The notes beneath the pieces are model-generated. The model was given only the letters and a program-made list of their open reading frames with translations, was not told where the DNA came from and did no database searches. A stretch of DNA of 42,454 bases from an uncultured Pseudomonadota bacterium (lineage in GTDB: Bacteria; Pseudomonadota; Alphaproteobacteria; Rs-D84), in NCBI GenBank assembly GCA_949292385.1, contig CASEZC010000034.1:1-42454 (forward strand). The letters run 5' to 3'. The position numbers were made by a program, and so were the translations under genes. The stretch's first letter is position 1. Every line of letters starts with the position of its first letter. Of this stretch, positions 1 to 42,454 are shown piece by piece.

Positions 1-1
1 C

Positions 2-78
2 TGGTCGGGGCGAAAGGATTCGAACCTTCGACACCTTGGTCCCAAACCAAGTACTCTACCAGACTGAGCTACACCCCG
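2..78 (-). tRNA. tRNA-Pro (anticodon TGG)
   Basis: Reverse complement CGGGGTGTAGCTCAGTCTGGTAGAGTACTTGGTTTGGGACCAAGGTGTCGAAGGTTCGAATCCTTTCGCCCCGACCA: acceptor stem, D arm, anticodon arm CTTGG-TTTGGGA-CCAAG, GTTCGAATC T-loop, encoded CCA. Confidence 0.97.
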
Positions 79-89
79 AAACGAACAGT

Positions 90-117
90 ATTATAACAAC
101 TTTTTTTTTAAATGCAA
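90..117 (-). promoter_or_regulatory. sigma70-like promoter for tRNA-Pro
   Basis: Minus strand TTGCAT-16 nt-TATAAT with extended -10 (TGtTATAAT), 11 nt upstream of the tRNA. Confidence 0.7.
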
Positions 118-138
118 ATTTTTTTATTAATTTTATGC

Positions 139-167
139 TTGTTTATGTCTAACAAAATTTTTACAAT
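139..167 (+). promoter_or_regulatory. sigma70-like promoter, probably leaderless transcript
   Basis: TTGTTT-17 nt-TACAAT ending 6 nt before ATG 174; no Shine-Dalgarno (SD) sequence. Confidence 0.5.
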
Positions 168-173
168 ACAATT

Positions 174-1175
174 ATGTTAGAAAAACTTAAATTTTTTATC
201 GTTATGACCGCGTTCATATTAACTCCTTTTTGGGCTTTCGCGGTAAATACTCCTTCTAATTATATGAATGCAAACGCATACAACAATTTATACCCTTATA
301 TGAATAACACTATGCGTACTAGTCTTAATCCAGGAACTACGCCATCTCGTTCAAACGCTCAAATAAACGTTTTAACCAGGACTAAAACGACAAATAATAC
401 TCAAACAAGAAACGTTGTACCAAGATCCGCAACAACTTCAAACGCAAGTACAACTGCACGTAGCGCAAACAACTCTTCAACAACAGCACGTGCTGCAACA
501 TCGCAATCGAATACTGTTCGGGCAGCTACTACAAACACAAATTCTACAAGACGAGTTGTCGCACGCGCTGGGACAACAACGAACATGCAACCCGCAACAA
601 GAACAGTGCGAGGAGACGCAACGACAACGCAAACCAATAAAAATTCATCAGGTACCGCAGCATATGTAACGACAACAGGAACTTCCGTAAGCTCCGCACG
701 CTGTATGGCAGACTATATAGAATGTATGAATGGATATTGCGAACGAGAAGATGCCGCTTATAACCGTTGTTACTGCAGCTCTAAACTGGCGCAAATTGAC
801 GCGACATACCAACCTGAAATAGACAGACTTATAAAAGAAATTATAAAACTTCAGAGTACAAACAAGTGGACAGAAGAAGAAATGAATGAATACTGGATGG
901 AAATGATAGGGAAATACACTGGCGATAATTCGTGGGTAAATCTTGATGAAGCACTTGACATCGACTGGGCAAGCACAGAAAGCAGAGTCCGCGGACAACA
1001 AGCATTTACAACAGGTCATACTTATTGCATGCAGCATCTAAGAGCATGCGCATATATGGCAACCAATCTTCGAGATGCATATCGTTCTGAAATATCGCGT
1101 GATTGCAGTACGTATGAAAATTCTTTACAAAAAATAAAAAATGCAGCAGAAAGTATAGTGGAGGCTTATAAATGA
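174..1175 (+). CDS. Exported hypothetical protein with Thr/Ser/Arg-rich linker and Cys-rich helical C-terminal domain
   Basis: 333-aa ORF; signal peptide ending AFA; repeated R(S/A)A(T/N) motifs; CMADYIECMNGYC...RCYCS; stop overlaps the next start (ATGA). Confidence 0.8.
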   Translation: MLEKLKFFIVMTAFILTPFWAFAVNTPSNYMNANAYNNLYPYMNNTMRTSLNPGTTPSRSNAQINVLTRTKTTNNTQTRNVVPRSATTSNASTTARSANNSSTTARAATSQSNTVRAATTNTNSTRRVVARAGTTTNMQPATRTVRGDATTTQTNKNSSGTAAYVTTTGTSVSSARCMADYIECMNGYCEREDAAYNRCYCSSKLAQIDATYQPEIDRLIKEIIKLQSTNKWTEEEMNEYWMEMIGKYTGDNSWVNLDEALDIDWASTESRVRGQQAFTTGHTYCMQHLRACAYMATNLRDAYRSEISRDCSTYENSLQKIKNAAESIVEAYK

Positions 1176-2005
1176 AAAAACTTATGGGTGTTGAATATGG
1201 TCGCGGTGCAACCGCACAAATCGTAGAAGGAGGACCTGCGCTTGCCCCAAGAGCTGTAAAAAACATATTCCCAGAAAATGATTGGTCTATTATAACAGCA
1301 GATCCGGTTTCTAAAGAAGAATGTCTTGCCGATAGATTCGGAGAAAATTACAAAATACAACAAAAAATTTATTCCAACACACCAAAAGCGCCTCATGTTT
1401 TAATTGGTGGGGACCATTCTGTAAATTTTGGACATTTTTCAGCACTGGCAGATAACGCGCTAGACAAGGATATATGTTTAGTATACATAGACGCACACCT
1501 TGATATACATACACCCGAATCATCCAAAGCAGAAGCATCTGGTGCACCACACGGTACAAACGTCCGTGCGTTATTAGGCGAAGGAGATAAAAGATGGCTG
1601 TCTTTACAGAATAAAACCCCTGCCCTAAAGCCTGAAAACGTTTTTTACTTGGCAACACGTTCATATGAAAATTCGGAAATAAATTTTGTACGCGATAACA
1701 ACATATTTTGTCGCGCGGCAAAAGATTTAAAAACTAAACCAGATTGGGAAAATGCAGTAAAAGAGATAAAAGAAAAGATTAATAATCGTCCATTTATTGT
1801 ATCTTTTGACTTTGACGCCTTGGACCCATATATTTTTAACGAAGTCTTGGTGCCAGAGCCGAACGGCATATCATTAGAGGCCGCAAAATATTTTTTAAAT
1901 GAATTTAAAGACGCTTTAAGTTTTGAATTCGTAGAATACGCTCCAAACGGCGACAAAAATTGTGAAGAAGTTGCAAAGCAGCTTATATCTATTTCCTTAG
2001 AATAG
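1172..2005 (+). CDS. Arginase/ureohydrolase family protein
   Basis: GGDHS, DAHLD, SGAPHG and DFDALDP metal-binding motifs. Confidence 0.9.
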   Translation: MKKLMGVEYGRGATAQIVEGGPALAPRAVKNIFPENDWSIITADPVSKEECLADRFGENYKIQQKIYSNTPKAPHVLIGGDHSVNFGHFSALADNALDKDICLVYIDAHLDIHTPESSKAEASGAPHGTNVRALLGEGDKRWLSLQNKTPALKPENVFYLATRSYENSEINFVRDNNIFCRAAKDLKTKPDWENAVKEIKEKINNRPFIVSFDFDALDPYIFNEVLVPEPNGISLEAAKYFLNEFKDALSFEFVEYAPNGDKNCEEVAKQLISISLE

Positions 2006-2006
2006 A

Positions 2007-2948
2007 TTATCTTTCATAGAAATATTTTGTGAAATAAGCATCCATTTTTGGCGAACAACCGTTAAACGCAAAGTAATAGAATGCCAAAGAGGATGCTTTT
2101 TCTAGAATTTTTTTATCTTGATAATTATAATCACTGAAAAATACTTTATGCAATTCTTCTATATTTTCTGATTCTGTAAGAGTTAGTATTTTTCTATATA
2201 ACTTTCTTACTCGATAAGATGCCGAACCATAAACGGTCCTGTAAGTATCACCAAAATCTATTCTTTTACCCTGACGAAAGTTTCTATCAGAACACTCGTT
2301 TTCATGCATATCAAAAATTTCGTTTTTGTTGCAATTATAAAGTCCATCTTTGTTGTCTCCTGCCCACTTTGAAAGAATATAAATAGGCCCAGAAAAAGAC
2401 GCCATATAAACTTTATTATTATTTTTAGGTTCTGCTTTATACGCGTTTATAGCAACCGGCACCTCAAAAAACGCACCATTTCGTCTAAAATATTTCGCGT
2501 CGGTATAAAAGATTTTTAAAGCGTAATTCGCGTTCAACTTTGGGAAAGACATTTTACATACAAAAGCAAAAGCACCACGCCATTCGCCTAATAACAAACC
2601 TTTTGAAAGTACCTGACATTCTGTATCAAACAAATCGCCAATAGAACTAACATCGAATTTGCAATCTTCAAAAGAATCCCGCATTTTACCGTATTTATTA
2701 ATTATAAAAAAATCCAAAGAATCCCTAAATTTTTTTGTAATCTTTGAAATATCTCGCTTATTTTTGCAGGCTCTTATCAATTCTGGCGGCAAACATCCAA
2801 TATATGGAGAAACATAACAATCTTCTAAAACCTTGGATATTGTCTTAGGTTCAGAAATCCAATGTTTACGAAACCAATGAGTAAGCGAAACATGCTTACA
2901 CAGGTTAGAATCACTATCATCACAAAAAAAACTATCTTTAACTTCCAT
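2007..2948 (-). CDS. Hypothetical protein with divergent protein-kinase-like fold
   Basis: RGAFAFVCK (Gly-loop-like), YALKIF (beta3 Lys), FFEV, YILSKW, ECSDRN, RIDFGD in kinase order. Start placed at ATG 2948 because a promoter covers the track's TTG start at 2987. Confidence 0.6.
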   Translation of the reverse strand: MEVKDSFFCDDSDSNLCKHVSLTHWFRKHWISEPKTISKVLEDCYVSPYIGCLPPELIRACKNKRDISKITKKFRDSLDFFIINKYGKMRDSFEDCKFDVSSIGDLFDTECQVLSKGLLLGEWRGAFAFVCKMSFPKLNANYALKIFYTDAKYFRRNGAFFEVPVAINAYKAEPKNNNKVYMASFSGPIYILSKWAGDNKDGLYNCNKNEIFDMHENECSDRNFRQGKRIDFGDTYRTVYGSASYRVRKLYRKILTLTESENIEELHKVFFSDYNYQDKKILEKASSLAFYYFAFNGCSPKMDAYFTKYFYER

Positions 2949-2958
2949 AACAGACACC

Positions 2959-2987
2959 ATAATATAGCCTATATGGTATTTTGTCAA
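2959..2987 (-). promoter_or_regulatory. sigma70-like promoter of the kinase-like gene
   Basis: Minus strand TTGACA-17 nt-TATTAT; the -35 overlaps the stop codon of the upstream lipoprotein gene. Confidence 0.6.
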
Positions 2988-3169
2988 TTATTTTCACATA
3001 ATATATTATTTCTATAAATATTTCTTGCCAAATCATCACTTATAACGTTCCAATCGTTTTCGTGACCATATATAATTGTACAAGGCCGGCAAACATTAAT
3101 CGACGATTGTGTATTTCTGGCGCAAGATGCTACGAATATCGTGCAAGCCAGTACTAAAAACTTTTTCAT
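2984..3169 (-). CDS. Small lipoprotein, Rz1/o-spanin-like
   Basis: 61 aa; MKK plus hydrophobic stretch plus lipobox VAS-C; further Cys; start lies 74 nt inside the upstream gene with internal SD (AGGAAAGAGGTAG-ATG). Confidence 0.6.
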   Translation of the reverse strand: MKKFLVLACTIFVASCARNTQSSINVCRPCTIIYGHENDWNVISDDLARNIYRNNILCENN

Positions 3170-3335
3170 CTACCTCTTTCCTTTTATTTTCATAAATAGT
3201 TTGATTATCCTTTATATTTTCTATTGTTTTTTCGGCAAATTCTTCTTTGCATTTTGCATTTCCACGGAATTCGCCAGCTAAAAAGCACAAAAATAAAGCC
3301 AGACAAATAAGTCCGACAAGATAAAATTTATACAT
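3096..3335 (-). CDS. Small membrane-anchored helical protein, Rz/i-spanin-like
   Basis: 79 aa; N-terminal TM then G..RG..C and a charged helical region; AAGG SD; overlaps the lipoprotein gene in another frame. Confidence 0.6.
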   Translation of the reverse strand: MYKFYLVGLICLALFLCFLAGEFRGNAKCKEEFAEKTIENIKDNQTIYENKRKEVDEKVFSTGLHDIRSILRQKYTIVD

Positions 3336-3356
3336 AATAAAAACCTTTAAAAAATT

Positions 3357-3384
3357 AAAAAGCCCTCTTTTTCGAGGGCTTTTT
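3357..3384. terminator. Intrinsic terminator downstream of rho
   Basis: AAAAAGCCCTC-TTTTTC-GAGGGCTTTTT inverted repeat right after the rho stop. Confidence 0.85.
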
Positions 3385-3385
3385 A

Positions 3386-4654
3386 TTACTGATTCATAGA
3401 AGTAAAAAAGTCAGCATTTGTCTTTGTTAAACGCAATTTATCTAACAAGAACTCCATAGCTTCCAAAGTTCCCATCGGATTTATAATTCTGCGTAGAACA
3501 TACATCTTTGCCAACGTATCTTTTCCAACTAATAAGTCTTCTTTACGTGTGCCAGACTTAGTTATATCAATTGCAGGATAAACACGTTTATCTGACAGCT
3601 TTCTGTCTAAAATAATTTCACTGTTTCCTGTACCTTTAAATTCTTCAAATATAACTTCGTCCATCTTTGACCCTGTATCTACCAATGCAGTTGCAATAAT
3701 GGTCAAAGAACCGCCACCTTCGATATTACGAGCAGCACCAAAGAAACGTTTTGGTCTTTGTAACGCATATGCGTCAACTCCACCTGTTAAAACTTTACCA
3801 CTACTTGGAACAACTGTATTATACGCACGCCCCAAACGAGTAATAGAATCTAATAAAATCACAACATCCTGCCCTGCTTCAACTAATCGTTTTGCCTTTT
3901 CTATTACCATTTCAGCAACTTGTATATGGCGCGCCGCAGGTTCATCAAAAGTAGAAGAAATTACTTCGCCCTTTACACTGCGCTGCATATCAGTAACTTC
4001 TTCTGGACGTTCGTCTATCAATAAAACGATTAATTTTACATCAGGATAATTTGTTGCGATAGAATGGGCTATATTTTGCAACATAACCGTTTTACCTGTA
4101 CGTGGAGGCGCTACTATCAAAGAACGCTGTCCTTTACCCGTAGGTGCAATCAAATCAATAACACGAGCAGACAAACTACGTCCCTTGTCTTTATCGCCTT
4201 CTACTTCCATTTTCAACATTTCATCTGGATAAAGAGGTGTCATATCATCAAAAGAAACGCGATGACGCAACTTTTCTGGATCACCACCATTAACGCGTTC
4301 TATTGTTTCCAAAGCGAAATAGCGCTCAGATTCATTTTGTGGTGCCTGAATTTGCCCCTCTATATAATCCCCTGTTTTCAAACCATATTTTTTTATCAAA
4401 CTAGGTGAAACATATAAATCATCAGGACCAGCCAAATAATTGCTTTCTGGTGCGCGCAAAAATCCGAAACCATCTTGCATACGTTCCAGAACGCCGTCAC
4501 CAATTAAAGTAACTTTTTTATCTGCTGCAAACACACGCATAACAGCAAATCTTAATTGCTGAACGTTTAACTGAGAAGGATTTTCTATCCCCATATCTTC
4601 AGCCATTTTTAATAACTGTTGTGGCGTTTTTGCCTTTAACTCATTAATATGCAT
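3386..4654 (-). CDS. rho: Transcription termination factor Rho
   Basis: [46 protein letters not shown] motifs; 422 aa. Confidence 0.99.
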
Positions 4655-4715
4655 AAATAATCCTTTTTGGGAAAAAGAACGTGAGAACTCACTTCTTCAC
4701 TAATCGACATCCATA

Positions 4716-4744
4716 ATTATATACTTTTTTTGTCAAAAAGTCAA
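4716..4744 (-). promoter_or_regulatory. rho promoter
   Basis: Minus strand TTGACT-17 nt-TATAAT. Confidence 0.75.
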
Positions 4745-4855
4745 TAAAATCATTATATAAGCCATATCAAAGTATTTGTATCTTATGTTTTCTCTTGCTT
4801 TTTTAAGTGTTTACTGGTCAAATATAAAAATATATAAAATAAACAAAAGGAAGCG

Positions 4856-5320
4856 ATGATGGCAGGCAGCATAAATAAAGTGATATTGGTCGGAAACGTT
4901 GGTCAAGACCCACAGGTCAGAACAATGCAAAGCGGACAAAAAGTAGTAAGTTTTTCTTTGGCAACATCTGACCGCTGGCGCGACAGACAGTCTGGTGAAC
5001 AAAAAGAACAGACAGAATGGCATCGTGTTGTTATTTTCAATCCAAACTTAGTTGACGTTGCAGAACGTATGTTACAAAAAGGAACTAAGTTATATCTAGA
5101 AGGTTCTTTACGTACAAGAAAATGGCAAAATCAACAAGGCGTAGATGTTTTTACAACAGAAGTTGTTCTTAACCCATATGCAGGCCAAATGGTTATATTA
5201 AGTGGCGCAAAGAATATAGACGGTTCTTCTATGGGCGGCGATTACTCTTCTGCAACTCCTGCCGCGCAACCACGCGAAGAAATATCTATATCTGATATAG
5301 GTGACGATATACCATTTTAA
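4856..5320 (+). CDS. ssb: Single-stranded DNA-binding protein
   Basis: AGSINKVILVGNVGQDP, TEWHRVV, EGSLRTRKW, C-terminal DDIPF. Confidence 0.98.
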   Translation: MMAGSINKVILVGNVGQDPQVRTMQSGQKVVSFSLATSDRWRDRQSGEQKEQTEWHRVVIFNPNLVDVAERMLQKGTKLYLEGSLRTRKWQNQQGVDVFTTEVVLNPYAGQMVILSGAKNIDGSSMGGDYSSATPAAQPREEISISDIGDDIPF

Positions 5321-5338
5321 TAGGTAATAAAAAAACAA

Positions 5339-5372
5339 AAAAATAAAAACCTCTTTCGAGGTTTTTATTTTT
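5339..5372. terminator. Bidirectional intrinsic terminator between ssb and the autotransporter
   Basis: AAAATAAAAACCTC-TTTC-GAGGTTTTTATTTT between convergent genes. Confidence 0.85.
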
Positions 5373-8300
5373 AGAATCTGTACGAACCAGAAACTTTTAT
5401 ATTATGTAACTGAATTACAGAATTATACTGATATCTATAATCCAATCCTACTTGTAACCCACTTGCAGACAGCATTTCTACACCACCACCAATATTTGCC
5501 CACAAAGGATTCAAATCTACGTCATAACTTGTATAAGAATTTGCCTGTGCAAACTTATATTGTACTTCATCTGGAGCTCCTAGAACATCATATTCAACAC
5601 CGATAGAAGCATATGGACGTATTTGGAACCAAGCAGAAGGATAAATACGCTTTTGTGCGATTAAGGAATACCCCGGCGTAAACATTAAATATCCGTCTGA
5701 CTCAAGATTCATATAATCTTGGTTATTTGCAGTTTCCTTTACAGAAAATCCAGTATTATATCCTGCACGAACGTATGCATTACCAACGATATACTGATTA
5801 AGCCAATCATGCATTAATCCCCATTCACTGGTCAAACTAAACGCGGTTCCAAAGCCTTCAATTGGCGCAACATAGTTTTGCGTACGAGAAACATCAAACA
5901 AATGTATATCCAAGAAAGCATTTCCATAGACACGCATTTTTTCGCTCAAGTTTTTCATTAAATAACCACCCAAGCCGATATTAGTGTCTGCAACGTTTAC
6001 ATCTACGCGACCAGAAATAACATTGTCAGCATAACTTAAATCTATATCATCAAAATTATCCGATGACATATTAGATATACGTCCTGTTAAACCTAATATC
6101 ATCGTTTCAGATGCCTGCCAATCGAAACCGCCTGAAACATTGAACCTATTTCCATAAACACGCTTGCCATCAGAAACATTTTGACTAAACATTCCAAAAT
6201 CAACATCCAGCCAAGCTTTTTTCAAATTACGGTTACGATTCCATATAAATTCATCAAACATACGGTCTTCAAAATAACGATAATTTGTATGGTCATTTAA
6301 TGCAATAGCTCCTGCAATTTGCTCTAATTCACGTGGTTGGAACAAACGAGTAAACTGTGTCAATTCGTAGCCGTTTTTATCCATAGCTTCACTATAATCT
6401 TCCATTCTGTTATACAGTTCCCACGCCATCTGTTCTAAATTAGACCCCGTAAAGATTTCTGGCAACAGTTCTATCATTGTACGATTATAGAAGCCTGCAC
6501 TTAACAATCTATCTGCAATCAAATTATCTATAGCATTCGCAGACGCATATTCACCCTTTGTGAAACCTTCTGTTGCTGCAACAATAGGTTGCAATTTGAA
6601 CACCTGTATAGGACCGCCAAACTGAGGGTCAAATACGACATATAAACTATCCATGATTCCATCACCGTCAGAGTCACGAACGGTTACATATGCCGGCAAA
6701 TCTTCGTCAGTTGCCCCATTATTAGGATTCAAAGTGTCTAAATAATTTATACAAATACTGCCATCAGCATTACAGAAACTAACATTTAAATTACGCAATT
6801 TCGCCAAATCATTGCTTTCTATAATGGAATTGCCCTCGCCTTCTGTATGCAATAACCATATAGCAGAGCCTTGATCTACAATATCATTTAACACCAAACC
6901 AATTTGTCCATTTTGCATTGGCGCATTAACGGCAGGATTTCCAAATTCAGATGCAGAATTAAATCCAGAAATAAAATCACCATTTACCGTAATTAAAGCT
7001 TCTGCTGTCCCATCACCTAAATTATTAGTAATTTTACCAAAATCTTCGCCTTCTGTCGTATTCACAGTTGCCCAATAATTCTTTTCAGAAGAACCAAAAA
7101 TATTAGCTAAAATACTACTGTTTTTATTGAAGGTATAATTACCATTAATGGTCATTTGATTCAAACCATTGAAAGCAACCCCACCAGAAACATCGCCATC
7201 AACAGTAACATTCATGCCTGTTTCATAGTTTGCTGCATTAAAGCTTATATTATCTGCAAAAATGCCGCCACCTATATCAAAACTATTTGCAGATATAGAA
7301 AAGTCTTTTGAGGTTATATTTATACCGCCTTCAGGTAAACTTCCTTTATAATTTTGATACAAAGCGGAATTTGTAACAAAATCAGCAGCAGATTTTAGTC
7401 CCTGCCCCGCTAAAGCAATAGTACCATTACTGCCGGCATCAAAATCATTTACATTTATAAAGCCGTTACCAGAATCTAATGATAAGCTGCCGGTATTATT
7501 AATGGTTCCAAAAGAAATACCATTTTCAGCCGTAAAACTTGCTGTACCAGCGTTCGTTAAGTCTGCTGCAGAAATGGCATTACCAGCAACCATGGCAATA
7601 CTTGCACCTTCAGAAACGTCCACATTTCCGCTAAAGCTTACATTATTAGAAACATCATACGTTGCGTTTCCTGAAATTGCCGAGAACGCCCCTGTAACAT
7701 CTAAATTATTAGCACTAAAATTAATATCAGATGCAATCAAATTAAATGTACCAGAAGTTCCACCTTGTACAAAATTTCCTGTATTTGTGAGACTTCCTAA
7801 AGTTATATCTGAAGAATTTAGAGAGATATTTCCGCCACTATTATTAACACCTGAAAAAGCAATTGTCTTTGCATTCGCTGTCAATGTTCCACTGTTAGTA
7901 ACGGTGTTATCAAATTCCATACTACCATTAACCGCAGAAACTGCCAAAGTACCGGAATTATTAACAAGCCCGAACAATTCGGCGTTTTCAGCAGAATTTA
8001 CATTAAGAGTATTACCACTGGCAATATTCATTCCCCCCGCCAAGTAAATTCCGTCAACTTCTGTAGTAAGATTTAACTCATTTGTTTCAGAAACTACTAA
8101 ACCTATTGTTGGATTAGAAGCATCAAACCAAACACCGTCTTCGATATTTATGCTGCCACTTGTTGCTGTAATCTGGCTGCCAGTTGCAATTATTTTACCA
8201 CCTGACAATTCTTGCAATGCACCAACATCCGTATCATCTGTAACAAATTTTACGCTCCCGCCATTGCTTGTAGAAACATTACCGGCAACATTTAACTTTT

Positions 8301-10254
8301 GACTAGAACTTCCACCAAATATTATATTTCCGGCATTTTCAACAGAAACACTACCAGAAACATCTATAATATTTGCAGAAAACGTTGCTGTTCTTGACGT
8401 GCTATCAACGGCAACGATATCACCACCAATATTTATACTTCCATTTGTTGCAGTTAATATAAAACCAGGCGTTCCAGCTGCTGCAACATTTACAGAACCA
8501 GCTGATACCGCCTGCTCTGCACTAAGAGAAACGTTTCCATCTATATTAACTGAACCATTTGCAACAGTTACAGATTTCGTAGCGGAATCAATATTCATAT
8601 TACCAGTATCCGTAACATCAAGATTTCCATTAACAATAGTTACACCACCACCAAGTGATTTTAAATTAAGTGTTCCACCAGTAACATCAACCGCACCGAT
8701 AGTTAAATCCCCTAAATTAACATCCGAACCTTCTATACTTGTAACACCAGCAGAGTTCGTTAAAGTACCGTCTATTGCAACACTACGCGCACTTATTAAA
8801 GAATTACCCGTTTCATTTACGAAATTACCAGTAATATTAACTGCACCGTCTTGACCTGTGGTTGCCAAAACATTTAAAGCACTTCCAGAATTTGTAACAT
8901 CGGTCAAACTAACATTTGTACCACTTAACGTCATCTGCCCAAGGTTGGAAACATCTCCAGAAACAGACAAAACATTAGAAGAATTTAAATTTGTTACAGA
9001 ATTTATATTTCCGCTGCTAACATTTCCAGAAACAACTATACCTGTACCAGATGCATCATTTGCTGTAATACTTAAATTGCCACCGTTATTTATAACCGAC
9101 GTTGCAGAAACAGATTGCGCCAACAATGTCATACCTGCATCGACATTTCCAGCAGAACCATTATTTATAGTTCCTGCATTCAAAGCCCCAGCAGTAACAT
9201 TTAAATAAAAGTTATCTATATTGCTATTTATCCAATCTGTATTACCTGTAACCAACGTACCAGTTGTAACATTGAAAACATTATTTTCATTCATACCGCT
9301 CAGGTCGAAACCACTGGCTAAATTAGTCTCACCTGAAACAGTTAAATACAAATCACCAGAATTAACGAAAGAAGAATTTAACGAATCGCCACCAGCAACA
9401 GTCAAACTATCCGCATTAATCTTCAAAGAACCAGAATTCGAATCGTTTTTCACGGTTCCAGCAACACTTATATCACCAGCACTTACAATCATTGAGGAAC
9501 CGGAATTTTCTAAATTTCCAGACGTTATATTCAAATTTCCAGAAGCAGCTATATTAAACGTACCGCCATCTTGTCCATTTTGAATTGTTCCATCAGAAGT
9601 AATATTACCAGTAGTAATATCAATATTTCCACTTCCAGAATTTATAAATCCGCCCAGCGCCAAATCCGATGTAACATTCAAAGAATTCAAAGCTCCAGAT
9701 ACATTAATCGCACCAGCATTCATAGATTGTGCAGTAACAGACAAACCGGTTGTTGCAACAGTTGCACCAGCTATCGTCAAAGTATCTGCATTTTGTATTT
9801 TTAATTCTCCGTTTGCATTTACGGAACCAAAACTCATATCAACAGCACTTTCTGGTGCTAAAAAAGAAAGATTATAACCACTATTTACAACAACACTATC
9901 TGCAACAGTTATTGCCCCTTCGGAAGAAATTGTAAAAGTATTGTCTATTCCGCCTGCACCACCCAAAGCATACAAATCACCATTCGAACCACCCTGGAAA
10001 TTAGGGTCACCAATATATAAAGCGCCTGCGACATTCAACCCTTGACTTGCACCATCGCTACTACTTATTACAATACCATTACCAGACTGTATGGCTAAAT
10101 TTCCATCAGTTGTACTTAAACCGGTTAATCCACCGTCACTACCAACAGCGTTTCCAGAACCAGGATTGTAATTAGGAACATAACCATCAGGATAAACAGC
10201 CGCCTCTGCATAAAAAGGCAACAAACAATATGCAAGCGTAAATATCTTTTTCAT
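5371..10254 (-). CDS. Large autotransporter-like outer-membrane adhesin
   Basis: Signal peptide from MKKIFTLAY (ATG 10254); about 1100 aa of Gly/Asn/Ser/Thr-rich beta-helix-like passenger; C-terminal amphipathic beta-strands ending VSGSYRF. Confidence 0.85.
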   Translation of the reverse strand: MKKIFTLAYCLLPFYAEAAVYPDGYVPNYNPGSGNAVGSDGGLTGLSTTDGNLAIQSGNGIVISSSDGASQGLNVAGALYIGDPNFQGGSNGDLYALGGAGGIDNTFTISSEGAITVADSVVVNSGYNLSFLAPESAVDMSFGSVNANGELKIQNADTLTIAGATVATTGLSVTAQSMNAGAINVSGALNSLNVTSDLALGGFINSGSGNIDITTGNITSDGTIQNGQDGGTFNIAASGNLNITSGNLENSGSSMIVSAGDISVAGTVKNDSNSGSLKINADSLTVAGGDSLNSSFVNSGDLYLTVSGETNLASGFDLSGMNENNVFNVTTGTLVTGNTDWINSNIDNFYLNVTAGALNAGTINNGSAGNVDAGMTLLAQSVSATSVINNGGNLSITANDASGTGIVVSGNVSSGNINSVTNLNSSNVLSVSGDVSNLGQMTLSGTNVSLTDVTNSGSALNVLATTGQDGAVNITGNFVNETGNSLISARSVAIDGTLTNSAGVTSIEGSDVNLGDLTIGAVDVTGGTLNLKSLGGGVTIVNGNLDVTDTGNMNIDSATKSVTVANGSVNIDGNVSLSAEQAVSAGSVNVAAAGTPGFILTATNGSINIGGDIVAVDSTSRTATFSANIIDVSGSVSVENAGNIIFGGSSSQKLNVAGNVSTSNGGSVKFVTDDTDVGALQELSGGKIIATGSQITATSGSINIEDGVWFDASNPTIGLVVSETNELNLTTEVDGIYLAGGMNIASGNTLNVNSAENAELFGLVNNSGTLAVSAVNGSMEFDNTVTNSGTLTANAKTIAFSGVNNSGGNISLNSSDITLGSLTNTGNFVQGGTSGTFNLIASDINFSANNLDVTGAFSAISGNATYDVSNNVSFSGNVDVSEGASIAMVAGNAISAADLTNAGTASFTAENGISFGTINNTGSLSLDSGNGFINVNDFDAGSNGTIALAGQGLKSAADFVTNSALYQNYKGSLPEGGINITSKDFSISANSFDIGGGIFADNISFNAANYETGMNVTVDGDVSGGVAFNGLNQMTINGNYTFNKNSSILANIFGSSEKNYWATVNTTEGEDFGKITNNLGDGTAEALITVNGDFISGFNSASEFGNPAVNAPMQNGQIGLVLNDIVDQGSAIWLLHTEGEGNSIIESNDLAKLRNLNVSFCNADGSICINYLDTLNPNNGATDEDLPAYVTVRDSDGDGIMDSLYVVFDPQFGGPIQVFKLQPIVAATEGFTKGEYASANAIDNLIADRLLSAGFYNRTMIELLPEIFTGSNLEQMAWELYNRMEDYSEAMDKNGYELTQFTRLFQPRELEQIAGAIALNDHTNYRYFEDRMFDEFIWNRNRNLKKAWLDVDFGMFSQNVSDGKRVYGNRFNVSGGFDWQASETMILGLTGRISNMSSDNFDDIDLSYADNVISGRVDVNVADTNIGLGGYLMKNLSEKMRVYGNAFLDIHLFDVSRTQNYVAPIEGFGTAFSLTSEWGLMHDWLNQYIVGNAYVRAGYNTGFSVKETANNQDYMNLESDGYLMFTPGYSLIAQKRIYPSAWFQIRPYASIGVEYDVLGAPDEVQYKFAQANSYTSYDVDLNPLWANIGGGVEMLSASGLQVGLDYRYQYNSVIQLHNIKVSGSYRF

Positions 10255-10335
10255 AGCAATTTTTTTCTTTCTTCCAATCGTTTTTATTATTATATTATGA
10301 CACAATTCGTCAAATAAGACAAGACGTAACTGTAA

Positions 10336-11634
<1,299 letters not shown>

Positions 11635-11647
11635 TAATACATAAAGG

Positions 11648-11671
11648 AGGGGCAGATAAAACTGCCCCTTT
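11648..11671 (+). terminator. Hairpin/terminator after eno
   Basis: AGGGGCAG-ATAAAA-CTGCCCCT followed by a short T run. Confidence 0.65.
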
Positions 11672-11679
11672 AAAAAACT

Positions 11680-11889
11680 ATGACAATAACAGGTGCAACA
11701 ATTTTACTATATGCAAAATATGCGGTTTCAATACTTATACTAATCGGTATATTATTGGCGCCTGCTTGGATTGCACGTCAAACCAAAAAAAGCAAACAAG
11801 ATATGATTCTTGTAAGGCTTGGCAGTTGGATATTTGCCTGGACAGGCATTGGTTGGCTGTGGGCACTATTCTGGGGCAGCAAAAAATAA
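11680..11889 (+). CDS. Superinfection immunity (T4 Imm-like) small membrane protein
   Basis: 69 aa; LAPAWIAR...IFAWTGIGWLWALFWG fits the family pattern PxxIA...GWTxIGWxxALxWA. Confidence 0.75.
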   Translation: MTITGATILLYAKYAVSILILIGILLAPAWIARQTKKSKQDMILVRLGSWIFAWTGIGWLWALFWGSKK

Positions 11890-11911
11890 AAACCTATAAT
11901 AAAAAACAAAT

Positions 11912-11940
11912 AAAAAAGGGCGCAAAAGCCCCTTTATTAT
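11912..11940. terminator. Hairpin between convergent small genes
   Basis: AAAAAAGGGCGC-AAAA-GCCCCTTTATT imperfect inverted repeat. Confidence 0.6.
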
Positions 11941-11968
11941 TTTATAAAAGTAACTTGAAATAAATCAA

Positions 11969-12127
11969 TCACTTCCCATTCTGCCCATCCCTTAAATCTA
12001 CATTTCGTGCGGCCAAAGCAGATACAATATCAAAAACAGCTGCTGTACCCTTTTTATAACCAGCACCATGCATTTCTTTCTGCAAAACGTCTTTTGCTTT
12101 ACTAAAAGTATTCATATTATCAGTCAT
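11969..12127 (-). CDS. Small hypothetical protein (52 aa), absent from the ORF track
   Basis: Translated by hand: MTDNMNTFSKAKDVLQKEMHGAGYKKGTAAVFDIVSALAARNVDLRDGQNGK*; AGAGG SD; TTGACA/TATAAT upstream; hairpin downstream. Confidence 0.55.
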   Translation of the reverse strand: MTDNMNTFSKAKDVLQKEMHGAGYKKGTAAVFDIVSALAARNVDLRDGQNGK

Positions 12128-12165
12128 CTTCAATGCCTCTTAAACATCTCTCTGACAAAATCAAA

Positions 12166-12192
12166 ATTATACTAATTTTTATTTTTTGTCAA
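12166..12192 (-). promoter_or_regulatory. Promoter-like site for the 52-aa ORF
   Basis: Perfect TTGACA and TATAAT hexamers with a short 15-nt spacer. Confidence 0.5.
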
Positions 12193-12214
12193 GTATTATT
12201 TTAATTACATCAAA

Positions 12215-13747
12215 CTACTGTTCACACCCATACATTCCGCAAGCGCCCGCATCTTCTTCCACCGCATATTCTTCAACGACTGCGACTGGAACATTTTGCG
12301 CTGGTTCAGTATAATGAACCTCTTTTACAACGCGAACGCGACGATTTTTAGCGTTTGCTACATTATCAGGCGTTTGAACTGCTAAATCTTCTTCACCGGA
12401 AGACACCGCAACAATCTGACTTGCTGGGATGCCATATTTTATAAGCATTTTCTGAACAGCCTCTGCTCTGCGGCCACCCAATGCATAGTTATAGTTAGAA
12501 GAGCCCATGGTATCAGTATGTCCAACAACAGAAACTTTTATATTCTTGTTATTCTGCGTTGCTGTTGCCAATTTCCTTATCAAGTCTTCATATTCAGTTT
12601 TAATCGTAGCTTTATCAAAATCGAACAAGATTTCGAAGACCTCTTCCATAACATGCTGTTTTGGTTCCAAAGGAATTTGCTGAACTTTTATTATAGTTTT
12701 TTCAGCAGAAGCATTTGCCGCATTTGCCTGCAACTGATCCAAGCGAGCATTAATTGCCGCCAGTTCTGCACGCATAGCCATCATCATATTAATAAACTCT
12801 TCACGTGTAACCAATTCCTCACCAATCATAGGTATCGGCTCTGCAGAAATTTCTTGCTGAGGTTCAACCTGTGGCACAGTCTGCGCTTCAACAACTTCTG
12901 CAGCTTCAATAGTTTTTTCTTGTTCTTGTGCCGGTGCAGCATTATTTCTTGTTATCGTTTTATCGCCACCATATATATTTTGGTTAAATACTAACGGTTG
13001 AACAGGAACTGGATTTATCAAATGCTCTGGAACATTTACATTATTTACGATAATAACACCTTCACGAGCTTTACCGACGCCACGCATTTCAGATAAATTA
13101 CGTGTATCTGGGTAATACTTTTGCTGTTCTACTGTATTTTGCTGTACATTGTTAACTGCAACCGTTTCTTGTGTAGTTTCTATAACGGTACAATCCGCAC
13201 TATTTGAATCAGAACAATCAACCAATGCATTCATTGTCTTAATAAAACGAGCTTTACATTCATCAGCCGTTCCCATCTGACCACTAGCCGTTGCTGACAA
13301 CCAACAATCATACTTAGCCTGCGCTTCCGCAGCAAGCTTTGGATTTGTCATGCTAGCATCATTCTTTAACTGATTCAGCAAATCATTATATGCATTATAA
13401 AGTTCAAATGACTGTTGTTCATCTTCAACAAGCCAATTTTCCAAAGTTTCAGGAAATGGTAATTCTCCAGAAAACGCTGCAACAGCCTTCTGCGCAAAGA
13501 ATTCACCCATTTCAGGATAACCACTTGTTCTTGCATTATATACAGCATAAGACCTGTAATTCATAGCTAATTGATTTAAGAAAGAATCTTTATGTGGTGC
13601 AGAATAAACATCCAAGCTTTCAACATAATCAACAGTTGGCGTCGCCACTGGAGCGTAAGCATTTTCGTCACTTCCCGCGCAACCAACCAATCCAATCGCA
13701 GACAAAGCAGCTAAAACACGAGAAAGCATAAACGATTTATTTTTCAT
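12215..13747 (-). CDS. OmpA-family peptidoglycan-binding lipoprotein
   Basis: Lipobox LVG-C; C-terminal FDFDKA...VVGHTD...NYALGGRRAEAV...NRRV; N-terminal helical domain with AQAKYDCW. Confidence 0.9.
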   Translation of the reverse strand: MKNKSFMLSRVLAALSAIGLVGCAGSDENAYAPVATPTVDYVESLDVYSAPHKDSFLNQLAMNYRSYAVYNARTSGYPEMGEFFAQKAVAAFSGELPFPETLENWLVEDEQQSFELYNAYNDLLNQLKNDASMTNPKLAAEAQAKYDCWLSATASGQMGTADECKARFIKTMNALVDCSDSNSADCTVIETTQETVAVNNVQQNTVEQQKYYPDTRNLSEMRGVGKAREGVIIVNNVNVPEHLINPVPVQPLVFNQNIYGGDKTITRNNAAPAQEQEKTIEAAEVVEAQTVPQVEPQQEISAEPIPMIGEELVTREEFINMMMAMRAELAAINARLDQLQANAANASAEKTIIKVQQIPLEPKQHVMEEVFEILFDFDKATIKTEYEDLIRKLATATQNNKNIKVSVVGHTDTMGSSNYNYALGGRRAEAVQKMLIKYGIPASQIVAVSSGEEDLAVQTPDNVANAKNRRVRVVKEVHYTEPAQNVPVAVVEEYAVEEDAGACGMYGCEQ

Positions 13748-13824
13748 AAAAAAATCCTTTCTATAATTAGTTCAATTATACGATTTTTACGCTTACTAGT
13801 AAAGAGAAAAAACAACCTTCAAAA

Positions 13825-14646
13825 TTAATTCGCCATGAATTGTGCAGCAATAGATCCCAAAGAAGACAAACCACCTAAGCCAGACATTCCACTTCCAGTA
13901 ATAGCCCCGACTTGATTCATTATATTGCCCGTATTTGTAGGCTGTCCTATGTTGCTTATTGTAGTATTCAACAAATCACCCCACATAGCGCGTTTTTTAG
14001 CACTCAATTTTGCATAGGAACAATTTTCCACCTTTGAAAGAATTTTTGCTGCCATAGTAGCTTCTGACGCAGTATAATCAGCTTCTGAAAAGTCAATTAA
14101 ATTAAATATATCATATATATCCGAAACAGTTTTTTTATTTTTATCAGAACAAGTCCTTGACCCATCAGAGCAATACGTCGCCCTACCCACCTGTGGATAA
14201 CCAGCCCAAATCACGCCATCTTCCGCACTTCCTGTAAACCAATTATAACAAATATCTTCTGAATCCGTACCGGCAGCAATTATAACAGCAGTTTCATATC
14301 CATTAGCTGTATTACAACGCTTTCTTCCTAACCTAGCCTCTACTTCTTTGGCACTCATTGTGCCGGTCTTAGCCCATTCTTTCATCGTCTCATTAACGAA
14401 ATTTATTTCTTGTGATGTAGGCATACATTCTGCCGTTAATTCTTTTTGCTTAGCATTCATCTGTTGTACACTGCCAACCAACCCCAAAACAGTAGAAACT
14501 AAACTTGTCGTGGTTGCAGAACTAGAAGCCTCTTGCGTAGCGACGGGCGCCGCTTTTTTAATAGTTATCGCAGAAAACGCTGGTTCAGAAATTCCAGCAA
14601 ACAAGAAACATACAAAAAAAGCAAAAAATCTTTTCATCTCTCTCAT
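13825..14646 (-). CDS. Exported Cys-containing hypothetical protein
   Basis: Signal peptide (MREMKRFFAFFVCFLFAGISEPAFSA); six Cys in the mature part; Gly/Ser-rich amphipathic C-terminus; start may be 14646 or 14637. Confidence 0.75.
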   Translation of the reverse strand: MREMKRFFAFFVCFLFAGISEPAFSAITIKKAAPVATQEASSSATTTSLVSTVLGLVGSVQQMNAKQKELTAECMPTSQEINFVNETMKEWAKTGTMSAKEVEARLGRKRCNTANGYETAVIIAAGTDSEDICYNWFTGSAEDGVIWAGYPQVGRATYCSDGSRTCSDKNKKTVSDIYDIFNLIDFSEADYTASEATMAAKILSKVENCSYAKLSAKKRAMWGDLLNTTISNIGQPTNTGNIMNQVGAITGSGMSGLGGLSSLGSIAAQFMAN

Positions 14647-14725
14647 AGTCAAAGTATAACACAATTTTTTTTCTGAATAAATATAAAAATTGCTTTTTTA
14701 TAAAACCCAGTTTAAACTAGGTACT

Positions 14726-15205
14726 GTGAAACGAGAAAATCGTAATTTTATTATTTTTATGAAACACAGACGCTTAAAACGCCTGTGGCAGTTTTTCTTT
14801 ACTGGCTGGGGTTTAGTAATGGTCGTTGCTTTAATTGCAGGCGCATTATTTTCTAAACAGCTTTTATGGACCCCTATATCAGCCATAAATATGACAGATA
14901 TAGTAACCAACCAATTCAAAATGTCTGGCGCATCATTTGCAGGCACAGACACAAATGGTGAACCTTTTAAAATAAACGCAAAAAGTGCTCGTCAAGAATA
15001 TAACTATCCTGATATAATATTTTTAGAAAAAGTTTCTGGCACGGTAAACCGAATATCAAACAAAGAAAAAATAACAGATAACATTTCGGCAAACTCTGGC
15101 AAGTATAACAAAAAAACAAAAACAGTAACATTATTAAACAATGTAAAAATAGACTCCAGCAATGGGGACAAGATAAGAACAGATGAATTGGTGATAAAAT
15201 TATGA
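14726..15205 (+). CDS. lptC: LPS export periplasmic protein LptC-like
   Basis: N-terminal TM, F.GTD.NG.PF.I.A.SARQ and A.SG.Y......V.L.NNV.I beta-jellyroll pattern, ATGA overlap with lptB; start may be GTG 14726 or ATG 14759. Confidence 0.75.
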   Translation: MKRENRNFIIFMKHRRLKRLWQFFFTGWGLVMVVALIAGALFSKQLLWTPISAINMTDIVTNQFKMSGASFAGTDTNGEPFKINAKSARQEYNYPDIIFLEKVSGTVNRISNKEKITDNISANSGKYNKKTKTVTLLNNVKIDSSNGDKIRTDELVIKL

Positions 15206-15930
15206 AACAATCCGTATTGCGCATTCAGCATCTTTCAAAATCTTATGGCAAAAGAATGGTCATAAAAGACATATCTATGGAGGCACGCCAAGGCGAATCA
15301 GTTGGCTTGCTTGGTCCTAACGGGGCTGGGAAAACAACCGCTTTTTATTGCATAACAGGACAGTTAAACGCAACAGGCGGTCAAATATTTTTAAATTCAC
15401 AAGACATAACTCATCTGCCTTTTTATCAGCGTGCAAGATTACACATTGGTTATTTACCACAAGAAAACAGTGTTTTTCGTGGTCTAACAGTTGAACAAAA
15501 TATAATGGCAATACTGGAAGTTGTCGAACCAAGCAAAAAAAAGCGCAAACAAAAATTAGACGCTTTACTAGAAGAATTTTCTATATCAAGCCTAAGACGT
15601 AGTCCTGCGACAGCATTATCAGGTGGCGAAAGACGCCGCGTTGAAATTGCGCGCGCACTGGCAAACGACCCTAAATTCATATTATTAGACGAACCATTTG
15701 CAGGGATTGACCCAATTGCAGTTAATGAAATCAGAAGTTTAGTATCCCAATTAAAGAATCGCGGGCTTGGCGTAATAATAACAGACCATAATGTTCGCGA
15801 AACACTTGGTATTACAGATAGAAGCTATGTTTTACATGATGGAAAAATATTAAAACACGGAACAACAGAAGAAATCGTAAAAGACGAAATGGTAAAGAAA
15901 GTGTATTTAGGTGAAGATTTTGTAATGTAA
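15202..15930 (+). CDS. lptB: LPS export ABC transporter ATPase
   Basis: GPNGAGKTT, GYLPQE, LSGGERRRVEIARAL, DEPFAGIDP, ITDHNVRETL, VYLGEDF. Confidence 0.97.
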   Translation: MKQSVLRIQHLSKSYGKRMVIKDISMEARQGESVGLLGPNGAGKTTAFYCITGQLNATGGQIFLNSQDITHLPFYQRARLHIGYLPQENSVFRGLTVEQNIMAILEVVEPSKKKRKQKLDALLEEFSISSLRRSPATALSGGERRRVEIARALANDPKFILLDEPFAGIDPIAVNEIRSLVSQLKNRGLGVIITDHNVRETLGITDRSYVLHDGKILKHGTTEEIVKDEMVKKVYLGEDFVM

Positions 15931-15960
15931 AAAAAGTCCCGTTTTAAACGGGCTTTTTTT
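15930..15960. terminator. Bidirectional terminator between lptB and carD
   Basis: AAAAAAGTCCCGTT-TT-AAACGGGCTTTTTTT between convergent stops. Confidence 0.75.
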
Positions 15961-16525
15961 ATGCATCATCTTCTTCCATATCGTCTTCGTCATCATCAAC
16001 GTCAACGGCATTCAAATCTATTTCTTTCGGAATACCCAAAATATCTTCAATTTTTTCAGAAGCTTCATCTAAATCTATTTTATGCAAAACAGCGAACTCT
16101 TGTGCCATACGTTCCAAAGCACGCAAATATAACTGCCTTGCCGAGAATGTCATAGTATCAGCAGCGGTTCTGCGCTGTAAATCACGAACAACCTCTGCCA
16201 GCTTCATTGGGTCACCAGAATTAATATTTTCTTCGTACTGCGCTGCACGACGCGCCCATATCATACGCTTTGCCCCTGCCTTACCTTTAGCAGACGCAAT
16301 AGCTTCATCCATTTTCTTAACGGACGTCAAAGGACGCAGACCAGAAATTTCAGCACGTTCAACGGGAACACGCAATGTCATATGATTTCTTTCAAAATCA
16401 ATAACCAACATTTTTATTTTCTGATCACCGATTGTTTGTTCTTCTACGCGAACCAATTTACCAACACCCTGTGTTGGATAAACGACATACTGACCTGCTT
16501 TAAAATCTAATTTTTTACTTGGCAT
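15959..16525 (-). CDS. carD: CarD/CdnL family RNA polymerase-binding transcription factor
   Basis: FKAGQYVVYPTQGVG, conserved Trp in MIWARR, INSGD...AEVVRDL; acidic tail. Confidence 0.93.
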   Translation of the reverse strand: MPSKKLDFKAGQYVVYPTQGVGKLVRVEEQTIGDQKIKMLVIDFERNHMTLRVPVERAEISGLRPLTSVKKMDEAIASAKGKAGAKRMIWARRAAQYEENINSGDPMKLAEVVRDLQRRTAADTMTFSARQLYLRALERMAQEFAVLHKIDLDEASEKIEDILGIPKEIDLNAVDVDDDEDDMEEDDA

Positions 16526-16607
16526 AATAAGATACCTTTACCCTTTTGCCATTCTCTCATCGGTGAGTATTATACCATAAAAAACCAAAAAAACAAATAA
16601 TACACTA

Positions 16608-16643
16608 AAAATAAAGCGACCTTTTAAAAGGCCGCTTTATTTT
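16608..16643. terminator. Intrinsic terminator
   Basis: AAAATAAAGCGACCTT-TTAA-AAGGCCGCTTTATTTT at the stop of 16642..17199. Confidence 0.75.
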
Positions 16644-17199
16644 ATCTTATCATTCTACGCAAAGTACCGCTTGTTCTTCTTATACTAGACTCACGACTTC
16701 CTGTCGTAGTACCGCTTGAAGTAGCGCAAACCCATTCATCCCCCTGCAAAATAGCACTTTGACCATCAGGGCATTCAGGTTTTTCTATTCTCCAACCGAA
16801 ACAACTTCCCTTCTGATAAGAAGTATATGTTGCATTATCCGCCCCGCCACGAGTATAAGCACCATATTCAGGATTCCAAATACCTGCCGGTTCACCACTA
16901 CACCACTTTCTATCGCCAAAACATTCTATGCAATTATCATTTGCATCGCAAAGTTCAACGGGTGCAGATGTAGTTTTATAACCGCTGGCCGCACTTTTAC
17001 CACTGCCCATAGATTTTCCATTTTCCAAATCGCGACACCACAACTTCTGGCATTCTGCTGCATCAATTCCGTCTATATCACTATGAGAAACCAAAATATA
17101 CCCAGGGCCACAAGAAGTAAGCTTATTTGCGGCATCGGCTTCACCCACAAAAGGAATTAAACAAAATAAAAATAATAAATAAGTTGCTTTTTTTAACAT
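16642..17199 (-). CDS. Exported Cys-rich hypothetical protein
   Basis: Signal peptide; 10 Cys in the mature region; Arg-rich C-terminus. Confidence 0.8.
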   Translation of the reverse strand: MLKKATYLLFLFCLIPFVGEADAANKLTSCGPGYILVSHSDIDGIDAAECQKLWCRDLENGKSMGSGKSAASGYKTTSAPVELCDANDNCIECFGDRKWCSGEPAGIWNPEYGAYTRGGADNATYTSYQKGSCFGWRIEKPECPDGQSAILQGDEWVCATSSGTTTGSRESSIRRTSGTLRRMIR

Positions 17200-17292
17200 A
17201 AGTAAATCTCTCTTTTTTTATTATTTTATACTTTTTACGTATATTTTGCAAACGTCTTTTATAAAAGAAAAGAACCGGTATACACCGATTCT

Positions 17293-17721
17293 TTATTGTC
17301 CAAGCCCAGCAGGCGAAAAACGCCCGATATTATTAAACAGTTCTTCCAACGCATTTAACTCTATCGCTGCAGGAATCTGCGTTTCATCTTCTGATATCAT
17401 TACCTTTGGCAAGTCCTTATCATACAGAACTTTTATATCTTTTACCTTACTACCATTAACCCACGCCAATAAAACAGTCTTGTTATCATATTCCAACGGC
17501 AAAGGCCCACGATAGTTTTCATCGGCCCCATAATAAATCCACACATCATCGCCATAAACAGTTTTTACCTGAGGCGACCCGATAGTTTCTTCTAATTGAG
17601 TTGTAGTTTTTATATTTTTTACCTGTTCTTCTAAATTTTCAGGAAAAACATAACCACGATGCTTAGTTTGAAAAGTGCACCCGACAAGAAACATACAAAA
17701 AATCAAAAATATTTTTTTCAT
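17293..17721 (-). CDS. bamE: Outer membrane assembly lipoprotein BamE (SmpA/OmlA)
   Basis: Lipobox LVG-C, HRGY, IGSP, W.YY pattern and long alphaproteobacterial-type tail ELFNNIGRF. Confidence 0.8.
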   Translation of the reverse strand: MKKIFLIFCMFLVGCTFQTKHRGYVFPENLEEQVKNIKTTTQLEETIGSPQVKTVYGDDVWIYYGADENYRGPLPLEYDNKTVLLAWVNGSKVKDIKVLYDKDLPKVMISEDETQIPAAIELNALEELFNNIGRFSPAGLGQ

Positions 17722-17759
17722 AAGCAAAATTTACACCAAAAAGTATAAACAATGCAACA

Positions 17760-17797
17760 AAATAAAAATCCGAGAGTAACTCGGATTTTTATTTTTT
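17760..17797. terminator. Intrinsic terminator of the PFOR gene
   Basis: AATAAAAATCCGAG-AGTAA-CTCGGATTTTTATT. Confidence 0.85.
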
Positions 17798-20700
17798 TTA
17801 GCCTTCGCCGTTTTCTTTAACCTCTGGCGCATTTTTCATTGCAAAGTGAGCAATATATTTTTTCAATTCGCTCTTATACTTATTATTTTCCTTTGCTTCC
17901 TCAACCAAATGGTCAAAGTTAGGATTTGCCGCACGCGCAGCACCAAAACGACTTTCCGTCTTCAAGAAGTCTTCCAATGGTGTAACATTATCAACATTAG
18001 AATCCAACGATAACGGATTCTGACCGCTCATAATCAAATCAGGATTAAATCTATACAAAGGCCATGCCCCTGTACTTACCATCTGCATTTGATGTTCTGG
18101 TCCATTTTGCAATGCGAACCCGTGCGCGATACATGGCGCATAAGCCAATATGATAGATGGTCCATTAAAGGCTTCTGCTTCACGGAATGCACGAATCGCC
18201 TGTGCTTGATTTGCGCCCAATGCAATCTGAGCAACATACGCACCTGACATCATTGCAATCATACCTAAATCTTTCTTTGCATGTTCTTTACCACCAATTG
18301 CAAATTTCATACTTGCTCCAAACGGAGTAGATTTAGATTGTTGCCCACCGGTATTAGAATAACCTTCTGTATCCAAGACCAAGATATTTACATTTTCACC
18401 ACTATGCAATATATGGTCTAAACCACCATAACCAATATCGTATGCCCAACCGTCACCGCCGATAATCCAAACAGACTTATCAACGATTTCACCCAGCAAA
18501 CTAAGAGCTAATTTAGCACGAGGCGAATCGATTTTTTCTATTGTCTTACGCAAATCAGCTTCTATTTCACGTTGTTTTTCTGGGTTACGTTCATCAAATA
18601 ATTCTTCTACGTTCGGCACATCCAGTTCAAATAATAAGCCCTTCAACGCATTACGCTTTTGATTCAAAGCCAAACGCATACCAAGCCCATATTCCGCATT
18701 ATCTTCAAACAAAGAGTTTGACCATGCAGGACCACGCCCGTTATTATCTTTTGTCCATGGTGTTGTAGGTAAATTTGCCCCATAAATAGAAGAACAACCT
18801 GTTGCATTAGCAACGACCATTCTGTCACCAAACAAGTGTGACAGCATTTTTATATAAGGCGTTTCCCCACAACCAGCGCAAGCACCTGGAAATTCAAAAT
18901 AATGAGGCAATAACTCTACGTGCTTTGGGATATTCAAATTCAGTTTTTCTTTTGGAAAATCTGGAAGTTTTACCGCTGCATCAAAAGCCTTCTGGTTTTC
19001 TGACGCATCTTTTAATTGCATCATAGACAGCGCTTTTACAGGACAATTTTTTACACATACATTACACCCCGTACAATCAGCTGGCGAGATATTCAAAGTA
19101 TAATACATATTTTGCCCCAATTCTGGCGTTTTCATTGGGACAACTATTATACCCTCTTTACGTGCTTCTTCCGCCTGTTGTTCTGTCATAACCTTGATAC
19201 GTATTGCCGCATGAGGACACAATGTAGAACATTTTCCACACTGTATACACTTAGACAAATCGCAAGTTGCTACTTTATCTGATATTGCACGTTTTTCATA
19301 TTTAGCTGTACCGACAGGATATTGCCCTGCTCCGAATTCTCCTTCAATGCGGAAACGAGATACAGGCAAAGAATCGCCACGTTGCGCCGCCATTTCACCC
19401 AACGTTCCAGCAATTTCTGCTGGCGTATCCAACGTCATAGCTGGCACAAAATCTGGTGCAAAACTAGATATAGAAGATGGTAATTTATATTCTTGTAAAA
19501 ATTCACCTGCCTTATCAACTGCGGCCCAGTTAGCTTCTACAACATCCATTCCCTTCTTCTTATATGTTTTTTCAATCGCGACTTTTGCACTTTTAGCGGC
19601 AACTTCTGGGTCAATAACTTTTGTTAAGTTAAAGAAATTCAACATTATAAAAGTATTAATTCTGTTACCCAACCCTAATTCTGCAGCCGCACGATTAGCA
19701 TCCAAGAAGAAAACACGTGCACGCATTCTGATTAAATGTTCCTGACTTTCACGTGGCAAGTTTGCAAACGCAACTTCTGGTGTCATAGAAGTATTAATCA
19801 TAACCGTACCACCTGCACGTAACCCTTTAAACACATCGAATCTTTGTGCAATCATAAAGTTAGAAACGCTTATAAAGTCAGCAACTTCTATCAAATATTG
19901 ACTTTTAATAGGTTCATCTGAAAAACGAACATGAGAAGCCGTCAATCCACCAGATTTTTTAGAATCATATACCGCATAAGACTGTGGATATAAATCAGAA
20001 TTTTCACCAACTATTTTAACAATATTCTTAACTGCACCAACAGTACCATCAGAACCGATACCATATAAAATAGCTGTTTTAAAGTTTGGTGCCTCTACCG
20101 CAAAAGCAGGGTCAGTTTTTAAAGACAAACCTGTTAAATCATCGTCTATTCCAACAGTGAAATTGTGATGTAGTTTTCCTAACATCAAATTTTCATAAAC
20201 AGCCTTTACATCACGAGGTTTAAATTCTTTACTGCCCAAACCATAACGTCCACCAAATACCTCTGCTGAATCGCCTACAACCGTTTTTACATCTTGATAC
20301 AAAGGTTCACCAATTGCCCCTGGTTCCTTTGTTCTATCTAATACAGCAATTCTTTTTACTGTTTTTGGCAACGCGGCCAAAAATGCTTCGCTAGGGAATG
20401 GACGGAATAAATGAACTTTTAATAACCCTAAACCTTTTGGCAAATAAGGCAATGTTTCTTCAATTGTCTCGCAAGCACTACCCATAGCAACGATGACATT
20501 TTCCGCATTCTCATCCCCCACATAATCAACCAAGTGATATTGACGACCAGTTAATTTTGCGAATTTATCCATACATTCTTGAACAACTTCTGGTGTTTTC
20601 ATGTACAAAGGATTTGACGCTTCACGCCCTTGGAAATAAACGTCAGGGTTTTGTGCTGTTCCACGGATAGTAGGCTTATCAGGTGTCATGCCACGTTCAC

Positions 20701-21304
20701 GATTTTTCAGAACTAATTCGTCTGGAATCATTTCCCGCAAGACATCATCACTTACTCTATCTAATCTTGATTCTTCATGACTTGTGCGGAAACCATCAAA
20801 GAAATGCAAGAAAGGCACACGCGTACGCAAAGTTGCAGCATGTGCAACCGCTGCCAAATCTTGCGCCTGCTGAACATTATGGCTTGATAACAAAGCAAAG
20901 CCCGTTGAACGAACAGACATAACGTCACTATGATCACCAAAAATAGATAACGCATGCGTTGCCAGCGCACGTGCTGCAACATGCATTACAAAAGGTGTTT
21001 GTTCACCAGCAATTTTATACATATTTGGAATCATCAACAGCAATCCTTGCGAAGCAGTAAAAGTAGTTGCCAATGAGCCCATCTGCAACGCACCGTGCAT
21101 AGCACCAGCCGCCCCACCTTCTGATTGCATTTCTATAATCTGTGGTATTGTTCCCCAAATATTCTTTTTATGTTGAAAAGACCATTCATCTGCCAATTCA
21201 CCCATTGTACTGCTGGGCGTAATAGGATAAATAGCCGCAAAATCTACGCATCTATACGCAACGTCTGCCGCTGCCCAGTTACCATCAACTATTAAATTTG
21301 CCAT
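17798..21304 (-). CDS. nifJ: Pyruvate:ferredoxin (flavodoxin) oxidoreductase, single chain
   Basis: YPITP, MQSEGGAAG, FFDGFRTSHE, two CxxCxxCxxxCP clusters, GACAGCGET, GGDGWAYDIGYGG. Confidence 0.98.
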   Translation of the reverse strand: MANLIVDGNWAAADVAYRCVDFAAIYPITPSSTMGELADEWSFQHKKNIWGTIPQIIEMQSEGGAAGAMHGALQMGSLATTFTASQGLLLMIPNMYKIAGEQTPFVMHVAARALATHALSIFGDHSDVMSVRSTGFALLSSHNVQQAQDLAAVAHAATLRTRVPFLHFFDGFRTSHEESRLDRVSDDVLREMIPDELVLKNRERGMTPDKPTIRGTAQNPDVYFQGREASNPLYMKTPEVVQECMDKFAKLTGRQYHLVDYVGDENAENVIVAMGSACETIEETLPYLPKGLGLLKVHLFRPFPSEAFLAALPKTVKRIAVLDRTKEPGAIGEPLYQDVKTVVGDSAEVFGGRYGLGSKEFKPRDVKAVYENLMLGKLHHNFTVGIDDDLTGLSLKTDPAFAVEAPNFKTAILYGIGSDGTVGAVKNIVKIVGENSDLYPQSYAVYDSKKSGGLTASHVRFSDEPIKSQYLIEVADFISVSNFMIAQRFDVFKGLRAGGTVMINTSMTPEVAFANLPRESQEHLIRMRARVFFLDANRAAAELGLGNRINTFIMLNFFNLTKVIDPEVAAKSAKVAIEKTYKKKGMDVVEANWAAVDKAGEFLQEYKLPSSISSFAPDFVPAMTLDTPAEIAGTLGEMAAQRGDSLPVSRFRIEGEFGAGQYPVGTAKYEKRAISDKVATCDLSKCIQCGKCSTLCPHAAIRIKVMTEQQAEEARKEGIIVVPMKTPELGQNMYYTLNISPADCTGCNVCVKNCPVKALSMMQLKDASENQKAFDAAVKLPDFPKEKLNLNIPKHVELLPHYFEFPGACAGCGETPYIKMLSHLFGDRMVVANATGCSSIYGANLPTTPWTKDNNGRGPAWSNSLFEDNAEYGLGMRLALNQKRNALKGLLFELDVPNVEELFDERNPEKQREIEADLRKTIEKIDSPRAKLALSLLGEIVDKSVWIIGGDGWAYDIGYGGLDHILHSGENVNILVLDTEGYSNTGGQQSKSTPFGASMKFAIGGKEHAKKDLGMIAMMSGAYVAQIALGANQAQAIRAFREAEAFNGPSIILAYAPCIAHGFALQNGPEHQMQMVSTGAWPLYRFNPDLIMSGQNPLSLDSNVDNVTPLEDFLKTESRFGAARAANPNFDHLVEEAKENNKYKSELKKYIAHFAMKNAPEVKENGEG

Positions 21305-21400
21305 TTTTTCTTCCTTAAAATTCGTACAAGGTAAATAATACCCCCATTTAATTATTAAGGCAAGTTTTATTAAAATATTGACAAAAACAGCAAATTTATT

Positions 21401-22438
21401 TTATTTAGTTTTTTGTTCTGATGAAAAATATTTCTTCAAAAGATTAAATCTATAAGAAATTGCGTTTTTTATTATATCGTTTCTAGCATAATTCACGGAA
21501 ACATCTTTCCCTTTTGGTATTCCGCTAAGAGTTCTGAGATTATTATACGAACAATCATAAAACTTTGCTTTTTTAGGTCCGCCTTCTAATGTTTCAAGAT
21601 AATTTCCTTTACAAATAAAAGAATCTACCGCATCCGGTGCCCCACAAAGCGTTACTAAATTATTCCAAGAACAATTATAAAATTTTGCCGTTTTTGGACC
21701 ATTTTCTAAAGACTTTAAATAATTATAACTACAATTAATAGAAACTATACCCTCTGGACAACCTTTTAACTCTTTTAACTTATTGTTAGAGCAATCAAAC
21801 GTGCCCACCCTTTTTATACCATCTTTAAGAGTAGTTATTTTATTTTTATGACAATAAAAAACATTTAACTCTTTTGGCGCACCTTTCAAAGTCTTTAATA
21901 AATTCCAAGAGCAATCATAGACAGGCGCAAACTTCGGTCCCCCATCTAAAGACAACAGTTTATTACTGCTGCAACAAAAGTATTCTTGCACAGAATCTGG
22001 CGCATACCTTAAACTACTTAACTTATTATTAGAACAATCATAGATTTTAGCTTCTTTTGGACCACCATGTAGAGAGGACAATAAATTATTATTACAATAA
22101 AACTCTTCAACAATTTCTGGTGCGCCATCCAAAGAACTCAATTGACAATGTGCACAATTAAAAACATTTACAATCTTAGGACCATGCAATAAATTGCTTA
22201 TATCATTAAACATACAATTAAAATTTCTGGCAACCATTGGCGCGCCACGTAAAGTCCTAAGATTATTAGACGAACAATCAAAACTACCTAAAACAACTAT
22301 TGTTGATAAATCAGGTAATTCTGTTAGCCCCATTTCAGAAATATCAATGTTACCTTTTACCACCAACCACTTTGGTAAATCGAAAACATCATATTTTGTA
22401 CCATCCTGTACAAAAAATCTTTTACTGTTATTTTCCAT
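21401..22438 (-). CDS. Leucine-rich repeat protein, 13 repeats of about 20 aa
   Basis: Repeats (F/Y)xCxxNxLxxLxG(A/G)Pxxxxx; no signal peptide; GGAG SD. Confidence 0.85.
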   Translation of the reverse strand: MENNSKRFFVQDGTKYDVFDLPKWLVVKGNIDISEMGLTELPDLSTIVVLGSFDCSSNNLRTLRGAPMVARNFNCMFNDISNLLHGPKIVNVFNCAHCQLSSLDGAPEIVEEFYCNNNLLSSLHGGPKEAKIYDCSNNKLSSLRYAPDSVQEYFCCSSNKLLSLDGGPKFAPVYDCSWNLLKTLKGAPKELNVFYCHKNKITTLKDGIKRVGTFDCSNNKLKELKGCPEGIVSINCSYNYLKSLENGPKTAKFYNCSWNNLVTLCGAPDAVDSFICKGNYLETLEGGPKKAKFYDCSYNNLRTLSGIPKGKDVSVNYARNDIIKNAISYRFNLLKKYFSSEQKTK

Positions 22439-22454
22439 TTCTATCGGAGACTTA

Positions 22455-23015
22455 TTATTTTTCTTTTTGTATCGTTTTTCTGCTTAAAAATTGCTTTAAC
22501 TGTTCAAATCTATAAGCCAAAGCATTCTTCACAAAATCATTACCCGAGCTATAAAAAGCTATATTTTGTGTTTTTGGAGCCCCATATAAACTGATAAGAT
22601 TATTTTTTGAACAGTCATAAATTTTTGCTTCTTTTGGACCACCTTCAAGATCTTTCAACTGATTGTAAGAGCAAACGAACTCTACCACAGCTTCTGGCGC
22701 TCCTTTCAAAGTCTTTAATGAATTACAAAAACAATTGTAAATTCTTGCTTTCTTAGGTCCATATTCCAAAGAAGTCAACTTATTAAAATTACATGCAAAT
22801 ACATCAACTTCTTTTGGCGCACCTTTTAAACTTGTTAAAAAGTTTCTAGAACAATCAAAAATACCTTTAACAACAACCGTAGACAAATCAGGCAACTCAG
22901 TTAAATCCATATCAGAAATATCAATATTGCCTTTTACTACAAAGTTTTTTGGTAAATTGAAAACATCATATTTTTTGCCGTCTTGTATAAAATATCTTTT
23001 TTGCTCGTTTCTCAT
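22455..23015 (-). CDS. Leucine-rich repeat protein, 5 repeats of 20 aa; paralog of the downstream gene
   Basis: Shared cap QDGxKYDVFxLPKxxVVKGNIDISxMxLTELPDLST and tail NDxxKNAxxYRFxxLK; start ATG 23015 with AAGGA SD. Confidence 0.85.
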   Translation of the reverse strand: MRNEQKRYFIQDGKKYDVFNLPKNFVVKGNIDISDMDLTELPDLSTVVVKGIFDCSRNFLTSLKGAPKEVDVFACNFNKLTSLEYGPKKARIYNCFCNSLKTLKGAPEAVVEFVCSYNQLKDLEGGPKEAKIYDCSKNNLISLYGAPKTQNIAFYSSGNDFVKNALAYRFEQLKQFLSRKTIQKEK

Positions 23016-23112
23016 ATAAATCCTTTTAAACACAAATTAAGATTATGCAATCAGACACAAGCAATGTCAACAAAGAATATTTTCGTCAACAAAACATAAT
23101 TATTAATAAAAC

Positions 23113-23140
23113 AAAAAAAACAGGGGCACCAAGCCCCTAT
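23113..23140 (-). terminator. Terminator after the S41 peptidase gene
   Basis: AGGGGC-ACCAA-GCCCCT with an adjacent A-run (U tail on the minus strand). Confidence 0.7.
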
Positions 23141-23143
23141 TTC

Positions 23144-24601
23144 TTATTTTTTGTCTTTCTTCTTTGTTTCTTTATCTTTTGTTTCTTTTTTTACATCTTT
23201 TTTATCTGAACTTTTATCTGAAGCTTCTTCTGCTTTTTCTGCATCATCAGCTTTTTCTTTGTTTTCAGCTAACTTTTCGCTTCTGGCTTGCAACTTTGAC
23301 ATAGCAATTACCATATCCATACCTCGTTGCAATTGATAATCCAAAGCATCTTTTTCTTCATCGGTCAGTTCTTTTTCTTCGTCATCCGATTTCTTTTTAT
23401 CTTTTTTATCTGATTCTTCGTTTTTCAAAGCATTCTTAAACGAGGCTTCTGAATACATACTTTCTTTTCTTTCCAGAACCTCTACCTTACTTTGTAAAAC
23501 TTCTACATCAGGAGTAATGCCTTCACCCTGAATAGAATGTCCGCTTGGGGTATAATAACGTGCAATCGTTATATGAATTGCAGTTCCATCCCCCAGTGGT
23601 TTTTGCTGCTGAACACTGCCCTTACCAAAACTTTGGCTGCCCATAACCAAACCACGTCCATTATCTTGCAAGGCCCCTGCAACAATCTCTGAAGCTGACG
23701 CAGAACCATGATTAATCAAAACCACAATTGGTTTTCCATTTGTTAAATCACCTTTTTTAGCATATACACGTTCTATATCAGTTTTTTCTTTTCCACGTGT
23801 AGAAACGATTTCACCACCGTCTAAAAATGCATCAGCAACATCTATTGCAGCAGTTAAATACCCCCCTGGGTTATTACGAACGTCCAAGACGTAACCTATA
23901 ACATCTTTCTTTTCCAACTTTTTTATGGCTTCATTTAATTCTTTTGAAGTAGTCGCACCAAAATCAGAAATTCTTACATAACCAATTTTTTCCGCATCTT
24001 CACCAGAATCCGCCAAAGACTTTACTTCTGATTTTACAGAATCAACTTTTATTATTGCGCGCTTTAAAGTCAAAGTTCTTGGCTCTTTACCTTCTGATAT
24101 AATGGTCAATTTTACTTTTGTCCCTGGGCGTCCTTTCATCTTTTTAACAGCCTGATTCAAGGTCATATCAAAAACCTGTTCATCATCGATATGAGTAATA
24201 TAATCACCCGCTTTAATTCCCGCTTTTTCTGCTGGTGTATCATCAATCGGAGAAATTACACGAACAGCCCCACGGTCACTGGTAATTTGAATACCCAACC
24301 CACCGAACTCACCATGAGATTTATCATTAAATTCTTTAAAATCGTCAGCTGATAAGTATGAAGAATGAGGATCCAAAGCCCCCAGCATGCCATTCATAGC
24401 AGCTTCCAACATCTTTTTTTCATCGGCCTCTTCTACGAAAGAATCACGTGCGACCTCAAAAACAAGCGCCAGTTTTTTTAACTGTTCATAAATCTGTTCA
24501 TCTGTCAAATGTTCAACAGGTTCTTCCTTTTTTGTTTTATCGGCTGCAAAAACAGTAACAGGCATTAATAACGCAGTAAAAACAAGCAATTTCTTTAACA
24601 T
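23144..24601 (-). CDS. ctpA: Carboxyl-terminal processing protease (S41A) with PDZ domain
   Basis: LDPHSSY, GEFGGLGI, DVRNNPGG, SASASEIVAGALQD, FGKGSVQ, YYTPSG; start MLKK at 24601 with AGGAAAGG SD. Confidence 0.95.
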   Translation of the reverse strand: MLKKLLVFTALLMPVTVFAADKTKKEEPVEHLTDEQIYEQLKKLALVFEVARDSFVEEADEKKMLEAAMNGMLGALDPHSSYLSADDFKEFNDKSHGEFGGLGIQITSDRGAVRVISPIDDTPAEKAGIKAGDYITHIDDEQVFDMTLNQAVKKMKGRPGTKVKLTIISEGKEPRTLTLKRAIIKVDSVKSEVKSLADSGEDAEKIGYVRISDFGATTSKELNEAIKKLEKKDVIGYVLDVRNNPGGYLTAAIDVADAFLDGGEIVSTRGKEKTDIERVYAKKGDLTNGKPIVVLINHGSASASEIVAGALQDNGRGLVMGSQSFGKGSVQQQKPLGDGTAIHITIARYYTPSGHSIQGEGITPDVEVLQSKVEVLERKESMYSEASFKNALKNEESDKKDKKKSDDEEKELTDEEKDALDYQLQRGMDMVIAMSKLQARSEKLAENKEKADDAEKAEEASDKSSDKKDVKKETKDKETKKKDKK

Positions 24602-24703
24602 AGCTTTTCCTTTCCTAAAAGATATAAAACAATTAATAAAACAAAGATAAAACAAAAATAAAACTATCGCAACAACGATTTTAAATAAAACGCTCGATAA
24701 ATA

Positions 24704-24731
24704 TTGACAAATATCTTTTAAGCACTATATT
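24704..24731 (+). promoter_or_regulatory. Promoter of the Fic gene
   Basis: TTGACA-16 nt-TATATT, then AAGG SD and ATG 24750. Confidence 0.65.
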
Positions 24732-24749
24732 TAAGATAAAGGTAAAAAA

Positions 24750-25466
24750 ATGAATAAAGACAAAGAAATTATTGAAGAAAACAGAAAAATAATAACAAAA
24801 TTGTTATCTGGATCTGATACTACAAAGCGCTTAAACAATATGAATTGGTTGCGCCATGAGATATCTTATACAGAGCCAAGAACATTGTTTTACATACCAA
24901 GCAAGGAACAGCAACCATACCTTGATTATAACTGCATGAAAAACATTGGCGAAGCCTATGATTATATACTAGCCAACCCAAAAACTGAAATAAATCCAAT
25001 AGAAATTTGCAAAATACACAGTATTTTGTGTGCCGATACACATATTCAAGGCGGTTTATTCAGAAGCAGTGACAAAATATTAGAAATAAGAATAAATGGT
25101 GACAGAATGCATGCACCAGACGCAAAAGAAATTCAGTACCATTTAAACGAAATTGTATATAAATCTAAAGATTCTAAAGTTCCTGTATTAAATAGAGCTT
25201 TTGATATACACTATGAATTAATTGCCTTACAACCATTTGATGACTTTAACAAAAGAACGTCCAGACTAGTAATGAATTGGTTCTTGGTCCAAAATGGTTA
25301 CAGACCGATTGTTTTCAACAAGCCATCTGACAAACAAAAGTATATTACAGCTTTTACCGAACGTGCAAATGGAGACATAAAATCATATAATAATTATATG
25401 TACAGTTGTATGATAAGAACTCAAAACGAAATAATAAAACTATTAAAAAAATCCAAAATATTATAA
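24750..25466 (+). CDS. Fic/Doc family protein with non-canonical active site
   Basis: ICKIHSIL...GGLFR; HYELIALQPFDDFNKRTSRLVMNWFLVQNGY. Confidence 0.88.
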   Translation: MNKDKEIIEENRKIITKLLSGSDTTKRLNNMNWLRHEISYTEPRTLFYIPSKEQQPYLDYNCMKNIGEAYDYILANPKTEINPIEICKIHSILCADTHIQGGLFRSSDKILEIRINGDRMHAPDAKEIQYHLNEIVYKSKDSKVPVLNRAFDIHYELIALQPFDDFNKRTSRLVMNWFLVQNGYRPIVFNKPSDKQKYITAFTERANGDIKSYNNYMYSCMIRTQNEIIKLLKKSKIL

Positions 25467-25499
25467 TAGATACAATAAATAAAAAAATCAGTTTACAAA

Positions 25500-26420
25500 T
25501 TATTTTGTAAACTGATTTTCTATCTCCATAATTTGTTGTATTTGCTTTCTCATAAACGCAACTTTTTCTAAATTATTATCAGCACTTTTTTGATTTACAG
25601 GATTTACACGCAAATCATCAGAAGCCTTGATAAAACGCTTTAACCTTACAATCATCAGGCGATATTTGGTAATATCTTTCAAAACTTCGCTTTTATATCC
25701 AGGTATAGAATATAAATCTTTATCATGTAATTTCGCATAAACTTCATAAACATTTTTATAGATATCCAGCTCTATCTGTACAGGAGCAAAAATATCATGA
25801 TAAATGAAACGATAATCAGCTTCTGCGAAATCGATAAAAGACAACTTATTCTTTTCCGCGTCATACAAAACGTTACCTGAATTCAAATCTCCATGAGACC
25901 ATACCTGACGAGATTCATACTCAAAATTACCTATTTCATCGCGAACTTTTGCCATTTGCATAGTTTCTTTTTTTGTAAACCATACAGACATTTTATTTTC
26001 GACAAATTTATCCAAGCGATTAAATTTAATTTCATTGCTAAGTTTATATTTTTCAATATCTTTGGCAGGCTTTGACTCATTCATATCTACCAAAAAACTT
26101 CCTAAACTATTAACAATCTCAAATTTTTGCCGACGAGACAGTTTACTATACAATTCTGCCGTCAAGGGCTGACCTGGCGCTCTTTCTTCAAGAATCTGAA
26201 ATTCTTCATCATTAATAAATCGCATTGCAGGTACATTATATACAGGGTTACCTACTGCGCGAATAGCATCAATAGCTTCCTTCGTTTTATGCTGTTTTTT
26301 CAGCCAAAGTTGCTTTTTAACATCCCCACTATCCGGCAAAGGACGCTTCAATACAAAATCATCACCGTAATAAACAGCGTAAGTTTCACGACCATGATTG
26401 AATTTATTTATCTCTACCAT
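25500..26420 (-). CDS. APH/choline-kinase-like phosphotransferase
   Basis: FVLKRP, HGDLNSGNV Brenner motif, FIDFAE. Confidence 0.88.
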   Translation of the reverse strand: MVEINKFNHGRETYAVYYGDDFVLKRPLPDSGDVKKQLWLKKQHKTKEAIDAIRAVGNPVYNVPAMRFINDEEFQILEERAPGQPLTAELYSKLSRRQKFEIVNSLGSFLVDMNESKPAKDIEKYKLSNEIKFNRLDKFVENKMSVWFTKKETMQMAKVRDEIGNFEYESRQVWSHGDLNSGNVLYDAEKNKLSFIDFAEADYRFIYHDIFAPVQIELDIYKNVYEVYAKLHDKDLYSIPGYKSEVLKDITKYRLMIVRLKRFIKASDDLRVNPVNQKSADNNLEKVAFMRKQIQQIMEIENQFTK

Positions 26421-26427
26421 ATTGACA

Positions 26428-26455
26428 AATATAGCAATTTAATCTTATTCGTCAA
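26428..26455 (-). promoter_or_regulatory. Promoter of the phosphotransferase gene, near-leaderless
   Basis: TTGACG-16 nt-TATATT with TG extension, 7 nt before ATG 26420. Confidence 0.6.
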
Positions 26456-26466
26456 GTGTTTTAAGA

Positions 26467-27546
26467 TTATTTTTGTTCTTTAAACAGCTTAGCTGGGTCG
26501 ACTGCTTTATTTCCGCGACGAACTTCCAAATACATTTCTGGCTTATCAGGATCCATTCTACCAATTGGTTCACCTGCCAAAACTTCTTGTCCCAACATTA
26601 CATTTATTACGCCAAGATTCGTCATAACCGTATTATATCCATTTTTATGAGACATAATGACAACCTTGCCGAAACCTTTAAAGCTGTCTGCAAACTTAAC
26701 TTCACCATCTGCCGGTGCCATAACAAGCGCCTCATCACGAACACGTATACGCCAACCATCAGACTTTAATCCAAGCGCTGTTTTTTCACCAAAATGCACG
26801 ACCACCTTTCCACGAACGGGCTGATTTAACTTACGGAAAGAAAATCTTGAATCTCCAGACATTTCAGAGCTCCCAACGCCAGCAGATAATTCAGAAATAG
26901 TTTTTGCGCGCGCCGACAATTCACGCAATTTATTCTGCAATGCAGATTGTTGACTTCTTAACTTTTGATTCTGAACAGAACGAGTTCTTAATAACTTATC
27001 TAACTCATTTTTTTCTGACGCATACTTTTTTGCCGTTCTATCCAATTTTTCTTTTTCTATGGCTCTTTCTTCACGCAACTTTTCAAGTTCTTCTATTTTT
27101 TCGGTTGCGCTTTTTATTTCTGAATCAAAACTATCAGCAGCCCCAGATAAAACGGCCGATGTTAAAACGTATTCACGCATATCATCAGAATCAAAATTAG
27201 GATGCGACGCTATAAATAAAATACTCGCAGCCGAGTCGGCAATACGTCCTTGGTTTTCCTTTAAGGACTTTTGTAATTCTGCCTGTTTTGCATCTATTTC
27301 TTTTATTTTTTTAGATACTATACTTCTTTGTTCTTCTAACATACTAACTTGGTCTGCCGCTTTAACCAACTTCTTTTTGGTATCTGCAACATCCCTGTCA
27401 GAAGTCTTTACTTGTTGTTCCAGTTTTTTATTTTGTTGTTCTGTTTGCTTTATTTGTGCCTGTATTTTAGAAAGCTCGCTAGTGGCGTAACATGGTTGCG
27501 CCACTGTGACAAACATCAAAGAAAAAACTAACGCTAATTTCTTCAT
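26467..27546 (-). CDS. envC: Murein hydrolase activator EnvC family (coiled coil plus degenerate M23)
   Basis: Signal peptide, long coiled coil, APADGEVKFA..FKGFG..VI..H, YLEVR...VDP; lacks the HxxxD/HxH zinc ligands. Confidence 0.85.
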   Translation of the reverse strand: MKKLALVFSLMFVTVAQPCYATSELSKIQAQIKQTEQQNKKLEQQVKTSDRDVADTKKKLVKAADQVSMLEEQRSIVSKKIKEIDAKQAELQKSLKENQGRIADSAASILFIASHPNFDSDDMREYVLTSAVLSGAADSFDSEIKSATEKIEELEKLREERAIEKEKLDRTAKKYASEKNELDKLLRTRSVQNQKLRSQQSALQNKLRELSARAKTISELSAGVGSSEMSGDSRFSFRKLNQPVRGKVVVHFGEKTALGLKSDGWRIRVRDEALVMAPADGEVKFADSFKGFGKVVIMSHKNGYNTVMTNLGVINVMLGQEVLAGEPIGRMDPDKPEMYLEVRRGNKAVDPAKLFKEQK

Positions 27547-28769
27547 TAACTTTTTTTAACAACACGCAAGAAAGTCTTTTTACCCTTTTGAACTATAGCT
27601 TCATCTGCAATCTCAATATCTGATTTCCAATCGGTAATTTTTTCACCAGCAATCTGAATTCCACCCTGCTCCACCATACGTCTTGCCTCAGACTTAGAAG
27701 AAAACAATCCGATTGCAACCAAGAAATCTAAAACTCCGATAACGCCAGACATTTCTATTTCAACACTTGGCATATTTTCAGAATTTCCTGCACCACTAAA
27801 TAAAGCAGTTGCCGTTTCTTCAGCTTTTTGTGCAGCATCACGACCATGCGCAATTTCAGTTGCCGCAAAAGCTAAAATTTTCTTTGCTTCATTTAATTCA
27901 GCACCCTGTAATTTAGACAGTTTTTCGATTTCATCTAATGGTATTTCTGTGAAAATCTTTAAAAATTTTTCAACTAAATCATCCGGCGTGTTACGGAAAT
28001 ACTGATAGTATTCATATGGCGAAGTTTTTTCTTCATTAACCCAAACAGCGTTACCAGCAGACTTACCTATCTTATTACCATTAGAATCCGTTATAAGCGC
28101 GGTAGACAATACAAACGCTTCTTTTCCAAGTTTCTTTCGTATTAATTCTACCCCCATTATACTATTGCCCCACTGGTCTGCACCACAGAACTGTAAGATA
28201 CAATTATATTTTTTATATAAAGTTAAAAAGTCTACAGCTTGGAATGTCATATAATTAAACTCCAAAAAAGTCATTCCATTATCTAAACGTCTTTTAACAC
28301 TTTCCATAGACAACATTCTTGGAACTGTAAAATCTGTACCGAAATCGGCCAAAAAATCCATATGGCTGTAATTTTTCATCCAATCATAATTATCAACCAT
28401 AATTGCATCATTATCGGCATCACCAAACTTTATAAACTTTGATATAGATTTACGCAAACCAGCGCAGTTTTTTTCTATCTGCTCATCTGTCAACATAGGA
28501 CGCCCTTTATCACGTCCTGACGGATCACCAATTCGCCCTGTTGCCCCACCAACAAGCGTAATAGGTTTATGACCAAACTTTTGGAACCAGCGCATTAACA
28601 TCAACGAAGCCAAATGTCCAACATGTAAAGAATCACCAGTTGGATCCGTTCCCCAATAACCGACAACAGAACCAGAACTTAATGCATCATCTAACGCTTC
28701 TAGATTAGACGATTGGTTTAAAAAGCCACGAGCTTCCAATTCTTTTAACAATTCACTTTTCATCATCAA
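27546..28769 (-). CDS. tyrS: Tyrosine--tRNA ligase
   Basis: GTDPTGDSLHVGH, GRIGDPSG, EFNY..FQAVDF, GADQWGN, KIGKS, C-terminal S4-like domain. Confidence 0.98.
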   Translation of the reverse strand: MMMKSELLKELEARGFLNQSSNLEALDDALSSGSVVGYWGTDPTGDSLHVGHLASLMLMRWFQKFGHKPITLVGGATGRIGDPSGRDKGRPMLTDEQIEKNCAGLRKSISKFIKFGDADNDAIMVDNYDWMKNYSHMDFLADFGTDFTVPRMLSMESVKRRLDNGMTFLEFNYMTFQAVDFLTLYKKYNCILQFCGADQWGNSIMGVELIRKKLGKEAFVLSTALITDSNGNKIGKSAGNAVWVNEEKTSPYEYYQYFRNTPDDLVEKFLKIFTEIPLDEIEKLSKLQGAELNEAKKILAFAATEIAHGRDAAQKAEETATALFSGAGNSENMPSVEIEMSGVIGVLDFLVAIGLFSSKSEARRMVEQGGIQIAGEKITDWKSDIEIADEAIVQKGKKTFLRVVKKS

Positions 28770-28822
28770 AATCCCTTTGGCACTTATGATATCAAAATAA
28801 ATTTCATTATTCCATAACTTAA

Positions 28823-28860
28823 AGAAAAAAACCGCACTTTATACAAAGCGCGGTTTTTCT
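28823..28860. terminator. Terminator after tsf
   Basis: AGAAAAAAACCGCACTTT-ATAC-AAAGCGCGGTTTTTCT. Confidence 0.75.
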
Positions 28861-28877
28861 AATGCATTACAGAAACA

Positions 28878-29747
28878 TTAGCCCAACATTTTAGCAACTT
28901 CATCTGCCAAATTGTCTTCGCGCTTTTGTATACCTTCACCCAATACGTAATAAGCGAAACCAGCCAATTTACCACCAGCTTCTTCAACGACTTGCTTTAC
29001 GGTTTTAGATGGGTCCATAACGAATGGCTGTTCTTCCAAAACAGTTTCTGCATAATACTTCTGGATACGACCATTTACCATTTTTTCAACAACCTGTTCA
29101 GGTTTACCAGCCGTAGCACCAGATTCAATAAATACCTTCTTTTCACGTTCAACCGCTTCTGGATCAACGTCTGCGATTGTCATGAATTCAGGCTTATTAG
29201 CTGCGATATGCATTGCAATTTTCGTACCAATTTCATCAATTTTTTCAGAATCACCATTAATTGCAACCGCAACGCCAATCTGTCCCATACCTGGAACTAA
29301 TGCGTTATGGATATAAGTATAAATATGATCACCTGAAACTTTTGCGATACGACGCAAATTCATATTTTCACCGATAGTGGAAATAGTAGCTGCGATATCA
29401 TCTTTAACAGCAGCCAATGTTGCATCAAAATCACCCTTTAATTCCAAAGCTTTATTAGCAACGTCAGCAACTAATTTCTGGAATTTATCATTTTTAGCAA
29501 CGAAATCTGTTTCTGCGTTTAATTCTACAACGCAACCCATATCATCACACTTAACAACGGTTACCAAACCAGATGCAGCAACACGACCAGCTTTTGAAGC
29601 AGCTTTTACGATACCTTTCTGACGTAACCAATCGGCAGCAGCCTCTATATCGCCGTTATTTTCAATCAAGGCTTTTTTACAATCCATCATACCTGCTGAA
29701 GTTTTTTCACGCAGTTCTTGAATTAATTTTGCTGTTACTTCTGCCAT
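28878..29747 (-). CDS. tsf: Elongation factor Ts
   Basis: LREKTSAGMMDCKKAL, ELNAETDFVAKN, AMHIAA. Confidence 0.99.
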   Translation of the reverse strand: MAEVTAKLIQELREKTSAGMMDCKKALIENNGDIEAAADWLRQKGIVKAASKAGRVAASGLVTVVKCDDMGCVVELNAETDFVAKNDKFQKLVADVANKALELKGDFDATLAAVKDDIAATISTIGENMNLRRIAKVSGDHIYTYIHNALVPGMGQIGVAVAINGDSEKIDEIGTKIAMHIAANKPEFMTIADVDPEAVEREKKVFIESGATAGKPEQVVEKMVNGRIQKYYAETVLEEQPFVMDPSKTVKQVVEEAGGKLAGFAYYVLGEGIQKREDNLADEVAKMLG

Positions 29748-29787
29748 TTGTGTTTTCTCCCATATATAATTAGTTTATCTGGTTCAC

Positions 29788-29825
29788 CGGTATCCTTAAT
29801 AAGATTAACTTTTTTAAAGATACCG
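29788..29825 (-). promoter_or_regulatory. Intercistronic stem-loop between rpsB and tsf (attenuator or stability hairpin)
   Basis: CGGTATCCTTAATAAG-ATTAA-CTTTTTTAAAGATACCG imperfect inverted repeat. Confidence 0.55.
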
Positions 29826-29872
29826 ATAAAACACTTACAAGACCCAGTTGTTTATTTCTGCGTCTCTTTTAA

Positions 29873-30724
29873 TTATTTTTCAGCCTTATCAGCTAATTTA
29901 CCACGACGTTCTGCGCGTGCTTCTGAAGTTTTAGATTTCTGACGAGCTTCTTTATCTTTAACATCAGCTTCGAAATCATCTGCAACATCAGCAGCCATAT
30001 CAGATTCTACTTTCTTGCTGGCTGCACCGCCCAAACGTTTTTCGATACCAGACAATATAGCATCTACGAACAAGTCACAATACAATTGTGTTGCGCGTGC
30101 TGCGTCGTCATTACCTGGTACAGGATAATCAACCATTTCTGGATTAGCGTTTGTATCGCAAATAGCAATTGTTGGAATATCCAAGTTTCTTGCTTCACGA
30201 ACAGCGTTCATTTCGCGTGGAACATCAATTACAATCATTGCTTGTGGTGTACCATGCATATCCAAGATACCACCAAAAATATCACGCAATTTTGCAACTT
30301 CTTTTGTCATAACGCCGACTTCTTTCTTAGTCAAACCTAATTTTTCAGCGTTTTCGATATCAGATTCCATCTTTTTCAAACGACGAATAGACTGAGAAAC
30401 GGTTGTCCAGTTAGTCAACATACCACCCAACCAGCGGTTGTTTACATAATATTGACCGCAACGTTCTGCAGCATCTTTAACAATGTCTTTTGCCTGATGT
30501 TTTGTTGCAACGAATAAAACTTTACCACCTGCTGCAGCAATAGCTTCCAACGCAACCAATGCACGATGTAACAAAGGTGCTGTTTTATTCAAGTTAATGA
30601 TGTGAATTTTATCCTTAACGCCATAAACATATGGTGTCATTAATGGATTCCAGCGACGAGTGTGATGTCCGAAATGTACACCCGCTTCCATAAGCTGTTT
30701 CATAGTAAATGTAGGCAATGCCAT
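29873..30724 (-). CDS. rpsB: 30S ribosomal protein S2
   Basis: EAGVHFGH, RWNP, RWLGGMLTN, PGNDDA. Confidence 0.99.
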   Translation of the reverse strand: MALPTFTMKQLMEAGVHFGHHTRRWNPLMTPYVYGVKDKIHIINLNKTAPLLHRALVALEAIAAAGGKVLFVATKHQAKDIVKDAAERCGQYYVNNRWLGGMLTNWTTVSQSIRRLKKMESDIENAEKLGLTKKEVGVMTKEVAKLRDIFGGILDMHGTPQAMIVIDVPREMNAVREARNLDIPTIAICDTNANPEMVDYPVPGNDDAARATQLYCDLFVDAILSGIEKRLGGAASKKVESDMAADVADDFEADVKDKEARQKSKTSEARAERRGKLADKAEK

Positions 30725-30749
30725 GATTTTATCCTTTTTTCTGTTATTT

Positions 30750-30835
30750 TCCTCACTGTTGGTATAAAGGCCGCTTTAAAACGGACAGAAATATAAACCG
30801 AACAGCTGTGTTCTTCGTGCAATACAGCACGTGAC
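30750..30835 (-). promoter_or_regulatory. Structured rpsB leader, probable S2 autoregulatory element
   Basis: Minus strand CTGTT-C-GGT pairs with ACC-AACAG, enclosing a CCG/CGG hairpin and followed by GAGG; position matches known S2 leaders. Confidence 0.5.
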
Positions 30836-30989
30836 TCAAATAATATTCCAGTATTCGATAAAAATCAAGAAAAATTTGATACTTAGACATATTTATAAAA
30901 CTCAAGCAAAATATTTATATTATTGAACTTGTTTTTTTATAATAAGCATTTAAAATATACAAGTAATGTATTGAAGGAAGGGAAATATT

Positions 30990-33900
30990 ATGCATAAAAC
31001 GAAGAACGCCAATCGCAATATTAATTCCGCAAAATCAAAAAAAAAGAATAACAGAAGTATCTTCGGTTCTTGGAAGAAAATCGGTTTTATTTCTTTGGTT
31101 GCCTTGGCAGTTATCATTTTATCGGCAATTCTTCTTATTAACATATTTTCTTCTGACAAAAACAAAACAGTATTCTCATTAGAATCAAACACCCCAAATC
31201 CAGTACAGTTCTCTGACAAGAATTTTGCAATATTTGCAAACGAAAACAAATTGCCGGAAATAAACAATAATCGTGATACATACCCAACTGAAGATTTAAT
31301 ATTATCTTACCAACTAGAATCAGGTTCCTATCAGTCAGCATTAAAATCAAACATCAATGATAAAGACCTGCAAAACAAAATACAAATTACACCTTTTATA
31401 AAAGGAACTTGGCGTATTTATGGCGATTCTCAAATAGTATTCAAGCCTGAAACAGATTGGCCAGCAGGCAAAAAATTTACAGTAAGAATAAGCGAAGATA
31501 TTTTAAACCCAGACATAAAAACGAATAAAAACAAGATATCTTTCACTACGCCTGAAATAACGGCAAACATAGAAAGTTTTAATACATATCCTGCAATCAA
31601 AGAAAAGAAATCTGTTATAGGTGTTGCTGTAATATCATTCAATTATCCAATTGATACAAAAGGCTTTAAAGATAAGGTATTTTTAAAACTAGATGATGAA
31701 AAGCTTGATTTTACAGTAAAATACGACCGTTTTGACATGACAGCAATGATAACAACGGCACCTATTACAATAACAGACAACAGCCAAATAATCCGATTAA
31801 AAATAAATAGAGTAGATGCTTTATACGGCGATTCATCAACAGAAAAAATAACCGCACACGAAACAATAGAATCAGCAGACAATATATTTAAAATATCAAA
31901 TTTAACGACAACTGTTGCCGACAATTCTGAAGGTAACGCAGAACAGTTGCTACTATTAAATATGACAACAGCTGCATCCAGCAATACAAATTGGGCAGAT
32001 AAAGTAAGCGCATATTTATTACCTGAATATATTGATTCAGATGAAGAAAATGAAAAAAATACTCATGTTTGGAAAATAGATGAAGTCACGCCAGAGATAA
32101 TAAAGGAATCAAAAAAATTAAATTTGAAAAAAGTTGATTTTGCTACTCCGACAGGTGTCTATCAATATGCGTTTTCTTATGATGTATCAGATAAAAACAA
32201 CAGATATATTTATGTATCTGTAAAGAACGGAATAGAATCATCTGGTGGTTTCATATTAAAAGACGGCCTGACCAAAGTAATGCCCGTTCCATATCCTGCA
32301 AAAGAAGTAAAAATTGCAGGCAGCGGCGCGTTATTATCCTTATCAGGCGAAAAGAAACTGGGCATAACCGCACGTGGTGGCGTAGAAAAAGCATATGTTA
32401 ACTTATACAAAGTAAAATCTTCAGAAATAAATCACCTTATTTCACAGACATATAATATATTTGACCCAAAATTATCATTTAAATCTTGGTCTTTTGGCGT
32501 ATATGATATGTCAGTTGTTTTCCAAAAAACGATTTCTTTCGCAAACAAATCTATGAAAGAAACTAATTACGCATCTGTTGATTTAGGAGATTTTTTAGAC
32601 AGGACCAAAAACGATAAAACAGGCATATTTATAATTCAAACTGGTGCGACTGAAAGCCAGGCAGAATATAATGATAAAAGACTTGTTCTGCTAACGGACC
32701 TGGGAATTATCAGAAAAGTAAATCTGGATGAAACGTCTGATGTTTTTATATCTAATTTATCTGACGGAACGCCAGCATCGGATGTAGAAATATCTGTTCT
32801 AGGAAGAAATGGTAATGCAATTTGGGCAGGCAGAACAGATTCAACAGGTCATGCAGAACTGCCAAAATTTGCATGGAATGAATACAGAAATGCCCGCGAA
32901 CCGGTTGCTATTGTTGCACGCCGCGGCAATGATATATCATTCATACCATTTAACAGCTATGCTCAACAGGTAGAATATTCTAAATTTGACGTAGATGGTA
33001 CTTACCATATTTCAGGAACTCCGCTAAACGCATATGTATTTTCTGACCGAGGAATCTATCGTCCCGGAGAAAACGTAATAATTGCTGGCATTGTAAAAAA
33101 CAAAACCTTCAAATCATTATCTGGTATACCTGTAAAAATTGAGATTCGCGATTCTCGTGGCAGAATTGTACTTGAAAACACAATATCATTACCATCAGAC
33201 GGTATGTTCAACGTATCTTACGACACACCTGAAAATGCTGTCATCGGAGATTACATAGCAAACGTATTTTCTTTAAATTCTAATAATTCTATTAAAGATA
33301 TGCTTGGCACGACGAATTTCAGAGTGGAAGAATTTGTCCCAGACACAATGAAAATAACAGCCAATATAAACGGAAAAACAGAAAATGGTTGGTTATCACC
33401 AGAAAACATAACGGCAGATGTAACGCTAAGAAATTTATTTGGCACACCTGCTCAAAACAGAAAAATTACGGCATACGCTGTTTTGAGTCCAATAAATTTC
33501 TCTTTTGACAAATATTCTGATTATAAATTTACACCGAATTTCATATCAGGAACAGGCCTGGCGTCAAACACAGTTCAACGCGCCCAAACGATTACACAAG
33601 AATTGCAAAGCACCGAAACCGACGATAACGGTAACGCAAAAATAAACGTAAAATTTGATAAAATTGTGCCAAGCGGTACATACAGCATATCATTAAATAT
33701 AAAAGGATATGAAGCAAATGGCGGAAAAAGCGTTCAAACGAACGTATCTACACGCGTATCTGACGCAAAATATTTGGTTGGATATAAAGTAAATTCAGAC
33801 TTATCCTATATAAATCGTAACGATAAACAAAACATAAAAGTAATCGCCATAGACCATACAGCAACCCCAATAACAGTAAAAGATTTGACACTGAGATTAA

Positions 33901-36782
33901 TAAAACAAGAAACTTTAACAAGTCTTGTAAAGGATTACAACAATTACTACAAATATCAAACGATATCACAGGACAGAATTGTATCTCAGAATAAAATAGA
34001 TATATCTGATTCAGGTAACAGCATAGAATTAGACACAAAAAGTTCTGGAACATATGTACTGCAAATTCTTGACGCATCAGATAAAATCTTGGCCAACATC
34101 AATTACTATGTTGCTGGCGAAGAAAATTTATCGCTTCAAACTAATACAAACGCAGAATTGCAGGTAAAATTAAATTCAAAAGAATATGAACCTGGTCAGG
34201 ATATAGAACTTAACATTACAGCACCATATATTGGCACAGGTTTAATCACTATTGAACGAGATAAAGTATACGCATATAAATGGTTTAACACCAATACGAC
34301 ATCTTCCATTCAGCGTATAACCGTACCAAAAGATTTCGAAGGCACAGGTTATGTTAACGTTTCTTTCGTCCGCGATATAAATAGTCGTGATATATTCACA
34401 TCACCATATACATATGCGGTTGCACCTTTCTCTGCGGACGTAAGCAAACGAAAAATAACAGTAAACCTTTCTGCACCAAAAACAATCAGTGATAATAAAC
34501 TTACTATAAAATATAAAACATCAAAAGATGCTAACTTGATGATATTTGCCATCAACGAAGGTATTTTACAAGTTGCTAAATATCAAATACCAAACCCATT
34601 GGCACACTTCTTCAAGAAGTCAGCATTACAAGTAAATACTTATCAAATATTGTCTTTGTTGTTACCTGAATATAAAATCTTGCGCGAGTTTGCAAAAACT
34701 GGCGGTGGCGATTACGAAGGCGGCGCAAGCGATATAAATCAAATATTAACAAATCCTTTCGGCAGAAAAACTTTACCACCAGTTGCATTTTATTCAGGAA
34801 TAATAAAAACAAAAGCAAACACAGAAAAAGAAATATCTTTCGATGTTCCGGAATATTTTTCTGGCTCTATAAAGATTTTTGCGGTTGCAGCAAATGACTC
34901 GTCCGTAGGTTCAGCTGATACTGAAACAACGGTAAAATATCCGCTGACTATTACGACATCTTCTCCGTTATTTGTTGCACCAGGCGATTCTTTTGAAATA
35001 AATACTTTAATTTCAAATTCATATGAATCAGAACAAAACGCAGATAACGTAACCACAACAATAAAAGTTTCTGATAATATGGTTTTAAAGTCAGAAAATA
35101 AAGCGTCTAAAAAAATAGAACAGAATTCTGAAGACGTATTTAAGTATTCTGTAAAATCAACGGAAAAACTTGGTAACGCAGAAATATCTGTAAATGCCAC
35201 GCTATCTGATAATGCAGGTAAAGAATTATACAGCAAAAACAATGTATCAACGCTGTCAATTCGCCCTGCAACAACATATAAAACAGAAATCAGAACAGGT
35301 AAATTAAATTCAAAAACTACAAAAATAAAAAATTTCAATTTACCGGTATTTCCAGAACACAGTAATAAAGCATTGATAATATCTGGCAACGAAAGTTCTC
35401 TTGCCCTGCCCTTGTTCGCATATTTAAAAGAATACGATTATTCTTGCTCTGAACAGGTAGTATCAAAAGCAATGCCATATGCAATTATGCCGACAGATTC
35501 TTTACTTGGCACAACGCAAGAAACTTCATCAAAAGAAATTGAAAAAGCCATAAACGTCTTAAAAAATCGCCAAAACGATGACGGTTCTTTCAGCATGTGG
35601 TCTAATGATAATTATAACTCATTAGATAATTCTGATTATGAAACAGCGTATTTAACAGCTTATGCGACAGAATTTTTGACAATTGCGAAAGAAAATGGCT
35701 TTAACGTTCCTAAAAACATGCTTTCACGTGCAATCAATTATTTAAGAAGCTATGCAGGTGATACGATTAGCAACAATGAACAGGCACGCTCGGTTGCATT
35801 TGCGATTTATGCTATTACCAGAAATGGATACGTTACAACCAGCTATATAGATACATTTGAAGAATATGCAAATGCAAACATGAAAAACTGGGAAAAAGAA
35901 ATTTCTGGCGCATATATAGCAGCTTCATATAAACTATTAAAACAAGACGATTTAGCAGATAAATTAATATACAAATATAAAAAATCTGATTCCAAGAATT
36001 TTGAATATTCTGGCATATTCAGCAACAACATAGCTGATAATGCAATGTATTATTATCTGACAAAAACATATTTCGCAGATAGTGCTTCTGATATATATGA
36101 TTATATAGAAAACTATATCAATGCAGGAAATTATGATTCTTATACGGCATCAATCATAGTTATGGCGCTTTCCGGTAATAACGAATCCGCCAGCGATTTA
36201 TTAAAAGAAATTACCGTAACTTCAAACGATAAGAAGCTTGAATCTACTCTTCAAGATTCCAGCATAAAAGTAACGGTTCCTATGGATGCGGAATCTTTAG
36301 AAATAACCTGCTCTGGCTGTGAAAAGTCCACAAAATTGTTCTATACACTTTTACAGCAAGGTTATCCAAAAGCTTCAGAAGCGGAATCAAATGGCTTAGA
36401 AGTAATACGCGAATATTATGACCAACAAGGCAATCGCGTAACCAGTGGTAACATCGGTGATATTATAACAGTAAAAATATTTGCCCGTACTCGTGGTAAT
36501 GTAGAAAATGCATCTGACGTTGTGATATCAGATCTGTTACCTGGCGGTTTTATCATAGACGAAATAAAATCGGATGAATCTGAAAATATAGAAGTTCGAG
36601 AAGACCGAGTCATTATATACACAGATTTATCACGTACAGCAAAAGAAATATCATATACGGCTCAATTAGGCAGCACAGGAACATTTACAATTCCTGGAAT
36701 TTATGCCGAGTCTATGTATAATTCCAAAATAAATGCAACGGGCAATACAGGCACATTCAAAGTTTTAAATGAAGAAAACTAA
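30990..36782 (+). CDS. Bacterial alpha-2-macroglobulin (YfhM/A2M family)
   Basis: 1930 aa; FSDRGIYRPGE, FRVEEFVPD, thioester motif YSCSEQ, RQNDDGSFSMW, DLLPGGF, EVREDRV; directly upstream of pbpC. Confidence 0.95.
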   Translation: MHKTKNANRNINSAKSKKKNNRSIFGSWKKIGFISLVALAVIILSAILLINIFSSDKNKTVFSLESNTPNPVQFSDKNFAIFANENKLPEINNNRDTYPTEDLILSYQLESGSYQSALKSNINDKDLQNKIQITPFIKGTWRIYGDSQIVFKPETDWPAGKKFTVRISEDILNPDIKTNKNKISFTTPEITANIESFNTYPAIKEKKSVIGVAVISFNYPIDTKGFKDKVFLKLDDEKLDFTVKYDRFDMTAMITTAPITITDNSQIIRLKINRVDALYGDSSTEKITAHETIESADNIFKISNLTTTVADNSEGNAEQLLLLNMTTAASSNTNWADKVSAYLLPEYIDSDEENEKNTHVWKIDEVTPEIIKESKKLNLKKVDFATPTGVYQYAFSYDVSDKNNRYIYVSVKNGIESSGGFILKDGLTKVMPVPYPAKEVKIAGSGALLSLSGEKKLGITARGGVEKAYVNLYKVKSSEINHLISQTYNIFDPKLSFKSWSFGVYDMSVVFQKTISFANKSMKETNYASVDLGDFLDRTKNDKTGIFIIQTGATESQAEYNDKRLVLLTDLGIIRKVNLDETSDVFISNLSDGTPASDVEISVLGRNGNAIWAGRTDSTGHAELPKFAWNEYRNAREPVAIVARRGNDISFIPFNSYAQQVEYSKFDVDGTYHISGTPLNAYVFSDRGIYRPGENVIIAGIVKNKTFKSLSGIPVKIEIRDSRGRIVLENTISLPSDGMFNVSYDTPENAVIGDYIANVFSLNSNNSIKDMLGTTNFRVEEFVPDTMKITANINGKTENGWLSPENITADVTLRNLFGTPAQNRKITAYAVLSPINFSFDKYSDYKFTPNFISGTGLASNTVQRAQTITQELQSTETDDNGNAKINVKFDKIVPSGTYSISLNIKGYEANGGKSVQTNVSTRVSDAKYLVGYKVNSDLSYINRNDKQNIKVIAIDHTATPITVKDLTLRLIKQETLTSLVKDYNNYYKYQTISQDRIVSQNKIDISDSGNSIELDTKSSGTYVLQILDASDKILANINYYVAGEENLSLQTNTNAELQVKLNSKEYEPGQDIELNITAPYIGTGLITIERDKVYAYKWFNTNTTSSIQRITVPKDFEGTGYVNVSFVRDINSRDIFTSPYTYAVAPFSADVSKRKITVNLSAPKTISDNKLTIKYKTSKDANLMIFAINEGILQVAKYQIPNPLAHFFKKSALQVNTYQILSLLLPEYKILREFAKTGGGDYEGGASDINQILTNPFGRKTLPPVAFYSGIIKTKANTEKEISFDVPEYFSGSIKIFAVAANDSSVGSADTETTVKYPLTITTSSPLFVAPGDSFEINTLISNSYESEQNADNVTTTIKVSDNMVLKSENKASKKIEQNSEDVFKYSVKSTEKLGNAEISVNATLSDNAGKELYSKNNVSTLSIRPATTYKTEIRTGKLNSKTTKIKNFNLPVFPEHSNKALIISGNESSLALPLFAYLKEYDYSCSEQVVSKAMPYAIMPTDSLLGTTQETSSKEIEKAINVLKNRQNDDGSFSMWSNDNYNSLDNSDYETAYLTAYATEFLTIAKENGFNVPKNMLSRAINYLRSYAGDTISNNEQARSVAFAIYAITRNGYVTTSYIDTFEEYANANMKNWEKEISGAYIAASYKLLKQDDLADKLIYKYKKSDSKNFEYSGIFSNNIADNAMYYYLTKTYFADSASDIYDYIENYINAGNYDSYTASIIVMALSGNNESASDLLKEITVTSNDKKLESTLQDSSIKVTVPMDAESLEITCSGCEKSTKLFYTLLQQGYPKASEAESNGLEVIREYYDQQGNRVTSGNIGDIITVKIFARTRGNVENASDVVISDLLPGGFIIDEIKSDESENIEVREDRVIIYTDLSRTAKEISYTAQLGSTGTFTIPGIYAESMYNSKINATGNTGTFKVLNEEN

Positions 36783-39180
36783 TAAACTCAATCAGTTAAT
36801 TGATTTGGCGGTGAAATACATTCACCGCCATAGAATTTTGTTTTTATCAATTGCTGTATTGGTAATATTATATTTAATAATTAAGATATTTTTTACCCCG
36901 CCCCTACTAAAAGATATACATTTTTCAAAAGCTTATTTTGATAGAAACGATAAATTATTGCGTATGACGATAAGCGCCGATGAAAAATATCGTATATTCA
37001 CCCCTATTTCTGAAATCAGCCCCTATATTCAACAAGCAACAATATTGTATGAAGATAAATACTTCAAATATCACATTGGTATAAACCCAGTATCTTTAAT
37101 TAAAGCAACAATTAACTATTTTTCTGCTGGCAGTCGTCAGATAGGTGCATCAACCATAACGATGCAAGTTGCCAGATTAAAATACAAATTAAACACCAAG
37201 AATATCAGTGGAAAACTGAAACAAATTGCCGCAGCAATTTACATAGACGCATTTTATAGCAAAGAAGAAATTCTTGAAGCATATCTTAATTTGGCCCCTT
37301 ATGGCGGTAACATCGAAGGTATAGGTTCCGCATCATTAATATATTTTGAAAAGCCAGCAGATAAATTATCGAAAATAGAAGCAATCACATTATCAACCGT
37401 TCCACAAAATCCTGTCAAACGCGGTCTAAATAGCCATGCAGGCTTACAAAACATTGAAAAAATGAGAAAAGATTTAGTAAGCCGTTGGATAGAAAAATAT
37501 CCAGCAGACACAAACCTATATTCTTTGGCAGAAATGCCTATAAACATCAGAACAACAAAGCAACTGCCATTTTTAGCCCCACACTTTGTAAATCATGAAA
37601 TAGAAAAACACAATAACTACTGGGCTAGTCTCGGTCCACAACAGTCAATAATAAAAACCACACTTGATTTAGATTTACAAACAAAACTTGAATCAACATT
37701 ACGAAATGAAATATCTAAACGAAAATCAATTGGCGTAACAAATGCTGCAGCAATTCTAGTTAATTACAAAACCATGGAAGAACTTGTCCATATCGGCTCG
37801 GCCGACTATTACAACAAAGAAATTTATGGTGAAAACGATGGTGTTCATGCGAGACGCAGTCCTGGTTCTACGCTTAAGCCCCTAATTTATGCTGCCGCAG
37901 TTGATAAAGGCTATATACATTCTATGACATTATTAAAAGACGCAAAAATAAGCTTTGGCGTGTATGCGCCGGAAAACGCAGACAATGAATTTTATGGTCC
38001 TGTTCTGGCACGAGACGCCTTAACACACTCCAGAAACATACCTGCTATAAATTTATTAAAACAGATTGGCGTAAAAAACTTTTATAATTTACTATCTGAA
38101 TCCGGTGTTACAAATTTAAAATCACCTGAACATTATGGAATTTCCATCGCTTTGGGCGGGGCAGAAGTATCTATGTTCGAACTTGCCGAAATATATACAA
38201 CAATGGCAAATCTTGGCAAGCACTATAAAATAAATACCGAAAAAAATTTATTCAACGAATCAGAAGCAGAACAAATTTTATCTCCAGAAGCATTCTTTTT
38301 AGTTTTGGATATGCTATCAAGACAATCGATACCATTAAGAAAGATACCATTTACCAAACAAAAAAACTCTAATTTAATACACTATTGGAAAACTGGAACA
38401 TCTTCTTCTTTTCGAGATGCATGGACGGCTGGTATATTTGGTGATTATGTACTAATTGTTTGGGTTGGTAATTTTGACGGTCAACCCAATAATTCTTTCA
38501 GTGGCGCAAAAACGGCAGCTCCAATATATTTCTCGTTGGCGCAAAGCGTTATAAACTACTACTCTATAAAAGGTGAAAAAGTAACTAACAATAATTTTTA
38601 TAATTCTGATTTAAATATATCAGAAATAGAAATGTGTGACGGTGTCGGTGGGTTGGCAGGTAAGTACTGCCCTAAAAAAACAAAAGCATATTTTATTCCA
38701 GGCAAATCGCCAATAGAAACAAGCTCCATATATCGCGCTGTTCCAATAGATAAAACAACCGGACTAAGAGCATGTACGAACGATTCAACTAAAACTAGAA
38801 TGGAAGTTTTTGAATTCTGGGATGCGGAATATCTTGATATGTTTCGTCGTGCTGGTATAAAGAGAAAAACGCCACCACCATTTATGCCTAATTGTAACCT
38901 AGACGAAATAACTAATAACCGTATGCCACCAGTAATATTATCGCCCATTAAAGACACACGCATAGTGATAACGTCTGAAAAAGATTCAGAAAAAATTTAT
39001 TTCAAAGCTATATCAGATATGCCTGAGGCAAAAATATTTTGGTTCTTAGATAATGACTTAATAGGCACCAGCTTTTCTGGGCAAGCCTTTTCAAAAGATG
39101 TCCCAATGGGAGAACACACAATAAGAATAATTGATGAAATGGGTGGTGCGGAAAGTGCAAATTTTTCGGTAATTAAATAA
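36769..39180 (+). CDS. pbpC: Penicillin-binding protein 1C
   Basis: Transglycosylase EDKYF..H.G, GASTITMQVAR, YLNLAPYGGNIEG; transpeptidase STLK, SRN, KTGT; C-terminal Ig-like domain. Confidence 0.95.
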   Translation: MKKTNKLNQLIDLAVKYIHRHRILFLSIAVLVILYLIIKIFFTPPLLKDIHFSKAYFDRNDKLLRMTISADEKYRIFTPISEISPYIQQATILYEDKYFKYHIGINPVSLIKATINYFSAGSRQIGASTITMQVARLKYKLNTKNISGKLKQIAAAIYIDAFYSKEEILEAYLNLAPYGGNIEGIGSASLIYFEKPADKLSKIEAITLSTVPQNPVKRGLNSHAGLQNIEKMRKDLVSRWIEKYPADTNLYSLAEMPINIRTTKQLPFLAPHFVNHEIEKHNNYWASLGPQQSIIKTTLDLDLQTKLESTLRNEISKRKSIGVTNAAAILVNYKTMEELVHIGSADYYNKEIYGENDGVHARRSPGSTLKPLIYAAAVDKGYIHSMTLLKDAKISFGVYAPENADNEFYGPVLARDALTHSRNIPAINLLKQIGVKNFYNLLSESGVTNLKSPEHYGISIALGGAEVSMFELAEIYTTMANLGKHYKINTEKNLFNESEAEQILSPEAFFLVLDMLSRQSIPLRKIPFTKQKNSNLIHYWKTGTSSSFRDAWTAGIFGDYVLIVWVGNFDGQPNNSFSGAKTAAPIYFSLAQSVINYYSIKGEKVTNNNFYNSDLNISEIEMCDGVGGLAGKYCPKKTKAYFIPGKSPIETSSIYRAVPIDKTTGLRACTNDSTKTRMEVFEFWDAEYLDMFRRAGIKRKTPPPFMPNCNLDEITNNRMPPVILSPIKDTRIVITSEKDSEKIYFKAISDMPEAKIFWFLDNDLIGTSFSGQAFSKDVPMGEHTIRIIDEMGGAESANFSVIK

Positions 39181-39182
39181 GA

Positions 39183-40073
39183 TTAATTTAATAAAAACTT
39201 GCTTATATAATTGAAAGAAATTCCAAAAATAAGATTACTGCCATATAAATCTGTTCCGCGAGCTTTTGCCAATCTATACTGCGCATAAGGTCCCATTGTA
39301 AATTTACCCCATAAATTAGTATCCAATCTTATAACTGCGCTTAAATCGCGTTCTAAGTCTGTTGGGATATATTCCGAATAGTCGAAATATTCACGATAAT
39401 AACCATCAAAAGAAAATTTTACACCCTTTCTAACAAGGTATTCCAAACGCCAACCAAATTCAGCACCAAGCTTACTATTTTGTTCATGAGCATATGTGAA
39501 ATCATATTCATGTATACCCGCCAAATATAAACTTTTTATTATTTTATGATCGAACAAAGAAATACCAGCACTTGAACGAATAATATTTTGTCTTGGATTA
39601 GCTTCTGTATCCTCAAACTGAGTTTCATAAGCTTCGCGAATTGTCGGGCCAAATTTTAACGAAGAGAACTCCCAACACGAATAAGATAAATTGCTGGAAA
39701 ACAATATCTTATCTGCATTTTCGTCGGTAGTCGCTGGGGCATTATAAGGTTTTAAAGTGGTTTTACCATACTCCATAAACAAACCATTATCCCACTTAAA
39801 TTTATTCTTTGTATACTCTAAGACAGTATCCAAAGCTCCCTTTATGTAATCCTGACTTGTCGCATTCAAAGCAGACACAGGAGAATCAGCATACTCCGCG
39901 GCATTACGCACCTGTGTTTTTGACATATCCAAGCCAATGCGACGAATTGATAATACTAATTTTGAGGCATCTGAATCTGCATTTTCTGTTTCTACTTCTG
40001 CATATGCATTAAATGAACAAAATACTCCCAGTAACAAAAATGATAAAAAACGTTTATAAAAAATATTTTTCAT
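39183..40073 (-). CDS. Probable outer-membrane beta-barrel protein
   Basis: Signal peptide ending AYA; alternating aromatic/hydrophobic strands; ends FGISFNYISKFLLN; start may be 40073 or 40088. Confidence 0.65.
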   Translation of the reverse strand: MKNIFYKRFLSFLLLGVFCSFNAYAEVETENADSDASKLVLSIRRIGLDMSKTQVRNAAEYADSPVSALNATSQDYIKGALDTVLEYTKNKFKWDNGLFMEYGKTTLKPYNAPATTDENADKILFSSNLSYSCWEFSSLKFGPTIREAYETQFEDTEANPRQNIIRSSAGISLFDHKIIKSLYLAGIHEYDFTYAHEQNSKLGAEFGWRLEYLVRKGVKFSFDGYYREYFDYSEYIPTDLERDLSAVIRLDTNLWGKFTMGPYAQYRLAKARGTDLYGSNLIFGISFNYISKFLLN

Positions 40074-40078
40074 CACAG

Positions 40079-40696
40079 CTATTTCCATATCCGCAAAATA
40101 CCGTCTTGATTAGAATAGCGCCAACCATTTTCTCGTATTGCTATTGTAAAACTTCCTCTTTTAGCACTTGGTATCTCAACAGTAACTTGATTTCCATTTA
40201 TATATTTAGTTCCTATTTCAATACCATCTGCACGCGCCAATTGCTGCAAATTCATCCAGCCCGCAATTTTATCAGACATTATGACTTGTACCAAAAAAAC
40301 ATCCTTATTATTATCTGCATCTGTTAACCAATTTTGAACATTCTTTTCGGTTAACCAATTTTTTGCAGCCTCTCTATCAACCGTCATTGTTATATCAGCT
40401 GAATAAGTGGTATTAGACTGTTTTTCACCGGCAATACTTGAAGAAGCAATCATATTTGTCAGTTCTGTATTTGTCGCACTTGCAACCGCAGGTTTCAACT
40501 GCTCTACATTAGAATACTGAGACAACGTATCTGTTATTATCTGTCTACGCGCCTCATCAAAAGCCATATTTTTGGCGTTTGCTGCAGTATCACTGGTAAT
40601 ATTAACAGACACGGTATCCGTCAGCCCTGCAGCATTTGCCACTGACAAGGCACTAACGAACACACCCATAAATAAAAATAATTTTAATAATTTCAT
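40079..40696 (-). CDS. Exported hypothetical protein
   Basis: Signal peptide ending ANA; VNITSDTAANAKNMAFDEARR pattern, loosely reminiscent of DUF2066/LPP20-type N-termini. Confidence 0.7.
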   Translation of the reverse strand: MKLLKLFLFMGVFVSALSVANAAGLTDTVSVNITSDTAANAKNMAFDEARRQIITDTLSQYSNVEQLKPAVASATNTELTNMIASSSIAGEKQSNTTYSADITMTVDREAAKNWLTEKNVQNWLTDADNNKDVFLVQVIMSDKIAGWMNLQQLARADGIEIGTKYINGNQVTVEIPSAKRGSFTIAIRENGWRYSNQDGILRIWK

Positions 40697-40703
40697 ACCA
40701 CTA

Positions 40704-42191
40704 TCAGAACTTTGCGTTCACCCCTACTCTAATCCCCATGGATTTATAGAAAGCTTCTATTTCACCATTTGCGGAACAAACCCAACCAGGGCACTGTGTT
40801 TCTAAATTCTTTATATTTATAGCTTCTGCACTACCTGTTTCTGGATTCAGCATAGCTTCTTCATTTTCATACAAACCAGAATTCAAAATGGCATTATACC
40901 AATCCATATAGTAATCGCCATTTAGATATGTTTTTGCATCGGCTCCATTTACAGAATAATAATCATAAGTCAAACCAATAGAAAGCGCAACAGAATTTGT
41001 TATAGCTGTTGTCCAGTTTGCTGCCAAACCTAAATGTAATGCGGACCCCATACCAGCTTCGTCCTCGACACTCTTTGGATGTTGCCAGTCAAAACGGTAC
41101 GGCTGATCGCCTGTCGCCTTATACCCAGGCAAACCCAATTCTACGCGACCATTTACAGTATTATTTTCATTAATATCATAATCCATATCAACCGCCACAT
41201 ATGGTCCTGCCCAAGAAACGTCATAATCATGACTTGTGCCAGGTTGTTGATAGAAATAAGTTCCGCCTGGATTTATACCATTTGCTCCATCAGCAATATC
41301 CCAAAAACCGTCATTATTTTCATCTTTGGCATACCATAAAACTTCCTGAGTACCATTATCATAATGAATGATTATAATAGGATTACATTGAATTTCGCCA
41401 CTACCAACATCAACGCACTGCCCTGTGTCTACAGAAAGCCCATAGTTTTTTTCTGTTGTTAAATTATAGCTTAAATATCTATAGCCAACTGATGGCGTAA
41501 ATTTTAAATTCCCTATTTTAAAGAAATCAACCAAACCAATACCCGCATTGAATCCCATCATGCTTCCACCTTGACTGGTTCCAACAGACAAAGCATGTCC
41601 TAACTGATTTCCAATAACGCTGTTATCGTCCGCATTTATCCATTGCGTTATAAAATACCCACCATTTGTAACGTCATCATCAACCATATAAGACTCGCCG
41701 GCCTGCATACCGTACTTAAAGCCAGCATCTATCTGCATCTTTGAGCTACCCAAATCAAAAGCGTAGCCTGCATTCAAATCCAAAACATTCCAAGAAATAT
41801 TATCATAATGTAATATACTTCCCGATTCTTTCATATCAAACTGCCACATAGCCATTTCACGTGACACACCGGCATTTGCCCAAAAACCACTTTTAGTATT
41901 ACCAACCGTTGCCGCAGGAGCAACGCTAGCGGTTTTAGTCGCCTGCTGTTGTGTATTTGAATATCTAGAACTAGAATAACTTGAAGGAGAATAGTTTGGA
42001 CTTGTATAACTTCTGTTATAAGAACTATAAGAATTATACCCCGTCGTCTGACGCTGCGCATAATTTTGTGTAGAATAGCTTTGCTGAGGATTCTGATAAT
42101 ATCCTGTATAATAAGTTCCTGCAGCATTTGCAATAATTGGCAACAAAGCAAACAAAGAACTATGCAAAACCAAGCGCGACAAACTCTTCAT
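40704..42191 (-). CDS. Outer-membrane beta-barrel, omptin/Pom-like
   Basis: Signal peptide, Tyr/Ser/Gln-rich N-terminus, SILHYDNI, MVDDD, WAGPY, RFDWQHPKSVEDEA, terminal GVNAKF. Confidence 0.65.
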   Translation of the reverse strand: MKSLSRLVLHSSLFALLPIIANAAGTYYTGYYQNPQQSYSTQNYAQRQTTGYNSYSSYNRSYTSPNYSPSSYSSSRYSNTQQQATKTASVAPAATVGNTKSGFWANAGVSREMAMWQFDMKESGSILHYDNISWNVLDLNAGYAFDLGSSKMQIDAGFKYGMQAGESYMVDDDVTNGGYFITQWINADDNSVIGNQLGHALSVGTSQGGSMMGFNAGIGLVDFFKIGNLKFTPSVGYRYLSYNLTTEKNYGLSVDTGQCVDVGSGEIQCNPIIIIHYDNGTQEVLWYAKDENNDGFWDIADGANGINPGGTYFYQQPGTSHDYDVSWAGPYVAVDMDYDINENNTVNGRVELGLPGYKATGDQPYRFDWQHPKSVEDEAGMGSALHLGLAANWTTAITNSVALSIGLTYDYYSVNGADAKTYLNGDYYMDWYNAILNSGLYENEEAMLNPETGSAEAINIKNLETQCPGWVCSANGEIEAFYKSMGIRVGVNAKF

Positions 42192-42333
42192 TTTTCCCTT
42201 CCTTTTATTTTTATAAATTTCTTAACAATTGTATCATAAAAATGTTGAAAAAAAAACTGCTTCTTTGTATTATTCACATCCGAAGCGATATAGCAAGACT
42301 GCTCCCTACCATATTTTAGGCAACAGACTTGTG

Positions 42334-42454
42334 ACCGATTGCAGATATGGCGACTACGAAGCAAAGCGAAGTGCCGCCCTGTTGTAGAATTCAAACACGC
42401 AACCAATTGCGGATATGGCGACTACGAAACAAAGTGAAGTGCCGCCCTGTTGTA
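42334..42454. repeat. GC-rich tandem repeat, period 68 bp, cut by the window end
   Basis: Copy 1 starts at 42334, copy 2 at 42402; 49 of 53 comparable bases identical. Confidence 0.9.

Follow-up and report, generated by a model that had tools for sequence, protein, structure and literature searches.

A predicted Chi-type overlapped spanin gene pair kept downstream of rho in a family of reduced-genome gut Alphaproteobacteria

Two small overlapping genes downstream of rho in an uncultured alphaproteobacterium were found to encode the predicted cognate halves of an overlapped two-component spanin of the kind carried by Salmonella phage Chi. This kind of spanin is already known; what appears to be new is its lone, family-wide retention in the chromosome. 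Among the titles and abstract openings of the literature on orphan or host-encoded spanins, we found no lone, family-wide chromosomal spanin pair. We suggest that a Chi-type spanin pair was captured by these bacteria and now serves host-controlled lysis, and to this statement as a whole we would give a probability of about 0.55.

Organization of the locus

The stretch of DNA analysed here (42,454 nucleotides, hereafter the window) belongs to a genome of 776,624 bases in 46 contigs that is 91% complete. The first gene of the pair (3096..3335, minus strand) was assigned from its ORF and a match to phrog_1026 and encodes an i-spanin-like inner-membrane protein of 79 aa. The second gene (2984..3169, minus strand), assigned from its ORF and a match to phrog_1275, encodes an o-spanin-like outer-membrane lipoprotein of 61 aa. 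The genes share a dual-coding overlap of 74 nt in the +1 frame (3096..3169, minus strand), in which the final 24 codons of the membrane protein gene coincide with the first 24 of the lipoprotein gene. A Shine–Dalgarno-like run of the lipoprotein gene, GGAAAGAGG (3173..3181, minus strand), was read from the sequence within the first gene, 4–12 nt 5′ of the lipoprotein ATG.

The gene for the transcription terminator Rho (rho, 3386..4654, minus strand) lies upstream and ends 50 nt before the pair. It was recognized by the Pfam domains Rho_RNA_bind, Rho_N and ATP-synt_ab and is treated here as context rather than as a part of the module. Directly 3′ of rho, between this gene and the pair, there is an intrinsic-terminator-like hairpin of 12 pairs with a T-run (3356..3385, minus strand), about 20 nt ahead of the start of the pair. 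A hairpin with a T-run was present in 58 of 74 loci and ended at a median of 18.5 nt before the first start codon, whichever gene was located upstream. A hairpin so near the start codon leaves little room for a promoter of the pair's own, and the pair is probably transcribed at a low level by read-through from the upstream gene.

Features of the encoded proteins

In the hydropathy analysis of the membrane protein, hydrophobicity over 19 residues peaked at the N-terminus. The AF2 model predicts one helix covering residues 3–75, with a mean pLDDT of 74.7. The protein is described as an N-terminal transmembrane helix followed by about 53 periplasmic residues, modelled as a continuous helix. In the membrane protein alignment (A1), Cys29 is near-invariant and the C-terminus has the conserved pattern D-I-R-x-x-L-x-x-x-Y-T-I.

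The lipoprotein starts with a signal peptide carrying the lipobox VASC, in which Cys16 is the lipobox cysteine, with Ala at position +2 and then a short linker; further Cys residues are found at positions 27, 30 and 58. The compact domain that they belong to has the pattern C..C.IYG...DW..ISDDLARNIY..N..C. There are 14 invariant columns in the lipoprotein alignment (A2), Cys16 being among them. The predicted model contains a helix at residues 45–60, with a pLDDT of 86–91 for residues 31–60, and the proline content is 4%. It should be noted that the genome encodes both LspA and LolA, which would allow maturation of the lipoprotein and its transport to the outer membrane.

The same organization was observed across 74 proteins of each kind. 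In the i-part, the hydrophobic 19-residue window begins at residues 1–8 and is followed by 50–58 residues. A lipobox was found in all 74 o-parts (VASC in 46), and the +2 residue was Ala in 54 and Thr in 17 (71/74) and never Asp. Each of the 74 pairs contains cysteines in both halves, namely one or two periplasmic ones in the i-part and two to four in the o-part besides the lipobox Cys. The periplasmic parts are 50–58 residues long in the i-part and 44–62 in the o-part. By our estimate, some 53 helical residues together with 45 of the lipoprotein would reach across about 14 nm at most. The conserved C-termini of both proteins appear compatible with C-terminal subunit binding. A complex prediction for the periplasmic parts (residues 24–79 of A1 and 17–61 of A2) gave a score of 0.26, the mark being 0.32.

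An earlier sequence-only reading of this DNA had described a 79-aa membrane-protein ORF overlapping a 61-aa lipoprotein ORF by 74 nt, a VAS-C lipobox with further cysteines, a Shine–Dalgarno sequence inside the first gene and a position behind rho. All of these elements were recovered in the present analysis. The reading had also recognized an overlapped spanin architecture, and this is now backed by the family homology described below and by the 74-nt, +1 overlap in phage Chi.

Homology to phage spanins

Based on the PHROGs search, the membrane protein was assigned to phrog_1026, annotated as Rz-like spanin (E 6.8e-6), and its weaker matches include other Rz-like spanin families. The same profile was matched by 16 of the 23 members of the membrane protein family (best E 3.3e-8). 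The lipoprotein was assigned to phrog_1275, also annotated as Rz-like spanin (E 5.4e-7), which was matched by 23/23 members of the lipoprotein family (best E 1.1e-10). The i-spanin of phage Chi falls on phrog_1026 (E 1.9e-22) and its o-spanin on phrog_1275 (E 4e-24).

When the lipoprotein profile was searched against 1.84 billion representatives, 24 matches were obtained. The distant tail of these matches consists of lipoproteins of 60–81 aa sharing the motif C...D.D.ISD.LA..I..HN...C. One distant relative (P0143) matches 197 phage records, with hosts including Salmonella, Proteus, Aeromonas, Burkholderia and Rhizobium; among the matches listed, those with an annotation are mostly named Rz1 or o-spanin.

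Single-sequence comparisons by hhalign gave E 1e-3 with the Chi i-part, over the membrane helix only, and E 5e-5 with the Chi o-part. The tblastn search of both window proteins against phage records returned insignificant matches only (E 0.3–0.5), and a further query, P0140, had no match among phage records. Scans of viral contigs gave one 13-residue match for A2 and none for P0130. Neither protein had a match in Pfam (above the cut-off), NCBIfam, PADLOC or the PDB sequences. Since the direct comparisons with Chi are weak and plain tblastn found nothing significant, the spanin link rests on profiles. The spanin role of the Chi-type family itself rests on gene position and the annotation by curators.

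We also compared the pair with the features of two-component spanins as defined in the accessible text of Kongari et al. (2018, PMC6139136), of which five were found and one was not. The membrane protein has the N-terminal transmembrane domain and the largely helical periplasmic domain of an i-spanin. The lipoprotein has, on sequence, the lipobox cysteine of an o-spanin and no inner-membrane retention residue at +2. The genes are adjacent and, of the embedded, overlapped and separated arrangements, represent the overlapped one. Periplasmic cysteines occur in 74/74 pairs; for comparison, the same text reports at least one periplasmic Cys in 507 of 528 known spanin systems (PMC6139136). Homology to a recognized spanin family is provided by phrog_1026 and phrog_1275. 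The feature not found in the window is a place in a phage lysis cassette beside a holin and an endolysin, which only the prophage paralogue of genome G069 occupies. We conclude that the two ORFs are real genes and that their products are the predicted cognate partners in an overlapped two-component spanin of the Chi type.

A prophage-borne counterpart in a related genome

The related genome G069 carries a prophage element of about 28 kb on contig C5. Its genes include those for an integrase (E 7.6e-51), RecT, RecE, RusA, the large terminase (E 4.2e-39), and tail and tail-fibre proteins. The lysis cassette of this element is arranged in the order holin, i-spanin homologue, o-spanin homologue, a 55-aa ORF and a VanY-like peptidase. 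The holin was matched by PF05105 above the cut-off (E 5.2e-14), and the VanY-like peptidase was matched below it (E 0.002). The i-spanin homologue, 79 aa in length, aligned with A1 over its full length (hhalign probability 96.9%, E 1.6e-10), and the o-spanin homologue was matched by the lipoprotein profile (E 5.9e-17) and by phrog_1275 (E 7.9e-6). The two spanin genes of the prophage overlap by 47–65 nt, depending on the candidate start of the o-spanin gene, and this copy diverges more than any chromosomal copy. A second, prophage-borne copy was found in 1 of 151 genomes searched.

The cassette of G069 indicates that the same spanin family does its usual work in phages of these bacteria. The chromosomal pair would most simply be a captured piece of such a phage cassette, and we infer a phage lysis cassette as the source of the module.

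Distribution, selection and gene neighbourhood

To describe the distribution, the lipoprotein profile was run over 150 genomes of the order. Within the family, 112/121 genomes (~93%) have the pair: 103/107 in the genus and 9/14 across nine further genera. For the other five families of the order there was one match in 29 genomes, and it was weak (E 0.009, signal peptide only). Four genomes within the genus, 93–97% complete, lacked the lipoprotein and had no significant match to the membrane protein either, and in one genome of another genus the lipoprotein frame was broken. Single-protein searches within the same genus recovered the membrane protein in 22/24 genomes and the lipoprotein, with strong matches, also in 22/24, plus one weak match.

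A scan with one genome per species yielded 234 lipoprotein relatives, and the best 80 of these 234 loci were analysed. According to their titles, these 80 loci come from Alphaproteobacteria MAGs from animal guts, several of them being Candidatus Enterousia. All 81 species-level loci (the 80 and this genome) had both frames open, with the second in the +1 frame and an overlap of precisely 74 nt; at one locus, a contig end truncates the first ORF. The pair is far beyond a chance overlap of ORFs. Furthermore, it is retained in genomes of 0.7–1.1 Mb.

Selection was estimated by NG86 from 74 automatically parsed pairs. The dN/dS of the non-overlapping part was 0.18–0.23 for the lipoprotein and 0.69 for the membrane protein, where this part is only weakly constrained. 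These estimates point to purifying selection on the lipoprotein. The pS values were 0.34–0.35 within the overlap and 0.70–0.77 outside it, in both frames. Such halving of synonymous divergence in the overlap is as expected if both frames are coding.

Of the 80 loci, 63 have rho upstream in the same orientation as the pair, and in 46 it is the immediate neighbour. In some lineages, its place is taken by a gene for an exported protein of ~900 aa or by a methyltransferase-like gene. An arginase-family gene converges on the pair from downstream in 50/80 loci. We dismissed the 326-aa ORF located downstream in the window (2007–2987) as a possible third component, since it matched no family and only 15/80 loci contain it.

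In genome G050, from another genus of the family, the pair is also found behind rho with an overlap of 74 nt. Together with the prevalence of the pair, this indicates that the module predates the radiation of the family and was inherited in place. The comparison of genomes thus shows the pair as already located downstream of rho in the family ancestor, then inherited vertically and kept by selection. The features of a cryptic prophage remnant, such as patchy presence at the strain level, flanking phage genes and decay of the frames, were not observed.

The sequence-only reading had called the pair a domesticated module with both ORFs intact. It had proposed synteny with rho as a check, and it would have counted against this view a loss of the lipoprotein ORF in homologous loci and, as a sign of a prophage remnant, presence in a single strain. 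The frames are open in 81/81 loci, this genome included, the lipoprotein ORF is kept in each of these loci, rho is upstream in 63/80, and the pair occurs in 112/121 family genomes rather than in one strain. Since neither objection applies, "domesticated" is a fair word for a family-wide pair that keeps its lipoprotein ORF; the specific uses that had been offered with it (lysis-mediated release, vesiculation, or a dispersed GTA or tailocin lysis cassette) remain proposals.

Phage and lysis genes in the window and the genome

The absence of phage genes from the window, stated in the same reading, held in the scans with Pfam (31 ORFs) and PHROGs (18 ORFs), which covered ORFs of at least 100 aa and the pair. 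None of them matched a holin, endolysin, integrase or virion family. The pair was the only part of the window to match lysis families among the scanned ORFs, several long ORFs lying outside the PHROGs scan.

A genome-wide search for unlinked holin, endolysin or GTA genes, also suggested earlier, had a mixed outcome: two unlinked GH24 (phage lysozyme) genes were found on other contigs, and neither a holin nor an HK97-type capsid was detected. The holin search used two queries, PF05105 and the G069 holin, and the capsid search used PF05065. It should be noted that the lack of a holin match is weak evidence, since holins vary widely and the assembly is 91% complete.

The first GH24 gene encodes an endolysin-like protein of 167 aa without a signal peptide (phrog_7, E 1.8e-34). 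In the second, GH24 is a domain within a 636-aa membrane protein that contains hydrophobic segments and ends in a TPR region. The soluble 167-aa GH24 gene was present in 14 of 24 genomes of the genus and was kept by two of the four genomes that lack the spanin pair. Both observations rule out a strict coupling between the pair and the soluble GH24.

Proposed function and alternative explanations

We suggest the following course of action for the pair. Read-through from the upstream gene would supply small amounts of both proteins. Their conserved C-terminal parts would join and form a bridge that runs from the inner to the outer membrane and threads the cell wall. This bridge would be inert while the wall is intact. 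The wall may be breached from within, through the unlinked phage-type lysozymes of the cell itself, or by an attack from outside. The bridge would then draw both membranes together and fuse them, and the cell would burst. The pair would represent the last step of host-controlled lysis, and the system could be regarded as a T10SS-like lytic cassette with dispersed parts. In the accessible text of two papers (PMC6139136; PMC10847048), two-component spanins are described as meeting at their C-termini, bridging the periplasm and fusing the membranes after degradation of the wall.

The more specific proposal that the lysis step relies on unlinked muramidases is the use that we consider most likely, but it is tentative, and we would place its chances somewhat short of even. 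Several observations count against host lysis: no holin was found with the two queries, the soluble lysozyme does not strictly co-occur with the pair, the helical shaft evolves fast, and the periplasmic parts are short.

It is possible, although we consider it unlikely, that the fusion part alone was taken from the phage kit and is now a standing part of the envelope, acting as a holin-free sensor of wall integrity, which would fuse both membranes at any breach of the wall, or as a structural tie. If so, this would be the first case of a spanin that works for the cell itself and needs no holin, in organisms whose genomes are some of the smallest in the gut.

The main rival, also unlikely, is a different use after the same origin, in which the lysis role was lost and the pair became a permanent tie between the inner and outer membranes that serves periplasm width or envelope stability. 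The lack of a linked holin or endolysin and the lack of co-variation with the soluble GH24 would suit such a tie, as would the long retention in genomes of 0.7–1.1 Mb. The position just behind a housekeeping gene and a terminator (58/74 loci) suggests low constitutive rather than induced expression, which also speaks for it. In addition, according to the accessible text of Kongari et al. (2018, PMC6139136), the spanin bridge is harmless as long as the wall is intact, as with lambda Rz/Rz1. However, the pair is dispensable, given the four genomes, 93–97% complete, that lack it and the one broken copy. The fast evolution of the helical shaft (dN/dS 0.69) also fits poorly, since a spacer of fixed length or contacts might be steadier. 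To our knowledge, there is no precedent for a spanin serving as a tether.

A service to phages or a defence against them is improbable. The pair could make infected cells burst faster, in an abortive-infection-like manner, or could provide lysis in trans for phages without a spanin. Phages of this lineage do exist and use the same spanin family, as the G069 prophage indicates, and both genes were lost jointly in some genomes, as is often the case with accessory defence genes. Nevertheless, PADLOC gave no match, and the fixed position and ~93% prevalence are unlike those of mobile defence islands. Moreover, a host spanin would help a phage rather than hinder it, and a prophage-borne second copy was limited to 1/151 genomes. 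In known systems, the timing of lysis is set by the holin and not by the spanin.

There is very little room for the view that the pair persists neutrally as a relic of an old prophage and does nothing at present. Its genes are of phage origin and a few genomes have lost or broken them, as would be expected of a leftover, but the frames are open in 81/81 loci despite near-saturated synonymous sites outside the overlap (pS 0.70–0.77), and the dN/dS of the lipoprotein is ~0.2. Furthermore, the genomes are strongly reduced, 81–94% coding and without a build-up of pseudogenes, as stated in the accessible text of PMC12306168.

Least probable of all is a chance likeness, in which two small envelope proteins of other descent would have a signal peptide and a transmembrane segment of spanin-like composition. 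In its favour, the proteins are short, the single-sequence comparisons with Chi are weak (E 1e-3 over the membrane helix only; E 5e-5) and phage tblastn gave no significant match. Against it, the profile matches extend over the mature regions beyond the signal peptide and take in the shared D.D.ISD.LA..I..HN..C motif, each protein matches the cognate family of one phage pair (Chi), and the overlap is identical to that of Chi in length and frame. In addition, both homologues occur in a prophage of this bacterial lineage, with a holin on one side and a peptidase on the other.

We therefore keep to a captured Chi-type spanin pair that may serve host-controlled lysis. In phages, spanins are known to carry out the final step of lysis, and in T10SS cassettes they belong to entire lysis kits that bacteria have borrowed. 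A lone pair in ~93% of a gene-shedding family argues for its usefulness, either alone or with unlinked partners. The pair offers a natural test of how a spanin complex acts in cells that are not undergoing phage lysis. It also provides a handle on the envelope biology, and possibly the programmed lysis, of the uncultured Candidatus Enterousia group. In addition, more than 200 natural sequence pairs of a very small spanin (~75 + 45 mature residues) are available for co-variation and structure work.

Comparison with known systems

With the spanins of phages lambda (Rz/Rz1) and T4 (PseT.3/PseT.2), the pair shares the two-part logic, the membrane topologies and the periplasmic cysteines, whereas sequence similarity to them is not detectable. 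Lambda Rz is about twice as long as the i-part described here, and Rz1 is embedded and proline-rich. The predicted C-terminal helix of the o-part resembles that described for T4 PseT.2 in the accessible text of PMC6139136.

Non-phage clusters of holin, endolysin and spanin genes are represented by the T10SS lytic cassettes, such as ChiWXYZ of Serratia marcescens and YenLC of Yersinia entomophaga (PMC10847048, accessible text). As in those systems, phage-derived spanins have been kept by bacteria outside phages, where, according to the same text, they are used for host-controlled release of cell contents (PMC10847048). However, a T10SS locus keeps its spanins next to the holin and the endolysin, with a regulator of its own and a known cargo, whereas here the spanins stand alone in a gut alphaproteobacterium with a reduced genome. 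The clustering of holin, endolysin, spanin and regulator that defines a T10SS locus is not seen around the pair.

The Chi-like phages are among the closest known systems. The spanins of Salmonella phage Chi (chi_004/chi_005) and of phage Season12 (gp039/gp040) belong to the same two PHROG families as the proteins described here, and the overlap of 74 nt in the +1 frame is common to Chi, Season12 and the chromosomal pair. The sizes are also similar, namely 84 + 67 aa in Chi and 74–84 + 59–77 aa in the chromosomal pairs. Both share the layout of an N-terminal anchor with a helix and a Cys-bearing lipoprotein with a motif of the D.D.ISD.LA..I..HN..C type, although the sequence identity between Chi and the chromosomal pair is low. 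In Chi and Season12, the spanin genes directly follow the endolysin gene, and those of Season12 are annotated as "i-spanin" and "o-spanin". The main difference is in the setting: the genome of Chi gives rise to virions and has the pair behind its endolysin and a holin-like gene, whereas the pair described here is found alone behind rho in a bacterial chromosome. The prophage cassette of G069 brings the same contrast into the same bacterial lineage, where the homologous overlapping genes are flanked by a holin and a peptidase.

Variation beside the spanin pair and in the spanin proteins

The 326-aa ORF at 2007-2987 of the window (minus strand), flanked by the spanin pair on one side and the arginase-family gene on the other, matched nothing in Pfam, PHROGs, NCBIfam or PADLOC. 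Since it was found in only 15 of the 80 related loci (the best 80 of 234 lipoprotein relatives, one genome per species), with 35-54% identity, it is a variable insertion between the two.

In several divergent relatives, the o-spanin frame is open far upstream. This extended frame recurs in four clusters, represented by P0123, P0125, P0130 and P0131 (114-119 aa), and is also present in the prophage copy of the related genome G069 (L131 8159-8518, minus strand). The extension would add a hydrophobic N-terminal segment and a basic linker. Despite its recurrence, it is probably a gene-calling artefact, since the i-spanin gene is being read there in its alternative frame.

The profile search also retrieved a natural chimera of the two proteins, P0132 (81 aa), in which the membrane protein contributes the N-terminal half and the lipoprotein the C-terminal half, joined in frame (…DWNVISDDLARNIYRHN…). 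It resembles the product of an internal deletion that merged the two spanin genes; P0132 may be a genuine variant confined to the inner membrane, or else an assembly artefact. In G115, a genome of another genus of the family, the lipoprotein frame is interrupted at about 1995-2190 of L132 (G115:C13:13000-17500, minus strand) by a TAG between two matching pieces, and the upstream membrane-protein frame is open. The break, seen in this one genome, marks a pseudogene or else stems from an error in sequencing.

An orphan lysozyme gene and other genes of the window

An orphan endolysin-like GH24 gene was located elsewhere in the genome (G000:C38:1759-2259, corresponding to L041 1369-1872); it encodes 167 aa with no signal peptide. 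The ORF upstream (L041 454-1272) encodes a 272-aa protein that had no family match and carries an HEKKH (HExxH-like) motif. Three related genomes have the lysozyme within a single open frame of 408-430 aa, in which it is apparently joined to this upstream protein.

In the window, a 1644-aa protein (5371-10305, minus strand) begins with a signal-like sequence, contains long repeats rich in Gly, Ser and Asn, and has a C-terminus (…SGSYRF) of the kind typical of outer-membrane barrels. It had no Pfam match at E 1e-5 and is possibly an autotransporter-like adhesin. Two adjacent minus-strand genes (21401-22438 and 22455-23033) had no Pfam matches; because both match phrog_21719, of unknown function (E 7.7e-25 and 4.1e-6, respectively), they appear to be paralogues, from a family that also occurs in phages.

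The prophage of G069

The G069 prophage, of about 28 kb, is located on contig C5, within the stretch covered by L131 (G069:C5:18000-34500) and L135 (G069:C5:34000-53999). It carries genes for an integrase, RecE/RecT, RusA, a large terminase and tail fibres, a NinB-like gene, and lysis genes comprising a PF05105 holin, a spanin pair of its own and a VanY-like peptidase; next to it lie lysS and a HicA/HicB pair. Since most of its structural genes had no match in PHROGs, the prophage may belong to a group of Candidatus Enterousia phages that has yet to be described.
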